NCBI GenBank assembly: GCA_039922495.1
Contig: JBDTEO010000011.1
Span: 76,439-140,438, forward strand
Direction: 5' to 3'
DNA length: 64,000 nt
From: Candidatus Dormibacter sp.
Lineage (GTDB): Bacteria; Chloroflexota; Dormibacteria; CF-121
The number at the start of each line of letters is the position of its first letter. Position 1 is the stretch's first letter. Below the pieces are notes generated by a model that was not told the origin of the DNA, searched no databases, and saw only the letters and a list, made by a program, of their open reading frames with translations. A program made the translations under genes and the position numbers. Of this stretch, positions 1-64,000 are shown one piece after another.

Positions 1-863
1 AGCTGGAAGTCGGAATGGTACCCGCTCCGCGTGTAGAGATCGAGCAGCTGGCGGAGGACCGCGGGCAGCTCCGGACGCGGGACGACGAGATCGATCATGC
101 CGTGCAACCAGAGGAACTCGGCGGTCTGGAAGCCCTCTGGGAGCGTTTCATAGGTGGCCTGCTGGATAACGCGAGCCCCGGCGAAGCCGATCATCGCTCC
201 CGGCTCGGCGAGGATGACGTCGGCGAGGGTGGCAAAGCTGGCCGTGACCCCACCCATGGTCGGATCCGTCAGAAGGGAGAAGTAGGGGACGCCGGCTGCC
301 GCTAAGCGGCCGAGGGCGGCCGCCGTCTTGGCCAGCTGCATCAGGGCCAGCATGCCTTCCTGCATCCGGGCGCCACCGGACGCGGACACGATCAAGAGTG
401 GCAGTCGCTTGGCCGTGGCCCGCTCGATCCCATTGGTGATCTTCTCGCCGGTGGCGGCGCCCATGCTGCCGCCCATGAAGGCGAAATCCAGGCAGACGAT
501 CACCAGCGGGTGGCCGGCGAGCCTCGCCTCGCCCCAGGTCACGGCCTCGTTGGCGCCGGTCTTGGCGCGGCTTTGCTCGATCCGGGTGACGTACGGTTGG
601 GAGTCTTTGAAGCCCAGGGCATCCCTGGCCGTGATCTCGGAATCCTCCTCGACAAAGGAGTCCGGCCCCACCAGCATCGCGATCCGCTCCTGTGCGCGGA
701 GCCGGAAATGGTACCCGCAGCGATAGCAGACGCCGAGGGCCGCCGTCAGGCGGGCCGGCTCGAGCGCCGTGTCGCAGCGGGCGCAGGTAAGCCGGTCGAC
801 CTCCTCGCCGACGCCTGCCCGAGGGGACGGCAGGGCAACGTAACGCGTCTTAGGACGAAACAC
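1..863 (-). CDS. accD: Acetyl-CoA carboxylase carboxyltransferase beta subunit (3' end runs off the window)
   Basis: Manual translation from GTG at 863: MFRPKTRY...CARC...CYRCGYHFRL (zinc finger), FMGGSMG, SGGARMQEG, GFQTAEF..HGMID. Adjacent to fabH. Absent from the ORF track because it is open to the window edge. Confidence 0.9.
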   Translation of the reverse strand, partial: MFRPKTRYVALPSPRAGVGEEVDRLTCARCDTALEPARLTAALGVCYRCGYHFRLRAQERIAMLVGPDSFVEEDSEITARDALGFKDSQPYVTRIEQSRAKTGANEAVTWGEARLAGHPLVIVCLDFAFMGGSMGAATGEKITNGIERATAKRLPLLIVSASGGARMQEGMLALMQLAKTAAALGRLAAAGVPYFSLLTDPTMGGVTASFATLADVILAEPGAMIGFAGARVIQQATYETLPEGFQTAEFLWLHGMIDLVVPRPELPAVLRQLLDLYTRSGYHSDFQ

Positions 864-866
864 CGC

Positions 867-1850
867 TCAGGCGGCGACCCGTGCCGCGGCCCCCTCCCAT
901 TCGATGACGCACGCGCCCCAGGTGAGTCCGGCGCCGAATCCCACCAGGACGATGTGATCGCCTTCGGCGACGCGGCCGGCCGCGACCGCCTCCTTGAGGG
1001 CCAGCGGGATCGAGGCGGTCGAGGTGTTCCCATATTGCGCGATGTTGTTCGCCATCACGGTCGCGGGGACGCCCAGGCGCTTGCCGGCCGCCTCGATGAT
1101 CCGCGCGTTTGCCTGGTGGGGAACGATCAGCTTGACCGCGCTGAGCGGCACCTGCGCCCGATCGAGGGCGTCAAGCGTCGCCTGGGCCAGGATCTCGGTC
1201 GCGAAGCGGAAGACTTTGCGACCGTCCATCCGGATCTCCGGCCGGCCGGGTCCCTCGGCGGAGTCGGCGCCGGGCGCCACGTAGATAAGGTCGCCGCCGG
1301 TCCCGTCCGATCCGAGCAGGCAGGACTTGATCCCGGCACCGTTGCGGCCGGGGCCCAGCACGATGGCCCCGGCGCCGTCGCCGAAGACCACGCAGGTCCC
1401 TCGATCCTTGAAATTCATGATCTTGGTCAGCGTTTCGGTGCCGAGGACGATCGCTTGCCGGGCCTCGCCCCCGCTGACGAATCGATCCGCAACGCTGAGG
1501 CCGTAGAGAAAACCCGTGCAGGCGGCCTGGACGTCGAAGGCCGGCCCGTGCGCGTGGAGTCGCTCCTGCACCCGGGACGCGACCGACGGAAAGGTCGAGT
1601 CCGGGGTCGAGGTGCTGCAGACGATGAGATCGGTGTCCTCGCCCCGCAGGCCGGCGGCGTCCAGCGCGTCGAGCGCCGCTCCGATCGCGAGATCGGTGCT
1701 GGTTTCGTCGACGGCCGCAATGTGGCGCTCGATGATGCCGGTGCGCTCACGGATCCACGTGTCCGAGGTCTCGACCATCTTTTCCAGGTCGGCGTTGGTC
1801 AGAATCCCGGCCGGGACATAGGTACCGACCGACTTGATGCTGCTGAGCAT
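867..1850 (-). CDS. fabH: 3-oxoacyl-ACP synthase III
   Basis: ETSDTWIRERTGI, AACTGF, FGDGAGA, HQAN and GNTS motifs. ATG at 1850 has a GGGGAG RBS. Confidence 0.95.
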   Translation of the reverse strand: MLSSIKSVGTYVPAGILTNADLEKMVETSDTWIRERTGIIERHIAAVDETSTDLAIGAALDALDAAGLRGEDTDLIVCSTSTPDSTFPSVASRVQERLHAHGPAFDVQAACTGFLYGLSVADRFVSGGEARQAIVLGTETLTKIMNFKDRGTCVVFGDGAGAIVLGPGRNGAGIKSCLLGSDGTGGDLIYVAPGADSAEGPGRPEIRMDGRKVFRFATEILAQATLDALDRAQVPLSAVKLIVPHQANARIIEAAGKRLGVPATVMANNIAQYGNTSTASIPLALKEAVAAGRVAEGDHIVLVGFGAGLTWGACVIEWEGAAARVAA

Positions 1851-1943
1851 GCCACTCCCCGGTCGAAGAATCTGACCAGTATATACCGGCATTCCGGCCG
1901 GAGTTACGGGTCCTTTCCGCCTGTTTTCGAGTTCAAGAGGGGC

Positions 1944-2357
1944 TTACGCCCGGACCACGGTCACCCGGACCTGGCGCTCGCGGGGGCCGTCAAACTCGAG
2001 TACGAAGATCCCCTGCCAGCGGCCGAGCGCCAGGCGGCCCTCGCGCACCGGGACCAGCTGGGAGCTGCCGGCGAGGGTGGCCCGAATGTGCGCCGCGGCA
2101 TTGCCTTCGGCGTGGCGGTACCCCTGCGCCCAGGGAACCAGCCGCTCGAGGGTGGCGAGCAGGTCAGTCAGGACGTCCGGGTCAGCGTTCTCGTTGATGA
2201 AGACGCCGGCCGTCGTGTGCGGGATATAGACCTGGCAGAGGCCGCGCGAAACCCCGCTTCGACCGACCAGGTCCTGAACCCGCTCGCTGATGTCCACGGC
2301 ATCCGCCCGCTGGCGTGTTTGAACCGTCAGGGTATCTAGGGCCGCCTCCGGAGCCAC
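1944..2357 (-). CDS. yjbQ: UPF0047/YjbQ secondary thiamine-phosphate synthase family protein
   Basis: PHTTAG, INENADPDV, YRHAEGNAAAH, LGRWQGI, EFDGPR. GTG at 2357 lies 7 nt below an extended -10 element TGtTACGAT. Confidence 0.9.
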   Translation of the reverse strand: MAPEAALDTLTVQTRQRADAVDISERVQDLVGRSGVSRGLCQVYIPHTTAGVFINENADPDVLTDLLATLERLVPWAQGYRHAEGNAAAHIRATLAGSSQLVPVREGRLALGRWQGIFVLEFDGPRERQVRVTVVRA

Positions 2358-2423
2358 GCACGGCATCGTAACAATGCGCCTTTGATCGCTGTGCCAGCCG
2401 GTGGGCAACCGATAATGGTCCGA

Positions 2424-4430
2424 ATGTCTCGCGACCTCCCGATCGGCAACGGCGCGCTGCTGATCAACTTCGATCGCAACTACCAGCTTCGCGACATCTA
2501 CTATCCGTGGGTCGGCCAGGAGAACCACACGAACGGGGAACAGTGCCGGTTCGGGATCTGGGTCGAGGGCGACTTTAGCTGGCTGGATGATCCGGCCTGG
2601 GAACGCGACCTCGTCTATCAGCCCGACACCAATGTCACGAACGTGACCCTCCGGCACCAACGCCTCAAGGTCGGCGTGACCTTCAACGACACCGTCGACC
2701 TGGGTCGCGACCTGCTGATCCGGCGGGTGCGGGTGCTCAACGATGGGGCCGAGCGGGACATCCGCATCTTCTTTCACTACGACTGGCACATCTACGGCAC
2801 CGATGTGGGGGACACCGTGATGTACTACCCGCCGGTCAAGGGCCTCGTCGCCTACAAAGGCCGCCGCTACTTCGCCGCCTGCGGCCAGGTCGCGGACCGG
2901 GTCGGGCTCGATGCCTATGCTTGCGGCAAGAAAGACGTCGGCGGGGCGCACGGCACCTGGATCGACGCCGAAGACGGCGTGCTGGGCAACAATCCGATCG
3001 AGCAGGGCTCGGTCGACATGACGCTGGCCCTGCACCTCGGGCGGGTGCCGGCGGGGCAGACGGCGACCGCCTACCACTGGCTCATCGCCGCCAAGGATCT
3101 GATCGGGGTCCAGGCGGTCGCGGACGTCGTCGTGCTGCGCACGCCCGAGGCCTTTTTGGAGCGGACGCGTTGCTACTGGATCGCCTGGGTCAACAAGGAA
3201 GAACGGCAATTCGCCGACCTATCCCCAGCCGTCGCCGAGCTCTACCGGCGCAGCCTGCTGATCGTCCGGACCCAGGTGGACAACGGCGGGGCGATCCTTG
3301 CCGCCAACGACTCGGAGATCATCAAGGCCGCGCGCGATACCTACAGCTACATGTGGCCGCGCGATGGGGCCATGGCCGCCTATGCCATGGACCAGGCCGG
3401 ATACCTGGATGTGCCTCGCCGCTTCTTCGAGCTGTGCGCCCGGATCGTGTCGGCGGACGGGTATTTCCGCCACAAGTACACGCCGTCAGGGGAGCCGGGA
3501 AGCAGCTGGCACCCCTGGGTCGACGCCGCCGGCCGGCCCCAGTATCCAATCCAGGAAGACGAGACCGGCATCGTGCTCTTTGCGCTCTGGCAGCATTACG
3601 ACGGCCATCGCGACTTCGAATTCTTCAAGACCTATTACCGGCCGCTGATCATCCTGGCCGGGGATTTCCTCGCGCGCTACGTGGATCCCGTCACCGGGCT
3701 GCCGCAGCCGAGCTACGACCTCTGGGAGGAACGCCGTGGGGTGATGAGCTTCACCGTCGGTGCCGTTTGGGCCGGGCTGCAGGCGGCCGGCAACTTCGCC
3801 CAGCTCTACGGTGAGATCGCACTGGCCGACAAATATCGCCGGGTGGCCGGCGCGATGAAGGTCGCCACCACCACCTGGCTCTTCGACACCGAGCTCAACC
3901 GGTTTCTCCGGCGCATCTACGTCCGCTCTGACGGAACCACGGCCAAGGATCTGACCATCGACTCGAGCGTCTATGGCCTGTTTTACTTCGGCATGCTGTC
4001 CGCGGACGATCCCCAGGTGGTCAGCACCATGGAAGCGGTCTACGACCGGCTCTGGTGCAAGACCGACGTCGGCGGGATCGCGCGTTACGAGAACGACTAC
4101 TACTACCAGGTCAGCCAGGACATCCGGAACGTGCCTGGCAATCCCTGGTTCATCTGCACGATGTGGTACGCGCAGTGGCTGGTCGCGCGGGCCACCACCA
4201 CCGAGGAGCTCCGGCGCGCCCGCGAGATCCTGGACTGGGTCGCCGCCTCGGCGATGGCCAGTGGCGTCCTCTCCGAGCAGCTCGACCCGTACAGCAAGGC
4301 GCCCCTCTCGGTTTCTCCGCTGACCTGGAGCCATGCGACCGTCGTCTTGCTCGTCCACGAGTACGTCATGAAATACAGTGCGCTCGCCGGCGCGCCCGCG
4401 GCCCCCGCCAGAGCCCCAGCCCGGGGATAG
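2424..4430 (+). CDS. Glycoside hydrolase family 15 (glucoamylase-like)
   Basis: MSRDLPIGNG N-terminus; YSYMWPRDG, QEDETG, DLWEER, LSEQ, PLTWSHA motifs. Confidence 0.9.
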   Translation: MSRDLPIGNGALLINFDRNYQLRDIYYPWVGQENHTNGEQCRFGIWVEGDFSWLDDPAWERDLVYQPDTNVTNVTLRHQRLKVGVTFNDTVDLGRDLLIRRVRVLNDGAERDIRIFFHYDWHIYGTDVGDTVMYYPPVKGLVAYKGRRYFAACGQVADRVGLDAYACGKKDVGGAHGTWIDAEDGVLGNNPIEQGSVDMTLALHLGRVPAGQTATAYHWLIAAKDLIGVQAVADVVVLRTPEAFLERTRCYWIAWVNKEERQFADLSPAVAELYRRSLLIVRTQVDNGGAILAANDSEIIKAARDTYSYMWPRDGAMAAYAMDQAGYLDVPRRFFELCARIVSADGYFRHKYTPSGEPGSSWHPWVDAAGRPQYPIQEDETGIVLFALWQHYDGHRDFEFFKTYYRPLIILAGDFLARYVDPVTGLPQPSYDLWEERRGVMSFTVGAVWAGLQAAGNFAQLYGEIALADKYRRVAGAMKVATTTWLFDTELNRFLRRIYVRSDGTTAKDLTIDSSVYGLFYFGMLSADDPQVVSTMEAVYDRLWCKTDVGGIARYENDYYYQVSQDIRNVPGNPWFICTMWYAQWLVARATTTEELRRAREILDWVAASAMASGVLSEQLDPYSKAPLSVSPLTWSHATVVLLVHEYVMKYSALAGAPAAPARAPARG

Positions 4431-4480
4431 GGCGGAGACCCGATGTCTTCGGCCCGCCCTGCTTTGATATTCTCGTCAGC

Positions 4481-4615
4481 GTGCGCGGCGCTATCGAGGC
4501 GATCAAGGCCGACTTCGGCTGCCTGCTCGTCGCCGTGCTGTTCATCGTCATCATGGCGTCGACGGTCATCTTCGCGACCATCCTCACCCCACCCGCGCAT
4601 AATCCTTTCGTGTAA
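4481..4615 (+). CDS. 44-aa single-TM microprotein, first gene of the Rieske/cyt b operon
   Basis: MRGAIEAIKADFGCLLVAVLFIVIMASTVIFATILTPPAHNPFV. Its stop overlaps the Rieske ATG (TAATG). Extended -10 TGaTATTCT lies 7 nt upstream. Confidence 0.7.
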   Translation: MRGAIEAIKADFGCLLVAVLFIVIMASTVIFATILTPPAHNPFV

Positions 4616-5187
4616 TGGCTGCTGGATTTCGGCGCCTGGTCACCGACTCGCGGCAGATGACGCGGCGAAGCTTCTTCGCCATGTTCGGGTGGTTCGCCTT
4701 CCTTGGCGCCAGCGGGGTTGCCCTGGTCCAGAGCGTCCGCTATTTGCAGCCGAACGCGCTGTACGAGGATCCGCCGGCCTTCAAGGCCGACCCGCCCAGT
4801 AGCTACGCGGTCGGTTCGACCACCGTGCTGATCGACAAGCGGGTCGTCATCAACCGAGATCCAAACGGCTTCTACGCGATCAGCCTGATCTGCACCCACC
4901 TTGGCTGCACGCCGCGCTATTTTCCGGACGTGACCAGCGACCTGATCGCCGAGGGCACCCAGATCGCACGAGATCCCGACACGGGACACCTGGCCACCAA
5001 ATCCAACCCGGTGCTGCCCGGCTTCAAGTGCCCATGTCACGGCAGTCGGTACTTTCGGGATTCCGTCAACTTTTACGGACCGGCGCCGCGGCCGATGGAT
5101 CACCTCCACCTCGAAGTCGCCCGCGATGGGAAGCTGTTCATCGATCGATCTATCGTGGTGGATCGGAGTTTCCGGCTGAAGGTTTGA
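4615..5187 (+). CDS. qcrA: Rieske 2Fe-2S subunit of quinol:cytochrome c oxidoreductase
   Basis: Tat motif TRRSFF plus TM helix; CTHLGC and CPCHGS boxes; GPAPRP. Confidence 0.93.
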
Positions 5188-5200
5188 TCGGGGAGGGTTC

Positions 5201-5932
5201 ATGAGGGTCATCCGCGCCGCGGTCGACGAGATCTACTCGGTTATCGAACAAATGGTCGGCGCGGTCTTCCGTCACGGCTTGCCGCTGACCGACAAAATCG
5301 CCGCCCGTACGACCCTGACCAACTTTGTCCTCCACATCCACCCGGTCCGGGTCCGGCGCTCCTGGATCCGGATGTCGTACACCCTGTGTCTTGGCGGCCT
5401 CTCGTTCTTCCTCTTCATCGTGCTGACCGTCACGGGGCTGTACCTGATGTTCTATTACGTGCCCTCCACCAACCATGCCTACCAGGACATGCGCGACCTC
5501 CAGTTCGTGGTCACGTTTGGCGGGCTGATCCGCAACATGCACCGCTGGGCGGCACACGCGATGGTCATCACCGTGTGGCTGCACATGGCCCGGGTGTTCC
5601 TGACCGGCGCCTACAAGAAGCCGCGCGAGTTCAACTGGGGCGTGGGAACGCTCCTGCTGCTGATCACGCTCTTGCTCAGCTTCACCGGCTATCTCCTGCC
5701 CTGGGACCAGCTGTCCATCTGGGCCGTCACCGTAGGCACCAACATGGCCAAGTACGCCCCGATCGCCGGTCCCTACACGCGCTACCTGCTGCTTGGCGGC
5801 AAGATCGTGGGGGACAATGGCTTGCTCCGCTTTTATGTCCTCCACGTGGTCGGATTACCCCTGGCGGGATTCCTGCTGATGGTGATTCACTTCTGGCGTG
5901 TCCGCAAAGATGGCTTTAGCGGAGGACTCTGA
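5201..5932 (+). CDS. qcrB: Cytochrome b6-like N-terminal subunit
   Basis: [36 protein letters not shown]; four heme-ligating His. Confidence 0.93.
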
Positions 5933-5934
5933 CC

Positions 5935-6483
5935 CTGGCCACTGACGCCCGCGAACGGATCGAGGCACGGGAGCGAGCCGAGGCGGGGCGGCGGCAGCGG
6001 TCCGACGACGCCCCGGTGGCGATCCGTGACGACAGTGACGACGAGATGATCGTCTCGTTCCCCGAGTTCGTCTTCAAGGAGTTCATCGCCATGGTGGCGA
6101 TGACGGTCTTCCTGCTGCTCGTCTCGATCTTCCTCCAGGCGCCGCTGCTGGGCAAGGCGAACCCGGGCATGACGCCGAACCCCTCCAAAGCCCCGTGGTA
6201 CTTCCTCGGCCTTCAGGAACTGCTCTCCCGGTTCCCGCCCGTGATGGCGGGCGTGGCCTTCCCGACTTTCGTGATCGTGCTGATGATCCTGGTCCCCTTC
6301 CTCGACCGAAACCCGAGCCGGCGGCCGGCCGAGCGGAAGGTGGCGATCATCCTCTTTGCGCTGTACATGACGATCGTGGTCGCCCTGGTGATCATCGGGA
6401 CCTTTTTTCGAGGCCATGAATTCACCTGGGACTGGGGCTGGGTTCTCGGCAACCCGCAGTGTGAGCCGGGCGCGGCGTGTTAG
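5935..6483 (+). CDS. Cytochrome b6/f subunit IV-like protein
   Basis: PNPSKAPWYFLGLQELL (PEWY-equivalent) and PFLDR. Start is uncertain: CTG 5935 behind GGAGG, or GTG 6016. Confidence 0.85.
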   Translation: MATDARERIEARERAEAGRRQRSDDAPVAIRDDSDDEMIVSFPEFVFKEFIAMVAMTVFLLLVSIFLQAPLLGKANPGMTPNPSKAPWYFLGLQELLSRFPPVMAGVAFPTFVIVLMILVPFLDRNPSRRPAERKVAIILFALYMTIVVALVIIGTFFRGHEFTWDWGWVLGNPQCEPGAAC

Positions 6484-7478
6484 GCCGAGCCTTCCTCGTT
6501 GTGAGCGGGCTCTTTCTCGCCCTGCTGGCGTTCGCCTTTTACCAGGACTTCAGCCGGCCATGGCTGCCGATCCAGCAGAAATACGCCCAGCAGTACGGCG
6601 CCGATTTCCCGATCGGGGTGCAGCAGATCTTTCCCAAGGTGCAGGTCAACAGCCAGTTCGTGGTCGAGCGCTGTATCACCTGCCACGTGCCCGACATCGC
6701 CAAGATCGGACCGGTCGAGGCGGCCAAGCGACTCGGTCCCAACCACCCGTCGGCGATCAACGACGCGGTCTTCGCCAAATACGGCCAGGACACCCTGGTC
6801 TGCCGTCCGGCCCCGGCGGTTTCGACGACGGTGGTAGCACCCAGTGCGTCACCGAAGGCGTCACCGAAGGCGTCGGCGAGCGCGTCGCCGAAAGCCTCGG
6901 CTAGCGCCGCTGCCAAGCCCTCCCCGTCCGCCAGCGCCGCCGCCACGGGCAGCGGCGCCGCCTGCCTGAATCCGCAGGCGCAGCCCTACTACGTGCTCGA
7001 CGCCAACGGCAAGGTAGTCACCGACCCGCAGACCAGCAAGCCGCTCGTCGCGCAGCTCACCGGCTTCATCCCGAGCGCTTACAAGGGGCTGGGCATCGAC
7101 GAAACCGGCTGCATCGTCTGTCACAACGGCAATCGCCAGGCCACCACCCAGGCGGGCGCCCACACCAACCTGGTCGTCAACCCATTCGGCGTTTACGACA
7201 AGGCGCCAACGCTGTACGAAAACAGCTGCGCGCAGTGTCACGGCGCGACCGGCGAGGGTGGCAAGGGGCCGCCGCTCAACGACCAGGACCGGCTCGGATT
7301 CTTTAACGACGACTACTATCACCGCTGCATCTACTTCGGCAACCAGGGTGAGGAGCACAAGGGAACGATCATGCCGGCCTGGGGTATTCAGAAACTGTTG
7401 CCGCAGCCCATTAACCAGAACATCAACCTGCTGGTCGACTGGATCCGGATGTGGCAGCAGTACGCGAGTTTGCCATGA
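6477..7478 (+). CDS. Membrane-anchored triheme c-type cytochrome
   Basis: N-terminal TM; CITCH, CIVCH, CAQCH; distal Met in IMPAWG; Ala/Ser/Pro/Lys linker. Confidence 0.88.
   Translation: MLGRAFLVVSGLFLALLAFAFYQDFSRPWLPIQQKYAQQYGADFPIGVQQIFPKVQVNSQFVVERCITCHVPDIAKIGPVEAAKRLGPNHPSAINDAVFAKYGQDTLVCRPAPAVSTTVVAPSASPKASPKASASASPKASASAAAKPSPSASAAATGSGAACLNPQAQPYYVLDANGKVVTDPQTSKPLVAQLTGFIPSAYKGLGIDETGCIVCHNGNRQATTQAGAHTNLVVNPFGVYDKAPTLYENSCAQCHGATGEGGKGPPLNDQDRLGFFNDDYYHRCIYFGNQGEEHKGTIMPAWGIQKLLPQPINQNINLLVDWIRMWQQYASLP
6846..6945 (+). repeat. Low-complexity ASPK/ASAS coding repeat (flexible linker)
   Basis: gcgtcaccgaag twice, then degenerate copies. Confidence 0.7.
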
Positions 7479-7606
7479 GACGGCAGCAGATCAAGGACCT
7501 GATCGGGACGCTGGTGGCCTTCGTCATCCTGATCGGCTTCACCGCGCTGGTGATCGTGGCCGAGAACCTGCTCGACGTCACCAAGGCGCACAAGGCGGGC
7601 GGCTGA
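7475..7606 (+). CDS. 43-aa single-TM microprotein
   Basis: MRRQQIKDLIGTLVAFVILIGFTALVIVAENLLDVTKAHKAGG; ATGA overlap with the cytochrome c stop; GC3-rich codons. Confidence 0.75.
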   Translation: MRRQQIKDLIGTLVAFVILIGFTALVIVAENLLDVTKAHKAGG

Positions 7607-7738
7607 GTGCTGGCGCTGGTCTACCTCCTTAACCTGACGCGAGACCCTGGAGTCGGCGATTTCTTCTTCGTGCTCGTCTGGGCGATTGCGACTCTGCTAC
7701 TCCTTGCCTACTACTGTTACCGGATGTTCCAGCGTTAG
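7607..7738 (+). CDS. 43-aa hydrophobic microprotein
   Basis: MLALVYLLNLTRDPGVGDFFFVLVWAIATLLLLAYYCYRMFQR; GTG directly follows the previous stop. Confidence 0.6.
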   Translation: MLALVYLLNLTRDPGVGDFFFVLVWAIATLLLLAYYCYRMFQR

Positions 7739-7744
7739 CCGCAC

Positions 7745-8140
7745 GTGGTCCAGTCGCATCCGACCCCGATCCTGACTTCCCGCCGCCGCGCCAGCGTCAG
7801 GTTGGCAAGCTGGCTGTCGATCATCCCCGGTCTCGGCCAGGCGTACAACCGGCAGTTCAAGAAGGCCGGGCTCTTCCTGCTCGCAGTGGTCGGGCTCCTT
7901 TACCTCACGCTGAGCATCCCCGGCGCCACGGACCAGGTCATCGTCTGGTGGAAACCACGAGGCAGCACCATGGTCGTGCTCTCGCTGCTGGTTAAGATGC
8001 TGTCGCTCATGGTCTTTATCAGCACCTTCCTCCTGATGCTGACCGTGTGGTACGACGCGATGCACGACGCTCGGGCCACCGCCCAGGAACGCAACGGCAC
8101 CCGCTCGGTAGGTGGTCGTTGGTGGCTCTTCCACCGATGA
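7745..8140 (+). CDS. Membrane protein with IPGLGQxY motif
   Basis: LSIIPGLGQAYNRQFKKA and three hydrophobic segments. Confidence 0.7.
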   Translation: MVQSHPTPILTSRRRASVRLASWLSIIPGLGQAYNRQFKKAGLFLLAVVGLLYLTLSIPGATDQVIVWWKPRGSTMVVLSLLVKMLSLMVFISTFLLMLTVWYDAMHDARATAQERNGTRSVGGRWWLFHR

Positions 8141-8204
8141 GCGCTCGAATCGGGTCCACGCCCGCTTGCGGCGGGCGAGCGGCGATGCCTAGACTGCTGG
8201 GAGG

Positions 8205-9173
8205 ATGATGCCCGCGGTCAATGTCAGCCCGCTGAATTGTGCCGGCCCGAATGCCTGCGCGATCGTCAGTATCTACACGAGCATCTTCTGGATCGCGATG
8301 GCCGTCCTCGTCATCGTCGGGGGCCTCCTCATCTACGCCGCGCTGCGCTTTCGGCGGCGGGACGACATCGAGCCGCCGCAGGTCCACGGCAATACGCGGC
8401 TCGAGATCGTCTGGACCCTGATCCCGGTCCTGATCCTGTCGTTTCTCTTCATCCGCACCACGCTGCGCATGGACTACGTGCGCAACGGCCCGCCGCCGGC
8501 GATGACGGTCAAGGTGACCGGCGTGCAATTCGCCTGGCTCTACACCTACCCGGACAGCCGCGTTCGATCCGATACCCTGGTGATCCCGACCGGCAAACCG
8601 ATCCAGCTGCAAGTCACCAGTAACGACGTCCTCCATTCCTTCTGGGCGCCGCGGCTTGGCGGTCAAATCTACGCCATCCCCGGCCAGCAGAACCACGGCT
8701 GGCTCCAGGCGGATAAACCGGGCTTCTACTACGGCGAGTGCAACGAACTCTGCGGCGTTGGTCACTTTGCGATGCAGGTCAAGGTGCAGGCGATGACGCC
8801 CACCGCCTACCAGGCCTGGTACGCCCAGCGCGTAAAGCAGGCCAGTGGCGGCGGCACGCCCCCGCCCGGCGGTGGACCGGCCACCGCAGCGAAAGTCTCT
8901 GGCATCGCCGCAACCAAGACCGTTGGCGAAACGGACGACTTCAAGTTCGTGCCAACCGCCGACTCGGTCAAGGTCGGCGATGTCGTGCAGTGGGTCAACC
9001 AGGGTTCATCGGCGCACAACGTGACCTTCGGCAATAACCAGGTTCCCAGCTCGGACACGATGAACGGGGGCGACAAGTTCGAACTGAAGTTCAGCCAGCC
9101 CGGCACCTATCACTACGTGTGCACCTTCCACACCGCCTTCAACATGCAAGGCACCATCACCGTCACCCCGTGA
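8205..9173 (+). CDS. coxB: Cytochrome c oxidase subunit II with C-terminal type-1 cupredoxin domain
   Basis: HGNTRLEIVWT, DVLHSF, CuA motif CNELCGVGHFAM; extra domain HNVTF...CTFHTAFNM; GGAGG RBS. Confidence 0.93.
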   Translation: MMPAVNVSPLNCAGPNACAIVSIYTSIFWIAMAVLVIVGGLLIYAALRFRRRDDIEPPQVHGNTRLEIVWTLIPVLILSFLFIRTTLRMDYVRNGPPPAMTVKVTGVQFAWLYTYPDSRVRSDTLVIPTGKPIQLQVTSNDVLHSFWAPRLGGQIYAIPGQQNHGWLQADKPGFYYGECNELCGVGHFAMQVKVQAMTPTAYQAWYAQRVKQASGGGTPPPGGGPATAAKVSGIAATKTVGETDDFKFVPTADSVKVGDVVQWVNQGSSAHNVTFGNNQVPSSDTMNGGDKFELKFSQPGTYHYVCTFHTAFNMQGTITVTP

Positions 9174-9198
9174 CGAGTAACAGCGCAAGGAGTTCCTG

Positions 9199-10836
9199 AT
9201 GGCAAGCATCGCGTTACCCCGGCAGGCAGTCGCGAGGCGCAGCGGGGTCATCGACTGGCTCACGACCGTCGACCACAAGAAGATCGGCATCATGTACCTC
9301 TACACGACCTTTTTCTTCTTCCTGGTTGGCGGCATCATGGCGCTGCTGATGCGTACCCAGCTGGCCGTCGGCAACAACGACTTCCTCTCGGCCAAGCTCT
9401 ACAACCAGATCATGACGCTGCACGGGACCACCATGATCTTCCTCTGGATCATTCCGGTCTTCTCCGGCTTCGGGAACTATTTCGTTCCGCTGATGATCGG
9501 GGCGCGCGACATGGCCTTCCCCCGCATCAACGCCCTCTCCTTCTGGTTGATCCCGCTGGGCGGTCTCGTGATGTACAGCGGACTCCTCACCCAGACCGGA
9601 GCCGCCGCAGCGGGTTGGACCGGCTACGTGCCGCTCACCGAGAAGGCTTACGCAATGGGACTCGGCCAGGACATGTGGATTCTCGGGCTGCACATCCTCG
9701 GCATCTCGTCCATCATGGGCGCGGTCAACTTCATCGTGACGATCCATAACATGCGCGCTCCGGGCATGACCTGGTTTCGGCTACCGCTATTCGTCTGGTC
9801 GATGGAAGTCACCGCGGCGCTCGTCCTGCTGGCCAGCCCTTTCCTCGCCGGCGTCCTGGCCATGGTGCTGATGGACCGGCAGCTCGGGACCCACTTCTTC
9901 AATCACGGCTCCGACCCGCTGCTCTACCAGTTCATCTTCTGGTTCTACTCGCACCCGGCGGTCTACATCATGATCCTGCCCGCCTTCGGCATCGTCTCCG
10001 AGGTGATCCCGGTGTTCAGCCGAAAGCCGATCTTCGGCTACCGGGCGATGGCCTTCTCCATGGCGGCCATCGGCGTGCTCGGCTTCATGGTCTTCGCCCA
10101 CCATATGTTCACGACCGGCATGCCGCTGGCACTCCAGGAATTTTTCATGGCGACAACGGCGATGATCGGCGTGCCGTCCGGCGTCAAGGTCTTGAACTGG
10201 CTGGCGACCCTCTGGGGAGGTTCGATCAAGTACACGACGGCGATGCTCTTCTCGGTCGGGTTCGTCTTGATGTTCCTGATGGGTGGTGTCGACGGCGTCT
10301 TCACCGCCTCGCTGGCGGTCGACTACCAGATCCACGCCACATACTGGGTCGTGGCCCACATCCATTACGTCCTCTTCGGCGGCAGCGTCTTCGGGGTGTT
10401 CGCGGCCTTCTACTACTGGTTTCCCAAGATGACCGGCCGCTACCTCAACGAAACGCTCGGCAAGATCCAGTTCTGGGTCCAGCTGGTCGGCTTTAACGTC
10501 ACGTTCATGCCGATGCATTTCCTCGGGCTCGAGGGGATGCCGCGGCGGATCGCGATCTGGCAGAGCAACCGGACCGATTGGGCGACCTGGAACCTGGTTT
10601 CCACGATCGGCGCGTTCATGATCGCGTCCGCCATCCTCATCTTCCTGATCAACTTCGCGATCAGCGTCCGTGCCGGCCGGCGCGCGCCGGCCGATCCCTG
10701 GGAAGGCAACACCCTGGAATGGGCGACGACCTCCCCGCCTCCCGCTTACAACTTTGACACCGTTCCCCCGGTCCGCAGCGCCCGGCCGCTTCGCGACCTG
10801 CGGCGCGGCGCCGTGACGGCGGCCGAGCATGCCTAG
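9199..10836 (+). CDS. ctaD: Cytochrome c oxidase subunit I, A2 type
   Basis: TVDHKKIG, HGTTM, DMAFPR, YSHPAVY (A2 signature), HHMF, HIHYV. Confidence 0.97.
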   Translation: MASIALPRQAVARRSGVIDWLTTVDHKKIGIMYLYTTFFFFLVGGIMALLMRTQLAVGNNDFLSAKLYNQIMTLHGTTMIFLWIIPVFSGFGNYFVPLMIGARDMAFPRINALSFWLIPLGGLVMYSGLLTQTGAAAAGWTGYVPLTEKAYAMGLGQDMWILGLHILGISSIMGAVNFIVTIHNMRAPGMTWFRLPLFVWSMEVTAALVLLASPFLAGVLAMVLMDRQLGTHFFNHGSDPLLYQFIFWFYSHPAVYIMILPAFGIVSEVIPVFSRKPIFGYRAMAFSMAAIGVLGFMVFAHHMFTTGMPLALQEFFMATTAMIGVPSGVKVLNWLATLWGGSIKYTTAMLFSVGFVLMFLMGGVDGVFTASLAVDYQIHATYWVVAHIHYVLFGGSVFGVFAAFYYWFPKMTGRYLNETLGKIQFWVQLVGFNVTFMPMHFLGLEGMPRRIAIWQSNRTDWATWNLVSTIGAFMIASAILIFLINFAISVRAGRRAPADPWEGNTLEWATTSPPPAYNFDTVPPVRSARPLRDLRRGAVTAAEHA

Positions 10837-10845
10837 CGAACGGCC

Positions 10846-12639
10846 GTGAAGGCATTTCGCGCCCTCGCCCTCGCCACCGCGGTGGTCACCTATGCCCTCG
10901 TGGTGCTGGGCGGCGTGGTGCGTGTGTCCGGCTCCGGACTCGGTTGTCCGGACTGGCCGCTGTGCCATGGGCGTCCCTATCCGCCGCTCGAAGTGCATGC
11001 CATCATCGAGTATTCGCACCGGACGACGGCCTCGCTGGCCAGCCTGCTCGTGGTGTTGACTGCCGTCGTCGCCCTGATCGCCTGGCGCCGCCGGCGTGAC
11101 ATCGTCGTCCCGGCAACCGCCGCCCTCCTGTTGTTGATCGTGCAGGTTGTCCTCGGCGCGATCACGGTCCGCCTCGAGCTGCCGCCGATCATCGTCCTGG
11201 CGCACCTGGCCACCGCCATGGCGCTGCTCGGCGCCATCTGCATCACCGTCACCCATGCCTTTGCCGGCCGCAGACCGGAGTCGATCGACCGCCGCGCCGT
11301 ACGCTGGGCCCGGGGGGCCGCCGTCGGGACCTACCTGCTCATCCTCAGTGGTTCGCTCGTCGTGGGGAGCGGCGCCAGTGGCGCCTGCGATGCCTGGCCG
11401 CTATGCGGCGGCGGGTTCAGCTTTGCCCTGGACCGGTCGCCGCTGGTGCAGTTGCTGCATCGCGGCCTGGCTGCGCTGATCGGCGTCCTCATCATCCTGG
11501 CCTTGGCCGGCATCCTCCGCCGGCACCGTCGCAACCCGGCGGTCCGCGCCACGGTCGCGCTCACCCTGGCGGCGCTGATCCTGCAGGTGGCGGTCGGCGC
11601 CGGGGTCGTGCTCCTCCACCTTCCCGCCCCGCTTCGGGGACTCCACCTTGCCCTCGCGACCGCCGTCTGGGCCGGGACCGTCGTGCTCGCGGGGTTGAGC
11701 GGGCGCCTGCCGCTTCCCGATCAGGCCGTCTCGCGTCCACAAGAGGTGCGAGCGCCTCGCCGATCGGCGGGTGAGGTCGTGCTCGACTACGTGAGCCTCG
11801 CCAAGCCGCGGATCATCGTGCTCCTGCTGGTGACCGCGCTGGGTGGAATGATGATCGCGAGCCGGGGCTGGCCCTCGACCGGGCTCGTGATTTTGACCTT
11901 GCTTGGCGGCGCGCTGGCCGCGGCCGGCGCCGGCGCGATCAACTGCTGGATCGATCGCGACATCGACGGCGAGATGTACCGGACACGACGGCGACCGATC
12001 CCGGACGGGCGGATCGCCCCGGCTCACGCGCTGACCTTCGGCATCGCGCTCGGCGTGGCCGCCTTCCTGCTGCTCGCTTTCTGGGTTAACGTGCTGGCCG
12101 CCACGCTGGCGGTCAGCGGCCTGCTCTTTTACGTCTTCGTCTACACCCTCTGGCTCAAACGCTCGACGGCGCAGAACATCGTGATCGGCGGTGCGGCCGG
12201 CGCCGTCCCGCCGCTGGTTGGCTGGGCGGCGGTGACCCACTCGATCAACCTGACCGCGATTTATCTGTTCGTGATCATCTTCCTCTGGACACCGCCCCAT
12301 TTCTGGTCGCTCGCGCTCCGCATCCAGCGCGATTACGCGCGTGTCGGCGTCCCGATGCTGCCGGTGGTCCGCGGCGAAGACGAAGCCAAGCGGCAGATCC
12401 TCCTGTACACCCTCCTGCTGGTCGCCGTGACCCTGATGCTGTTTGTCACCGGGGCGCTCGGGGGGCTGTACCTGGCGGGCGCCAGCATGCTGGGCGGCGC
12501 CTTCATCGTGTTCGCCGTGCTCAATCTCCGGGATCAGCGCCGGCGGTGGTCCCGCCCGCTCTTCGACTACTCGATCGCCTACCTCGCCCTACTCTTCGCC
12601 GTCATGGTCGCCGACCGGATCGTTGGTAGACTTGCGTGA
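10846..12639 (+). CDS. Heme A synthase / heme O synthase fusion (CtaA-CtaB)
   Basis: N-terminal half: GLGCPDWPLC, EYSHR, CDAWPLC. C-terminal half: KPRII, DRDIDGEMYRTRRRP, NIVIGG, WTPPHFW. Confidence 0.93.
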   Translation: MKAFRALALATAVVTYALVVLGGVVRVSGSGLGCPDWPLCHGRPYPPLEVHAIIEYSHRTTASLASLLVVLTAVVALIAWRRRRDIVVPATAALLLLIVQVVLGAITVRLELPPIIVLAHLATAMALLGAICITVTHAFAGRRPESIDRRAVRWARGAAVGTYLLILSGSLVVGSGASGACDAWPLCGGGFSFALDRSPLVQLLHRGLAALIGVLIILALAGILRRHRRNPAVRATVALTLAALILQVAVGAGVVLLHLPAPLRGLHLALATAVWAGTVVLAGLSGRLPLPDQAVSRPQEVRAPRRSAGEVVLDYVSLAKPRIIVLLLVTALGGMMIASRGWPSTGLVILTLLGGALAAAGAGAINCWIDRDIDGEMYRTRRRPIPDGRIAPAHALTFGIALGVAAFLLLAFWVNVLAATLAVSGLLFYVFVYTLWLKRSTAQNIVIGGAAGAVPPLVGWAAVTHSINLTAIYLFVIIFLWTPPHFWSLALRIQRDYARVGVPMLPVVRGEDEAKRQILLYTLLLVAVTLMLFVTGALGGLYLAGASMLGGAFIVFAVLNLRDQRRRWSRPLFDYSIAYLALLFAVMVADRIVGRLA

Positions 12640-12650
12640 GCGGGTGAGGC

Positions 12651-12767
12651 ATGCATAGGGACGAGGCGCGGAACAATGTTCGGCTGGGGATCCTGCTGTT
12701 CGTGACCGCGGTGATCATGTTCGGCCTCTCCTTTGTCTGGGCTCTCGTGTACAACAGTTTCGTCTGA
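12651..12767 (+). CDS. 38-aa single-TM microprotein
   Basis: MHRDEARNNVRLGILLFVTAVIMFGLSFVWALVYNSFV; stop overlaps the next ATG (TGATG). Confidence 0.7.
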   Translation: MHRDEARNNVRLGILLFVTAVIMFGLSFVWALVYNSFV

Positions 12768-12991
12768 TGGCCGCGCAGGAACCGACCCATGAGGGGCCCC
12801 AGGGCCATGAGGCGATCCATCTGCCGCCCCCCAGTATCTGGCCGGTCGTGCTGGCCGTCGGGATCGCGACCCTGCTGCTGGGCCTGGTCCTCAATCTCGT
12901 CCTGCTCGTGATCGGCGCCGTCATCACGGTCGCGGCGCTGGCGCTGTGGGTTCGGGATGCCCGCCGGGAGTTCGCCGACCTCCCCGAGTAG
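12767..12991 (+). CDS. Two-TM cytochrome oxidase small subunit
   Basis: IHLPPPSIWPVVLAVG resembles the two-helix element found at the start of subunit III or the end of 14-helix subunit I. Confidence 0.75.
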   Translation: MAAQEPTHEGPQGHEAIHLPPPSIWPVVLAVGIATLLLGLVLNLVLLVIGAVITVAALALWVRDARREFADLPE

Positions 12992-13096
12992 GGTAGGCAC
13001 CTGATTCCGGTCGGATTCGGGCCGTTTGACTGGCGTCGGCCGGGGACCGCCCCGTAGACTCAGGCTCGTCAACTCATTATCGGCAAGGAGGCAAGC

Positions 13097-13492
13097 GTGA
13101 GCGTCTGGAAGATGGCAATTGTCGCGGGCGGGAGCGCAGTGCTCCTGGCAGCCTGCGGCGGCAATGCCGGCAATACCTCGGATGGCGGTAGCTGCACGCC
13201 GAAGGGCGCCGGAAGCGGCACCCCCGCGCAGACCGTCAAGATCGTTTCCGACCCGACGAACGTCGGCAAATACGATCCGTCCACCATCACCGTGAAGACG
13301 GGCGATAGCGTGGAATGGGATTGGGTCGACAATTCGGCGCAGCACAGCGTCACCTCGGATGACAACACGACCTTTGACTCCTGCCTGCAGGGAGCCGGGT
13401 CGAAGTTCGTGGTGACCTTCACTACGGCGGGCGACGTCAAATATCACTGCACCATCCATTCGGGCATGATCGGAGACGTCAAGGTCAGCTAA
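13097..13492 (+). CDS. Plastocyanin/azurin-family cupredoxin lipoprotein
   Basis: Lipobox LAAC; QHSVT...YHCTIHSGM copper ligands; AAGGAGG RBS. Confidence 0.88.
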   Translation: MSVWKMAIVAGGSAVLLAACGGNAGNTSDGGSCTPKGAGSGTPAQTVKIVSDPTNVGKYDPSTITVKTGDSVEWDWVDNSAQHSVTSDDNTTFDSCLQGAGSKFVVTFTTAGDVKYHCTIHSGMIGDVKVS

Positions 13493-13514
13493 GCGCCATC
13501 GATGGGCCAGGGCG

Positions 13515-13907
13515 GTGCCGGGCATCGCCCTTGTCATTTTGGCGGCCTGCGGCACCGCCACGACCTCGCCTGACGATGCCGCCGTCGTCCAGGACTTTCA
13601 GGCCCACCGGTCGAATGTGGAGGTCACGGCCGACGGAACCGTGATCACGATTTTCCCGGACCGTCATAGCAATGCCGGCGTGCACGAGCAGTTCATCATG
13701 CGGCTCGCCTCGGGCGGCTTCACCGTCGAGGTGGAACACAACATCTCGATCGGCGCCCGGGTTCCGCTCTCGACGGGCGACCGTGTCATCGTCCACGGGG
13801 ACTACATCTGGAATGACAAGGGTGGGCTCATTCACTTCACCCACCATGATCCACGGGGCACCCACGAGGGTGGTTACATCCAGGACAACGGGAAGACCTA
13901 CGACTGA
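13515..13907 (+). CDS. DUF3465-like lipoprotein
   Basis: Lipobox LAAC; HEQFI, HNI, GGLIHFTHHDPRGTHEGGYI. Confidence 0.8.
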   Translation: MPGIALVILAACGTATTSPDDAAVVQDFQAHRSNVEVTADGTVITIFPDRHSNAGVHEQFIMRLASGGFTVEVEHNISIGARVPLSTGDRVIVHGDYIWNDKGGLIHFTHHDPRGTHEGGYIQDNGKTYD

Positions 13908-13914
13908 GCCAGGG

Positions 13915-14712
13915 TCAGGCCCGCACCATCCGGACATCCCCGGCGTAGAGGCGGTGGCGGGTCCCGTCGTCGAGCCGGACGCGGAGCGCTCCGTCGGGCT
14001 CGAGATCCTCGGCGGTGGCGACGCGGGCCTGGCCCTGCTCCTCATAGCTGACGCGCCGGCCCAGCATCGAACTGTGCTTCCGCCAGGCGGGCAGGATGAA
14101 GCCGCTACCTTCACGGCGGACCCGGCCCACGGCCTCGCCGATCGCATCAAGGGCCGCCGCCAGCAGGGGCTCGCGAGGCACCGGGTGGCCCAGCGCGACC
14201 GCGATCGAGGTGGCCTGTGGCGGCAGTTCGGCGCCGGTACTGTTGACGTTGAGCCCCACCCCCAGCGCGACGGCATCGCGAGGGCCCCGCTCGAGGAGCA
14301 CGCCGGCCAGCTTTCGCTCACCGATGAGCAGGTCGTTGGGCCACTTCAGGTCAACGCTGAGTCCGCTGGCGCGCCGTACCCCCTCAGCCAGCGCCAGGCC
14401 GGCAAGCAGGGGCAGCAGGCTCAGCAGCGAGGCGTCCGGATACAGAAGGAGGGAAAAGAGCAGGTCCCGCTGATCGGCGGCCAGCCACGGCCGTCCCAGC
14501 CGCCCGCGGCCCCGTTCCTGGTAGTCGGTAACGATCGTCCATCCTTCCGGCTCGCCGGCGCCGGCGGCCGCGCGCGCCAGGTCCTGGGTGGATGCGACCC
14601 TGGGCTCCCAGCGAACCGCCCACGAGATCGGTTTCGCCGGCAACTGGGGCTCCATCAGCTCGAGCCTGAAGGGCCCCAGGGCGGGTTCCGGTGGCTTCGA
14701 CTTCTTGACCAA
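13915..14712 (-). CDS. birA: Biotin-protein ligase (no HTH domain)
   Basis: STQD, QERGRGRLGRPW, LKWPND, KLAGVL, GVGLNV. Start uncertain (TTG 14712 or ATG 14655). Confidence 0.9.
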   Translation of the reverse strand: MVKKSKPPEPALGPFRLELMEPQLPAKPISWAVRWEPRVASTQDLARAAAGAGEPEGWTIVTDYQERGRGRLGRPWLAADQRDLLFSLLLYPDASLLSLLPLLAGLALAEGVRRASGLSVDLKWPNDLLIGERKLAGVLLERGPRDAVALGVGLNVNSTGAELPPQATSIAVALGHPVPREPLLAAALDAIGEAVGRVRREGSGFILPAWRKHSSMLGRRVSYEEQGQARVATAEDLEPDGALRVRLDDGTRHRLYAGDVRMVRA

Positions 14713-14733
14713 TCCGATCTTTGACCGTACAGT
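14705..14733 (+). promoter_or_regulatory. Sigma70-type promoter
   Basis: TTGACC-17 nt-TACAGT upstream of ATG 14750. Confidence 0.6.
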
Positions 14734-14749
14734 AATCGTTCGGGAAGCC

Positions 14750-15100
14750 ATGGCGCGCACAGCCGGAACCGGTCGCATGATCCAGGAGACCTCGGTCCAG
14801 ATCTCGGCGCTGCGAGAGCGCTGGCATGTGGAGCGGGAGCAGCGCTACGCGCGCCGGAATCGGATCCGCCATATCGACCGTCTGCTGGATGAGCTCGAGA
14901 TGCTCAACATCGCCGAAGAGACCCAGATGCCGCCCGAGCTCGCGGTTCGCGTCCAGCGGCTGGCGGCGGAGATGGAACATCCGCTTGGCAATCGCGCCCC
15001 CGAAGACCTCACCATCGCCGAATCGATGGACGCCCTCTACGACCTGCAGGACGGCCTGATGCTCACCCTCGACGGTGTCGAGGAGGAGGACGAGCCCTAG
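14750..15100 (+). CDS. Hypothetical acidic helical protein (116 aa)
   Basis: Typical codon bias, upstream promoter, convergent with the next gene. Confidence 0.7.
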   Translation: MARTAGTGRMIQETSVQISALRERWHVEREQRYARRNRIRHIDRLLDELEMLNIAEETQMPPELAVRVQRLAAEMEHPLGNRAPEDLTIAESMDALYDLQDGLMLTLDGVEEEDEP

Positions 15101-15115
15101 CGCCGGTCTCGACGT

Positions 15116-15904
15116 CTAGGGTTTGGCTGGCTTCTTTACGAGCGATTTTCCGTGCGGGTCGCCGCTCTGCCCATGGGCGGTTCCCTTGCCAGTGGCGCTG
15201 GCAGCGCCGTTGCCATTGGCATTGCCCTGGTTCCCGCCGGCCTGCGAGTCGGCGAGCAATGACGCCACCTCCAGGGAGGGACTGGCGACGACAGTAATTT
15301 TCTTTAGCATCGCGCTCTCGCGCGCGCTGTTGGCCGCCCAGACGCCACCGGTTGGCGCCGCGGTCGCCGAGCCCAGGTCGCGGCTGGCCGCAGACCGCTG
15401 CGCCCGGTAGTCCCGGAGCAGGCCGGCGACGATGCCATCGGTGTCGCCACGTCCCTCGACCTGCACGACGGATTGGTTCGCCCACGAGAGCAGCGACCCG
15501 ATCGGGGCTTTGACGTGGACGCCGGTGATGAATCCGTAGGCACCGGAGAGCAGGGGATCCACGCCTGGCACTGGGTGCGGACCGGGATCATCGCGCTGTT
15601 CCTGCAAGAGGGCGTAGGCATTGAGCAGATCGGTGTTGGCCTGGGCAAGCTCCTGGAGCCCGCGCTGGGTGCGATCGTGCTGGCGGGCCCGCATCAACCC
15701 ATCCCACCAGAGCTGGATCACATAGAAGGCGCTGTCCGGACGGGTTCCTTGGGGCTGGTTCCAGAGCGCGTCGACGTCAGGGCTGGTGGCCGCGGCCGGG
15801 GAATCCGCGGCCGCCGTGACCGGACTCAGGCTCAAGATCACGGCGGCGCCCCCGACAAGGGCGAGCCATGACGGGCGGGGCAAGCGGCGACTTATGGCCA
15901 CCAT
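15116..15904 (-). CDS. Secreted protein, DUF5667-like
   Basis: Signal peptide; QGTRPDSAFYVIQLWWD motif; G/N-rich tail; GGAG RBS. Confidence 0.65.
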   Translation of the reverse strand: MVAISRRLPRPSWLALVGGAAVILSLSPVTAAADSPAAATSPDVDALWNQPQGTRPDSAFYVIQLWWDGLMRARQHDRTQRGLQELAQANTDLLNAYALLQEQRDDPGPHPVPGVDPLLSGAYGFITGVHVKAPIGSLLSWANQSVVQVEGRGDTDGIVAGLLRDYRAQRSAASRDLGSATAAPTGGVWAANSARESAMLKKITVVASPSLEVASLLADSQAGGNQGNANGNGAASATGKGTAHGQSGDPHGKSLVKKPAKP

Positions 15905-16073
15905 TCCGGTCTCCGAAATGATTCTCTGTCAGCGGTGCCGCAAACAGGCGACCGCCGTGTCACAAGCGCTTCACGCCGCTGCGGCGTGTTCGTGCTCGGC
16001 GTGTACGGCCGGCCAGGGGCTGGCGCCTCGGCGGCCGTCGCTTCGGCCCGACGCCATAAAATCAGCTGGTTCC

Positions 16074-17471
16074 ATGAGTGAGCTGGCGCGTCAGTACGAC
16101 GCCGTGAACCTGATGGCCGATCCGCTGCTCGGCTACATCAAGATCACCAAGCGCGTGCACGGGGAGAGCTCGGCCGAGCAGGATCTGCTCGACCACCCAT
16201 GGCTGCAGCGACTGCGGCGGATTCACCAGCTTCAATCGGCGTGGTGGGTTTTTCCCGGCGGCGAACACTCGCGCTTTCAGCATGCGCTCGGCGCGATGCA
16301 TCTCAGCGGCGAGTGGACCCGCCAGCTGTATCCCAACTTGAAGCAGGTGGCGGGCGACGCGCCGTCCGCGACCTGCGTCGAAGAGACGCTGCGAGTGGCC
16401 GGCCTGCTCCATGACATCGGGCATGGCCCGTTCGGGCATTTCTTCGACCAGAACTATCTGGACCGGTTCGCGATCGACCACGAGGTCATCGGACGGGTCC
16501 TGATCGAGACCGAGCTGGCGCCCATCATCGCCGCGCTCGATGCGGGGCCCAGCGGTCCATTCGAGCCCGGCGAGCGGATCGATCCGCGATGGGTCGCCGA
16601 GCTGATCGCCGAGCCCGGGCTGCCCGGTCCCGAACCGCCGCGGTGGGTCCGCTTGTTGAAGCCGGTGCTGAACGGGATGTACACGGCCGACAATCTGGAT
16701 TACGTCCCGCGTGATGCGTACATGTGCGGCGTCAAGCTCGGGCCGGTCGACGTCCAGCGGCTGCTCCACTATTCGTTCATCGATGAGCAGGGCATGGTGC
16801 TCCATCAACACGGCGCCCAGGCGCTTCTGTCGTTCCTGAATGCGCGCCTCTACCTGTACAACAACATCTACTACCACCGGACCGTCCGGCGCATCGACCT
16901 CCACATGCGGGAGATCTTCCGCGAGACGGTCGACCGGATCCTGCCGGGCAACCCGCTTGACCATCTCGACACCTACCGCGAGCTCACCGACTGGTCCCTG
17001 ATCGATACCGTCGATCGCTGGCAACACGAGCCCGGCCGAGCCCGCGAGCTATCGCTCGAGTGGGCGAGGATCGTCCGGCGGCAGCTGAAGTGGCGCCTGA
17101 TCTTCGAGGATTACTACGAGTTTTCCGATCCGGCCGTGCCGATCGTCTATCCCAAGCCGGCGGACTATGTCGAGCGAATCCGGGCCGCCCTGCCCGCGTC
17201 CCTCAAGCACGTGTCGATTGAGGTCGACCTCGCCTCGGTCGATCCCCGCCCGCAGAATCCGCTGAACGATCCCTTCCCCGTGAACATCTACAACCCGGTC
17301 AGCCGGTCGGTGGAACGGAGCGCGGTGGCCGACCTCTTCCGCCGGCTGCCAATCCGCACTACGCTGGTTCGGGTTTTTACTGACGAGACCGCCCAACTGC
17401 AGACGCTTCGCCGGGCGGTCGAGGAAGCGCTCTACCGGCCCGATGCGCACCTGGTCGAGGCGGTGCCCTGA
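16074..17471 (+). CDS. HD-domain phosphohydrolase (SAMHD1/YdhJ-like dNTPase family)
   Basis: QRLRRIHQL, HSRFQHALG, LLHDIGHGPFGH, ADNLDY, YYHRTVR. Confidence 0.9.
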   Translation: MSELARQYDAVNLMADPLLGYIKITKRVHGESSAEQDLLDHPWLQRLRRIHQLQSAWWVFPGGEHSRFQHALGAMHLSGEWTRQLYPNLKQVAGDAPSATCVEETLRVAGLLHDIGHGPFGHFFDQNYLDRFAIDHEVIGRVLIETELAPIIAALDAGPSGPFEPGERIDPRWVAELIAEPGLPGPEPPRWVRLLKPVLNGMYTADNLDYVPRDAYMCGVKLGPVDVQRLLHYSFIDEQGMVLHQHGAQALLSFLNARLYLYNNIYYHRTVRRIDLHMREIFRETVDRILPGNPLDHLDTYRELTDWSLIDTVDRWQHEPGRARELSLEWARIVRRQLKWRLIFEDYYEFSDPAVPIVYPKPADYVERIRAALPASLKHVSIEVDLASVDPRPQNPLNDPFPVNIYNPVSRSVERSAVADLFRRLPIRTTLVRVFTDETAQLQTLRRAVEEALYRPDAHLVEAVP

Positions 17472-18826
17472 TGCTGGTCCGCCCCGAGGACGCGATCAAG
17501 CCGCTGACGGTCCAGGAGCTCAACGGCCGGATTCACGACCTGCTCGCCGCCCGATTCCAGAGCGTGCTCGTCAAGGGCGAGGTGAGCGGCGTTTCGCACC
17601 GGAGCGGCCATGTTTGGTTCACCCTCAAGGATGCGTCGGCGGCGGTGGGGGCCGTCGTCTTCAGCGGGACGGCCCGCCGCCTGCCCTTCCTGCCCGAGAA
17701 CGGGCAGGAGCTCGTCGTCACCGGGCAGGTCGATTACCACCAGCAGACCGGCCGGCTCAACCTGGTGGTGAGCCGGCTCGATTACGACGGCGCCGGCAAG
17801 CTCCGCGCGGCGATCGAGGCGCTCAAGCGCCGGCTGGACGCGGAGGGCGCCTTTGCGCCGCAGCGCAAGCGGCCCTTACCCTTTTTGCCTCGATGCGTGG
17901 CGCTGGTCACCTCGCCGAGCGGCGCCGTGATCCACGACCTGCAGGAGACGATCTGGGAGCGGTTTCCCAACGTGCCCCTGGTCGTCTACGCGGCGCTCGT
18001 CCAGGGGGTGGCGTCGCAGCGCAGCCTGGTCGCGGCGTTGCGGCAGTGTGATCGTGATGGGATGGCGGACGTTTGTATCGTCGCCCGCGGCGGCGGGAGC
18101 TTCGAGGAATTGATGGCGTTCAACCAGGAGCCGGTAGTGCGCGCCATCCAGGCGATGCGGATCCCGGTGATCACCGCGCTCGGCCACACGTCCGACCGGA
18201 CGCTCGCGGACCTGGTGGCGGATCGGGAAGCGCGCACCCCCACGGCCGCGGCCGAGCTGGTCGTCCCCAGGAAGGCCGACCTGCTGGAAGGCCTGGCCGA
18301 ACGCGGCCGGCGACTGCAACGCGCCGGGCTCACCTTGCTGATCGGCCCAGGCCACCAGCTCGAGGCCCGGCGCCAGACGCTACGGCGGTTGACCCAGGAC
18401 ACGGCCGGCCGGCGACGGGAAAGGCTGGCCAACCTGGTCCGGATGCTGCAGCAGCGTGACCCGCGCGAGGTGTTGCGCGGACGCGAGCGGTCGCTCGCCG
18501 AGTACGGGCGACGCCTGGACCGTTCGTTGGCGGCGACCCTCCGATCGGTCGTGGCGGGCCGGGTGCGGGTGGAGGAGGGCAACGAGCGCCTGGCGGCCAC
18601 CACGGCACGCGCGTTGCGGGATTACCAACGCGCGCTCGACACCCGCGCGGCGCGCTTGCAAACGCTTGGGCCGGAGCAGACGCTGAGCCGTGGCTACAGC
18701 ATCTGCGTCGACGCCGCCAGTGGACGGGTGATTCGGACCGCAGGCGAGGCCGACCGCGGCCAGGCCGTCCAGGTCCAGCTCTCGGCGGGACAGCTTGACT
18801 GCCGGGTCGAGGAGGCGCGCCCATGA
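17471..18826 (+). CDS. xseA: Exodeoxyribonuclease VII large subunit
   Basis: GEVS, SGHVWFTLKD, VTSPSGAVIHD, RGGGS, TPTAAAE, LSRGYS. Confidence 0.95.
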   Translation: MLVRPEDAIKPLTVQELNGRIHDLLAARFQSVLVKGEVSGVSHRSGHVWFTLKDASAAVGAVVFSGTARRLPFLPENGQELVVTGQVDYHQQTGRLNLVVSRLDYDGAGKLRAAIEALKRRLDAEGAFAPQRKRPLPFLPRCVALVTSPSGAVIHDLQETIWERFPNVPLVVYAALVQGVASQRSLVAALRQCDRDGMADVCIVARGGGSFEELMAFNQEPVVRAIQAMRIPVITALGHTSDRTLADLVADREARTPTAAAELVVPRKADLLEGLAERGRRLQRAGLTLLIGPGHQLEARRQTLRRLTQDTAGRRRERLANLVRMLQQRDPREVLRGRERSLAEYGRRLDRSLAATLRSVVAGRVRVEEGNERLAATTARALRDYQRALDTRAARLQTLGPEQTLSRGYSICVDAASGRVIRTAGEADRGQAVQVQLSAGQLDCRVEEARP

Positions 18827-19122
18827 CGCCGGCCGATCCGGGGATCACCTACGAGCAGGCGCTAGCTCAACTGGATAGCACCTTGCGAGCGCTCGAGGAA
18901 GGCAAGCTGAGCCTGGAAGATGCGATCGCCGCGGTCGCCCGCGGCCGCGAGTACCTTCAGCTCTGCGAGCAAAAGCTCAACGAGGCGCGGCAGCGGATCG
19001 AGAGCCTGCCGGTGCAGGAGCGCGCTGGTGATGACGAAGCGCCGCACCCGGCGACCGTGGCCCAGTTACGTGCCGGCCGCGAACCCACCCCCGGAACGCC
19101 GCAGGGAGAAATTCCCTTCTAG
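18823..19122 (+). CDS. xseB: Exodeoxyribonuclease VII small subunit
   Basis: TYEQALAQL...LEEGKLSLEDAI...CEQKL; ATGA overlap with xseA. Confidence 0.9.
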   Translation: MTPADPGITYEQALAQLDSTLRALEEGKLSLEDAIAAVARGREYLQLCEQKLNEARQRIESLPVQERAGDDEAPHPATVAQLRAGREPTPGTPQGEIPF

Positions 19123-19658
19123 GAGGTCGACCCTTCGGGCTCGTCGCTCCGCCGCTCGTGCTCGACTTCAGGTCGAGTGGGCGGCGTTTGGCCCTGTTTG
19201 AAGACGCCCCATTCTTGCAGCGACCGGCGCAGCATTTCCGGTGAGGTCTTGTAGGCGGCCGCCAGCTGTTCCAGGTCATCGCCCCGCAGGGTGACGACCC
19301 CGGTATTGAAATCATGCCGCTGCTGCTGGAGGCGGGCCACATGCCTGGCGAGGATCGAGCCCTGCCGTTCCGGCAGGCCCTGGAGCTGGTGCAGATCGAT
19401 GGCGAGCTTCGGCGGGAGGGCGGGCTCCAACAACGCATCCGTCTCCTCCGGCAGCAACTGGTTGACCGGCACGCTGTAGAGGGTGGCGATCTGGGCGAGC
19501 CGGGTCACCGAGATGTTGCGGTCGCCGCGCTCGTAGGCCGCCAGTAAGGAACCCTTGAGTCGCTTGTTGGAGAGGACCTCGACCTGTTGCAACGTCAATC
19601 CACGTTGCTTTCGAAGGCTCCTTAGCCTGGCTCCGACCTTTCGCGAATACCCGTCCAT
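19119..19658 (-). CDS. bldD: BldD-like XRE regulator with c-di-GMP-binding C-terminal domain
   Basis: GARLRSLR..GLTLQQVE, YERGDR, PKLAIDL, RHD-X8-RGDD, LQEWGV match recalled BldD architecture; AGGGGGA RBS. Confidence 0.85.
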   Translation of the reverse strand: MDGYSRKVGARLRSLRKQRGLTLQQVEVLSNKRLKGSLLAAYERGDRNISVTRLAQIATLYSVPVNQLLPEETDALLEPALPPKLAIDLHQLQGLPERQGSILARHVARLQQQRHDFNTGVVTLRGDDLEQLAAAYKTSPEMLRRSLQEWGVFKQGQTPPTRPEVEHERRSDEPEGSTS

Positions 19659-19785
19659 GTATCCCCCTTGACTGTGTGTGCTCAGTCTATCGCAGAACGC
19701 GATCTTGCACGAACGTGTTGGCTGCAGTCCGCCGGAAGGTGGTGGGGGGCTCGCCAATCGGGCGACACCACCATCCGTGGTCGCC

Positions 19786-19815
19786 ATTATGGAGGAGCTG
19801 TTTCCGCATTGTCAA
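19786..19815 (-). promoter_or_regulatory. Near-consensus sigma70 promoter of the bldD-like gene
   Basis: TTGACA-18 nt-CATAAT on the minus strand. Confidence 0.7.
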
Positions 19816-19818
19816 GTG

Positions 19819-21165
19819 CTACTTACTGCCAGAACGCTGAAGGCTTACAGGGTGGCCCGCCTCGTACGCTTGGCGAAACCGGGCGGAGGCCTGATGGGTA
19901 TCGCCTTCCTGTTCGAGCGCCCGCGCGTAGTCGTAGGCCACGCGGCCGCGCAGGTCCGGGCTGTCGATGCCGGCGGCGACCGCCAGCGCCTTCTCGAAGT
20001 GCCGGTGCGCAGGGGCGTACCGCCGTCGGGCGTGCTGTACCCGGGCGGCAATCCGATGGGTGGCGATGCTCGCGATCGGATCCGCTGATCGGGTAGCGAG
20101 GTCGAGGGCATCGTCAATCAGCGAGGTGGCTCGCTCCGGTGCACCCTGCTCGAGGGCGGCCTCCGCCATGCCGGCCACGAGCAGCGGTAACAGCTCGTGA
20201 TCGCCGACCCGCCGCAGTTGCGCCGCGCCCTCGCTGAAGATGGTCTCGGCTTCGGCCGCGCGCCCTTGCTGCAAGAGCATGTCCGCCATGTTGAGCCGGA
20301 GCTGGCCGGTCATCCTGACGTCCTGCAGGGTCTCGAAGATTCGCAGGCTCTTTTGCGCGTAGGAAAGGGCGCGCGGATACTGCCCGGTCTGCTGAAAGGA
20401 GAGCGCGAGGCCCTCGTAGATGCCGGCGAGGGCGGGCATGTCGAGAATCTGTTCGGCCGCCGCGATCGCCGCCTGATACGACGCGATCGCCTCTTCCGGC
20501 TGGCCGGCGACATAGGCCAGGTTGGCGCGGTGGCCGAGGATGCGCGCCTTGAGGACCGGGTCCGTCAGGCCGGCCTCCTGATAGAGGTCGAAGGCTCGAT
20601 CGAACCAGCGGCCCGCTTCGTGCGGCTGGCGCAACGCGTAGTAGGCGCGTCCGTGCCAGTCATACAACTCGACGAGGAGCGCCGGCGCGTTGGTTCGCTC
20701 CGCCACGGCAATCGCCTCGGCCAGCAGCGGCAGGGCGTCGGCAGCGTTGCCCCGCCGGATGTAGGCGCCGGCCAGGATGAGTTGGGCCCGGGTGCGGACC
20801 TGTTCCGGCACCTCGCGCGCCAGCACGGTTGCCATCAGGTGCTCGGCGCGCGCCGAGTCCCCCTGGTGCAAGCGAACCTCGGCCTCGGCGAGGGTCAACT
20901 CGATGGCGGCCGCCGACACCTCGGGACCCTCGAGAAAGTAGTCCACCGGCTGTTGGAGCCGGCGGGCGATGATCTGGAGCGTGTGGGTGGAAGGCTGGGC
21001 GCGACCGAGCTCGACCTGGTTGAGAAAGGCTCGGCTGAAGTCTTCACCCGCCACGGCGGCGAGACTGAGGCCAAGCTCCTGGCGGGCCTTTCGGATGCGC
21101 GAGCCCAGCGAGGCGGGTGCGGGAGCGTCCCGACGAGAACGCCCCCGCCGCTCAGTTGTAAGCAC
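19819..21165 (-). CDS. XRE HTH plus TPR-repeat regulator (RRNPP-like architecture)
   Basis: LGSRIRKARQELGLSL...FSRAFLNQVELGRAQPS HTH followed by about 8 TPR-like helical repeats; TAGACT -10 element 7 nt above the GTG. Confidence 0.88.
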   Translation of the reverse strand: MLTTERRGRSRRDAPAPASLGSRIRKARQELGLSLAAVAGEDFSRAFLNQVELGRAQPSTHTLQIIARRLQQPVDYFLEGPEVSAAAIELTLAEAEVRLHQGDSARAEHLMATVLAREVPEQVRTRAQLILAGAYIRRGNAADALPLLAEAIAVAERTNAPALLVELYDWHGRAYYALRQPHEAGRWFDRAFDLYQEAGLTDPVLKARILGHRANLAYVAGQPEEAIASYQAAIAAAEQILDMPALAGIYEGLALSFQQTGQYPRALSYAQKSLRIFETLQDVRMTGQLRLNMADMLLQQGRAAEAETIFSEGAAQLRRVGDHELLPLLVAGMAEAALEQGAPERATSLIDDALDLATRSADPIASIATHRIAARVQHARRRYAPAHRHFEKALAVAAGIDSPDLRGRVAYDYARALEQEGDTHQASARFRQAYEAGHPVSLQRSGSK

Positions 21166-21222
21166 CGCCTACAGTCTACCTGCTTCTGGTTGACAAGAAA
21201 AGCCGGTGTTCCGGTGCGGCCG

Positions 21223-21309
21223 CTACGGGTTTGGCCAGACGGTTTCGGCGCAGGCTACGATGGCAGAGGCGATGGCGAGCAGGACCCACGGGTTGAAGAA
21301 ACGCCGCAC
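21223..21309 (-). CDS. 28-aa secreted peptide precursor (putative signalling peptide)
   Basis: MRRFFNPWVLLAIASAIVACAETVWPNP; GGAGGT RBS with GGAGG 6 nt above the GTG; basic n-region, hydrophobic h-region and short polar tail. Confidence 0.75.
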   Translation of the reverse strand: MRRFFNPWVLLAIASAIVACAETVWPNP

Positions 21310-21389
21310 GGTGCACCTCCAGGACAGGCATGGATCGCGGTCGCCGAGCCGGTCCAAAACCAGCTTAGGAATGGGCCGAACGCGGCAGG

Positions 21390-21415
21390 GTGACATTCCG
21401 TAACGGATTTCGTAA
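21390..21415. promoter_or_regulatory. Candidate operator(s) upstream of the peptide gene
   Basis: GTGAC-ATTCC-GTAAC (BldD-box form), palindrome TCCGT-A-ACGGA and direct repeat ATTYCGTAA twice. Confidence 0.45.
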
Positions 21416-21476
21416 GGTGGGTCGCGAAGCTGAATACGCGAGCAGAGCCCTCTTTATAATCGAAGTCCGCTCACGC

Positions 21477-21550
21477 GTCCCCGTAGCTCAGCCTGGATAG
21501 AGCACTGGCCTCCGGAGCCAGGAGCACAGGTTCAAATCCTGTCGGGGACA
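21477..21550 (+). tRNA. tRNA-Arg(CCG)
   Basis: Acceptor GTCCCCG/CGGGGAC, anticodon loop CT-CCG-GA, GGTTCAAATCC; TATAAT at 21455; CCA not encoded. Confidence 0.95.
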
Positions 21551-21586
21551 CTTACCAAACAAGTTTTGAACCTTAGCGTGCGGGCG

Positions 21587-21859
21587 CTAGGCCGATCGCA
21601 TCTTCCGGGGTCTGCGCCAACGCGCACTTCGCCCGTCGGCGAATGACCCGGGACGTGTTTGTGCGGCCGCTCCTGCGCCTCCACCGTCTGGTTCTGTGCC
21701 GAACTTGCTGAAAATGCTCTGGAGGCGCGTCTTCACAGTATTCACGCTGAGGCGCGGCCGCTCGGCAATCTCCTTGATCGAACAGCCCTCCTCCGCGAGT
21801 GTGAGGACTCGTCGCTCGGCCGGAGTCAACATTCGATCGGGGTCAGATCGGCTGTTCAA
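21587..21859 (-). CDS. Stand-alone LuxR-type HTH protein, possibly degenerate
   Basis: LTPAERRVLTLAEEGCSIKEIAERPRLSVNTVKTRLQSIFSKFG. Confidence 0.6.
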   Translation of the reverse strand: MNSRSDPDRMLTPAERRVLTLAEEGCSIKEIAERPRLSVNTVKTRLQSIFSKFGTEPDGGGAGAAAQTRPGSFADGRSARWRRPRKMRSA

Positions 21860-21998
21860 AACGGTACTCAGCCTCTAGTTTGGACTCAGCGGAAGCAATT
21901 GGTCGCCCTCGTCTGGTCCCTACGACACATTCTGGACCATATCGCGGACCGCCCGATCCGTTTTCACCTCATGCAGTTTGGGCGGCGAGTACGACACA

Positions 21999-23528
21999 AT
22001 GATGCCCGGTATGACCTTGTCCGGGATCGAGGCTCGCCCCCCACGCCCGACCTTGCCGGACGTCGACTTCGATTGGGACCCTGGGACCTGGGAGCGCGTG
22101 GGCGGCCGGGCTTTGGAGGCGGCCATCCAGGCATCGACTGGGTGGTCACGTCGTCGCCCGTCGCCAGGCCTCGCCGCCGCTGAGGTCGCAGCGCGACTGT
22201 CAACCACATTTCCTGAACGCCCGGTGCCGCTCGACAGATTGATGACTCGAGTTGAACGGGACGTCATCCCACTGTCGAGCTTCAACGGGCATCCCGCCTT
22301 CTACGGCTACATCACCAGCTCGCCCAACCCGGTTGGGGTCGTCGGCAATCTGCTCGCAGGGGCGCTCAACCCGAACACTTCTTTGTGGCGAGCCGCGCCG
22401 GCAGCGACCACCATCGAGCTGGAAACGATCAGGTGGCTCAACACCATCTTCAAGTTCCCCGATACCGCCGAGGGGATTTTCAGCAGCGGTGGGCAATTTG
22501 CCAACGTCATCGCCTACGCGGTGATGCGGGATCAGCGCGCCGGTTGGGATGTGCGAGCCCACGGGATGCGTGGGCCTGACGGCCGCGCCCCGAAGCTCTC
22601 CGTATACGTCAGCGACCAGGCGCACTACTGCCACGAGCAGGCGGTGGAATTCCTGGGCATGGGGCGGGAGTCGATCCGCAAAGTGCCTACGGATGAGGCC
22701 TATCGGATGCGCCTCGACGCCCTGAGCGCCATGATCGCCGAGGATCGCCAGCGCGGCATGAGGCCGATTGGCGTGGTGGGCACGGCGGGAACCGTAGGAA
22801 CTGGCGCGGTTGACCCGCTCCCTGAGCTCGTCCGATTTACCCGCGCCGAAAACCTCTGGCTCCATGTCGATGGCGCCTACGGAGCGTTTGGCGTATTAGC
22901 CGAGAGCGCTCCAGCACCGCTCCAGGCCATGCGGGACGCGGATTCGATTGCCTGTGATCCCCACAAGTGGCTGTATGCACCGATCGATGCCGCCATCACC
23001 CTCATCCGCCATCCGGGTGCGCTGCAACAGTCGTTCGAGTTCCACCCTTCTTATCTGCAGCAAACGGCCGGCGCCTGCCGAGTCGATCTCGTTGAACGGT
23101 CACCGGAGAATAGCCGGCCATTCCGCGCATTCAAGGTCTGGCTGGCGCTGCAAGCCTATGGAGTTAGCGGCTACCGGGCGATGATCGAGCGCAACATCCG
23201 GCTGGCTGAATATATGGAGAAGTTGATCGCCGCGACGCCCGGGCTCGTCAATGCCGCACCGCGCGAGCTGTCGATCGTTTGCTGGCGGGTAGATCCTCCG
23301 TCCCACGGCTTGGCGCCTGAGCATGCCGACCAGTTGCAATCCGACGTGATCGCTGAGCTCGAGCGCCGTGGGATCGCGTTCGTTTCCAACGCCCACCTGC
23401 GTGACGGGCGAACGGCGCTTCGGGCGTGTATCGTTAACTTCCGCACAACTGTCGACGATGTCGAGCGTTTGGTGGCCGCGAGCCGCGACATCGGTCAGGA
23501 ACTGTCCAAGCCAAGCCGCGCCCGGTAG
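21999..23528 (+). CDS. Group II PLP-dependent amino-acid decarboxylase (DDC/GAD family)
   Basis: HPAFYGYI, GTAGTVGTGAVD, LHVDGAYG, DPHKW (PLP lysine), ENSRPFRAFKVW; start approximate. Confidence 0.9.
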   Translation: MMPGMTLSGIEARPPRPTLPDVDFDWDPGTWERVGGRALEAAIQASTGWSRRRPSPGLAAAEVAARLSTTFPERPVPLDRLMTRVERDVIPLSSFNGHPAFYGYITSSPNPVGVVGNLLAGALNPNTSLWRAAPAATTIELETIRWLNTIFKFPDTAEGIFSSGGQFANVIAYAVMRDQRAGWDVRAHGMRGPDGRAPKLSVYVSDQAHYCHEQAVEFLGMGRESIRKVPTDEAYRMRLDALSAMIAEDRQRGMRPIGVVGTAGTVGTGAVDPLPELVRFTRAENLWLHVDGAYGAFGVLAESAPAPLQAMRDADSIACDPHKWLYAPIDAAITLIRHPGALQQSFEFHPSYLQQTAGACRVDLVERSPENSRPFRAFKVWLALQAYGVSGYRAMIERNIRLAEYMEKLIAATPGLVNAAPRELSIVCWRVDPPSHGLAPEHADQLQSDVIAELERRGIAFVSNAHLRDGRTALRACIVNFRTTVDDVERLVAASRDIGQELSKPSRAR

Positions 23529-23624
23529 CTGCGAGAGATCGTCCGTGCTCTCAAACTCCAAGCCGACGCTGAGCTTTCGGTCGTTACTTTTCTTGTCGGC
23601 GGGCAGGGCAAGACTGAGGCGGCG

Positions 23625-24950
23625 CTACCCGTCAGCGTCTCGCCGCACCTCGGCGAGCATTCGCTCCACCGCCTCGCGGTCGCGCTCCGTCTTGGCCTCC
23701 GCGCGCGCCTGACCCCCAATCGTCTCGGCAACGCCCGCCGCGGCCTCGGCCCGATCGGCGGAGCCGCACTCGGCCGCGACCCGTGCCACCGCGGCCAGCG
23801 CCTGCAGCATGGCACGGACGACCGGGGTGTCCCCACTGGCGTAGCGGCTGATCTCGAGAAGAAAGCTGAGGTGATCGTTGAAGTCGCGGCGAGGCGCGAG
23901 CACCTCGAGGCCGCCACGCTGGGGGAAGCGGCGCACCACCGTCGGAAAGGAGCGGCAGGCGAGCTGCACGAGGATGGCGCGAATGTAGGCAATCGACGTC
24001 ACCGCTGTCGTCGGATCGTTGATCCCGGGGGACAGGGCCTTGATGGCGATGTCGGCGAGCTGTCGCAGCCCGAAGGCGGCGTCCTGTCCGATGTCCCGCT
24101 CGTCGCCGATGGCGACCGCCTCCCGGATGCGCTGTGTCAGTCGCCCAGCAGCCTCAGCCGGCCAGACCTCGGCGAGCGGCTGTTCCGGGCTGACGAAGTC
24201 GCCCGGTCGCACGAGCATCGCGAGTTGCTCCGGCCGGTTCTCGAGGCTCCCGACCAGCGCATCCAGCCCGATCCGCTGCACGAAGCCGGGGCCCGCCGGG
24301 AAGACGCGCCCCGGCTTTCGCGCGAGGCGCCAGGCCCGCAGCAGCTTGTCACCGTCCGCGTCCTCGACCCCGACGCCGTGCGGGTCAGGATAGAGACGGT
24401 TCACCCGCTCGAGCGTCTGGGCGGCAATGCTTGCCGTGATGTGTGAGACCTGGATCATCCGCGAAACATGGTGGATGAAGACGATCAGGAGGAGGACCGC
24501 CGCGATGCCCAGAGCAGACGCGACGGTGATGCTCAGCCGCGGCACGAAGTCGAGCCCCTGCGCGAAGCTGCCGACGGAGCGCAAGACGAGGATCGAGTAG
24601 ACGAAGATGCCAACGTACGAGCCCATCGTCACCTGGGTCAGACGGTCGCCGAAGAAGGTACGGAGCACGCGGGGGCTGAACTGGCTGGCCGCCAGCTGCA
24701 AGACGACCACGGTGATCGAGAAGGTCAGGCCCGCAACCGTGATCAGAGAGCCGGCGACGACGGAAAGCACGACGCGCGCCGCCGAGCCGTCGCCCTTGAA
24801 GACGGCCCCCACCCCGGTGAAGTCCACCCTCTGGTCGAGCTCCACCAGGCCGATGGCAAGGCCGGCGTAGACCACGACGACAAGCGCCGGGATGAACCAG
24901 AGTCCCTGCGTGAGATTGAGCCAGACCGCTTTGAGCCGGTTCGAGGACAT
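23625..24950 (-). CDS. DUF2254 family membrane protein
   Basis: LWFIP, LQLAASQFSPR, DIAIKALSPGINDPTTA. Confidence 0.88.
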   Translation of the reverse strand: MSSNRLKAVWLNLTQGLWFIPALVVVVYAGLAIGLVELDQRVDFTGVGAVFKGDGSAARVVLSVVAGSLITVAGLTFSITVVVLQLAASQFSPRVLRTFFGDRLTQVTMGSYVGIFVYSILVLRSVGSFAQGLDFVPRLSITVASALGIAAVLLLIVFIHHVSRMIQVSHITASIAAQTLERVNRLYPDPHGVGVEDADGDKLLRAWRLARKPGRVFPAGPGFVQRIGLDALVGSLENRPEQLAMLVRPGDFVSPEQPLAEVWPAEAAGRLTQRIREAVAIGDERDIGQDAAFGLRQLADIAIKALSPGINDPTTAVTSIAYIRAILVQLACRSFPTVVRRFPQRGGLEVLAPRRDFNDHLSFLLEISRYASGDTPVVRAMLQALAAVARVAAECGSADRAEAAAGVAETIGGQARAEAKTERDREAVERMLAEVRRDADG

Positions 24951-25004
24951 CAGCGGCCGCCTATCGGGCCGTCGGAGGCGGCCTCACAATCGATGCTGAC
25001 TTGG

Positions 25005-25289
25005 TTAAGCGCGACTCGCCAGGGGGTTTCGAAACGCGCATACCGCAAGACTACGGTGCGGGGGCAAGCCCTTAAAGGGGTGAGGCCAGCCATATGCGGT
25101 CGGGATCGACGGCGCGCCCAGCCCGATCGAGGTGTCCCATGAACTGATCAACTCCGCGAGCTCGCTGGGCCGGAATCCGACCAGCCGCGACCAGAGCCGA
25201 AAGTAGGGCGAACTTGGCCTCTGCGCCTGCATGGCGCGGTTGAGGACGCGCTGGGTCAGCACCGTCGGCCCGGCGCCCGCGATCTTCAT
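25005..25289 (-). pseudogene. Remnant of an AlkZ-like (HTH_42) DNA glycosylase gene
   Basis: VLTQRVLNRA fused directly to MQAQ.PSSPY..LWSRLVGF.P.EL; similarity is lost after about 25145. Confidence 0.6.
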
Positions 25290-25315
25290 TGGGGCGATGA
25301 GTTTATCGTGGCTTC

Positions 25316-25972
25316 GTGGCTCCCTCGGCAGCAGCAGTGTCGGCGCTCCACCGGCAGATCCAGCAGTGCACGCGTTGTGTCGAAGCCGGCTTTCTTCCGC
25401 GCGCCGCGCCGGTGCTGAGCGGCTCTGCCGACAACCGCATCATGCTGATCGGCCAAGCGCCCGGCATTGTGGAAGAGGTCCAGCGCCTACCCTTCCAGGG
25501 GCGCTCGGGCAAGATCCTGGTTCGCTGGTTGACGCGCGCCGGCTTTCAGTCGGAGGAGCAGATCCGGCGGCGCGTCTACATGACGTCGATCACGAAATGC
25601 TTTCCCGGAAAGGGCAGCGGCGGCGGCGATCGGCGCCCCAGCCGCGTCGAGGTCGACCTCTGCCGGCCGCACCTGGACCGCCAGCTCCGTCTGATCGACC
25701 CGGCGGTGATCCTGCTGGTGGGCGGCCTGGCCCACGAGCGCTTTCTCCCCGGACGTCCGCTCGGCGAGCTCGTCGGCGGGCTCTTCGATAGCTCCGGAAG
25801 GGCGGTCAGGCCAGGGCCGGGCATCCACCCGGTGCTCGTTCCCTTGCCCCATCCCTCCGGCGCGAGTCGATGGCTCAACGATCCGGCAAATGTTGCGCTT
25901 CTGGAGCGGGGCTTGCGCCGGTTGCGACCCATCGTCCGTCCCTACCTTGACGCCCACTTGGCTGGCGCATAA
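25316..25972 (+). CDS. Uracil-DNA glycosylase superfamily protein (family 4/5-like)
   Basis: CTRC, IGQAPG, PFQGRSG, KCFPG, LPHPSG. Confidence 0.88.
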   Translation: MAPSAAAVSALHRQIQQCTRCVEAGFLPRAAPVLSGSADNRIMLIGQAPGIVEEVQRLPFQGRSGKILVRWLTRAGFQSEEQIRRRVYMTSITKCFPGKGSGGGDRRPSRVEVDLCRPHLDRQLRLIDPAVILLVGGLAHERFLPGRPLGELVGGLFDSSGRAVRPGPGIHPVLVPLPHPSGASRWLNDPANVALLERGLRRLRPIVRPYLDAHLAGA

Positions 25973-25985
25973 GATTCCGACCAAT

Positions 25986-26510
25986 ATGCGCCGACGGCCA
26001 GAAGGGGACGCGGTCGAGCCGGAGGAAGCGCCTCGAGCGCCGCTGCGCCTCCCCCAGGAGCTGCCCGCCGGCGGCAAATCCGCGGACGACATCCTCGCCT
26101 CCATCTTTGCGCCGACCCCGGAGGCCAGCCCGCTCGAGCAGCTCGAGCAGACGCTCCGGCACCCCAAAAAGTTGATCTATATCGCGATGTCCAACCGCAA
26201 CTTCTACTGGAGGATGCACGTCTCGAAAGTCGTTCTTGATGAGGGCTACGTCCCGATCAATCCCTTCATGCTCTTCGACTATTACCTGCTCCATACCGTG
26301 TCCAAACAGCTGGTCCGGGAAGCGATCAACAACCTGCTGTCCCGCTGCGACGAGGTGTGGGTCTTCGGTACGGTGAGCCTCGGGGTGAAGGTCCAGGTCG
26401 GCATCGCCAAGCGCTTGAAGAAGCCGCTGCGCTTTTATGACGTCTCCGATCTTCCCGAGCGCGTCTTTCGGATCTCGGAGAAACTGGCCCAGGAGGAGGG
26501 CCGGGACTAG
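25986..26510 (+). CDS. Nucleoside deoxyribosyltransferase-fold hypothetical protein
   Basis: IYIA, PINPF, LLSRCDEVWVFG..S.GV, KPLRFY pattern. Confidence 0.6.
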   Translation: MRRRPEGDAVEPEEAPRAPLRLPQELPAGGKSADDILASIFAPTPEASPLEQLEQTLRHPKKLIYIAMSNRNFYWRMHVSKVVLDEGYVPINPFMLFDYYLLHTVSKQLVREAINNLLSRCDEVWVFGTVSLGVKVQVGIAKRLKKPLRFYDVSDLPERVFRISEKLAQEEGRD

Positions 26511-28921
26511 ACCCGTGTAATCAGCTCGCGCTCCAGCGACTCCCGCGCCTTGACCACCAGGCGGCGGAGCAGGGGGCGCTCGACCACGGCCCACTCGATC
26601 TGTCGCAGCGCGCTGTACAGGCCCTTGACCGCCTTGACCGCATCGCCAAGGTCCACCCCGGGGGGCGGCTGCATCGCCGGCAGCGGCAGACCGCTGCACC
26701 AGTCATAGACGAAGTCGACATAATCGCTCGAGAGCGGTCGAAAATTGTTTTCGCCGCGATCCCGCTCGCGGGCGGAGAAGCGGTAATAGATGACGCGCAG
26801 GCGCTTTTGCGCCAGTGCCACCGCGCTGGTCGGCAGCCGTCGCCGGGCCTGTGGACGATCGCGGTTGCGATCTTCGGCAGTCACCATCACGACCGAGGCG
26901 GCCAGCTCCGCCGGCGTCAGCTCCGCCAGCCAGCCATCCGTGATCGCCTCGGTGATGATCAGGCTGTTCTCGCCGTAGATTCGTGATGCCAGCAGGCCTT
27001 TCTCGGTTGGCACGGCGCCCTTGAGAAAGCCGAGGTCTTCCAGGATCGCGCGCAGGGCAGCCATCCGCCGGCGATACTCGCCCTGGCTGCGTTCGGCGTC
27101 GTGCTCCGAGGCGGCCAGCTGGGCCTGCAGCGCGCGCCGCTCGTCGTCGTGAGCCTTGTGCTCGGCGAGAAAGGGGCACTTGCGACAGGGCAGGTCCGCC
27201 AGCACGGTCTGCCCTTGGTCGACCTGCAGCTTGAGGTCGCCGAGCGATCGACCGTCGGGATCCCGCGTCGAACGACCGCGGCCCCGACTATGTGCTCGCC
27301 CTTTGTGCCAGTGCTCGCGACGAAGCCGGCGCATCCGGACGCGGAGGCCGGCGATCTCGTCGGTGGCTCGGGTAAAGGTGGCAAAGGTTTGGTCGGAACA
27401 GCAGGGGTCGCCGTCTAAGGCGAAGCGGCCGTTCGATGCATCGTCCACCCGCCGGCGCAGGTTGGCGAGCCGGTCGTCCAGCTCCCGGCGGGCCAGGCCC
27501 TTCTGGTACTGGCCGAACGACCGCTCCATCAGCAGGTCGACCTCTTCCGCCGGGTGGTAGCGGAGGAGGTTGAGCGCCATGTTGTAGGTGGGCGCGAACT
27601 TGCTCTCGACGGTCATCTCCTGACCTAAGGCCGCCTCGTAGATGGTCCCGATGTCGATGTCGGGCTCCTTGAGGATGATGCCGTGGCCGATCGGGTCAAT
27701 GCCCCGCCGTCCAGCCCGACCCATCAACTGGGTCAGCTCCCCCGACGTCAGGGCCGTGAAGTTCTGCCCGTCGAACTTGGTGAAGGAGGAGACCACCACC
27801 GCGCGGGCGGGCATATGGATGCCGAGCGAGAGCGTCTCGGTGGCGAACACGACCTTGATCAGGCCCTGGGCGAAGAGGTCCTCGACGATTTCCTTGAGAT
27901 AGGGGAGGAGGCCGGCGTGGTGCATCGCCAGGCCGCGGCGAAGGATGTCGGCGTCCAGCAGACCGGCGTACAGATCCGCCTCGTCCCTGTCTCGCACCTG
28001 CTCGAGCCGGCGGGTGACGACGCGGTCGATCAGGAGTTTCTCGTCCTCGGTGGTGAGATCCAGGCCATGGCTGGCGCACCGACCGAGCGCCTCGCGGCAG
28101 CCGCGGCGCGAAAAGATGAAGTAGATCGCCGGAAGAAACTCACGACGGCGCAGGCGTTCGACCACCGGGAGCAGATCGTTCCCCGGTGCCCGTCGCAGCT
28201 GGGACAGCCGGAAGTCCGTGGAGGCGTCACTCTGCGCCCGCAACCGGGTGTCGCGCGGGATGCCGCCCCGCTCATCGAGCAAAGGATAAAAGTCGTTATG
28301 CATCGCGAGCCAGAGCCGCAGCTCGACCGGCCGCTTCCGGACGCTCACGGTGGCGATGTCGCCGCGCTGCAGGCTCATCCAGTCGGCGATCTCCTGATAA
28401 TTGCTGATCGTCGCCGAGAGCCCGATGAACTTGATCTGCGGAGGCGCCTGGATGATGATCTCCTCCCAGACGGCGCCGCGCGGGAAATCGTCGATGTAGT
28501 GGACCTCGTCGAGGATCACGTATCGAACCTGCGCCAGGCGCTCCGGCTCCTCATAGATAAGGTTGCGCAGAATCTCGGTTGTCATGACCACGACGGGAGC
28601 GCCGGGGTTGATCGTGTTCTCGCCCGTGACCAACCCCACGGAGCCCTCACCGTGCCGGCGGCTGTAGTCGCGGAATTTCTGATTGGACAACGCCTTCAGC
28701 GGCGTCGTATAGATGGCGCGGGTATCCGTCCCGAGGGCCCGGTAGATCGCGTAGTCGGCAATCACGGTTTTGCCGGAGCTGGTCGGCGCCGAGACGAGCA
28801 CGCCCTGATGCGATTCGAGCTTCTCGATCGCCTCGACCTGAAAGGCATCGAGCGGCCATGGCAGGGTTGCCTGGAAGGCTGGAAGAAAGGATGGGGGTGC
28901 CGGGCTGACCGTCTGGCTCAC
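26507..28921 (-). CDS. helY: Ski2-like DEAD/DEAH helicase (HelY family)
   Basis: APTSSGKT, PLKALSNQK, DEVH, SAT, HHAGL, QLMGRAGRRG. Confidence 0.88.
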   Translation of the reverse strand: MSQTVSPAPPSFLPAFQATLPWPLDAFQVEAIEKLESHQGVLVSAPTSSGKTVIADYAIYRALGTDTRAIYTTPLKALSNQKFRDYSRRHGEGSVGLVTGENTINPGAPVVVMTTEILRNLIYEEPERLAQVRYVILDEVHYIDDFPRGAVWEEIIIQAPPQIKFIGLSATISNYQEIADWMSLQRGDIATVSVRKRPVELRLWLAMHNDFYPLLDERGGIPRDTRLRAQSDASTDFRLSQLRRAPGNDLLPVVERLRRREFLPAIYFIFSRRGCREALGRCASHGLDLTTEDEKLLIDRVVTRRLEQVRDRDEADLYAGLLDADILRRGLAMHHAGLLPYLKEIVEDLFAQGLIKVVFATETLSLGIHMPARAVVVSSFTKFDGQNFTALTSGELTQLMGRAGRRGIDPIGHGIILKEPDIDIGTIYEAALGQEMTVESKFAPTYNMALNLLRYHPAEEVDLLMERSFGQYQKGLARRELDDRLANLRRRVDDASNGRFALDGDPCCSDQTFATFTRATDEIAGLRVRMRRLRREHWHKGRAHSRGRGRSTRDPDGRSLGDLKLQVDQGQTVLADLPCRKCPFLAEHKAHDDERRALQAQLAASEHDAERSQGEYRRRMAALRAILEDLGFLKGAVPTEKGLLASRIYGENSLIITEAITDGWLAELTPAELAASVVMVTAEDRNRDRPQARRRLPTSAVALAQKRLRVIYYRFSARERDRGENNFRPLSSDYVDFVYDWCSGLPLPAMQPPPGVDLGDAVKAVKGLYSALRQIEWAVVERPLLRRLVVKARESLERELITRV

Positions 28922-28948
28922 ACTAGGGAGCCATCGTACCGACCCCGG

Positions 28949-29881
28949 CTAGCGCTTTCGTGGAGGACCGACGAGCTGGGCGGTCGGCGCGCGTTCCCGG
29001 TCTTTGAGCCAGCGAAGGCGCGTTTCCTCGACCTCGTCCGTATACCGTTGCCGGCAGCGCCGCATCGCCTTGGCGACGGCGTTGCGGACGATTGGTTCGG
29101 GTCCCTTCGCCAGCCGCTCGAGGATGGCTTTGGCAGCGGGCCAGTGGAAGGACCCGATAGCACTGGAGAAGGCCATCGCGACGTTCCATCGCACGATGGG
29201 GTCCCGGTGCTTCGACCATTCGCGGAGGCACTTCAGCGTCTGTTTTGGGTCGACCCGGAGGAGCGCGTCGCCGATGGCCGACGGTCCGAGGTTGCGCCGG
29301 ACATACGGTTCGGGATCGGACAGGAGTGGCTCGAGCATGCCCAGCAGGTCGCCGACCCGTTCAGGCTTGTCGCGGCGCGCGGCATATTTGGCGGCGAGGA
29401 CGACGGCGCGTCGGAGGTTCTCCGAGCGTGCGGACCGCAGGTCGATGAGATGCTCCCGAATCCGATCGAAGTCGCGATCGAGCAGGGTGCCGAGCAAGCC
29501 GCCGGCGGCTTCGCGAACCTCCCAGTGGGGATCGTCGGCCAGCGTCTCCGCGATGCGCAGGACCCCGGCCGGGTCATTTTCGTAGCGGCTCGCGAGCAAC
29601 AGGCAGGCGACCTGCCGGCCCGTCGGAGAGGGTGAGGTCGCGAGCAGGTCGATCCAGCGGCTGATCCGACCGGTTTGCGCCGCCAACGCCATGGCGAGCC
29701 GTTGGCCCACCTGCTGCCGGAGGGAGGCCGGACTTCCCGAGCGCCCCTCGTGGAGCTGGCCGTCGAGCGCAGAGACAACGCCGTTGGGGTCATCCCGCGC
29801 CAGCGCCGCCAGGACAGCGGCGAGCGGGCCGTCCTCGACGGTTCCCAGGTCGTCGACATTGGTCCCGGCGACCGGTGTCAC
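28949..29881 (-). CDS. HEAT-repeat protein (DNA alkylation repair-like)
   Basis: Repeated units ADDPHWEVRE, SENLRR, DPEPYVRR, DPIVRW, PEPIVR. Confidence 0.75.
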   Translation of the reverse strand: MTPVAGTNVDDLGTVEDGPLAAVLAALARDDPNGVVSALDGQLHEGRSGSPASLRQQVGQRLAMALAAQTGRISRWIDLLATSPSPTGRQVACLLLASRYENDPAGVLRIAETLADDPHWEVREAAGGLLGTLLDRDFDRIREHLIDLRSARSENLRRAVVLAAKYAARRDKPERVGDLLGMLEPLLSDPEPYVRRNLGPSAIGDALLRVDPKQTLKCLREWSKHRDPIVRWNVAMAFSSAIGSFHWPAAKAILERLAKGPEPIVRNAVAKAMRRCRQRYTDEVEETRLRWLKDRERAPTAQLVGPPRKR

Positions 29882-30168
29882 GTGGTCAGGATCTCGATTC
29901 GGCTCTGATGCAATATCGCTCCATCGGGTTGAGCTTCGGCGAAGTGAACGATCTTGCTCAAAATCTCGTTCGCGTGGCGACGGTCGTTGGTCACGCAGGT
30001 CACTCCCAGTGACAGCACCTGCCAGCGATCAAGCTCCGCGACCTCCGCAACCGAGACATTAAACCGGTTGCGGATCCGCTGTATGAGTGAGCGGCTCACC
30101 TGGCGTTTTCCCTTCAAACTGTGGTTCCCCGGCAGGTGGAAGTCGAGCTCGCAGGTCCCCACGACCAC
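29878..30168 (-). CDS. DUF503 / YlxP family protein
   Basis: HSLKGKR, RFNVSVAEV..DRWQ. Confidence 0.9.
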   Translation of the reverse strand: MVVGTCELDFHLPGNHSLKGKRQVSRSLIQRIRNRFNVSVAEVAELDRWQVLSLGVTCVTNDRRHANEILSKIVHFAEAQPDGAILHQSRIEILTT

Positions 30169-30234
30169 CAGCTAAGGATACGTAGCCGCTATCCGGCAGC
30201 CTATGGGCTGGCAAAACTCTCCTATAGTGGCGGC

Positions 30235-32067
30235 ATGAAATCGGCCTTGCGCAGCGAGGAGCGCCTTCCGGACGCCGCGGTCCCGCTGCCCAAAACGGTC
30301 CCGGCACTCTTTCAACAAACCGCGGGGCGACGTGCGGACGCGCCCGCGCTCTTCTTCAAGGCCGGCCAGCGCTGGGTCCCGATCAGCTGGCGGGAGTACG
30401 CGCGCGCTGTCGGCCGGCTTGCCAACGCGCTGATGAGCGAGGGCCTCCTGTCGCAGGATCGCGTGGCTGTCTGGTCCGCGAATCGTCCGCAGTGGCAGAT
30501 CGCCGATCTCGGCATTGTCCACGCGGGCGCGGTCACCGTCGCCGTCTACGCCACGCTGGCACCGGAGCAGGTCAGATACCTGCTGCAGCATTCCGAATCA
30601 AAGATCTTGATCGTGGAGGATCGCAAGCTTCTGGATCAGGTGGCGGGCATGCGATCGGAGCTGCCCAAGCTCCAGCGCGTGATCCTGATCGAAGGCGATA
30701 TTCCGGAGGTCGAAGGCTGGGTGATCACCTGGGAAGAGGCGCTTCGGCGAGGCGACGAGTTCGGGCGCGGCCGGCCCGGCATGCTGACGAGCCGATGGCA
30801 GGCGGTGCGACCGGATGACATGGCCAGCCTGATCTACACCTCGGGCACGACCGGCACGCCCAAAGCGGCCATCCTCACGCACGGCAACCTGACCTGGACG
30901 GCGGAAACGACGATGCGATGCCTGCCCGGTGACGCGACCGACCGGGCGCTCTCGTACCTCCCGCTCGCGCATGTGCTGGAACGGGTGGTCAGTCACCTGC
31001 GCCAGCTCTGCACCGGCTGCGAAGTGTATTTCTGTCCCAGCGTCGACCAGGTCATGACCCTGGTCCGCGAGGTCCACCCGACGTACTTCACCTCGGTTCC
31101 CCGGCTCTGGGAAAAAATCTATGACGGCGTCCGCAGCCGGATGGACAAGGCCACCGGCACCCGTCGGGTGGTTCGCGACTGGGCCCTCCTGATGGGGGCG
31201 CGCCGCGCCGCCGCGTACGATCGCGGGCGCAAGCCGTCGCCGTGGGTGCAGGCCCAATGGAACCTGGCCGATCGGATCGTGTTCAGCAAAATCCGAGCGG
31301 CCATCGGCCTCGACCAGGTGAAAATCTGCGTCAGTGGCTCGGCCCCGGTCTCCCCAGACATGCTGCGCTTTTTCTATGGATTGGGGATCGAGATCCTCGA
31401 GGGGTACGGCCTGACCGAGACGACGGCGCCCGCCACCGTCAACCGTCCGGGCGCGGCACGCTTCGGCACGGTCGGACCGGCGCTGCCGGGAGTCGAATTG
31501 CGGATCGAGCCGGACGGCGAGGTGCTGATCAAGGGCAACAACGTCTTTACGGGATACCTCAAAGACGAGAAGGCGACGAGCGAGGCGCTGGCCGACGGGT
31601 GGCTACGCAGCGGTGACGTGGGCGAGCTCGACCGGGACGGATTCCTCAAAATCACGGATCGCAAGAAGGACCTGTTCAAGACCTCGGGTGGAAAGTACAT
31701 CGCCCCGGCGGCGATGGAGAACACGCTGCGAGGCCGGCCCGGCATTGCCCAGGCCGTCGTCCTGGGCGATGGCCGGCCCTTTGTCGCTGCCCTGGTCACG
31801 CTCGATCCGGATTCGGCGGAAGCGAAACGTGGCAAGGCCGATTCCTCGGTGACGCGGATGGTCGACGAGGCGATCGCGCAGGTCAACCGCGGTCTGTCAC
31901 ATCCGGAACAGATCAAGAAATGGGCGATCCTCGACGCCGACTTCATCGTGGGAGACGAGCTGACGCCGACGATGAAGGTTAAGCGCAAGCGGATCGCCGA
32001 GAAGTACCGCACCGAGATCGAGCAGCTTTACGGCGACAAAAAGAGCGCCTCGGGCGGCGCTATCTGA
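30235..32067 (+). CDS. fadD: Long-chain fatty acid-CoA ligase
   Basis: YTSGTTGTPK, EGYGLTET, SGDVG, DRKKDLFKTSGGKYIAP, LTPTMKVKR. Confidence 0.92.
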   Translation: MKSALRSEERLPDAAVPLPKTVPALFQQTAGRRADAPALFFKAGQRWVPISWREYARAVGRLANALMSEGLLSQDRVAVWSANRPQWQIADLGIVHAGAVTVAVYATLAPEQVRYLLQHSESKILIVEDRKLLDQVAGMRSELPKLQRVILIEGDIPEVEGWVITWEEALRRGDEFGRGRPGMLTSRWQAVRPDDMASLIYTSGTTGTPKAAILTHGNLTWTAETTMRCLPGDATDRALSYLPLAHVLERVVSHLRQLCTGCEVYFCPSVDQVMTLVREVHPTYFTSVPRLWEKIYDGVRSRMDKATGTRRVVRDWALLMGARRAAAYDRGRKPSPWVQAQWNLADRIVFSKIRAAIGLDQVKICVSGSAPVSPDMLRFFYGLGIEILEGYGLTETTAPATVNRPGAARFGTVGPALPGVELRIEPDGEVLIKGNNVFTGYLKDEKATSEALADGWLRSGDVGELDRDGFLKITDRKKDLFKTSGGKYIAPAAMENTLRGRPGIAQAVVLGDGRPFVAALVTLDPDSAEAKRGKADSSVTRMVDEAIAQVNRGLSHPEQIKKWAILDADFIVGDELTPTMKVKRKRIAEKYRTEIEQLYGDKKSASGGAI

Positions 32068-32641
32068 CCCGTAAATACGGATTGCCAGTCCGTTCGGCCC
32101 CGATCGTCGTGTTGGGGCCATGCCCGGGATAGACGACGGTGTTGTCAGCCAGCCGCAGCAGCTGGCCATGCAGGCTGAGCAGCATCTGCTGGGGGTTCGA
32201 CCCGGGGAGGTCGAGACGGCCGATCTTTCCCGCCATCAGCGTGTCGCCGGTAAAGAGATGGTTGCCGACCTTGAAGCAGAGCCCACCCGGTGAGTGTCCG
32301 GGCGTCGGGATGACTTCCAGCTCGAAGCTGCCGAAGGGCAGGCGATCCGTGCTCGTCAGGTAGCGGTCGGCGGACTTGAGCTGAGCGGTGGCATCGGCCA
32401 GATGCATGGCGGTGGCGGCGCCGGTGGCGGCCTTGATCGCCTCCTTCGCGCCGGTGTGACCTGGGTGCGCGTGGGTGAAGCAGATCCAGCGCACGGTTCG
32501 ACCGGCCAGCTGGCCCGTGATCTTCGGCGCGTCGTCGCCCGGGTCGATGACCACCGCCTCCTGCGTGTCGCCACAGGCGACGACGTAGCAGTTGGTGTCC
32601 TTTTCGCCGACGTGAACCTTCTGAATCCCGAGCCGGGCCAT
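32060..32641 (-). CDS. Metallo-beta-lactamase-fold hydrolase (glyoxalase II-like)
   Basis: TNCY, IDPG, THAHPGH, TPGHSPG, FTGD, YPGHG. Confidence 0.88.
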   Translation of the reverse strand: MARLGIQKVHVGEKDTNCYVVACGDTQEAVVIDPGDDAPKITGQLAGRTVRWICFTHAHPGHTGAKEAIKAATGAATAMHLADATAQLKSADRYLTSTDRLPFGSFELEVIPTPGHSPGGLCFKVGNHLFTGDTLMAGKIGRLDLPGSNPQQMLLSLHGQLLRLADNTVVYPGHGPNTTIGAERTGNPYLRVR

Positions 32642-32692
32642 GCCACTAGATTAGTTGGACGAAAACGGTCGCGCGATTGCTACGCTGATGGT

Positions 32693-33445
32693 ATGCAGGA
32701 AGCGAGGCAGGCCGTCAAGTACACGTTCGTGAAGCTCGACCCAGCGGTCCTCGCCTGGGACGAATCCGATCGCGCGAGCGCCGCCGAGGAGTTCGCCGCC
32801 CTGTTGGAGGATCGGCCCGACGACGGTACGCTGTCGACCTTCAGCACCGTGGGGCTGCGCGGCGATTGCGACCTGCTGGTCTGGCATGCGGCCGACAGCA
32901 TGGATGCGATCCAACAGCAGGAAGCCCGCTGGCGCGCGACCCGGCTCGGACCGCAGCTGCGGATCGCGCATTCGTTCCTCGCGATGATGAAGCCGTCCCC
33001 GTACCTCGGGCGGCATCGTCACCCCGACCAGGAGGGACTCCGAACGCGCCTCAAGCCGACCGGGAGCCGCTACCTCTTTGTCTATCCGATGGTCAAGAAG
33101 CGGGCCTGGTATCGGCTTCCATACGAGAGCCGGAAGGCCATGATGATCGAGCACTTCGGCATCGGCCATCGCTACCCGCAGGTCAAGATCAACACCGGCT
33201 ACTCCTTCGGGCTCGACGACCAGGAGTTCGTGGTGGCCTTCGAATGTGACGAACCGTCGGTCTTCCTCGATCTGGTGATGGAGCTGCGCGAGTCGAAGGC
33301 GAGCCGCTACACGGAACGGGAGACGCCGATCTTCACCTGCGTCCGGATGGGCGCGCTCCCTGTGCTGAACCTTGCCCTCGGGCTCGGCCAGCTCACGGCG
33401 GACGGGATCCTTGCGAGTCAAATCAGCCTGATCACGGGCGGATGA
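32693..33445 (+). CDS. hemQ: Chlorite dismutase family protein, likely coproheme decarboxylase
   Basis: FVYPMVKKRAWYRL, MMIEH, YSFGLDDQEFVV; coupled to hemE. Confidence 0.85.
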   Translation: MQEARQAVKYTFVKLDPAVLAWDESDRASAAEEFAALLEDRPDDGTLSTFSTVGLRGDCDLLVWHAADSMDAIQQQEARWRATRLGPQLRIAHSFLAMMKPSPYLGRHRHPDQEGLRTRLKPTGSRYLFVYPMVKKRAWYRLPYESRKAMMIEHFGIGHRYPQVKINTGYSFGLDDQEFVVAFECDEPSVFLDLVMELRESKASRYTERETPIFTCVRMGALPVLNLALGLGQLTADGILASQISLITGG

Positions 33446-34521
33446 CGCTGCCCGGCCAATCCCTTCCGCTGGCCAGCCGCGAGCTGGCCGGCACGAATGC
33501 GCCGTTGCTGGTGCGCGCGGCACGCCGGCAGGCGACAGCGCGACGTCCGGTGTGGTTCATGCGCCAGGCCGGCCGGTCGTTGCCCGAGTACCGGAAGGTC
33601 CGCGAGTCGGCTGACCTCTTCACGATCTGCCAGGATCCGGCACTCTGTACCCAGGTCACGATGCAGCCGGTCACCCGGTTGGGTGTCGATGGCGCCGTGC
33701 TCTTCGCGGACATCATGCTCCCGGTCGCCTTTTCGCTGGGCGTGAACCTGCGCCTGGTTGAAGATGTGGGCCCGGTGATCGACGAACCGATCCGCACCAG
33801 GGCCGCCGTCGAGCGGCTGCTCGCGCTGGCCCCGCAGGAGTCGGTCCCTTTCGTGCTCGAAACGATTCGGCTGCTGCGCCGGGCGCTCGATCCGGCGGTG
33901 GCCGTGATTGGCTTCGCCGGCGCCCCGTTCACGCTGGCCGGCTACCTGATCGAGGGCAAGCCGTCGCGGGACTTCCTCTTGACCAAGGCGATGATGTACG
34001 GCGAGCCCGAGCTGTGGGACGCGCTGATGGGCCGGCTCAGCCGCCTGGTTCTCGCCTACCTGCAGGCCCAGGTCGAGGCCGGCGCGCAGATGATCCAACT
34101 CTTCGACAGCTGGGTCGGCGCGCTGTCGCCCGCGGATTACCGCCGGTCGGTCCAGCCGTACGTCGCGGCCATCTTCGATGGCCTGCGCGCGGCAGGGGTG
34201 CCGACGATTCACTTTGGCACCGGAACCGCCGCCCTCTTGCCGGCGATGCGCGAGGCGGGCGGCGACGTCATCGGGCTCGACTGGCGGGTGGACCTGTCGG
34301 AGGCCTGGGCCCGCGTGGGCTACGACCGCGGCGTCCAGGGCAACCTCGATCCGGCAGCGATGCTGGCGCCCTGGCCGACGGTCGAGGAGAAGGCGCGCGA
34401 GATTATCCGGCAGGCCGGGAACAGGCCGGGGCACATTTTCAATCTCGGCCATGGCGTCTTGCCCCAAACGCCGGTCGACCACCTGCAGCGGTTGGTCGAG
34501 CTGGTCCACACGACTCCGTAA
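33442..34521 (+). CDS. hemE: Uroporphyrinogen decarboxylase
   Basis: PVWFMRQAGRSLPEY, FADI, QLFDSW, QGNLDP, FNLGHG. Confidence 0.96.
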   Translation: MTLPGQSLPLASRELAGTNAPLLVRAARRQATARRPVWFMRQAGRSLPEYRKVRESADLFTICQDPALCTQVTMQPVTRLGVDGAVLFADIMLPVAFSLGVNLRLVEDVGPVIDEPIRTRAAVERLLALAPQESVPFVLETIRLLRRALDPAVAVIGFAGAPFTLAGYLIEGKPSRDFLLTKAMMYGEPELWDALMGRLSRLVLAYLQAQVEAGAQMIQLFDSWVGALSPADYRRSVQPYVAAIFDGLRAAGVPTIHFGTGTAALLPAMREAGGDVIGLDWRVDLSEAWARVGYDRGVQGNLDPAAMLAPWPTVEEKAREIIRQAGNRPGHIFNLGHGVLPQTPVDHLQRLVELVHTTP

Positions 34522-34533
34522 AATCGTGCCGCA

Positions 34534-36318
34534 ATGACTTTTCTCTCCAGGATGATCACGATCACCCGCGGACACCGCGGCCTGCTCGGGATCGCGATCG
34601 CCGGTTCGATCCTCGCCACGGCCCTGAGCGTCGTTCCCGCGCTCATCATCCGTCAGGTGCTGGTCACGTTCGGCCAGCCGCGCGGGTCCAGCGGAACGAT
34701 CATCTGGCTCGGGCTGGCGATGGTGGCGGCCACGGCCGCGATTGCCGTCGCTCGCTACTTCGAAGGAGGCTTCGGGCACAACGCGGCCTTCAAGATCCTG
34801 CACGACGTCCGGATGCGGTGCTACGAGCAGATGCTGCGCCTCTCCATGGGTTTTCATACCAAGCAGCAATCCGGCGCGATGGCGGCCAAGATCATCGGGG
34901 ACGTCGAGACGATCGAGTTCTTCACCGCCCATGCCGGGATCCAGCTGATCAGCGCCGCGCTGGTGCCGGTATTCATCGGCATCCTGATGCTGGCCGTCAA
35001 CTGGCGCCTCGGCCTGATCGCCCTGGCGCCGCTGCTCGTGATTCTCGCCGTGCTCACCCTCTTTCGTGAGGCCGCCAACGCCGCCTTTAAGCGATCGCGC
35101 GACGAGCTCGGCCGCATGAATGGGCTGATGGTCGACCATATCCAGGGCGTCGGCGTGCTGAAGGCCTTCGCGGCCGCCGCCCAGGCGCGTCGCACCATCA
35201 ACGATCGCAGCCGGCGCCTGGCGGAGGCGGAGACGAGAGCCAACCTGCTGCACACCTGGTATTTCGCGGGCGTCGAGTGGCTGGCAGCGGTCCCGGTCGC
35301 CCTGGTGCTCCTTGCCGGCGGCCTGATGGTCCTCTCGGGCCAGCTGAGCGCCGCGAACCTCATCCTGTTCGTGTTTCTGACGACCTACCTGTACCGGCCG
35401 ATCACCGATCTCAATCGCCAGCTGGAGGGCCTACGCACGGCCCAGGCGGCGACCGAGCGCATCTACGAGATCTTGACGGCGCCGATCGAGGTGGCGGACG
35501 CCCCGAATGCGCGGGTGCCGGCCACGCCTGCCTACGATGTCCGGCTCGACGCGGTCACCTTCGCCTACGAGCCGGGCCGTCCGGTCCTGCACGACGTCTC
35601 GATCAACCTCCGCGAGGGGCAGGTCCTGGCCCTCGTGGGACCCAGCGGCGCGGGCAAGACAACCGTCGCAAACCTGATCGCGCGTTTCTGGGATCCGCAG
35701 GAGGGCGCCGTGCGTCTCGGCGGCGTGGACGTCCGCGACCTTCCCCTCGATTATGTGCACCGCAGCATCGGCCTCGTCCTGCAGGACGTCTTCCTCTTCA
35801 ACGACACCGTGGCCGCGAACATCAAGATCAGCGATCCCGACGCTGGCGATGCCCGGGTCGAGGCTGCGGCGCGCGCCGCCTACGCGCACGAGTTCATCAC
35901 GGAGCTCCCGAATGGCTACGAGACGATCATCGGCGAGCGTGGTGTCCGGCTCTCCGGCGGCCAGAAACAACGGATCTCGATTGCCCGCGCGCTGCTCCGC
36001 GATGCGCCGATCCTGATCCTCGACGAGGCGACGTCATCGGTCGACCCCGAAGCCGAGCATTTGATCCAGCTCGCGCTCGCCCGCTTGGTGGCCGATCGCA
36101 CCGTACTCGTGATCGCCCACCGGCTGTCGACCATCCGCCAGGCGAGTGAGATCGTTGTCCTCGACCGCGGCCGCGTGGTCCAGCGTGGGCGGCACGATGA
36201 GCTGGTCGATGCCCCCGGCCTGTATGCCAATCTCTACCGCGCGCAGCAGGTGGCGCGTCGCTGGGACGTGGCCGGGTCGCAGCGCGGGGAGGCGGAGCTA
36301 GCGCAGGCCGTCGAGTAG
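34534..36318 (+). CDS. ABC exporter with fused permease and ATPase (CydC-like)
   Basis: Six-TM domain; GPSGAGKT, LSGGQKQR, ILDEAT, IAHRL. Confidence 0.9.
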   Translation: MTFLSRMITITRGHRGLLGIAIAGSILATALSVVPALIIRQVLVTFGQPRGSSGTIIWLGLAMVAATAAIAVARYFEGGFGHNAAFKILHDVRMRCYEQMLRLSMGFHTKQQSGAMAAKIIGDVETIEFFTAHAGIQLISAALVPVFIGILMLAVNWRLGLIALAPLLVILAVLTLFREAANAAFKRSRDELGRMNGLMVDHIQGVGVLKAFAAAAQARRTINDRSRRLAEAETRANLLHTWYFAGVEWLAAVPVALVLLAGGLMVLSGQLSAANLILFVFLTTYLYRPITDLNRQLEGLRTAQAATERIYEILTAPIEVADAPNARVPATPAYDVRLDAVTFAYEPGRPVLHDVSINLREGQVLALVGPSGAGKTTVANLIARFWDPQEGAVRLGGVDVRDLPLDYVHRSIGLVLQDVFLFNDTVAANIKISDPDAGDARVEAAARAAYAHEFITELPNGYETIIGERGVRLSGGQKQRISIARALLRDAPILILDEATSSVDPEAEHLIQLALARLVADRTVLVIAHRLSTIRQASEIVVLDRGRVVQRGRHDELVDAPGLYANLYRAQQVARRWDVAGSQRGEAELAQAVE

Positions 36319-36600
36319 GACCTGGCGAAGCGCCTCGAGGCGCTCGAACTCCTCCATGCTGAGCTTGGCGGTGTTCTTCAGGGTGTGGGGATACTTGATC
36401 TTCTGGACGGCGTCGATCAGCTCGCGGACCTGGTCCTCGCTCAGGCTGTAGGCATAGGTCGGCGCGCGCTCCTGAAGGATCGGCAGCTGGTGGATCGGCG
36501 CGTGGGTCGGTTCAGGATCGGTTTCGGCCAGGATCTCGGGGGCGCGCGAGGTATCGCGGAAGAGCTCAGCGGAACCGCTCAGTGACACCCGCTTAAACAC
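36298..36600 (-). CDS. Small protein coupled to parA
   Basis: MFKRVSLSGSAELFR...; start overlaps the parA stop. Confidence 0.7.
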   Translation of the reverse strand: MFKRVSLSGSAELFRDTSRAPEILAETDPEPTHAPIHQLPILQERAPTYAYSLSEDQVRELIDAVQKIKYPHTLKNTAKLSMEEFERLEALRQVLLDGLR

Positions 36601-37402
36601 GAGTGGCAACGGCCTGCTTTACCTCCACCTCGGGCACCGGCGCCCGTTTGACCACGGCCTTCGCCAGCGCCCGATAGGCGTTGGCGCCCTCCGAGCTGCC
36701 GGCGTACTGGAGGATCGACATGCCGGCGAGCGGCGTCTCGGCGAACCGGATGCTGTCCTTGATCACGACGTCGAAGACGACATCGCCATACCGCTCGCGC
36801 ACCAGTTCGAGAACTTCCTGCGAGTGCAGAGTGCGGGATTTGTGGATCGTCGCGAGGATGCCGCTGATCTTCAGCCTGGGGTTGAGCTTGGCGCGCACGC
36901 GGTCGATGGTGTTCTGGAGCAGCTGCATGCCCTTCATGCCGAAATACTCGCACTGGAGCGGGATGATGACCTCATCCGCCGCCACCAGCGCGTTGACGCA
37001 GAGCAGTCCTAACGAGGGTGGGCAGTCGATAACCATGAAGTCGTACTGATCCTGGCCGGGGGCGAGCTTCTCTTTGAGGAAGCTCTCGCGGCCCATCTCC
37101 TGAACCAGCTGGATCTCGGCGCCGGATAGCTCGATGTTGGCCGGGATGAAGTCAACACCCAGGTTGCTGTGCTTGACGACGTGTCCGAGGGTGACCTGCG
37201 GATCGAGCAACAGGTGGTAGAGGGTGAGCTCGATCTGATCGGGCTGTTTGAAGCCCATATTGATGGTCAGATGACCCTGGGGATCGAGGTCGATACAGAG
37301 AACGCGCTTCCCGAGCTCGGCGAGGGCGCATCCCAGATTCACCGCGGTCGTCGTCTTACCAACCCCGCCTTTCTGGTTGGCTACTGCGATGACTCTGCTC
37401 AA
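36593..37402 (-). CDS. parA: ParA/Soj-family ATPase (orphan)
   Basis: ANQKGGVGKTTT, DLDPQG, IDCPPSLG, PLQCEY; probable TTG start at 37402. Confidence 0.92.
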   Translation of the reverse strand: MSRVIAVANQKGGVGKTTTAVNLGCALAELGKRVLCIDLDPQGHLTINMGFKQPDQIELTLYHLLLDPQVTLGHVVKHSNLGVDFIPANIELSGAEIQLVQEMGRESFLKEKLAPGQDQYDFMVIDCPPSLGLLCVNALVAADEVIIPLQCEYFGMKGMQLLQNTIDRVRAKLNPRLKISGILATIHKSRTLHSQEVLELVRERYGDVVFDVVIKDSIRFAETPLAGMSILQYAGSSEGANAYRALAKAVVKRAPVPEVEVKQAVATRV

Positions 37403-37522
37403 ACGGGGGCTAGGCTCCTGTTGTGTACCGTGGTTGCGGCTATTTAACGTCAATACGGGACATGGCGTCAAGCCTCAGCTTGCTTCGACCAGCGCGACGG
37501 GTACGGATAAACTGATCGTGGC

Positions 37523-38236
37523 GTGATTTTTTACCCTCTCGCGGCGACCGTGATCAGCGCCGCGTTCGCGGCCACCCTGTGGGTCCAGTACCGGAGGAAG
37601 CCCCGACCCTACCTCGCCGCCTGGTCGGTGGCACTCGCCCTCTACGCCGTCGCGGCCTTCACCGAGGTCCTGGGGGCGGCCGAGGGTTGGAATCCGGAGC
37701 TCTACCGCGCCTACTACTACTTTGGCGGCATCACCGTCGTTGGCGTCCTGGCGCTCGGGACGATCTTCCTGCTCGCGCCACGGTATGGCCGGCCCGCTCT
37801 CCTGGTGGTCGTCATCCTTGCCGGGATCGGGCTTGCCGGAATTCTTGGCGCCGGCCTGCAGGCCGGCCTACTGCAGACGCACGAGGTGCCACCGGTCGAT
37901 ACCATCCGCCTCGAACACGGGCTGTTCAACGCGGTGGCCCTGCTGACCGCCGCCCTGCTCAACATCGTGGGTAGTCTCGTCCTGATCGGCGGCGCCGCGT
38001 GGTCGGCCTATGGCGCCTGGCGACGGGGAGGGGCGGGATCGCGGCTGGTCGCGAACCTCCTGATCGCGGGCGGCGCCTTCATCGTCGCCGGGGCCTCCAC
38101 CCTGACCCGCTTCCATGTCTACGAGCTGTTCTACGTGGGCCAGGCGTTCGGCGTGCTGGTGATGTTCGGTGGCTTCCTGGCGGCGCAACGAGCCCCTCGG
38201 CGCGTCAGCACGCTCAAGGCGGTTCCCTCCCGCTGA
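37523..38236 (+). CDS. Multi-TM membrane protein of unknown function
   Basis: About 7 hydrophobic helices; typical codon bias. Confidence 0.75.
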   Translation: MIFYPLAATVISAAFAATLWVQYRRKPRPYLAAWSVALALYAVAAFTEVLGAAEGWNPELYRAYYYFGGITVVGVLALGTIFLLAPRYGRPALLVVVILAGIGLAGILGAGLQAGLLQTHEVPPVDTIRLEHGLFNAVALLTAALLNIVGSLVLIGGAAWSAYGAWRRGGAGSRLVANLLIAGGAFIVAGASTLTRFHVYELFYVGQAFGVLVMFGGFLAAQRAPRRVSTLKAVPSR

Positions 38237-38892
38237 ACGGCCTCGACCTCCTGCTGGTGGCCGTGGCGCTGATCGCCGTTGCCATCGGGTGGACCCAGGG
38301 GTTTCTTCGGCCTGTCTTTAGCGAGCTCGCCTTTGCCCTGGCGGTGGTCCTGATGATCATCGGCCACGGACTCTTGCTCGACGTCTTGCTTCCACATCTC
38401 GACGTGGCGCCCTATCTGGTCGTGGTGATCGTGACCATCCTGCTGGCCTTCCTGATCAACGTGCCCGCCTCGCAACTCGCCGCCCGAGTGCGCGGGACGC
38501 ACCGTGGCGCCGCCGACCGGGTTCTCGGCGTCGGGCTGCAGCTGCTCTGCGCCCTGGTCGTCGTCTCCGTGGTCCTGATCACCTCGCAGCACACCGAGCA
38601 GGCCGTCCGCCCCCTGCTGGCCCGCGGGCCGGGGCGCGCCATCACGCCGGCCCAGATCGACGCCTTTGCCGCGGGCGTTCGTCGCGATGCCGTTCTGCGT
38701 GTTCTAGCCTCGCCTGGGGACCTGGCGGCCGACCGCGCCTACGCCGGCACCGGCCAGCTTTCCCTCCAGTTGCTTGAGCAGCAACACCCTTGGCTGCGCG
38801 CCTACCTAGGCGTTCGGCCCTCGATCCTAACGTCCCGGCTCGCGCCCCTGGTGATCCGCTACGGCGGCCGCCTCCCCGGGCTTGCCGGCTAA
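38233..38892 (+). CDS. CvpA-family membrane protein
   Basis: NGLDLLLV...GWTQGF...DRVLG, SRLAP; apparent CTG start in a CTGA overlap. Confidence 0.75.
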   Translation: MNGLDLLLVAVALIAVAIGWTQGFLRPVFSELAFALAVVLMIIGHGLLLDVLLPHLDVAPYLVVVIVTILLAFLINVPASQLAARVRGTHRGAADRVLGVGLQLLCALVVVSVVLITSQHTEQAVRPLLARGPGRAITPAQIDAFAAGVRRDAVLRVLASPGDLAADRAYAGTGQLSLQLLEQQHPWLRAYLGVRPSILTSRLAPLVIRYGGRLPGLAG

Positions 38893-39036
38893 GCTGGGCC
38901 AACCCGCGTACTATTAACCCGGCCATGAGTCATGCAGGAATCACCTGCTCCTGGTGGGCCTCTACGGATGGGCAGCCTCCTCCTGTCGTCGACCTGTTCC
39001 ATCAGCCAGGCAACGATGCCGGATCAAGGAGGCCAT

Positions 39037-40349
<1,313 letters not shown>

Positions 40350-40353
<4 letters not shown>

Positions 40354-41867
40354 GTCAGACGATGACGAGCGAGCGCGGACAGCGAACCGACGCGAAGACC
40401 TACAAGAACTACATCGGTGGCCGATGGGTGGAGTCGAAGAGTGGACGGACGTTCACCTCCTCCAACCCGGCCCACAAAGACCAGGTCCTCGGTGTCATGC
40501 AGGCTTCGAACCTCGACGATGTCAACGCCGCCATCGACGCGGCCCACAAGGCCTTTGTGGGCTGGCGGCGCACGCCGGCGCCGGCACGCGGCGAGATCAT
40601 TCTCAAAGCCGGACTGCTGCTGGAAGAACGGAAGGAAGAGCTTGCCCGGGTGATGACGCAGGAGATGGGGAAGGTCCTCAAAGAGGCGCGCGGTGACGTG
40701 CAGGAAGCCATCGACATGGCCAAGTACGCCGCCGCCCTCGGCCGTCTGCCCCACGGCGAAACCGTCCCCTCCGAGCTGCGAAACAAGTGGGCGATGACGG
40801 TACGAGCGCCACTCGGCGTCGTCGCCTGTATCACACCCTGGAATTTTCCGATGGCGATCCCGTCATGGAAGATCCTGCCGGCCGTGATGGCCGGAAACGC
40901 GGTCGTCTTCAAGCCGGCGTCCGACACGCCGATCGTCGCGACCAAGCTGGTCGAAATTCTCGAGGAAGCGGGCCTGCCGGGCGGAGTGCTGAACCTGGTC
41001 ACCGGCAGCGGCAGCGAGGTCGGCGATCCGCTGGTCAAGGACCCGCGGGTGAACGCCATCTCCTTTACCGGCTCGACCGAGGCCGGCCGTAAGATCGCCG
41101 AGAGCGCGGGGCGAAACCTCAAGCGACTGGGCCTTGAGCTCGGTGGCAAGAACTGCATCGTCGTGCTTGACGACGCCGACGTGCCGCTTGCCGTGGACGG
41201 TGCGCTCTGGGCCGCGTTCGGCACCTCCGGTCAGCGTTGCACCGCCGCCTCGCGGCTGATCGTCGACAAGAAGGTCGAGGCGGATTTCCTCGATCTCCTC
41301 CAGGAGCGGGCCGCGAAGATGAAGGTCGGTGACGGGCTGCTGCCTGACACCGACATGGGTCCGGTCATCAACGAGGCGGCCGTCAAGAAAGTGCATGAGT
41401 ACACCGGGATCGGGAAGACCGACAAGGCCCGGCTCGTTCACGGCGGTGAGTTCGCCGGCACCGAGGGCTGGTTCTACCGGCCGACCATCTTTGCCGACGG
41501 CCGCAAGGACATGCGGATGGCGCAGGAAGAGATCTTTGGTCCGTCGACGCTGGTGATGCCGGTCAGCGGCCTCGAAGAGGCGCTGGAAGTGGCGAACTCA
41601 ACCCAGTACGGCCTCTCGATGTCGATTTACACCAATGACCTGCGGAAAGCCTTTCACGCTATGGATGAGATGCAGTCCGGGATCGTCTACGTCAACGCGC
41701 CGACGATCGGGGCGGAAATCCAGCTGCCCTTCGGCGGTGTGAAGAATACCGGCAACGGCCATCGCGAGGCCGGCACGGTGGCGCTCGACGAGTTCACCGA
41801 GTGGAAGACGATCTACGTGGATTACAGCGGCCGGCTGCAACGGGCGCAGATCGACACGGGGGAATAG
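40350..41867 (+). CDS. Aldehyde dehydrogenase
   Basis: ITPWNFP, FTGS, ELGGKN, GQRC, EEIFGP, PFGG; GTGA overlap. Confidence 0.95.
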
Positions 41868-41877
41868 TCCCGTCGCG

Positions 41878-42696
41878 ATCCAGGCGGACACGATACGGGT
41901 CATCGATGTTGGGACGCGGAGGGTCCGGTATCTCGATCAGGGATCGGGCCCTCCGCTGGTCCTCTGCCACGGTTTCATCGGGTCGCTGGAGAACTTCCAT
42001 TCCTGGGCGCCGGCGTTTGCCGATCGCCGGCGGGTGGTGATTCCGGACCTTCCGGGGTGTGGCGAAACGTCCACCGGCGAGCCGCCGCACACCGTGGCCG
42101 GCCACGCCAATTTCCTGGACGCCTTCGTGACGCGTCTCGGCCTGGAGCGCCACGAGGTTGGCGGGATCTGCCTGGGCGCCACGGTGGCCCTGGAGTATGC
42201 CTCGCGCCATGCAGATCGGATCAGCGGTCTGATTCTGCACACCCCAATTTACTCGCCGACCACGCTGCGACCGGCGTTCAAACGGCAGGTCGCGATCCTC
42301 ACCGCCGGGCCGGTCTTCTTCATGGTCGACCGGCTCCGCCGTAACCGGCTGGTCTCCGACCTGTACAAGCGCTTTCTCGTCGAGGGCCCCGGCGTCGACC
42401 CCTTCGATGCGCAGGTCAACTTTCAGAACCAGCTTCGCGCGGACGGCCGCGCCGCGCGGAGCTGGCTCCGCGACGGGATGAGCCGCGACTACCGGTCCTT
42501 CCTCAACACCTGGCGCAAGCCGGCCCTGGTGGTCGTGGCCGCCGACGACAAAACGGTCGATGTTGCCGGAATCCGATCGCTGGCCACCGCGATGCCACAG
42601 GCCGAGATCCGGGTCATCCCCGCCGCCGGCCATGGCTGGACCCCGGCGCTCATCGCCGCCCAGATTGAGGCGATCAGCGCCTTTTTGGCGCAATGA
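41878..42696 (+). CDS. Alpha/beta hydrolase with GxCxG nucleophile elbow
   Basis: RYLDQGSGPPLVLCHGF, PDLPGCG, GICLG, DD, AGH. No ATG/GTG/TTG lies above the conserved N-terminus, so the start is approximate. Confidence 0.8.
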   Translation: MQADTIRVIDVGTRRVRYLDQGSGPPLVLCHGFIGSLENFHSWAPAFADRRRVVIPDLPGCGETSTGEPPHTVAGHANFLDAFVTRLGLERHEVGGICLGATVALEYASRHADRISGLILHTPIYSPTTLRPAFKRQVAILTAGPVFFMVDRLRRNRLVSDLYKRFLVEGPGVDPFDAQVNFQNQLRADGRAARSWLRDGMSRDYRSFLNTWRKPALVVVAADDKTVDVAGIRSLATAMPQAEIRVIPAAGHGWTPALIAAQIEAISAFLAQ

Positions 42697-43604
42697 GCGA
42701 TCGGGCCTTCAACACCACCGGACTGGATCCCTGGGGCGGCCTGAAGCCGGCAGCCGGTGGGGGCCGCTCGGACTTCCGAATTCTCGGGGTGCCGATGGAG
42801 GCAGGATCGTTCTATCGCCCGGGGCAGGCCGCGGCCCCGGCGCATCTACGCCGCCTCTCCGCGATCCTGGCCCCGGTCACCGAGCGGGCGGAGCGGTTCG
42901 ACGATGTCACCGTCCAGGATGACGGCGATCTGCCGCTCGTCGACGGCGACATGGGGAAGAATGTCGATGCGGTGGCGGCGGTGATCGCGCAGACACCCGA
43001 AGGCACGCTGCCCATCGTGCTCGGCGGTGACCATACGACCGTCAGTCCGACCCTGATCGCCCAGCAGCGCCGGCACAACGGCGCGCTCAGTATCCTCTAT
43101 ATCGACGCGCATCCTGACCTCAATGACACCTCGCGACACTCCCGGTGGTCCAACGGTTGCGCATTGCGCCGCGGCCTCGAGATGGGGGAGATCGATCCGC
43201 GCAAGGTGACCCTGCTCGGCTGCCGGGACTACGACTGGGAAGAGGTCGAGTACATCAAGAAGACGGGCATCACGTTGGTGCCAAGTGCCGATGCGCATCG
43301 GCTGGGCGAGAGCGGCTTGCGAGACCGGATTCGGGCCACCATCGGCGCGGACGCCTTGCATATTTCGCTGGATATCGACTCCCTCGACCCGGCGTACGCG
43401 CCCGGGACCGGCATCCCGGCGGCGGGCGGACTCACCTCGCGCCAGTTGCTGGATTTTCTGTTTCAGCTCCGGGGCGTCAGGCTGGCCGGCCTGGACGTGG
43501 ACGAGGTGGCGCCGTCCCTGGATAGCGGGCACGTAACCAGCCTGGCGGCGCTGAAGTTCATCTTTGAATTCATGGCCATGGTCAAGGTCAAGCCGCACGC
43601 CTAG
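42693..43604 (+). CDS. Ureohydrolase (arginase/agmatinase family)
   Basis: GGDH, DAHPD, SLDIDSLDP, PGTG, DEVAP. Confidence 0.92.
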   Translation: MSDRAFNTTGLDPWGGLKPAAGGGRSDFRILGVPMEAGSFYRPGQAAAPAHLRRLSAILAPVTERAERFDDVTVQDDGDLPLVDGDMGKNVDAVAAVIAQTPEGTLPIVLGGDHTTVSPTLIAQQRRHNGALSILYIDAHPDLNDTSRHSRWSNGCALRRGLEMGEIDPRKVTLLGCRDYDWEEVEYIKKTGITLVPSADAHRLGESGLRDRIRATIGADALHISLDIDSLDPAYAPGTGIPAAGGLTSRQLLDFLFQLRGVRLAGLDVDEVAPSLDSGHVTSLAALKFIFEFMAMVKVKPHA

Positions 43605-44742
43605 CCGGGACCACGCCGAGGTCGTCATCGTTGGCGCTGGCGTTATGGGGTGCAGCCTGGCGTTCTACCTCGCCCGCGCGGGACGGCGCGTGATCGTAGT
43701 GGAGCGCGGCGCGATCGGCCAGGGGGCGACCGCGGCCTGTGCCGGCGGTGTGCGGGCCCAGTTCTCGACCGAGGTCAACATCCGGATCGGGATGCAGGCG
43801 AAGCGGGTGCTGGCCAACTTCGAGCACGAGGTGGGAGCGACGGCGGACTTCCGGCCGGTCGGGTATCTCTTCTTGCTGACGACCCCGGAGCAACGGGCCT
43901 GGTTTGCGGAAACCGCTCGGCTGCAGCGACGCATCGGACTGGAGGACGTCGTCGAGCTGACGCCCAGGCAAGCGGGAGGCCTGGTCCCGGGGCTTCGCTG
44001 GGATGACCTGAGTGGCGCCACCTTCTGCCCCAGCGACGGCCTGGCCGGACCGATGGAGGTGACCGCCGGGTATGCCGGCGGCGCGCGGCGCCACGGCGCC
44101 GTCATCCTGGAGAACGAGCCGGTCGTCGCCATGGTCAAGCGCGGCGGCCAAGTTGCGGGGGTCGAGACGGCAAGGCGGAGCATCGTCGCGCCGGAGGTCG
44201 TGATCTGCGCCGGACCGTGGGCGGCGCCGGTGGGGGCGATGGCGGGCGTTGCGCTCCCGGTGCACCCCTCCCGGCGGCATGTCTTTACCACCGAACCGTT
44301 CAGCGGGATCACCCGCCAGAGTCCGATGACGATCGATTTTCATACGTCCTTCTACTTCCATCCGGAGGGTGATGGGGTGCTCTTCGGGATGGGCAATGCC
44401 GACCGGCCGGAATCCGATCAGGCCGTCCTCGACTGGTCGGTGCTGGAACGGATCGTGCCGCAGGCGGCGCGTCGATGGCCGCCACTGGAGGACGCCCGCG
44501 TCAAGGTGGGGTGGGCAGGCTTGTACGAGAACACGCCGGACGCCCAGCCGCTGGTGGGCCCCGTGGCAGCTGGCCTCTGGGTCGCGGCGGGGTTCTCCGG
44601 TCATGGGTTCATGATGGGGCCGGTGATCGGTGACTGGCTCGCGCAGTGGATGACGGCGGGCGCCTCGCCGGTTGACCTTGGGGCTTTCAGTCCCGGCCGG
44701 TTCACGAGCGGGCGCTCGCAAGCGGAACACCATGTCGTCTAA
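43597..44742 (+). CDS. FAD-dependent amine oxidase (DAO/sarcosine oxidase beta family)
   Basis: VIVGAGVMG, AGGVRAQF, WAGLYENTPD, GFSGHGFM. Start is ACG 43597 or TTG 43564. Confidence 0.9.
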   Translation, partial: TPSRDHAEVVIVGAGVMGCSLAFYLARAGRRVIVVERGAIGQGATAACAGGVRAQFSTEVNIRIGMQAKRVLANFEHEVGATADFRPVGYLFLLTTPEQRAWFAETARLQRRIGLEDVVELTPRQAGGLVPGLRWDDLSGATFCPSDGLAGPMEVTAGYAGGARRHGAVILENEPVVAMVKRGGQVAGVETARRSIVAPEVVICAGPWAAPVGAMAGVALPVHPSRRHVFTTEPFSGITRQSPMTIDFHTSFYFHPEGDGVLFGMGNADRPESDQAVLDWSVLERIVPQAARRWPPLEDARVKVGWAGLYENTPDAQPLVGPVAAGLWVAAGFSGHGFMMGPVIGDWLAQWMTAGASPVDLGAFSPGRFTSGRSQAEHHVV

Positions 44743-45340
44743 GGTTGCGCCGGACCGCGCGAAACCCCGGTGGCGACTCTTCCTCGCCGCGTCGCTCTCC
44801 GAGGCGGTCCGCGGTGCGCTGACCCCTCCGCTCGACGCGCTGGCGAGCCTGCGCCCGAAGGTCGATCCGAGCCGCCTCGATGCGATCCATCTGACGCTGC
44901 ATTTCCTGGGTAACGTCGAGCTGGCCCGGGTCGACGACCTCAGCTGCGGTCTCCCGGAGGCCGTCGGGCGCTTCGAGCGCTTCGAGGTCATCGTCTCCGG
45001 TGTGGGCGCGTTTCCCTCGATGGTGACGCCGCGGATCATCTGGGCCGGGATCACCGGTCCAGATCGGTCGAGCCTCCTGGCGCTGCAGGCAGCGACCGCC
45101 GCGCCGCTCGCCGGTGCCGGGATTGCGCTGGACGATCGACCCTATGCCCCGCACCTGACCCTGGCGCGGGTACGCCCGGAAGCCGGTCCACGCGAGCGAC
45201 GCGAGCTGGCGTCATGGGCGGAGCGGTGGGCCGACGGCCGATTCGGCGTCCTGCGGATCGACGCCATCCAGCTGATGCGGAGCGACCTGGCAGCGCGACC
45301 GCCGCGCTACACCGCGCTCGAGAGCTTCCCCCTACAATAG
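44732..45340 (+). CDS. thpR: RNA 2',3'-cyclic phosphodiesterase
   Basis: RLFLA, HLTLHFLG, PHLTLAR (two HxT motifs). Confidence 0.9.
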   Translation: MSSKVAPDRAKPRWRLFLAASLSEAVRGALTPPLDALASLRPKVDPSRLDAIHLTLHFLGNVELARVDDLSCGLPEAVGRFERFEVIVSGVGAFPSMVTPRIIWAGITGPDRSSLLALQAATAAPLAGAGIALDDRPYAPHLTLARVRPEAGPRERRELASWAERWADGRFGVLRIDAIQLMRSDLAARPPRYTALESFPLQ

Positions 45341-45351
45341 GGTTCCGCAAT

Positions 45352-45425
45352 GCGCCCATAGCTCAGCCTGGATAGAGCACCGGGCTACGGACCCGGGCGC
45401 GGGGGTTCAAATCCTCCTGGGCGCA
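45352..45425 (+). tRNA. tRNA-Arg(ACG)
   Basis: Acceptor GCGCCCA/TGGGCGC, loop CT-ACG-GA, GGTTCAAATCC; TACAAT at 45333; CCA not encoded. Confidence 0.93.
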
Positions 45426-45464
45426 TTTCTCCCGGTCGGGATGCCGGCTTTATGATGGACCGGC

Positions 45465-46493
45465 ATGTCCCGCCCGGTGCGAACCGACCTTGTGCAGCCG
45501 GATGGGCGTCGCGTTTACCTCTACGACCAATTCACGCCGCCGCCGGCCGGCTACGACGCACCAAGCATCGGCGATGGTGCGTATGAGCGGCGCTGGAATC
45601 CACTTCGAGAGGAATGGGTCCTGGTGGCCGCCGCGCGCCAGTCGCGGACCTTCCTCCCCGAGCGGGCCGCCTGTCCGCTCGATCCCTCGACGCCGGAGCA
45701 TTCAACCGAGATTCCAGCCTCGCGGTTCGATGCGGCCGTCTTCGAGAACCGATTCCCGGCGATGCTGGGGGCCGCCGGCGGGGGCGTCTGCGAGGTGGTC
45801 GTGTACACCGATCAGCACGAGGGATCGTTCAGCAGCCTGCCGACCAGCGCGCTCGAGCGACTGATCGAGGTGTGGACGGACCGCTACCGCGCGCTGGCAC
45901 GACGCAAGGACGTCTCGTACGTGTTCATCTTCGAAAACCGCGGCGAGCAAGTCGGGGTGACGCTGCACCACCCGCACGGCCAGATCTATGGCTATCCATT
46001 CATCCCGCCCGTGGCATCCCTGGAGCTCAGGGGCCGTGGGAACGTGTGTCGACATTGCCGGTTGATCCAGGACGAGATCAACGACGGACGGCGCGTTCTC
46101 CTCGACGAACGCGGGGTTGTCGCCTACGTCCCCGCCTATGCGCGATGGCCGTACGAGGTGCACGTCACGACGGCGAAACATCGAGATTGCCTGCCGGCGC
46201 TGACGGCGACGGAACGAGGCACCCTGGTTCATACCATGCAGCGTGTCACGCAGGCGTACGACCGGCTGTTCCAGGTGCCCATGCCGTACATGATGGTGAT
46301 CCATCAGCGGCCCACCGATGGATTGAGCTACCCGCAGGCCCACCTACACGTGGAGTTCTATCCGATTCTGCGCGACAGCGGCAAGCTGAAATACCTCGCC
46401 GGCTCCGAGTCGGGCGCGGGGGTCTTCATCAACGACACGCTTGCGGAGTCCTCGGCGGCTCGCCTGCGAAGCCTGATCAAAGCGCCAGCCTAG
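45465..46493 (+). CDS. galT: Galactose-1-phosphate uridylyltransferase
   Basis: [35 protein letters not shown]. Confidence 0.93.
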
Positions 46494-46684
46494 CCTTCCT
46501 CGCGCAGGCCGGTCAGTATCCGCTCGAGCCGGCGTGCCAGGTCGCTCAGCTCGGCGGCCATCGCCCGCAATTCCGTTTCTGCCTGCGGCCCGAGCTCGCC
46601 GGAACGGCCCAGCAGGTTGAGGCGGTTGCCGGCGCCCATGACGGTGTTCTTCAGCCGTCGCAATTGTTCGCGCCTTTCAGTCAT
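46490..46684 (-). CDS. Small helical hypothetical protein
   Basis: ATGA overlap with psuG; 64 aa, coiled-coil-like. Confidence 0.6.
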   Translation of the reverse strand: MTERREQLRRLKNTVMGAGNRLNLLGRSGELGPQAETELRAMAAELSDLARRLERILTGLREEG

Positions 46685-47556
46685 GTGGCCGCCAGGGCAA
46701 CGGCCAGCTGCGCCGCCAGGACGGCGTTCTGTTCCAGGAGGGCGACATTGGCCTGAATCACCCGTGACCCTAGCCGCTCCTGCAAACGCTTCAACTCTGC
46801 AGGCGTCCTTAAGCCGCCGGATTCATCGCCGCTGTCGGAAACCGCCTCCAGCTCCGCGGTGGGGATGGCCACCGTTGCCGGGAGCGCCTGGCAGAGGACG
46901 ACGCCTGCCCCGGTCAGCGCCCAGTGCTCGCGCAACAGGGCCACCATATCGTCAACCGTGTCCATGCTCGCAGGAAGTCGAATGCCCGACGACTGAGCCA
47001 GGAAGCCGGCCATCTCAACCGACCGCCATCCGACCACCGCCACGCCCAGGGTCTCGAGGTACTCGAGCGTCGCCACGCGGTCGAGCGTCGACTTGGGCCC
47101 GGCGCAAACGACACAGACCGGGTGCTTGCCGAGCTCGGTGAGATCGGCCGACACGTCGTTCCCATCGCCGGGGTGGACGCCACCGATGCCGCCGGTGCTG
47201 AGCACCCGGATACCCGCCAGCGTCGCGGCAGCCACGGTCGCCGCAACCGTCGTCCCTCCGAATCCCGGACTTTTCAGGCTGGAGGCGAGATTCCAGGGCG
47301 AGACCTTCACGGCGTCTCCGTGATCCGCAAGGGCGGCGCACTCGGTCAGGCTGAGTCCAACCAGAAGCCTCCCCTCGAACACGGCGACCACGGCCGGGAC
47401 CGCGCCCGCCGTCCGGCAGGCGTCCCACTGCCGTTGCACCGAGTCGAGGGCCGCGTCCCTGGGAAGCCCGTGGGTGATCACGGCCGATTCCAGCGCGACG
47501 ACGGCCACGCCGGATCGGAGTGCGGTCTGGATCTCCGGTGCGATGGCGATGGGCAT
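46681..47556 (-). CDS. psuG: Pseudouridine-5'-phosphate glycosidase
   Basis: VVALESAVITHG, TTVAAT, TGGIGGVH, DVSADL, GPKS.LD, LEYLET.GV. Confidence 0.92.
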   Translation of the reverse strand: MPIAIAPEIQTALRSGVAVVALESAVITHGLPRDAALDSVQRQWDACRTAGAVPAVVAVFEGRLLVGLSLTECAALADHGDAVKVSPWNLASSLKSPGFGGTTVAATVAAATLAGIRVLSTGGIGGVHPGDGNDVSADLTELGKHPVCVVCAGPKSTLDRVATLEYLETLGVAVVGWRSVEMAGFLAQSSGIRLPASMDTVDDMVALLREHWALTGAGVVLCQALPATVAIPTAELEAVSDSGDESGGLRTPAELKRLQERLGSRVIQANVALLEQNAVLAAQLAVALAAT

Positions 47557-47576
47557 CGCTATATTCTGTCTCGCCT

Positions 47577-47658
47577 GCGGGCGTAGCCGAATTGGTACAG
47601 GCGCACGGCTTAGGACCGTGTGGCGCAAGCCATAAGGGTTCGAGTCCCTTCGCCCGCA
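47577..47658 (+). tRNA. tRNA-Leu(TAG)
   Basis: Acceptor GCGGGCG/CGCCCGC, loop CT-TAG-GA, long variable arm, GGTTCGAGTCC. Confidence 0.93.
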
Positions 47659-47842
47659 ATCCTTGCGTCAGTCCTCGCTGGCGACAGGGCGGCGCCGGCC
47701 GTCTGCGCGCCGTCCACGGCGTATCGCGCAACGTGGCCCGGCGCTCGACGGGGCCGCCGCCCTGCCGCGAGTGCGCCCACCGGGGTTTCTTCAGCCGTTT
47801 GGCCGTGTCCGTATTTGCCTTGAACTGGTAGGTTATTGACCC

Positions 47843-49237
47843 GTGGCAGAGGTCAAGGTCGAGACGGAAAAAAAACCCGGTTCCCAGGTCGTCCTGACGG
47901 TTGAGGTGCCCGAGGACCAGGTGAAGCAGTCGATCGACGTCGCCTATTCGCGGCTCGCGCCGCGGGTCCGGATCGCGGGCTTCCGTCCCGGCAAGGCGCC
48001 GCGCCCGATGATCGAGCGAGAGCTGGGCTGGTCCGTCCTCCGGCAGGAAGCCCTCGACATCCTCCTCCCCGTGGCCTACAACGCCGCGGTGGCGGAGGCG
48101 CATATCGATCCGATCGACAACCCGCGCGTCGACGTCCAGCAGTTCGATCGGGGACAGCCGATGCGCTTTTCCGCCACGGTCTCAGTCAAGCCGGACGTGG
48201 AGCTCAAGGATTTCACGGACATCCGCGTGCCGCGGCCGCAAACCGAGATCGGTGACACCGACATCAACGAGGCTATCGAGCGGCTCCGCGCCCGGTTCGC
48301 CGAGCTGCACGCCGTCGAGCGGCCGGTGCACGCCGGCGACTTCCTCACGGTTGATCTGCACCTGCTCAAATCGGGCGCCGTCCTGGTCGGGGAAAGCCAG
48401 ACGGATGCCCAGCTGGAGGTCGACGCTGAGCGGCTCTTGCCAGGGCTCGCCGCCGGGCTTGAAGGTCAGGCCGTCGGTGAGACCCGCGACATCGCGCTCA
48501 CGCTGCCCGCGGATTATCCCAAGAAGGATCTTGCCTCCGCCCACGTGATCTTTCGGGTGACGGTCAAGTCGATCAAGGAGCGCCTGCTCCCGCCACTCGA
48601 CGACGAGCTGGCGCGACTGGTCGGCCGGGGCGAGACGCTCGACGGGCTGCGCGAGGAACTGCGGGACGAGCTCCAGGATGCGGCCAGCCGCGCCGACGAA
48701 CAGCGCTTCGAGAATGAGGTCCTGACCGCGTTGGATGAGCGCCTCCAGGTCGAGGTGCCGGAGGCGCTGATCGACCAGGAAATCGATCGACGCCTGCGTG
48801 AGCTGGAACTCCGCCTCCAGGAGCAGGGCATCAAAGTCGACCGCTATCTCGAATACACCAAGACCACCGTGGAAGCCCTTCGGGCAGAGCAGCGCGCGCC
48901 AGCCGTCCAGAAGGTCCGCCTCGAGCTGGCGCTGGCGACGGTTGCCGAGCGGGCCGGGGTGACCGTGCCCGATTCCGAGATCGATGCCGCCCTGAGCGTC
49001 GCCCTCTCGGAGGACCAGCAGGCTGCCCGGCGCGCGCGTGACCTGCGGACCGCGGACCCGGTGCGGGCCTACTTCCGCCACCAGCTCTTGATGCGCAAGA
49101 CGATCGACTATCTCGGGAACCTTGCGGCTCCAGATTCTTCGGATACAATTGGTGCTCCCTCGGAAGCGGGAGAGCCCGAGGCTGAGCCGGCGTCGAAGGG
49201 GCAGCGGCGCCCGTCGGGAAAGAAGAAGGCCGATTAA
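47843..49237 (+). CDS. tig: Trigger factor
   Basis: GFRPGKAP signature; FKBP-like domain; upstream of clpP. Confidence 0.95.
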
Positions 49238-49317
49238 CCGTCGTATTCAAAAGTGAGTACGCGGAAGACTGGATTGTAAGAATCGACCCCTATAATGGCG
49301 AACAGGAGAGCCAGCCC

Positions 49318-50045
49318 ATGAATTTCGAACGGCTCAGCCGTCGACCCGAAGCCCTCATCCCCATGGTGATCGAGACGACCAACCGGGGCGAGCGCGCCTT
49401 CGATATCTATTCCAGGCTGCTCAAAGACCGGATCATCTTCATCGGGACCCCGATCGATGACCAGGTCGCCAACGTCGTCATGGCGCAGCTCCTGTTCCTG
49501 GCGTCGGAGGACCCCGACAAGGACATCAACATCTATATCAACAGCCCTGGTGGCGTGGTCACCGCCGGTCTCGCGATCTACGACACGATGCGTTACGTCA
49601 GCCCGCGCGTCTCGACCGTCTGCATGGGTCTGGCCGCCAGCATGGCGACCGTCCTGCTGGCCGGTGGGACCAAGGGCATGCGCTTCGCGCTGCCCAACAC
49701 GCGGATCCTGATCCACCAGCCATCGGGTGGCTTCCAGGGTCAGGCTTCGGACATCCAGATCCACGCCCAGGAGATCCTGCGCATCCGCAAGACGCTCAAC
49801 GACATCCTCTCCAGCCATACCGGCCAGCCGATCGAGAAGATCGAGCGCGATACGGAGCGCGACTTCTTCATGAGCGCCGAGGAGGCCAAGCAGTACGGCA
49901 TCATCGACGACATCATCGTCAGCACCGGCCGCGACGCGGACGGCTCGGTGGCCAAAGACGGACGGCTCGAGCTGAGTTCGGCCGGTGTCGGGATGCGCCC
50001 CGAGCCGAAGATGGGACCCGAGCGGGAAGGCCCCAAGACCTCTCG

Positions 50046-50049
<4 letters not shown>
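49318..50049 (+). CDS. clpP: Clp protease proteolytic subunit
   Basis: [29 protein letters not shown]. Confidence 0.97.
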
Positions 50050-51317
<1,268 letters not shown>

Positions 51318-51339
51318 CCCCCGCGCGGAACCGGTCGAC

Positions 51340-53757
51340 GTGCCCGTGACCGACCGGCCGGCCACCCTGCAGCTTCCGCTCCTTCCGCTCAAGAACGTCG
51401 TCCTCTTCCCGCACATGATCGTGCCGCTCTATGTCGGCCGGGAGCGCTCGATTGACGCGCTCGAGGAGGCCATGGGGCAGGGCAAGCAGATTTTCGTCTG
51501 CACACAGCGCCGCGCTGACTGTGAAGACCCGCGCGAGGAAGACATCTTTCGTGTGGGTGTGCTCGGTGAGGTCGTGCAGATGCTCAAGCTTCCCGACAAC
51601 ACGATCAAGGTGCTGATCGAAGGCACCTCGCGCGCGGTGATCGAGCGGTTCGTGCAGACCGAGCCCCATCTTCGCGTTGACGTCGCGCGGCTCGATGAGG
51701 ACTTCCAGCCGTCGCCGGAGCTCGGGGCGCTGATGCGGGGCATTGTCGACCTCTTCGATCGCTATGTGGAGCTCGACAAGAAGGTTCCACCAGAGGTCAA
51801 CCTGACGGTTCGAGGCGTCGACGACGCTGGCCGGCTGGCCGACATTGTCACGGCCAACCTCAACATCGGCGTGACTGACAAGCAGGATGTGCTCGAGACC
51901 TTCCAGATGAATGCCCGGCTGGAGAAGCTTGGCAGCGTGCTGCACCGGGAGATCGAGATCCTCGATATGGACCGCAGCATCCGGTCGCGGGTCCGCCAGC
52001 AGATCGATCGCCGGCAGAAAGAGTTTTACCTCAAGGAACAGATGCGCGTCATCCAGGAAGAGCTGGGCGGCGAGGATTCCCAGCTCGATGAGCTGGACGA
52101 ATTACGCGAGAAGGTCCGGGCCCTCGAGCTGTCCGAGGCGGTGCAGGAGCGCCTCCTCAAGGATGTGGATCGCCTTGACCGCATGCCCCCCGGCTCGCCC
52201 GAGATCTCCGTCCTTCACAACTACCTGGACCTGGTGGTCTCCCTCCCCTGGCACGAGTTCAGTGAGGACGTGACCGATCTGCGGGCCGCCGAGCGCGTGC
52301 TGGATGAAGATCACCACGGCTTGCAGAAGATCAAGGAGCGCGTCCTCGAGTTTCTGGCCGTCCGCCAGCTGACCAAGTCCCCCAAGGGCCCCATCCTGTG
52401 CTTCATCGGTCCGCCGGGGGTGGGCAAGACTAGCCTGGGCAAGTCGATCGCGAGGGCGCTCGGCCGCAAATTCGTCCGAGTCTCCCTGGGCGGCGTGTCC
52501 GACGAGGCGGAGATCCGTGGCCATCGCCGGACCTACGTCGGATCGATGCCCGGGCGGATCATCAAGGGGCTTCGTGAAGCCGGGACCCACAACCCGGTCT
52601 TCCTGCTGGACGAGATCGACAAGATGTCGTCCGACTTCCGCGGCGATCCGTCGTCGGCCATGCTCGAGGTTCTGGACCCGGAACAGAACAGCCATTTCTC
52701 CGACCACTACCTGGAGATCCCATTCGATCTCTCTGATGTCCTGTTCATCACGACGGCGAACCTTTTCTACGCCATCCCTCGGCCACTGCTCGACCGCATG
52801 GAGGTCATCAACCTCTCGGGCTACACCGCGGAGGAGAAGCTGGTGATCGCGCGAGAGTTTCTTATCCCTCGCCAACTCGCCGACCACGGCCTCAGCGACA
52901 AGCACATCGAGTTCACGCGTGGGGCGATTGTGCGGGTCATCAGCCGCTACACGAGCGAGGCGGGGGTTCGCAACCTCGATCGATCGATTGCGACCATCTG
53001 TCGCAAGGTCGCGCGCGAGGTGGTCCGGGGCAAGACCCGGCGGATGACCGTCGGTCCCAACCGGCTGGACGACCTGCTGGGGCCACCCCGCTACAAGCCC
53101 GACGAGGGCCACAAGGAGCACCTGGTCGGCGTGGCCAATGGGCTGGCCTGGACCGAGGTCGGTGGCGTCCTCCTCACGATCGAGGTGATCACCATGCCCG
53201 GCAAGGGCAACCTGAACCTCACCGGCCAGATGGGCGACGTCATGCAGGAGTCGGCGCGCGCCGCGCTCTCCTATGCCCGCTCCAACGCGGAGGCCCTCGG
53301 CATCGCGCCCGATTTCCGCGAGAAGCTTGACCTGCACATCCACATTCCCAAGGGGGCAATTCCCAAGGACGGTCCATCGGCTGGGATTTCGATGGCACTC
53401 GCCATCATCTCGGCGCTCTGCCAGCGGCCGATCCGGTCGGACGTCGCGCTGACGGGGGAGATCACCTTACGGGGCCGCGTGCTGCCGATCGGTGGCCTCA
53501 AGGAGAAGGTGCTCGCCGCGCACCGCCTCGGAATCAAAACGGTGCTGCTGCCGGAGGACAACCGGCCGGACATCGTGGATATCCCGGCCGAGGTGCGAAA
53601 GCGGCTGATCTTCAAGTTCGTCAAGAGCATGGACGAGGTGATCGCCGAGGCTCTCCTGCCCCGCTCCTCGGCCGAGACGCCGTCGGTAGTCAACGAGCCG
53701 GTCGGCCTGGAAGAGGCCGCGGCCGCCAACGCCGATACGCCGGGCCGTTCAGCCTAG
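51340..53757 (+). CDS. lon: Lon protease
   Basis: GPPGVGKTS, RRTYVG, PKDGPSAG, IGGLKEK. Confidence 0.97.
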   Translation: MPVTDRPATLQLPLLPLKNVVLFPHMIVPLYVGRERSIDALEEAMGQGKQIFVCTQRRADCEDPREEDIFRVGVLGEVVQMLKLPDNTIKVLIEGTSRAVIERFVQTEPHLRVDVARLDEDFQPSPELGALMRGIVDLFDRYVELDKKVPPEVNLTVRGVDDAGRLADIVTANLNIGVTDKQDVLETFQMNARLEKLGSVLHREIEILDMDRSIRSRVRQQIDRRQKEFYLKEQMRVIQEELGGEDSQLDELDELREKVRALELSEAVQERLLKDVDRLDRMPPGSPEISVLHNYLDLVVSLPWHEFSEDVTDLRAAERVLDEDHHGLQKIKERVLEFLAVRQLTKSPKGPILCFIGPPGVGKTSLGKSIARALGRKFVRVSLGGVSDEAEIRGHRRTYVGSMPGRIIKGLREAGTHNPVFLLDEIDKMSSDFRGDPSSAMLEVLDPEQNSHFSDHYLEIPFDLSDVLFITTANLFYAIPRPLLDRMEVINLSGYTAEEKLVIAREFLIPRQLADHGLSDKHIEFTRGAIVRVISRYTSEAGVRNLDRSIATICRKVAREVVRGKTRRMTVGPNRLDDLLGPPRYKPDEGHKEHLVGVANGLAWTEVGGVLLTIEVITMPGKGNLNLTGQMGDVMQESARAALSYARSNAEALGIAPDFREKLDLHIHIPKGAIPKDGPSAGISMALAIISALCQRPIRSDVALTGEITLRGRVLPIGGLKEKVLAAHRLGIKTVLLPEDNRPDIVDIPAEVRKRLIFKFVKSMDEVIAEALLPRSSAETPSVVNEPVGLEEAAAANADTPGRSA

Positions 53758-53776
53758 GGTCTTTAAACTGGTGTCC

Positions 53777-56377
53777 TTGATGGACACCCGATACGATCCG
53801 AAGGCGGTCGAGCAGCGCTGGTACGAGGTCTGGGAGCGCGCCGGCTATTTCAAGCCGCGCGAAAGCCGGACTGGCAACACCTTCACCATCTCGATGCCGC
53901 CGCCGAACATCACCGGGGACCTGCACATGGGCCACGCGATGTACGCGCTGCAGGACGTCCTGGTCCGCTGGCACCGGATGCTCGGCGACGCGGTGCTCTG
54001 GGTCCCGGGGACCGATCACGCCGCCATCGCAACCCAGAACGTGCTGGAAAAGCAGCTCGCCAAAAAGCACAGCTCGAAAGAGGCGATCGGCCGCGAGGCC
54101 TGGGATCAGATGGTCCAGCGGTGGTACGAGACGACCGGCCACACGATCCTCAAGCAGATGCGCCGACTCGGCTTCAGCGCCGACTGGTCGCGCAACCGCT
54201 TTACGATGGACCGCGACTACGTGGCGTCCGTCAACGCCGCCTTCGTCGGGTTCTGGAAAGCGGGCCTGATCTACCGCGGGCCGCGGATCGTGAACTGGTG
54301 CCCCCGGGACCAGAGCGCGATCTCGGATCTCGAGGTGGTCTTTGTCGAAACCGACGACCATCTCTATTACCTCGATTACCCGGTCGACGGCGGCGGCACG
54401 ATCTCGGTGGCCACGTCCCGCCCAGAGACGATGGTGGGCGACACCGGCGTCGCGGTGAACCCGAAGGATGACCGATATCGCGACCTCGTCGGCAAGACCG
54501 TGACCTTGCCCATCGTCCACCGGCGCGTACCGATCGTGGCCGACGACGCGGTCGACCTCGTGTTCGGCACCGGCGCCGTCAAGGTGACGCCCGGCCACGA
54601 CCTGACCGACTACGAGATCGGCGAGCGCCAGAAGCTCGAGGTGCGCAACATCCTGCACCTGGATGGGCGCATGGACATCCCGGACGTGCCCGAGCTCGAC
54701 GGCCTGAAGGTTCCGCAGGCCCGCGAGCGGATCATCGAGATGCTCAGGGCGGGGGGCGCCTTGCAGAAGGTCGAACCCTACCGTCACTCGGTTGGCCACT
54801 GCGACCGCTGCAACGCCGTCATCGAGCCGCTCGTTTCCTCGCAGTGGTGGGTCAAGATGAAGCCGCTTGCGCTGCCGGCGATCGCGGTGGCCGAGCAGGA
54901 CGAGCTGCGCTTTCACCCGACGCGCTGGAAGGAGCAGTACCTCCGCTGGATGCGCAACATCCGCGACTGGTGCATCTCGCGCCAACTCTGGCTGGGCCAC
55001 CGCATCCCGGTGTGGACCTGCGGCAACGGCCACGCGGTCGCGTACGAGACGGAGCCGTCGGCCTGCGAGCAATGCGGCGACCGAACCCTGACCCGGGATC
55101 CCGACGTGCTCGACACCTGGTTTTCTTCCTCGCTCTGGCCCTTTGCCACGCTGGGCTGGCCGAAAAAGACAGAGGACCTCGACCGCTTCTATCCGACCCA
55201 GGTGCTCGACACGGCGCGGGACATTCTCTATCTCTGGGTGGCGCGGATGGTCTTCACCAGCCGCTATTTCCTCGATGTGCTGCCCTTTCAGGACGTGATC
55301 ATCCACGGCACGGTGCTGGCCCCGGATGGGCGCCGGATGAGCAAATCGCTCGGCACTGGAGTGGACCCCCTGGAGGTGATCGATCGATACGGCGCGGACG
55401 CGACCCGCGCATGGTGCGCTTACTTTGGGACGAGCGGCCAGGACATCCGGTTCTCCGAGGAAAAGATCAAGTCCTACCAGCTGTTCGCCAACAAGCTCTG
55501 GAATGCGACGCGGTTACTGCTCGCCGGGGTCCCCGAGGGCGCGCGGCCGATGCCGATCGTGACGGCCACCCTCGAGCCGGCCGACCGCTGGATCCTGGGA
55601 AGGCTGAGCGCCGTGACCCGGCTCGTGACCGCGTCGTTTTCACGCTTCGAGTTCGGCCCCGCCATCGACGGCCTGTACGAGTTCTCCTGGCACGAGTTCG
55701 CCGACGACTACCTGGAAGTGATCAAGCCGCGACTGCAGGCGGGCTCGGCCTCGGCGACGACGGCGCGGGCGGTTGCCATCAAGGTCCTGGAGACGACGCT
55801 CAAGCTCCTGCATCCGATCATGCCGTTCATCACCGAAGAGCTCTGGCAGCGGATCCCGCACGAGGGCGAGACCATCATGCTGGCGCCCTGGCCGACCCCG
55901 GACGCGAGGCTGGAGGATCCCAAGCTGCTGGAGGAGATGTCGCACCTCCTCGAGGTGGTGCGGGCGGTCCGCAATCTGCGCCACGCCAGCGATCCGAGGG
56001 CGCGCCGCCAGCCGGCGGAGATCCAGTCGCCGCGGCCACTCCTTAGGGATGCCGTGGGCCGGCAGTACCTGGCCACGCTGGCCCAACTGGATCTGAATGG
56101 GGCGCTGGCCGCCGACGCCCCCCGGCGAACCGTTGTCGTGGGGGAGACGACGGTGACGCTCGGGCTGCCGAAAGACGATGGCGCCGAGACGCACCGGCTC
56201 CGTGCCGAGTTGGAAAAGAAACGGGCCGAGATCGCGTTGATCGAGGGAAAGCTGCGAAATGCCGACTTTACCGGCAAGGCGCCGGAGGCTGTCGTGCAGC
56301 GCGAACGGGCCCGGCTGGCGGAGGCGCAGGAAGCGGTCGATCGGCTTCAGCGGCTGCTGGGCCCAGCGGCTGGATAG
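53777..56377 (+). CDS. valS: Valine-tRNA ligase
   Basis: PPPNITGDLHMGH, DWCISRQ, DTWFSS, RMSKS, C-terminal coiled coil; start between 53771 and 53780. Confidence 0.97.
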   Translation: MMDTRYDPKAVEQRWYEVWERAGYFKPRESRTGNTFTISMPPPNITGDLHMGHAMYALQDVLVRWHRMLGDAVLWVPGTDHAAIATQNVLEKQLAKKHSSKEAIGREAWDQMVQRWYETTGHTILKQMRRLGFSADWSRNRFTMDRDYVASVNAAFVGFWKAGLIYRGPRIVNWCPRDQSAISDLEVVFVETDDHLYYLDYPVDGGGTISVATSRPETMVGDTGVAVNPKDDRYRDLVGKTVTLPIVHRRVPIVADDAVDLVFGTGAVKVTPGHDLTDYEIGERQKLEVRNILHLDGRMDIPDVPELDGLKVPQARERIIEMLRAGGALQKVEPYRHSVGHCDRCNAVIEPLVSSQWWVKMKPLALPAIAVAEQDELRFHPTRWKEQYLRWMRNIRDWCISRQLWLGHRIPVWTCGNGHAVAYETEPSACEQCGDRTLTRDPDVLDTWFSSSLWPFATLGWPKKTEDLDRFYPTQVLDTARDILYLWVARMVFTSRYFLDVLPFQDVIIHGTVLAPDGRRMSKSLGTGVDPLEVIDRYGADATRAWCAYFGTSGQDIRFSEEKIKSYQLFANKLWNATRLLLAGVPEGARPMPIVTATLEPADRWILGRLSAVTRLVTASFSRFEFGPAIDGLYEFSWHEFADDYLEVIKPRLQAGSASATTARAVAIKVLETTLKLLHPIMPFITEELWQRIPHEGETIMLAPWPTPDARLEDPKLLEEMSHLLEVVRAVRNLRHASDPRARRQPAEIQSPRPLLRDAVGRQYLATLAQLDLNGALAADAPRRTVVVGETTVTLGLPKDDGAETHRLRAELEKKRAEIALIEGKLRNADFTGKAPEAVVQRERARLAEAQEAVDRLQRLLGPAAG

Positions 56378-56420
56378 GGTAAGGTATCGGCAGTCAATTC
56401 TGGAAATCCGAGGAGGCCCT

Positions 56421-56888
56421 TTGCCTGACCTGAAGCCGCTGCGACCACTCCTCTACATCGTCATCTTCTACCTGCTGGCTTTCTGGCTGAGCCTCTCCTA
56501 CTGGGCCTTCCGCGACGCCCGGGAGCGCTCCAACAGCGTCGCCTTTCACGTGTTCGCCACCGGCCTGTCCCTGCTCCTGCCGATTTTTGGCCTCTTCATT
56601 TACATGATCATCCGGCCGCCATTGACGATGGCGGAGCGGCGCGCGCTCGAGCTGGAGACCCAGGCGCTCTCCGAGCCAGGCGGCCCCGTTCGCGAGCTGC
56701 GGCCCTGCCCGAGTTGCGGCGAACCGATCGACTCCCAGTACGTGCTCTGCCCGCATTGCAAAACGCAGTTCAGTAAACTCTGCCCACGGTGCAACAAGCA
56801 GCTGAAGCTGGGCTGGAGCGTCTGTCCGTACTGCGCCGAAGAAGTCCCGTTGCAGGGTTCCGTCCCAACCCCTCGCATCGCGCGCTAG
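56421..56888 (+). CDS. Membrane-anchored double zinc-ribbon protein
   Basis: GAGGAGG RBS then TTG; two TMs; CPSC, CPHC, CPRC, CPYC. Confidence 0.85.
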   Translation: MPDLKPLRPLLYIVIFYLLAFWLSLSYWAFRDARERSNSVAFHVFATGLSLLLPIFGLFIYMIIRPPLTMAERRALELETQALSEPGGPVRELRPCPSCGEPIDSQYVLCPHCKTQFSKLCPRCNKQLKLGWSVCPYCAEEVPLQGSVPTPRIAR

Positions 56889-56923
56889 CGCGCCCTTCGT
56901 CCACGCCTGTAAAGAGCTAGCCG

Positions 56924-58474
56924 ATGCCGCTTGCCGTGCAGGCGCTCTTGCCCTTCATGGCGCTGCTGATCGCCGCGGCCGTCGTCTGGCGTCGACCGCG
57001 CCACCCGGAAAATGGTTGGATCGCGGTCGGTGCCACGGGGCTGGCCGCGCTGGTGTCGGTGATCGAACTGTTGCGGCTGGCTCCCGGCGAGCGCGTCGAC
57101 GTCCCCTACCTGACGACCTTCCCCTACGCCGACCTCGCGATTCGCCTCGATGCCCTCTCACTCGCGTTCAGCGCGGTCATGCTGACCACCGCGGCCCTCT
57201 TGATGCTGGTCCGCCTCCGAATGCCTGGGGATCGCCGCGATCCCTGGCCCTCGTGGCTGCTCACCAGCGCAGCCGCGTTGGCGGTGTTGCTGGCACCCAG
57301 CCTCCTGCTCGATTACATCGCCTTACAGGTTCTGACGCTCGCCTGGAGCGGCACGCTTGATGAAGCGGCCCCGCGGCAGCGGCCGCTGCGGCTGGCCATC
57401 GGGGTCGCGGACGTGGGGCTTCTGCTGGCGGCCGCCAGCGCGATCGAATCGGTCGGGACGAGTGCCTTCTCCGGGGTGCCCTCGGACACCTTGGGGCCCG
57501 CCGCGTTTCTCTTCGCCCTTCTGCCCGTCCTGACGCGGGTGGCCGCGCTGGCCTTGCCGAGCAGCGGACCGGCGGCGCCGGTGGCCTTCGAACCGGCGGT
57601 GGTGTTTGCGGCGCCGGCCGGCTATCTGCTGCTCCGATTGGTCGCCCTGATGGGCGGCCATCTGCCGGGGCGGCCGCTGGAGATCGCGGTCTTTTCGGCG
57701 AGCCTGCTGCTGGCGGCCACCAGCGCGCTGCTGCTCTTCTTCGGGCGTCGCGAGCGGCCACCCGCCTTGCTGCTGATCACCCAGGCAGCCATCGCGCTCG
57801 CGCTGCTGGCGAGCAGCGCGCCCGTGCTCGGGGTCGCGAGCATCTGGATCTGGCTGCAACTGATCCTGCTCACGGGACTCTGTTCGGTTCACCTGCCGCT
57901 CAAGCGACCGGCCGGCGCGCTGGCGCTGATCGCCCTGGCCATGCTGCCCGGCAGCGCCGCCTTCATCGGCCTGTGGATCGCGGCCGTGGGATTGCGCGCC
58001 AGCGGGCAGCTGGCGGCGCTGCTCGCCGCCACCGCGGTCGTGATCGTGGCGGCGATCGCCGCGCTGTCCCGGCTCCGCCCGGTGGAGCGATGGACGATCG
58101 ACGTCGCGGCGGTGTGGGGGGCCGGATTGCTGGTCGCGGCGGCATTTCCGGCCCTGCTGCTCAGCTCGCTGGTGCTCCCGGCCGGCCAGGCAGTCCGGCC
58201 AGTGGCGCCGGGCAGTTTCACGCTGAGCCTGTTTGGATTCAGCCTGGCGCGAACACCCTGGCCGGCACCGCTCGCCACGCTGGTGCTCGTCGTCGCCAGC
58301 GTCGCCTTGCTGCGGACGGACCGGCTCGGCGTCGATCGGTCCCTGACCCTCCGCCTGCCGAGCCTGCCTCGCCCTTCCAGGCGCGTCTCCCTCCGAGTGT
58401 CGCGTCGCTGGCTCGGCCGTGGGCTGTGGACCGCGTTTTTCGCCGTGATTGCCCTCGCGGTCCTGCGCCCGTGA
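56924..58474 (+). CDS. Polytopic membrane protein, degenerate Mrp/Nuo antiporter-like
   Basis: IRLDALSLAF and MLPGSAAFIG echo proton-conducting subunit motifs; about 14 TMs. Confidence 0.6.
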   Translation: MPLAVQALLPFMALLIAAAVVWRRPRHPENGWIAVGATGLAALVSVIELLRLAPGERVDVPYLTTFPYADLAIRLDALSLAFSAVMLTTAALLMLVRLRMPGDRRDPWPSWLLTSAAALAVLLAPSLLLDYIALQVLTLAWSGTLDEAAPRQRPLRLAIGVADVGLLLAAASAIESVGTSAFSGVPSDTLGPAAFLFALLPVLTRVAALALPSSGPAAPVAFEPAVVFAAPAGYLLLRLVALMGGHLPGRPLEIAVFSASLLLAATSALLLFFGRRERPPALLLITQAAIALALLASSAPVLGVASIWIWLQLILLTGLCSVHLPLKRPAGALALIALAMLPGSAAFIGLWIAAVGLRASGQLAALLAATAVVIVAAIAALSRLRPVERWTIDVAAVWGAGLLVAAAFPALLLSSLVLPAGQAVRPVAPGSFTLSLFGFSLARTPWPAPLATLVLVVASVALLRTDRLGVDRSLTLRLPSLPRPSRRVSLRVSRRWLGRGLWTAFFAVIALAVLRP

Positions 58475-60054
58475 TCGTCTGGCTGCCGCTGGCCGGGTTC
58501 GTGCTGGGGTTACTGGGCGCCTACCTGCGGGGCGGTTGGTTGCGTCGCATCGCGACCGTCCTGATGCTGCTGGGGACGGCCTGGTCGATCGTCTTCGTCA
58601 CCGACTGGCGGTTGGGGCCGGCCTGGCTGATTGGCCCCTTGCTCGGAACGCTCCTGATCCGCCGCCCCAAAGCCACCAGTCGCCTCAGTTTCGAGGCGCT
58701 GACCAGTCGAGCCATGACCCTGGCGGCAACCGTGCTGGTCGCGCTCTTCGCCGCCAGCAAATTCCCCGTCGGGGAAAACCCGGCACTGCTGACCGCCGTA
58801 CCGTGGTTGCTCGCGGCGGTTGGCACGGCCTGGTTGATCAGCCCCCTGGATGCCGCCGAGCGGGCCCAGGCCCTCACCCTGCTGACTGGCGCTGGAGCCG
58901 CCATCCTGACCGCGGCGGCCCCGGTCGGCGTGTTCACGGCGGCCGCCGCGGGCGCCCTCGCGCTCATCCCCGCGATCGCGTCCCGCTGGACACTGCCCGC
59001 GCCGGCCGACCAGGCTATCAGAGTGCTCCTCCTGGTTGCCGCGGCGGCCCTGGCGGCGGTGGCATTGTTGGCCGGTCCGCTCGCGCGCCCCGCGTTGCAG
59101 GACCTGACCTTTTCTTTCGACGGCCCCGCGTTGCTCGCGGCCGCCCTGCTGTTGACAGCAGGCGCCCTGACCGCCGCGCCCGGCCGGGCCTGGATCCTGT
59201 TGCCCGGCCTGGCCACCGTGCTGGCGGTGGCCCCAGGCCTCCGTTGGGCGGCGCTGGCCGGGCTGGTCGCGACCGGCTTTGAGACCGAACCCCAAAAGGA
59301 ACGCGTTGCCTGGCTGGCGCTCCTCCTACTGGCCGCGACGACGCTGTTTGCCGCGCTGACCGGGCAACCCTGGAGCCCTCGCGCCCAGATGGTTGGCCTG
59401 GCCGGCACCCTGGTGTTGATGGCGATTGCGACGGGCGTTCGCCGGCAGCCCGCCGTGGTGCTCGCGGCCACGGCGCTGGTCATTCTGCAAAGCACCGCCG
59501 CCGCGAACGCTGGATTGATGGGGCGCTTCCAGTGGGTCGCCGCCGCGGGCGCCGCCTTGCTCGTGGCGCGCCTGCTGCTCGTGACCGATCGACTGGCTCG
59601 GGCGCGCGAACCGCTCGAAGGCCAGTTGGTGCTGGGCCTCTTGCTGCTGGCCGTGGCGGCGCACGACACGCTCGGCCTCGGCGCCCTGGCTGCCGTGCTT
59701 CTGATCGTCGATCTGATCACGGTCCCGGGCGTTCGCTCGCTCGCATCCGGTCCGTCCGGCTCGCCGAGCCGCCGCCGGCTCGCGCTCCTTTTGGCATTGG
59801 CCCGCTCCGGGTGGCCGCCAACGGCCCGGTTCGCAGGGGTCACGCTGGCCGTGATCGCCGCGCTGCAGACGTCGCTCGCCTGGGGGCTGCTCGCGGCCGC
59901 GCTGTTGGTGGCGCTTAAGGTGACCCCCCTGATCAAGACTGCCAGGGCCGGATCGCCGCCGGCCATCCGGCGTCCGCTGGCCCTGCTGGCTCCGGCGCTG
60001 TCCCTGGCGTGCGGGCTCGCGCCGGCGCTGCTGCTGCGGATGTTGCGTGTCTGA
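58471..60054 (+). CDS. Polytopic membrane protein, degenerate Mrp/Nuo antiporter-like
   Basis: GTGA overlap; GWPPTARFAG motif; C-terminal LACGLAP. Confidence 0.55.
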   Translation: MIVWLPLAGFVLGLLGAYLRGGWLRRIATVLMLLGTAWSIVFVTDWRLGPAWLIGPLLGTLLIRRPKATSRLSFEALTSRAMTLAATVLVALFAASKFPVGENPALLTAVPWLLAAVGTAWLISPLDAAERAQALTLLTGAGAAILTAAAPVGVFTAAAAGALALIPAIASRWTLPAPADQAIRVLLLVAAAALAAVALLAGPLARPALQDLTFSFDGPALLAAALLLTAGALTAAPGRAWILLPGLATVLAVAPGLRWAALAGLVATGFETEPQKERVAWLALLLLAATTLFAALTGQPWSPRAQMVGLAGTLVLMAIATGVRRQPAVVLAATALVILQSTAAANAGLMGRFQWVAAAGAALLVARLLLVTDRLARAREPLEGQLVLGLLLLAVAAHDTLGLGALAAVLLIVDLITVPGVRSLASGPSGSPSRRRLALLLALARSGWPPTARFAGVTLAVIAALQTSLAWGLLAAALLVALKVTPLIKTARAGSPPAIRRPLALLAPALSLACGLAPALLLRMLRV

Positions 60055-60829
60055 TCAAGCCACCAATCGCCCGCGGGAGCCGCCGCTGATCCTGGCCTCC
60101 GCGTCGCCGCGGCGGATCGAGATCCTGGCCGCTTTTGGGGTTCGCTTCCGCACCGTGCCGGCGCGCATCGATGAGCGCCCACCGCGACCGTTGACGCCGT
60201 TGCGGCTGGCCCAATGGGCCGCCGGCGCCAAAGTGGCCGCGGTCGCCCGCCGCTTTCCGGATGCGACCGTGGTTGGCGCCGACACCGTGGTCGCCCTGGA
60301 CGGCCGGGCTTACGGCAAGCCCGTCGACGAGGCCGGCGCGGCAGCCATGCTGCGGACGCTGTCCGGCCGGACGCACGTCGTCTATACCGCGGTCGCGGTG
60401 CGCTGCGGGCGAGGACGGCGTAAGACCGATGGGTACTCCCGCACCTATGTCACCATGCGTGATCTTTCACCTCGCGTGATCGCTACCTACCTGCAGACCG
60501 GCGAGGCGCAGGATAAGGCCGGTGCCTACGCTATACAGGGCGAAGGTCGGCGGCTTGTGCGTTCGATCCGCGGACCCTATGACAATGTCGTCGGAATGCC
60601 GATGCACCTGGTCGAGCGCTTGCTGCAGGCCTGCGGCATGACGGTTTGGGTAATCAATGCGGATGGAGCACAGCACGATCCAGATACGAGACGGCCGCGA
60701 GCGGCGCGGCAGGGTTGGGGCCGGCCTGATCCTCCTCTTGCTGAGCGCGATCGCTCTCGCGGGGTGCGGCGCCGCAAGCAGCTCGCGGCTGGTGATCACC
60801 CAGAGCACCGACGTCACCAGCGGTCCTGA
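60047..60829 (+). CDS. maf: Maf nucleotide pyrophosphatase
   Basis: LILASASPRR, GADTVV, GKP, LSGRTH, DKAGAY.IQG, NVVGMP; C-terminal extension overlaps the next gene. Confidence 0.92.
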   Translation: MSDQATNRPREPPLILASASPRRIEILAAFGVRFRTVPARIDERPPRPLTPLRLAQWAAGAKVAAVARRFPDATVVGADTVVALDGRAYGKPVDEAGAAAMLRTLSGRTHVVYTAVAVRCGRGRRKTDGYSRTYVTMRDLSPRVIATYLQTGEAQDKAGAYAIQGEGRRLVRSIRGPYDNVVGMPMHLVERLLQACGMTVWVINADGAQHDPDTRRPRAARQGWGRPDPPLAERDRSRGVRRRKQLAAGDHPEHRRHQRS

Positions 60830-62027
60830 TCACAAGGGCCATCTCGCCCCCGGGGCGTTTGCCGGGATCACGCTCTCGATCCGCAACACCGGAACCGGTC
60901 CCGCCCGCGGCCTGACGATCGAAGATGTGCTGCCGGCCGGCTTTCGTTACTACGAGCTGACCACGCTCGGTGGCAATGCCATCCGGACGGCGGTCAGCGA
61001 TCCGGCCGCCTCCGGGAATCCTCGCTGGGGGACCTTCACCATCCCGGCGGGCACCGCCACCCGCGAGAGCGCGCTGGTCATCAGCTTCAAGGTGCAGGCC
61101 GCCAGCAAGCCCGGCGACTACCAGAATCACATCAAGGTGGTCAGTTCGACCGCGGTGGAGCTCGACCAGGGGGACCCGGTCGCCCTGGTGATCGAACCGC
61201 GGCCGGCGCTGAACCTGACCACTGCGGCGACGACCGCCCAGGTCAACACCGGCGGCACGGCCACCTACGTCGTCTCCGTCGCCAACGTGGGCTCCGCCAC
61301 CGCCAAAGGGGTGGCGGTCTCGGTTAGCCTGCCCCCCGGCTTTCTCTACCAGGCGACCTCGGCCTACGAGGGCAACAGCTCGCGCACCCAGTCGGTCGAT
61401 CCGCCGGCCGGCAGCTTGCTGCCGGTCTGGGCCTCGTGGGATGTGCCCGGCGCGGCCAACGGCGCGCCCGGGTCGCTGCGGCTCACCTTCCAGGCGCGCG
61501 TCCTGCCGGCGGTGAAGCCCGGCCTGTATAGCGTGACGAGCGCGGTGACCGGCGTCAACGACATCCCGGCCCAGACGATTGGCAACAGTGCCTCGATCGC
61601 GGTCGGCAAGGGGACCTCGATCCCGGTGGTGATGACCGTCTCGCCGATTGGGCCCTACACCAGTCAGGACGGGACCGTGAGCTACACGATCACGGTCGAA
61701 AACGACAGCAACGATGCCGCCCAGGCGGTGACGGTCACCGACACCCTGCCCCAGGGGTTCAGCTTCAAGTCGACGTTCGGCATCACGATCAATGGCAAGG
61801 CCGCCACGTCGCGCCTCCAACCGGCCGCGGGCGGCGGGACACCCCAGTGGGGGCCCTTTACGATTCCCGCCGGCGGGTTCAACGGCGCCACCCTTACGAT
61901 CATCTTTACCGCGAAGCTCGCCTCGGCCTCGCTCGGTCCGCACACCAACGTCGTCTCCGGTAATAGCAGCAATGCCCAGATCACCGGCGCCTCCGACCAG
62001 AATCCAGTCGTCGTCACGGCCGGCTGA
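60657..62027 (+). CDS. Lipoprotein with three DUF11-like Ig repeats
   Basis: Lipobox LAGC; three repeats of N.G...A..V...D.LP.GF. Confidence 0.85.
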   Translation: MRMEHSTIQIRDGRERRGRVGAGLILLLLSAIALAGCGAASSSRLVITQSTDVTSGPDHKGHLAPGAFAGITLSIRNTGTGPARGLTIEDVLPAGFRYYELTTLGGNAIRTAVSDPAASGNPRWGTFTIPAGTATRESALVISFKVQAASKPGDYQNHIKVVSSTAVELDQGDPVALVIEPRPALNLTTAATTAQVNTGGTATYVVSVANVGSATAKGVAVSVSLPPGFLYQATSAYEGNSSRTQSVDPPAGSLLPVWASWDVPGAANGAPGSLRLTFQARVLPAVKPGLYSVTSAVTGVNDIPAQTIGNSASIAVGKGTSIPVVMTVSPIGPYTSQDGTVSYTITVENDSNDAAQAVTVTDTLPQGFSFKSTFGITINGKAATSRLQPAAGGGTPQWGPFTIPAGGFNGATLTIIFTAKLASASLGPHTNVVSGNSSNAQITGASDQNPVVVTAG

Positions 62028-62083
62028 TCGCCGGGTCCGGGCCTCATGCTCGGTTTAGGCTGATTACGGGACAATAAGCGCGG

Positions 62084-62749
62084 ATGTCCAAGACGCAGCG
62101 GGAACTCAAGGCGATGCGCCAGGCCCAGCGGGAAGAGGCCGCCGCCCGGCAGAAGGCCCGCGACCGGCGCAACCTGTTGATCATCGGGGGCGGTGTCGTC
62201 GGGCTGGCCCTGGCCATCGTGGTCGTCGCCCTGATCCTGAATCACCAGTCGCAGGTGGCGCAGGCCAGCCACCTCAAGTTCCAGGCGGTGACCACGCCGG
62301 TTGGCCAGGCGATTGCCGACGAGGGCACGGCGACCCACGTCGACCCCTCGACGACCCCGACCTACAAGTTCTACCCGCCCACCTCGGGACCGCACTACAA
62401 CGTCCAGGGCTTCGCGCCGGTGGCCTGGCAGACGATCGCCACCCTGCAGGACGGCCAGTTCGTCCACAACCTCGAGCACGGGGGGATCGCCATCCTTTAC
62501 AACTGCCCGAGCGGGAGCGACTGCACCACGCTGCGCAACCAGCTCGAGCACTACGTCAAGGACCTGGCGCCGCTCGACCCCCAGTTCAACGAGGTCAAGC
62601 TGGTCATGACCCCCTACACGCAGGGCATGCAGAAGAAAGTGGCGCTGGTCGCCTGGCACTACGTCGACTTCCTGGACTCCTACGATCAAAACGAGATCAC
62701 GCGCTTCTACGAAAGCCACGTCGACCGGGGACCCGAGCAGATCCCGTGA
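62084..62749 (+). CDS. DUF3105 membrane-anchored protein
   Basis: PPTSGPH, VHNLEHG, GPE. Confidence 0.88.
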   Translation: MSKTQRELKAMRQAQREEAAARQKARDRRNLLIIGGGVVGLALAIVVVALILNHQSQVAQASHLKFQAVTTPVGQAIADEGTATHVDPSTTPTYKFYPPTSGPHYNVQGFAPVAWQTIATLQDGQFVHNLEHGGIAILYNCPSGSDCTTLRNQLEHYVKDLAPLDPQFNEVKLVMTPYTQGMQKKVALVAWHYVDFLDSYDQNEITRFYESHVDRGPEQIP

Positions 62750-62780
62750 TAGACTACGAAGTCGCGCCCGGGGGCGCTGA

Positions 62781-63131
62781 ATGATGTTTGCCATCGTCGC
62801 GACCAGCGGAAAGCAGTTCAGAGTCTCGGAAGGCGACCGCATCCTGGTCGACCGCGTCCCCGAGGACGTCGGCGCGCAGGTCCGCCTGGACTCGGTGCTG
62901 ATGCTCGGCGGCGATGATCGCCCGGTGATCGGGACGCCCCTGGTCTCCGGGGCCCTGGTCGATGCCACCGTGGTGGCGCATCGCTCGGGCGAGAAGATCA
63001 TTGTCTTCAAGTTCGAGGCGCGCAAGCGTCACCGGCGCAAGATCGGCCACCGCCAGCAGCTCTCGGAGCTCCGGATCGGCGCGATCCATCCGCCCGGACG
63101 GGCAAAGAAATCACCAAAAACGGGAGAGTGA
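62781..63131 (+). CDS. rplU: 50S ribosomal protein L21
   Basis: MFAIVATSGKQFRVSEGD, GHRQ. Confidence 0.96.
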   Translation: MMFAIVATSGKQFRVSEGDRILVDRVPEDVGAQVRLDSVLMLGGDDRPVIGTPLVSGALVDATVVAHRSGEKIIVFKFEARKRHRRKIGHRQQLSELRIGAIHPPGRAKKSPKTGE

Positions 63132-63134
63132 CCG

Positions 63135-64000
<866 letters not shown>

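What the first reader, a model, noticed from the sequence alone, without database searches (positions are those of the whole stretch)
19119..19658. BldD homologue with intact RxD-X8-RxxD c-di-GMP signature in an apparently non-actinobacterial genome
Seen: the N-terminal XRE domain has YERGDR, and the C-terminal domain has PKLAIDL, QRHDFNTGVVTLRGDDL and LQEWGV. Established: Streptomyces BldD binds tetrameric c-di-GMP through RxD-X8-RxxD and is regarded as actinobacterial. Surrounding genes (split b6 with subunit IV, A2 oxidase, CtaA-CtaB fusion) do not look like typical Actinomycetes. The recognition helix differs (KGSLLAAY versus recalled KAVVVGSY), so DNA specificity may have shifted.
Basis: partly seen in the sequence, partly recalled or inferred. 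Interest (0 to 1): 0.78.

Follow-up and report, generated by a model that had tools for sequence, protein, structure and literature searches.

The report
BldD-type c-di-GMP regulator outside Actinomycetota
This gene encodes a close structural copy of BldD, the c-di-GMP-sensing master repressor of Streptomyces, but it sits in an uncultured soil bacterium that is not an actinobacterium, where it appears to control itself and an enzyme that makes and breaks c-di-GMP.

Summary
Window 19119-19658 (-) encodes a 179-aa protein with an XRE helix-turn-helix domain and a BldD-like C-terminal domain (Pfam PF21179, E 3.4e-20). K84, R114, D116, R125 and D128 align to the c-di-GMP-contacting residues of Streptomyces BldD. 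The predicted fold matches both BldD domains.

The host is not an actinobacterium. The closest records are titled Candidatus Dormiibacterota, Chloroflexota or Limnocylindria. WhiB genes were found in 0 of 43 genomes of its order, against 5 of 5 actinobacterial BldD holders.

The gene is found in 40 of 43 genomes of that order. It was not found in 108 other genomes of the class, nor over cut-off in 393 others of the phylum sample. Horizontal acquisition from Actinomycetota is therefore the most economical reading.

The published BldD box, TNAC-N5-GTNA, lies 23 nt upstream of the gene in 29 of 39 relatives; the window has one mismatch. Two boxes are conserved in the promoter of a GGDEF-EAL gene. 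DNA specificity therefore looks retained rather than shifted.

This is a new member of a known family in an unexpected lineage. Binding of c-di-GMP is inferred, not shown.

The parts
19119..19658 (-). bldD-like gene, 179 aa (P0001)
   Evidence: Pfam PF21179 plus HTH_31. It is the only copy in the genome.
19461..19634 (-). XRE-type helix-turn-helix DNA-binding domain (residues 9-66)
   Evidence: HTH_31 at E 6.5e-11. Matches 2ewt at E 3.1e-15. Foldseek TM 0.94, rmsd 0.8 A to 2ewt.
19203..19409 (-). BldD-like C-terminal domain (residues 84-152)
   Evidence: PF21179 at 72.1 bits. [quoted passage not shown]
19311..19319 (-). Motif 1, R114-H115-D116 (RxD)
   Evidence: Aligned to RGD of BldD. Read from the sequence.
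19275..19286 (-). Motif 2, R125-G126-D127-D128 (RxxD)
   Evidence: Aligned to RQDD of BldD. Read from the sequence.
19669..19681 (-). BldD-box-like site GCACACACAGTCA, one mismatch to TNAC-N5-GTNA, between the putative -10 and the ribosome-binding site
   Evidence: The same position holds an exact box in 29 of 39 distinct upstream regions of the order. The box consensus comes from PMC4151990.
19684..19689 (-). Putative -10 element TAGACT of a proximal promoter (P2)
   Evidence: Invariant in 33 of 33 aligned leaders. TAGACTGA occurs 13 times in the genome; my crude gene calls place 11 in intergenic DNA, mostly just upstream of start codons. This is an inference.
19786..19815 (-). Putative distal promoter P1: TTGACA, 18-nt spacer, CATAAT
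   Evidence: Conserved in the alignments. Read. This is an inference; no transcript data are available.
19732..19780 (-). Conserved 5' leader stem-loop with an unpaired C-rich bulge
   Evidence: On 33 sequences 95.5% of cells are paired, 5 pairs show compensatory change, and 0 of 500 shuffles reach the score. RNAalifold finds the same stems. It occurs once in the genome.
19819..21165 (-). XRE-HTH plus TPR regulator gene, always directly upstream on the same strand; role unknown
   Evidence: Pfam HTH_3 plus TPR_12. Adjacent in 16 of 16 loci of the order. Absent next to bldD in 99 actinobacterial loci.
60450..60479 (.). Two exact TNAC-N5-GTNA boxes 17 nt apart, about 180-200 nt upstream of a DUF11-repeat protein gene (60657-62027); a candidate target only
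   Evidence: The window as a whole has 5 boxes against 4.6 expected, so this may be chance.

Best explanation
The gene encodes a BldD-family transcription factor. By analogy with Streptomyces BldD, two C-terminal domains are probably joined by a c-di-GMP tetramer held by R114/D116 and R125/D128, with K84. That brings the two N-terminal helix-turn-helix domains together on a pseudo-palindromic TNAC-N5-GTNA operator, so the protein represses transcription when c-di-GMP is high. Its likely targets include its own proximal promoter and the promoter of a membrane sensor-PAS-GAF-PAS-GGDEF-EAL enzyme, which would close a feedback loop on c-di-GMP. The gene is a stable core gene of one order of an uncultured, non-actinobacterial soil lineage (Dormibacteria-like, within a Chloroflexota-sized phylum). 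It was most probably acquired long ago from an actinobacterium. Shown here: domain identity, fold, residue conservation, taxonomic distribution, synteny and operator-like footprints. Inferred: ligand binding, dimerisation, repression, and the direction of transfer.
For: Family and fold: PF21179 at E 3.4e-20 and HTH_31. Solved BldD domains match at E 3e-15 and 6e-14. The AlphaFold2 model has pLDDT 88, and both domains superpose on BldD structures with TM 0.88-0.94.

Ligand residues: K84, R114, D116, R125 and D128 are in register with BldD. PMC4151990 states that these four Arg/Asp residues are essential (passages). RxD-X8-RxxD is kept in 80 of 80 related loci, and in all 35 further copies fetched from the order plus 30 of 30 actinobacterial sample copies. 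Within the order the protein is more conserved (83-94% identity) than its neighbours (66-81%).

c-di-GMP machinery: the genome has 13 GGDEF and 3 EAL matches.

Operators: an exact TNAC-N5-GTNA box lies 22-25 nt upstream of the start codon in 29 of 39 distinct upstream regions of the order, against 1.3 expected from shuffles. As a positive control, 10 of 10 Streptomyces-type loci carry two boxes. In 27 orthologous GGDEF-EAL promoters, a box at -88 is exact in 23 and a box at -59 is exact in 25. The half-sites are invariant and the central spacer columns are the most variable. That enzyme has intact GGDEF, RxxD I-site and EAL motifs and a MASE3-like/PAS/GAF sensor part.

Host and origin: PF21179 was found in f1 in 39 of 42 genomes, in f2-f5 in 0 of 108, and over cut-off in 0 of 393 other genomes of the phylum sample. 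It was found in 150 of 401 Actinomycetota genomes. WhiB was found in 0 of 43 against 5 of 5. The order's copies form one clade (SH-aLRT 99) on a long stem of 1.67 changes per column. Synteny XRE-TPR / bldD-like / xseB / xseA holds in 15 of 16 loci.
Against: No binding or expression data exist. The NCBIfam BldD equivalog model scores 149 bits against a cut-off of 250, so by NCBI's criterion it is not an orthologue with assured equal function. In this very window the own-promoter site has a mismatch in one half-site (GCAC), and the window holds no more boxes than chance predicts: 5 against 4.6. Genome-wide, the N5 spacing is not more frequent than other spacings. The box counts come from related sequences and are not independent. 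Another regulator, for example the adjacent XRE-TPR protein, could be what binds these sites. Only 5 of 69 Acidimicrobiia-type loci have a box upstream, so autoregulation is not universal in the family. The tree is unrooted and was built with the quick method. The clade is not nested inside any actinobacterial group, so the donor and the direction of transfer are not demonstrated. Two of five sequences of a sister group of unknown origin (P0100, P0104) have lost D116.
Confidence: 0.68

Rival explanations
1. The fold and motif are inherited, but the protein no longer senses c-di-GMP. It would act as a ligand-independent XRE repressor, or respond to another ligand or partner, such as the adjacent XRE-TPR protein.
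For: It scores below the BldD equivalog cut-off. The recognition helix and many surface residues differ, with 44% identity to Streptomyces-type BldD. A sister group shows that the motif can decay: RHA and RQA in P0100 and P0104. The XRE-TPR neighbour is invariably present.
Against: All four specificity residues and K84 are kept in every copy examined in the order, across 65-94% identity. The genome keeps 13 GGDEF and 3 EAL domains. A box pair sits in front of a c-di-GMP enzyme gene.
Confidence: 0.17
2. The gene was inherited vertically from a common ancestor of Actinomycetota and this lineage, and lost everywhere else in the phylum.
For: The clade is not nested within any sampled actinobacterial clade, and it sits on a long stem. 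Synteny within the order is old and stable.
Against: This would need loss in all four other families of the class (0 of 108) and in every other sampled family of the phylum (0 of 393 over cut-off). Fifteen loci of the sister family f3 keep xseA-xseB, but no bldD-like or XRE-TPR gene lies in the fetched flanks.
Confidence: 0.12
3. The gene is an assembly or binning artefact: an actinobacterial contig wrongly placed in this genome bin.
For: The genome is a metagenome-style assembly of 46 contigs. One cluster member carries a discordant label, Candidatus Eisenbacteria.
Against: The gene is present in 40 of 43 genomes of the order, several on contigs over 200 kb. Housekeeping neighbours are the same throughout. 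The nearest actinobacterial proteins are at most 50% identical. No WhiB gene is found in any of the 43 genomes.
Confidence: 0.02

Closest known systems
Streptomyces BldD (structures 2EWT and 4OB4 for the DNA-binding domain; 4OAY, 4OAZ and 5KHD for the CTD-c-di-GMP complex)
   Same: The two-domain architecture is the same, and both folds match (TM 0.88-0.94). K84, R114, D116, R125 and D128 sit at the same positions. A TNAC-N5-GTNA site lies upstream of its own gene in most relatives; TCACACACAGTCA differs from the Streptomyces upstream box TCACAGTGAGTCA only in the three central bases. Candidate boxes sit in front of a diguanylate cyclase-type gene, as PMC8325347 and PMC13595943 report for Streptomyces cdg genes (passages).
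   Different: Identity is only 44%, and the score is below the NCBIfam equivalog cut-off. Recognition-helix residues differ. The host is non-actinobacterial, lacks WhiB and has no known sporulation. The neighbourhood is different (XRE-TPR and xseAB). The gene carries a structured 5' leader that is not found in 99 actinobacterial loci.
BldD-like proteins of Acidimicrobiia and other uncultured Actinomycetota (loci L013-L081)
   Same: These are the nearest relatives outside the order, at 37-50% identity. All keep the motif. They group with the order's clade against Streptomyces-type sequences on a branch with SH-aLRT 97. They are also non-sporulating lineages, as far as I recall.
   Different: They form a separate clade (SH-aLRT 95). 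Only 5 of 69 have a BldD box within 200 nt upstream. None has XRE-TPR or xseAB neighbours.
Generic XRE-family repressors (C.AhdI, ClgR, DdrO, SinR)
   Same: The N-terminal helix-turn-helix fold matches.
   Different: They lack the BldD C-terminal domain and the c-di-GMP signature.

Membership tests
BldD family (XRE HTH + BldD-like_C, PF21179) | N-terminal XRE-type helix-turn-helix DNA-binding domain | tested here: met
   HTH_31 at E 6.5e-11. 2ewt matches at E 3.1e-15. TM 0.94.
BldD family (XRE HTH + BldD-like_C, PF21179) | C-terminal BldD-like domain over Pfam's gathering score, with a matching fold | tested here: met
   72.1 bits against a cut-off of 27. TM 0.88-0.92 to 4oaz and 5khd.
BldD family (XRE HTH + BldD-like_C, PF21179) | Bipartite RxD-X8-RxxD signature plus K/R84 | tested here: met
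   K84, R114-H-D116 and R125-G-D-D128 are aligned to BldD. They are conserved in all copies of the order that were examined.
BldD family (XRE HTH + BldD-like_C, PF21179) | Binds tetrameric c-di-GMP and dimerises through it | not testable with these tools
   This needs DRaCALA, ITC, SEC-MALS or a crystal structure.
BldD family (XRE HTH + BldD-like_C, PF21179) | Recognises the TNAC-N5-GTNA box, including at its own promoter | tested here: inconclusive
   The window site has one mismatch (19669-19681). An exact box is found in 29 of 39 relatives at the same place, and in 23 and 25 of 27 GGDEF-EAL promoters. There is no genome-wide enrichment. No binding assay was possible.
BldD family (XRE HTH + BldD-like_C, PF21179) | Host encodes GGDEF diguanylate cyclases | tested here: met
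   13 GGDEF and 3 EAL matches in the genome.
NCBIfam NF050110 'transcriptional regulator BldD' (equivalog) | Score at or above the curated cut-off of 250 bits | tested here: not met
   149.3 bits. The protein is a family member but is not filed as an equivalog of Streptomyces BldD.
c-di-GMP-II-GCG riboswitch (Rfam RF03170), considered for the 5' leader | Score at or above the gathering score, and presence of the aptamer core | tested here: not met
   20.1 bits against 47.9. The 44 central model positions are replaced by 2 nt. The matching UGGCGAGCCC string is not conserved in the other genera. No hit was found in 10 related loci.

The most novel reading that the evidence does not exclude
A complete BldD-c-di-GMP feedback module crossed a phylum boundary long ago and became a core regulator of an uncultured Dormibacteria-like order that has no hyphae or spores. 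The module comprises the sensor-repressor, its operator grammar, and a GGDEF-EAL target. In this lineage the gene has also gained a second layer of control, through a lineage-specific structured 5' leader and an invariably linked XRE-TPR regulator. If so, BldD is a general c-di-GMP switch for growth-versus-persistence decisions rather than a device for actinomycete development.
Probability: 0.2. Interest if true: 0.65.

Novelty: new member of a known kind. Interest (0 to 1): 0.45.

Why it matters
BldD is the textbook case of a transcription factor dimerised by a c-di-GMP tetramer. It is listed as lineage-specific to actinobacteria (passage of PMC12448109). A conserved, apparently functional copy in a different phylum-level lineage shows that the mechanism is portable and not tied to sporulation. 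It also gives a natural, divergent sequence (44% identical) in which to test which residues the tetramer cage really needs. Finally, it offers a first handle on c-di-GMP regulation in an uncultured soil group: candidate operators in front of a sensor GGDEF-EAL enzyme and of the regulator itself. My searches found no paper on this. BldD with 'Dormibacter' gave 0 papers. BldD with 'Chloroflexi' gave 3 papers, of which I read two; neither mentions a homologue there. The third, PMC13657050, I saw only in the search listing. The sequences themselves are already in public databases under generic names. The advance is therefore one of annotation and distribution, not a new mechanism.

Tried and rejected
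1. c-di-GMP-II-like riboswitch in the leader. The only Rfam hit was RF03170 at 20.1 bits (gathering score 47.9, E 0.18-0.36). It lacks the aptamer core and is not conserved in relatives, so I rejected it. The whole window at gathering thresholds gave only three tRNAs.

2. Complex prediction with two C-terminal domains plus four c-di-GMP. The verdict was 'no answer', score 0.02. This is not evidence either way.

3. Genome-wide enrichment of the box. TNAC-N5-GTNA occurs 141 times. My crude gene calls place 75 of these in intergenic DNA. Other spacings give similar intergenic counts. TCAC-N5-GTGA is 57% intergenic, against about 24% for permuted half-sites, but the numbers are small and the gene calls are my own crude ones. 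This is not used as support.

4. Co-transfer of the XRE-TPR neighbour. No homologue lies next to bldD in 99 actinobacterial loci.

5. A clean 'empty site' in the sister family. Only xseA-xseB is syntenic; the flanks differ. This is suggestive only.

6. The leader RNA elsewhere. It occurs once in the genome. In 100 other loci only two weak opposite-strand hits appeared.

7. The full leader is not more stable than shuffled sequence (z -0.91).

8. RNA sequencing runs: none was listed.

9. Earlier scan notes: nothing relevant.

10. Origin of the sister group P0096-P0104. No source gives a name, and it is not in the 43 genomes of the order.

11. Supplementary files of the papers were not seen. Figure S7 of PMC4151990, the alignment of BldD homologues, might bear on the taxon range known in 2014.

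Full report
**The observation**

Window 19119-19658 on the minus strand is an open frame of 179 codons. A GGGGGA ribosome-binding site lies four bases before the ATG at 19658. The mechanical ORF extends to 19787, but relatives begin at the shorter start.

- Pfam finds an XRE helix-turn-helix (HTH_31, E 6.5e-11, residues 9-66) and the BldD-like C-terminal domain (PF21179, E 3.4e-20, 72.1 bits against a cut-off of 27, residues 84-152).
- Against solved structures, residues 3-70 match the BldD DNA-binding domain (2ewt, E 3.1e-15). Residues 82-154 match the BldD C-terminal domain (5khd and 4oay, E about 1e-13).
- In that alignment QRHDFNTGVVTLRGDDL lies over QRGDYNGKVLSIRQDDL. R114, D116, R125 and D128, and also K84, therefore fall on the residues that Tschowri et al. 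2014 describe as contacting c-di-GMP (PMC4151990; passages read).
- An AlphaFold2 model built on 123 sequences has mean pLDDT 88, with only the inter-domain linker uncertain.
- Foldseek places the two halves on BldD structures with TM 0.94 (2ewt) and 0.88-0.92 (4oaz and 5khd, the c-di-GMP complexes).

**The host**

The window is part of a 2.88-Mb, 46-contig genome that is 94% complete. It holds a single copy of the domain.

- The 11 closest genomic loci (65-94% identity) lie in records titled Candidatus Dormiibacterota (8), Chloroflexota or Chloroflexi (2) and Candidatus Limnocylindria (1). The next 69 loci (37-50% identity) are Acidimicrobiia and other Actinomycetota.
- NCBI ranks Candidatus Dormiibacterota as a phylum of its own.
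- The grouping used by the genome search puts the genome in a large phylum, with more than 80 families in a 401-genome sample. I take this phylum to be Chloroflexota; that is my inference.
- As an independent marker I used the WhiB family, which I recall as a hallmark of Actinomycetota. It is found in 0 of 43 genomes of the host's order. It is found at 5-8 copies in 5 of 5 actinobacterial genomes that carry BldD.

The host is therefore not an actinobacterium.

**Distribution**

- PF21179 is found in 39 of 42 other genomes of the host's family f1, and in 0 of 108 genomes of the four other families of the class.
- It is over cut-off in none of the 393 genomes outside f1 in the phylum sample. One sub-threshold hit of 21.9 bits was seen.
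- The family is the only one in its order, where 40 of 43 genomes carry the gene. The three genomes without it are 71-91% complete.
- In a 401-genome sample of the phylum of an Acidimicrobiales genome, 150 genomes have the domain.
- The language-model atlas lists only clusters whose known taxa are mostly Actinomycetota.
- Exhaustive HMMER finds 743 representatives at E 1e-10 or better. These are unnamed.

**Within the order**

- The arrangement is fixed: a tRNA gene, an XRE-TPR regulator gene, bldD-like, then convergent xseB and xseA. This holds in 15 of 16 loci; the sixteenth is a paralogue that keeps only the XRE-TPR neighbour.
- The protein is more conserved (83-94%) than XseA, XseB or the TPR protein (66-81%).
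- One genus carries extra paralogues.
- Fifteen loci of the sister family f3 keep xseA-xseB but have neither bldD-like nor the TPR gene in the fetched flanks.
- None of 99 actinobacterial bldD loci has these neighbours.

**Phylogeny**

I built a quick maximum-likelihood tree of 122 rows. I kept 18 representative copies of the order and dropped rows outside 140-230 aa.

- The order's copies form one clade (SH-aLRT 99).
- That clade joins five metagenomic sequences of unknown origin (P0096-P0104) in a larger clade (SH-aLRT 99) with a stem of 1.67 changes per column.
- That larger clade groups with the Acidimicrobiia-rich clade (69 rows, SH-aLRT 95). A branch with SH-aLRT 97 separates both from the Streptomyces-type sequences.
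- The tree is unrooted, and long branches were flagged. The clade is not nested in any actinobacterial group.

Given the distribution, a single old acquisition from Actinomycetota is the economical reading. Neither the donor nor the direction is demonstrated.

**Does it work like BldD?**

*The ligand side.* RxD-X8-RxxD is present in 80 of 80 related loci, and in all 35 further copies from the order and 30 of 30 actinobacterial sample copies. In the unknown sister group, two of five sequences have lost D116, which shows that the motif is not frozen by descent alone. The genome has 13 GGDEF and 3 EAL domains.

*The DNA side.* The published BldD box is 5'-TNAC(N)5GTNA-3' (PMC4151990).

- As a control I scanned the 200 nt upstream of each gene. 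All 10 Streptomyces-type loci carry two boxes, as expected for an autoregulated gene.
- In the order, 29 of 39 distinct upstream regions carry an exact box 22-25 nt before the start codon, usually TCACACACAGTCA. Shuffling predicts 1.3.
- These sequences are related, so the count is not a probability. However, where the site varies it does so in the spacer (ACACA, GATCA, GAACA, AGTCA, AGACA), while the half-sites stay.
- The window itself has GCACACACAGTCA at 19669-19681, which is one mismatch.
- The site lies between an invariant TAGACT and the ribosome-binding site. TAGACT looks like a -10 element: TAGACTGA occurs 13 times in the genome, and my crude gene calls place 11 of them in intergenic DNA, mostly just before start codons.

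*A second target.* Scanning the genome for boxes near gene starts picked out the promoter of a 1157-aa protein, G000:C19:145214-148687.

- Its domains are MASE3-like membrane sensor, PAS, GAF, PAS, GGDEF and EAL. The GGDEF, I-site and EAL motifs are intact.
- Its promoter has overlapping boxes at -69 and -59, and a one-mismatch site at -88.
- I analysed 27 orthologous promoters from two genera. Thirty loci were returned, and three from flagged genomes were dropped. The -88 box is exact in 23 and the -59 box in 25. The TAAC and GT(G/C)A half-sites are invariant, and the central spacer columns are the most variable positions of the whole conserved block.
- This is the footprint expected of a dimeric regulator with BldD's published specificity. 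It parallels the repression of diguanylate cyclase genes by BldD in Streptomyces (passages of PMC8325347 and PMC13595943).

*Against over-reading.* Box frequency in the window (5 against 4.6 expected) and in the genome is unremarkable. Only 5 of 69 Acidimicrobiia-type loci have an upstream box. Nothing shows which protein binds these sites.

**A side finding: a structured leader**

Upstream of the proximal promoter lies a near-consensus TTGACA-N18-CATAAT (19786-19815). It is followed by a 49-nt stem-loop (19732-19780) with an unpaired, invariant C-rich bulge.

- On 33 sequences, 95.5% of cells pair and five pairs show compensatory changes. No shuffle of 500 reaches the covariation score, and slid controls pair at 25-48%.
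- RNAalifold finds the same stems.
- A covariance model finds it once in the genome. It gives nothing convincing in 100 other loci, 99 of them actinobacterial.
- Rfam's only hit is a sub-threshold match to the c-di-GMP-II-GCG riboswitch. That match consists of the outer stem plus a ten-base string and lacks the aptamer core, so I reject it.
- The C-run could pair with the GGGGG of the ribosome-binding site. That is speculation.

**Verdict**

This is a genuine BldD-family regulator with an intact c-di-GMP signature in a non-actinobacterial, uncultured soil lineage. It is a stable core gene of one order.

It most likely works as in Streptomyces: a c-di-GMP-dependent repressor, with itself and a GGDEF-EAL sensor enzyme among its targets. 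It was most likely acquired horizontally long ago.

It scores below NCBI's equivalog cut-off (149 against 250 bits). I therefore file it as a divergent member of the family, not as 'the' BldD. Binding, repression and the direction of transfer remain inferences.

The tallies include a few genomes that the tool flags as unpublished.

Noticed in passing
window 19732-19780 (-): A conserved 49-nt 5' leader stem-loop with an invariant unpaired C-rich bulge precedes the bldD-like gene. It has compensatory base changes across 33 sequences, occurs once in the genome, and matches no Rfam family.
   Followed up: yes
window 19819-21165 (-): An XRE-HTH plus TPR regulator of 448 aa is always directly upstream of bldD-like in the order, even beside a diverged paralogue. 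It is never next to actinobacterial bldD. Its architecture recalls peptide-sensing HTH-TPR regulators; that comparison is from memory and untested.
   Followed up: partly
G000:C19:145120-145215 (locus L165 620-715): A near-perfect 23-bp palindrome made of two overlapping BldD-type boxes, plus a third one-mismatch box, lies upstream of a MASE3-like/PAS/GAF/PAS/GGDEF/EAL gene. It is conserved in 23-25 of 27 orthologous promoters.
   Followed up: yes
window 60450-60479: Two exact TNAC-N5-GTNA boxes 17 nt apart lie about 180-200 nt upstream of a DUF11-repeat, probably cell-surface, protein gene (60657-62027). I did not check whether they are conserved in relatives.
   Followed up: partly
genome-wide, e.g. 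window 19684-19691: TAGACTGA occurs 13 times in the genome. My crude gene calls place 11 in intergenic DNA, mostly 5-40 nt before start codons. This suggests a TAGACT-type -10 element with short or absent leaders in this lineage.
   Followed up: partly
loci L132, L133, L137-L139 and L012 (genus g5): One genus of the order carries two diverged bldD-like paralogues (65-73% identical to the window's protein), each with the motif intact. One keeps the distal promoter but has a short leader. The other has only the TAGACT element.
   Followed up: partly
proteins P0096, P0099, P0100, P0102, P0104: This is a sister group of five metagenomic BldD-like proteins (54-60% identical) of unknown origin. It is not found in the 43 genomes of the order. 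Two of the five have alanine in place of D116.
   Followed up: partly
window 10846-12639 (+) and 8205-9173 (+): A CtaA (COX15) and CtaB (UbiA) fusion protein of 597 aa, and a cytochrome oxidase subunit II with a fused C-terminal cupredoxin domain.
   Followed up: partly
G018:C2:236027-237380: In one genome of the same genus, the XseA match is split into two pieces (residues 1-333 and 325-451). This may be a frameshift or an assembly error.
   Followed up: no

Follow-up and report, generated by a model that had tools for sequence, protein, structure and literature searches.

RRNPP-type signalling is recognized in genomes by a propeptide of 10–100 amino acids, export of this propeptide via Sec and signal peptidase I (SPase I), a receptor of 250–500 amino acids, tetratricopeptide repeats (TPRs) in the receptor and adjacency of the two genes, as listed in the available part of PMC10075063. 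For NprR, the accessible part of PMC3763537 describes that the peptide is held via Asn194, Glu241, Asn275, Asn306 and other residues, and that Asn275 is located on helix 11 and conserved in the family; the corresponding backbone-binding residue of Rap3T is Asn226. Phr propeptides with internal repeats, including Phr3T and Phr105, are also known (PMC11343458, available part). In an HMM survey covering 13,513 complete bacterial genomes, RRNPP matches were reported from Firmicutes genera (PMC9765709, available part), and RRNPP_detector was, according to the accessible text of PMC10075063, run on Firmicutes only. A literature search covering main texts, with few subscription papers among them, revealed no description of an RRNPP-like system from the Dormibacterota, the Chloroflexota or the Actinomycetota; the terms RRNPP and Chloroflex co-occur in one paper, in unrelated references within its available part (PMC13118402). 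The literature compared also includes the accessible parts of 10.1101/2023.09.19.558401, 10.1101/2021.08.18.456871 and PMC13220807.

We analyzed a stretch of 64,000 nucleotides (the window) from a Candidatus Dormibacter sp. genome (G000), for which an initial annotation had claimed a cognate receptor/peptide pair in a lineage outside the Bacillota. This claim was supported by the conserved linkage of the two genes, the fold of the receptor and the presence of SPase I and Opp/Dpp genes, and we consider it highly probable that the locus encodes an NprR-like secreted-peptide/intracellular-receptor system of the Ca. Dormibacteria, the biochemical steps of which are worded below as predictions. The following features make up the locus:

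21401–21415, no strand assigned: imperfect palindrome TTACGRAWTYCGTTA, candidate receptor operator, ending 33 nt upstream of the -10-like hexamer.
21394–21388, minus strand: GTSACCC, 20 nt upstream of TAAGCT, conserved among the 30 loci compared.
21362–21367, minus strand: -10-like hexamer TAAGCT of the peptide promoter (TAAGCT at 29 of 30 loci, TAACGT at one).
21315–21320, minus strand: Shine-Dalgarno sequence GGAGGT, 5 nt ahead of the GTG, kept at all 30 loci displayed.
21223–21309, minus strand: propeptide gene, 28 amino acids, GTG start.
21226–21246, minus strand: predicted mature heptapeptide ETVWPNP, with the cleavage site placed by pattern.
21173–21195, minus strand: receptor promoter-like element TGTCAA-N12-TAGACT, with TAGACT 7 nt before the GTG.
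19819–21165, minus strand: receptor, 448 amino acids, XRE HTH (residues 20–79) and 18 helices forming nine TPR hairpins (residues 85–437), from Pfam and AlphaFold2.
19786–19815, minus strand: sigma-70 consensus promoter TTGACA-18-CATAAT of the bldD-like gene, conserved.
19119–19658, minus strand: BldD-like regulator (HTH and BldD-like_C) with intact RxD-X8-RxxD; NF050110 149 bits, which is below the cut-off of 250.
21477–21551, plus strand: tRNA-Arg(CCG), divergent, delimiting the locus on its upstream side in two genera and in two other genomes.

The small ORF opens with GTG at 21309 on the minus strand, comprises 28 codons and ends with TAG at 21223, and 57 nt separate its end from the receptor GTG at 21165. 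Reading the frame directly, we found the ORF and its GGAGGT ribosome-binding site as annotated, with GTG and not ATG as start codon (translation with an initiator Met yields the annotated peptide), and the claimed 57-bp distance to a co-oriented 448-residue XRE-HTH+TPR gene was confirmed by the coordinates and by HTH_3 and TPR matches. The ORF listing gives the same frame as a 57-residue ORF starting upstream at ATG 21396. The GTG start is preferred because the extension is without an RBS call and is either closed by stops or freely varying in the orthologues. For 26 orthologous ORFs from published genomes, we determined a pS of 0.47, a pN of 0.16 and a dN/dS of 0.24; these are pooled pairwise values among kin, the rows are not independent and the ratio is given without a p-value for this reason. 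Variation at the three codon positions amounted to 0.14/0.06/0.28, so that the second position varied least and the third most, and the pN/pS ratio, 0.35 in frame, was 1.04 and 2.66 when the frame was shifted (23 rows). All 26 ORFs keep their length (26–29 amino acids), the Shine-Dalgarno sequence and the position of the start, while the start codon alternates between GTG, ATG and TTG. The 28-residue ORF is coding and under selection at the protein level. Folding of its 5' leader was no better than that of shuffled sequences (z +1.66).

Residues 1–21 of the precursor follow the pattern of a Sec-type signal peptide ending A-C-A, and residues 22–28 form the predicted mature part. The basic N-terminus, the hydrophobic core (hydrophobicity 3.0) and the A-x-A site described in the initial annotation all fit by pattern, the last of them as A-C-A, and the proposed short tail stands out by conservation: W25 and P26 of ETVWPNP are invariant in 26 of 26 orthologues, as is the alanine preceding the tail (A21). 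The core of the peptide family can be written as [E/D/G]-x(0-1)-[V/I/A/L]-W-P-N.

Pfam places HTH_3 at receptor residues 24–77 and matches TPR_12 and other TPR models over the cut-off. When the receptor was modeled with AlphaFold2 on an 81-row alignment (pLDDT 92.7), the best structural match was apo RapI with a Z of 30.7 (rmsd 3.1 over 350 residues), and the eukaryotic protein LGN tied with it (Z 29.5–30.0). RapJ, phage Raps, RapF and apo NprR came next, and for apo NprR residues 83–438 of the model were superimposed on residues 67–418 of the chain (Z 26.7, rmsd 4.3, 346 residues). In this comparison with known receptors, the similarity of the model to Rap and NprR extends along the entire TPR domain. 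Foldseek ranked LGN first, and the fold alone does not single out the RRNPP family because the TPRs of LGN/Pins score as high as RapI. At the sequence level, the receptor profile matched PlcR (E 4.9e-14, positions 3–92) and RapH/I/J/F, and no NprR-specific model was present among the NCBIfam matches of the receptor. Searches of 1.84 billion proteins and of the Atlas, both of which lack gene context, indicate a large HTH-TPR family; the four matches in phage records did not cover more than the HTH, and none of six matches in the plasmid collection covered 80%.

Asn292 of the receptor sits on the eleventh helix of the TPR domain at an offset matching NprR Asn275, a correspondence drawn from residue ranges and not from a residue-level alignment. 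Conservation of this asparagine in the three receptor clades amounts to 95, 100 and 79%. An asparagine at this TPR position also belongs to the generic TPR consensus.

Comparison with the described systems yielded the following picture. NprR-NprX of the Bacillus cereus group shares with our locus an HTH plus nine-TPR receptor of similar length, the TPR domain of which can be aligned end to end, an adjacent small propeptide and a mature peptide of about seven residues (export and processing being predicted here), and an asparagine on helix 11 that is the probable counterpart of Asn275. However, the host is a member of the Ca. Dormibacteria, identity on the structural alignment is 13%, and the peptide gene is located upstream, with a Trp-Pro-based tail directly following the signal peptide; in addition, the KRD motif with Arg126 of NprR was not located in the Dormibacter receptor. 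Rap-Phr systems share the best structural match and the precursors with repeated signals, which we also found for a paralogue with four repeats (see below), but Rap proteins lack an HTH and act on response regulators, whereas the Dormibacter receptor carries an XRE HTH and is accompanied by a candidate operator. PlcR-PapR has in common the HTH-TPR transcription factor and a palindromic box before the peptide gene, and in PlcR this box gives positive feedback. PlcR differs by its size (about 290 residues), fewer TPRs and another peptide and box. LGN/Pins (GPSM2) reach an equal structural score and bind extended peptides in their groove, but they are eukaryotic scaffolds without an HTH or a linked propeptide. 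Four of the five genomic RRNPP features are found at the locus (28 residues, 448 residues, TPRs, 57 nt adjacency) and Sec export by pattern, and we therefore describe the pair, as judged from sequence, as RRNPP-like rather than as a proven member.

Most of the named proteins closest to the receptor carry the label Ca. Dormiibacterota or Chloroflexi, and a few carry other labels. In the NCBI taxonomy, Ca. Dormiibacterota form a phylum of their own, separate from the Bacillota; in the genome taxonomy of the search tool the class is placed inside the Chloroflexota. At 41 of the 43 loci of the receptor's clade, an upstream ORF with a signal-peptide pattern carries an xWP(N) tail (the search was for a hydrophobic ORF bearing xWP, and four loci from unpublished genomes were left out of the count). 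Thus, the expected conserved short ORF with a Trp-containing tail beside homologous receptors is present, the two loci without it being L040 and the frameshifted L046.

For a class-wide count, we applied a fixed rule for small ORFs (RBS, basic N-terminus, hydrophobic core, 20–100 residues), the thresholds of which were chosen after the peptides had been seen. The rule gave a call at 68 of 84 receptor loci, compared with 9 of 478 intergenic gaps (150–700 nt) of the genome, and one of these nine gaps is the third receptor's own divergent peptide. In an earlier control on genes encoding at least 300 residues, 6 of 1174 were positive, this receptor being one of them. Dropped before the 84-locus count were L004 (a long protein with TPRs only), L030 (a peptide-bearing locus with short upstream DNA), L046, L086 (no upstream DNA) and four unpublished loci; L061, found later by HMM and with a peptide, is likewise outside the count. 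Inspection of the 16 loci missed by the rule revealed an evident precursor at seven (L002, L038, L039, L044, L053, L079, L089), which raised the number to 75 of 84. Peptide genes are placed upstream and co-oriented, divergently, or downstream of the receptor gene, an arrangement that fits a product acting in trans.

The genome carries two further full-length receptor homologues. The closer one (G000:C5, 58% identity) is preceded by a precursor of about 98 residues with a signal-peptide pattern and four VIWPN repeats, and ten further multi-repeat precursors with 2–4 WPN copies and variable spacers and tails were found (11 aligned in total). The distant one (G000:C11, 29% identity, 10 kb outside the window) has a divergent 26-residue ORF ending DTLSGGH. 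Directly after this distant paralogue (G000:C11:64323-65330, L003) follows a gene read by eye as receiver plus HD-GYP-like, which is a possible second link to c-di-GMP.

We placed 102 receptors in a tree by a quick IQ-TREE run, with SH-aLRT as the sole support measure and long-branch warnings for the deep joins. Three groups were recovered with an SH-aLRT of 100 each: a WP clade (37 rows), a divergent clade (19 rows) with tails such as DSLPGPR and DTLSGGH, and a third group (27 rows) with tails such as DGIPPGW and DGSPSGW, several of them ending CC. In all clades, an alanine is followed by D, E, G or S and a short tail. Genome G000 itself holds receptors of different clades with the tails ETVWPNP, 4x VIWPN and DTLSGGH, and since single genomes hold several clades with different tails, the tails follow the receptor and not the host; this association is descriptive, as kin share labels. 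WP is not private to the WP clade, since two peptides of the divergent clade end EIWPGR and DIWPGPR. Close to N292, positions 212 (H/N), 251 (E/M), 290 (R/L) and 371 (R/A) are fixed within and differ between the WP and the divergent clade, and fold and conservation suggest that these clade-specific candidate groove residues may read W-P. The precursors of the third group that end with vicinal cysteines (e.g., DGVGPCCS) are L057, L058, L059, L060, L065, L056 and L177; Cys-Cys tails are unusual for RRNPP peptides and could be subject to redox or metal control. L064 and L056 each have another HTH-TPR gene, which lies next to the peptide in divergent orientation.

The best-surviving alternative is that the small ORF encodes a real and regulated secreted product, or a target of the regulator, which is not its ligand, and that the TPR domain senses a protein or a metabolite. 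TPR grooves bind many partners, as the tie of LGN with RapI illustrates, and many homologous HTH-TPR genes lack a peptide call. This applies to 9 of the 84 class loci (L040, L052, L062, L063, L066, L067, L069, L070, L071), of which L066, L067, L069, L070 and part of L063 were scored as blank by the fixed rule and the others also by inspection. Outside the class, 46 of 151 genomes of the phylum match the receptor profile at 1e-40, and 14 of 20 receptor-like loci were without a precursor-like ORF; among the six loci with such an ORF is L177, the receptor of which falls inside the Dormibacteria group in the tree, perhaps owing to misbinning or transfer. None of the three Bacillota homologues examined gave a peptide call; full-length HTH-TPR proteins of the Bacillota match the profile at 187 and 178 bits. 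On the other hand, a different tail of 5–10 residues stays with each receptor clade in three gene arrangements, the short tail alone is conserved and it is this same part that gets duplicated, and the candidate groove residues are constant within and different between clades. Orphan receptors could moreover read a sister peptide, as for L040, the genome of which has a WP precursor at L033. Taken together, a product that is not the ligand appears unlikely. The Dormibacteria also have another family of HTH proteins with a short TPR part, about 205 residues in length (L147–L170), and the fixed rule gave no peptide call at any of its 24 loci.

SPase I is encoded in the genome, as are nine SBP_bac_5 proteins, and two gene sets of the Opp/Dpp type include ATPases. 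SPase I is a common gene, and so is Opp, which is present in 11 of 14 control genomes. Cys20 of the precursor is kept in 24 of 26 orthologues, and together with the loose lipobox I-V-A-C and the presence of lgt and lspA in the genome it could suggest a lipopeptide processed at this cysteine by Lgt/LspA, or an uncleaved single-helix membrane protein. When we compared 20 lipoproteins of the genome picked by pattern, position -2 was A/S/T/G in 20 of 20 and G or S occupied position +2 in 19 of 20. The equivalent residues of the peptide family are V/L/M (-2) and A (+2). Moreover, the cysteine is missing in five single-peptide orthologues (L016, L021, L031–L033) and in the multi-repeat and divergent-clade precursors, and such precursors still show the alanine followed by D/E/G/S. 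An invariant cysteine with a small residue at -2, as expected for Sec/SPase II substrates, is thus not a property of the family, and we consider processing at Cys20 or retention in the membrane very unlikely.

W-x-N and repeated W-P-R are cyclophane motifs. The invariant Trp-Pro and the repeated cores would therefore also be compatible with a RiPP precursor cross-linked at W-x-N by a radical SAM or P450 enzyme encoded elsewhere, and the distant paralogue weakly matches NCBIfam TPR proteins of cyclophane RiPP clusters (52/300 and 32/1125 bits, far below the cut-off). Against this, there is no modifying enzyme among the 20 proteins scanned between 10846 and 30168 or the ten scanned at the paralogous locus, the precursor begins with a hydrophobic export signal instead of a leader, and the tails of the other clades are unrelated, so that a RiPP origin appears extremely unlikely.

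The receptor gene has its own promoter-like element and is without a Shine-Dalgarno sequence, and since TAGACT lies 7 nt before the GTG, its transcript is likely leaderless. TGTCAA (21190-21195, minus strand), 11-12 nt upstream of TAGACT, is conserved in the family; this is not a general promoter spacing in the genome. A cis-acting leader or ribosome-arrest peptide (W...P-stop) controlling the receptor gene would agree with an ORF that is co-oriented, lies 41–57 nt upstream and ends W-P-N-P-stop, but it is scarcely credible in view of the receptor's own conserved promoter-like element and apparently leaderless transcript, of equivalent ORFs with a divergent orientation in the second clade and a downstream position in some other classes, and of the paralogues, in which the motif occurs internally and in several copies.

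Upstream of the peptide gene, 30 loci have TTACGRAWTYCGTTAC, GTSACCC and TAAGCT in common, three of them with a variant box, and a promoter scan detected neither a consensus -35 nor a consensus promoter before this gene. The exact box pattern occurs in 29 of 38 published family genomes (32 of 41 when G003, G004 and G027 are counted), the reversed-pattern control gave 0, and the box was found in 0 of 23 genomes of other families, in which no WP-clade receptor was found. At 11 of 17 re-scanned loci no box was present within the DNA scanned; orphan-type and variant loci differ. In a matrix scan of the genome, the two top sites were the peptide promoter and C5:15257, at a distance of 2 kb on the upstream side of the closer paralogue. 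Two weaker sites (20.7 bits) precede an unassigned small gene and a gene read by eye as YjbQ-like. The box near the paralogue recurs in G016, G018, G028 and G034 and is located downstream in G009. At this paralogous locus it precedes the gene of a secreted 485-residue protein without Pfam match, which fronts the repeat precursor and is arranged back to back with genes for an OmpR-type regulator, a NusG paralogue, a SIS isomerase, a GHMP kinase, a sugar transferase and an epimerase; the layout of gene and box recurs in G016, G028 and G034 and, by position, in G018. At this locus (G000:C5:13695-25600, L246), the 485-residue protein has a Pro/Thr linker, and a polysaccharide or heptose cluster is nearby. 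Single boxes precede the gene of a nucleotide-sugar epimerase in G007 and that of a secreted phosphoesterase in G023.

From this co-occurrence we infer that the receptor probably reads the palindrome; the box is a family-level motif and could also belong to another regulator. The OmpR-type regulator was rejected as obligatory reader, since orthologues of at least 85% identity are present in 7 of 38 published family genomes compared with 29 of 38 for the box; other OmpR-type proteins are conceivable readers. Reading the peptide promoter as a BldD box was discarded because the spacer varies between 4 and 5 nt. The promoter of the divergent clade has an inverted repeat overlapping the -35.

For the receptor/peptide system, which we prefer over the alternatives set out above, the following sequence of events may be envisaged. 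The 28-residue precursor would be exported by Sec and cut by SPase I after A-C-A, so that ETVWPNP or a trimmed form would be released outside. This peptide might re-enter through an Opp/Dpp permease and bind in the groove of the nine-TPR domain, where fold and conservation suggest that N292 holds the peptide backbone, and binding may then switch the HTH dimer on the palindrome. Activation is the most likely logic because the box is in an activator position before a promoter without -35. Provided that the system exists as described, we rate peptide-dependent activation with positive feedback on the peptide gene at slightly better than even chances. A few export-related targets would also be activated, among them the secreted protein upstream of the four-repeat precursor beside the polysaccharide cluster, and in single relatives the nucleotide-sugar epimerase and the secreted phosphoesterase. 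The label quorum sensing is here an interpretation by analogy and from the genomic signature.

Compared with the described systems, the apparently new elements at the sequence level are a WP clade in which single and repeated precursors share their signal, a candidate operator for which likely targets can be named, and a fixed link to a BldD homologue. If the conserved and diversified set in the Ca. Dormibacteria is what it seems to be, it would move RRNPP-mode signalling to a second deep lineage, bear on the question of where the family arose and offer a starting point for the study of social behaviour in a soil group that is abundant and uncultured. The system can be tested without culture using a 448-residue protein, a 7-residue peptide and a 15-bp box, and the paralogues of other specificity constitute built-in controls. 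On a wider scale, the Dormibacteria, together with scattered cases in other classes, might run their own multi-channel intracellular peptide language. In the family studied here, two loci would share the signal xWPN and the operator, a single-copy pair beside a c-di-GMP-type BldD homologue and a patchy 2-4-copy pair beside a polysaccharide cluster, which would couple density to matrix production and to a BldD-type developmental/dormancy switch. We offer this scenario tentatively and consider it rather doubtful as a whole.

The bldD-like gene follows the receptor gene in 34 of 34 single-peptide loci with enough downstream DNA (this set includes loci not filtered for unpublished genomes), and it may be regarded as a linked neighbour of the receptor. 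Its product is a BldD-like regulator outside the Actinomycetota and is 79–94% identical across most of the family. Having its own consensus promoter, the gene is independent of read-through, and direct control by the receptor is unsupported because the genome matrix scan found no box before it. A conserved inverted repeat GACTG-N8-CAGTC, which may be an autoregulatory site of the bldD-like gene, overlaps a second TAGACT hexamer before its Shine-Dalgarno sequence. The leader between the two promoter-like elements of this gene (19700-19780, minus strand) is conserved and contains a hairpin, is absent in L032 and L033, has no Rfam match and folded no better than shuffled sequences (z -1.0); a CCCCCC run in it is complementary to the Shine-Dalgarno sequence GGGGGAT in many orthologues. 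At the other end of the locus, the tRNA was the sole match of the Rfam scan. Beyond it lies a 90-residue ORF with a LuxR/sigma-r4-type HTH (21587-21859, minus strand), possibly a remnant, and the DNA on this side differs among relatives, as expected of an integration site.
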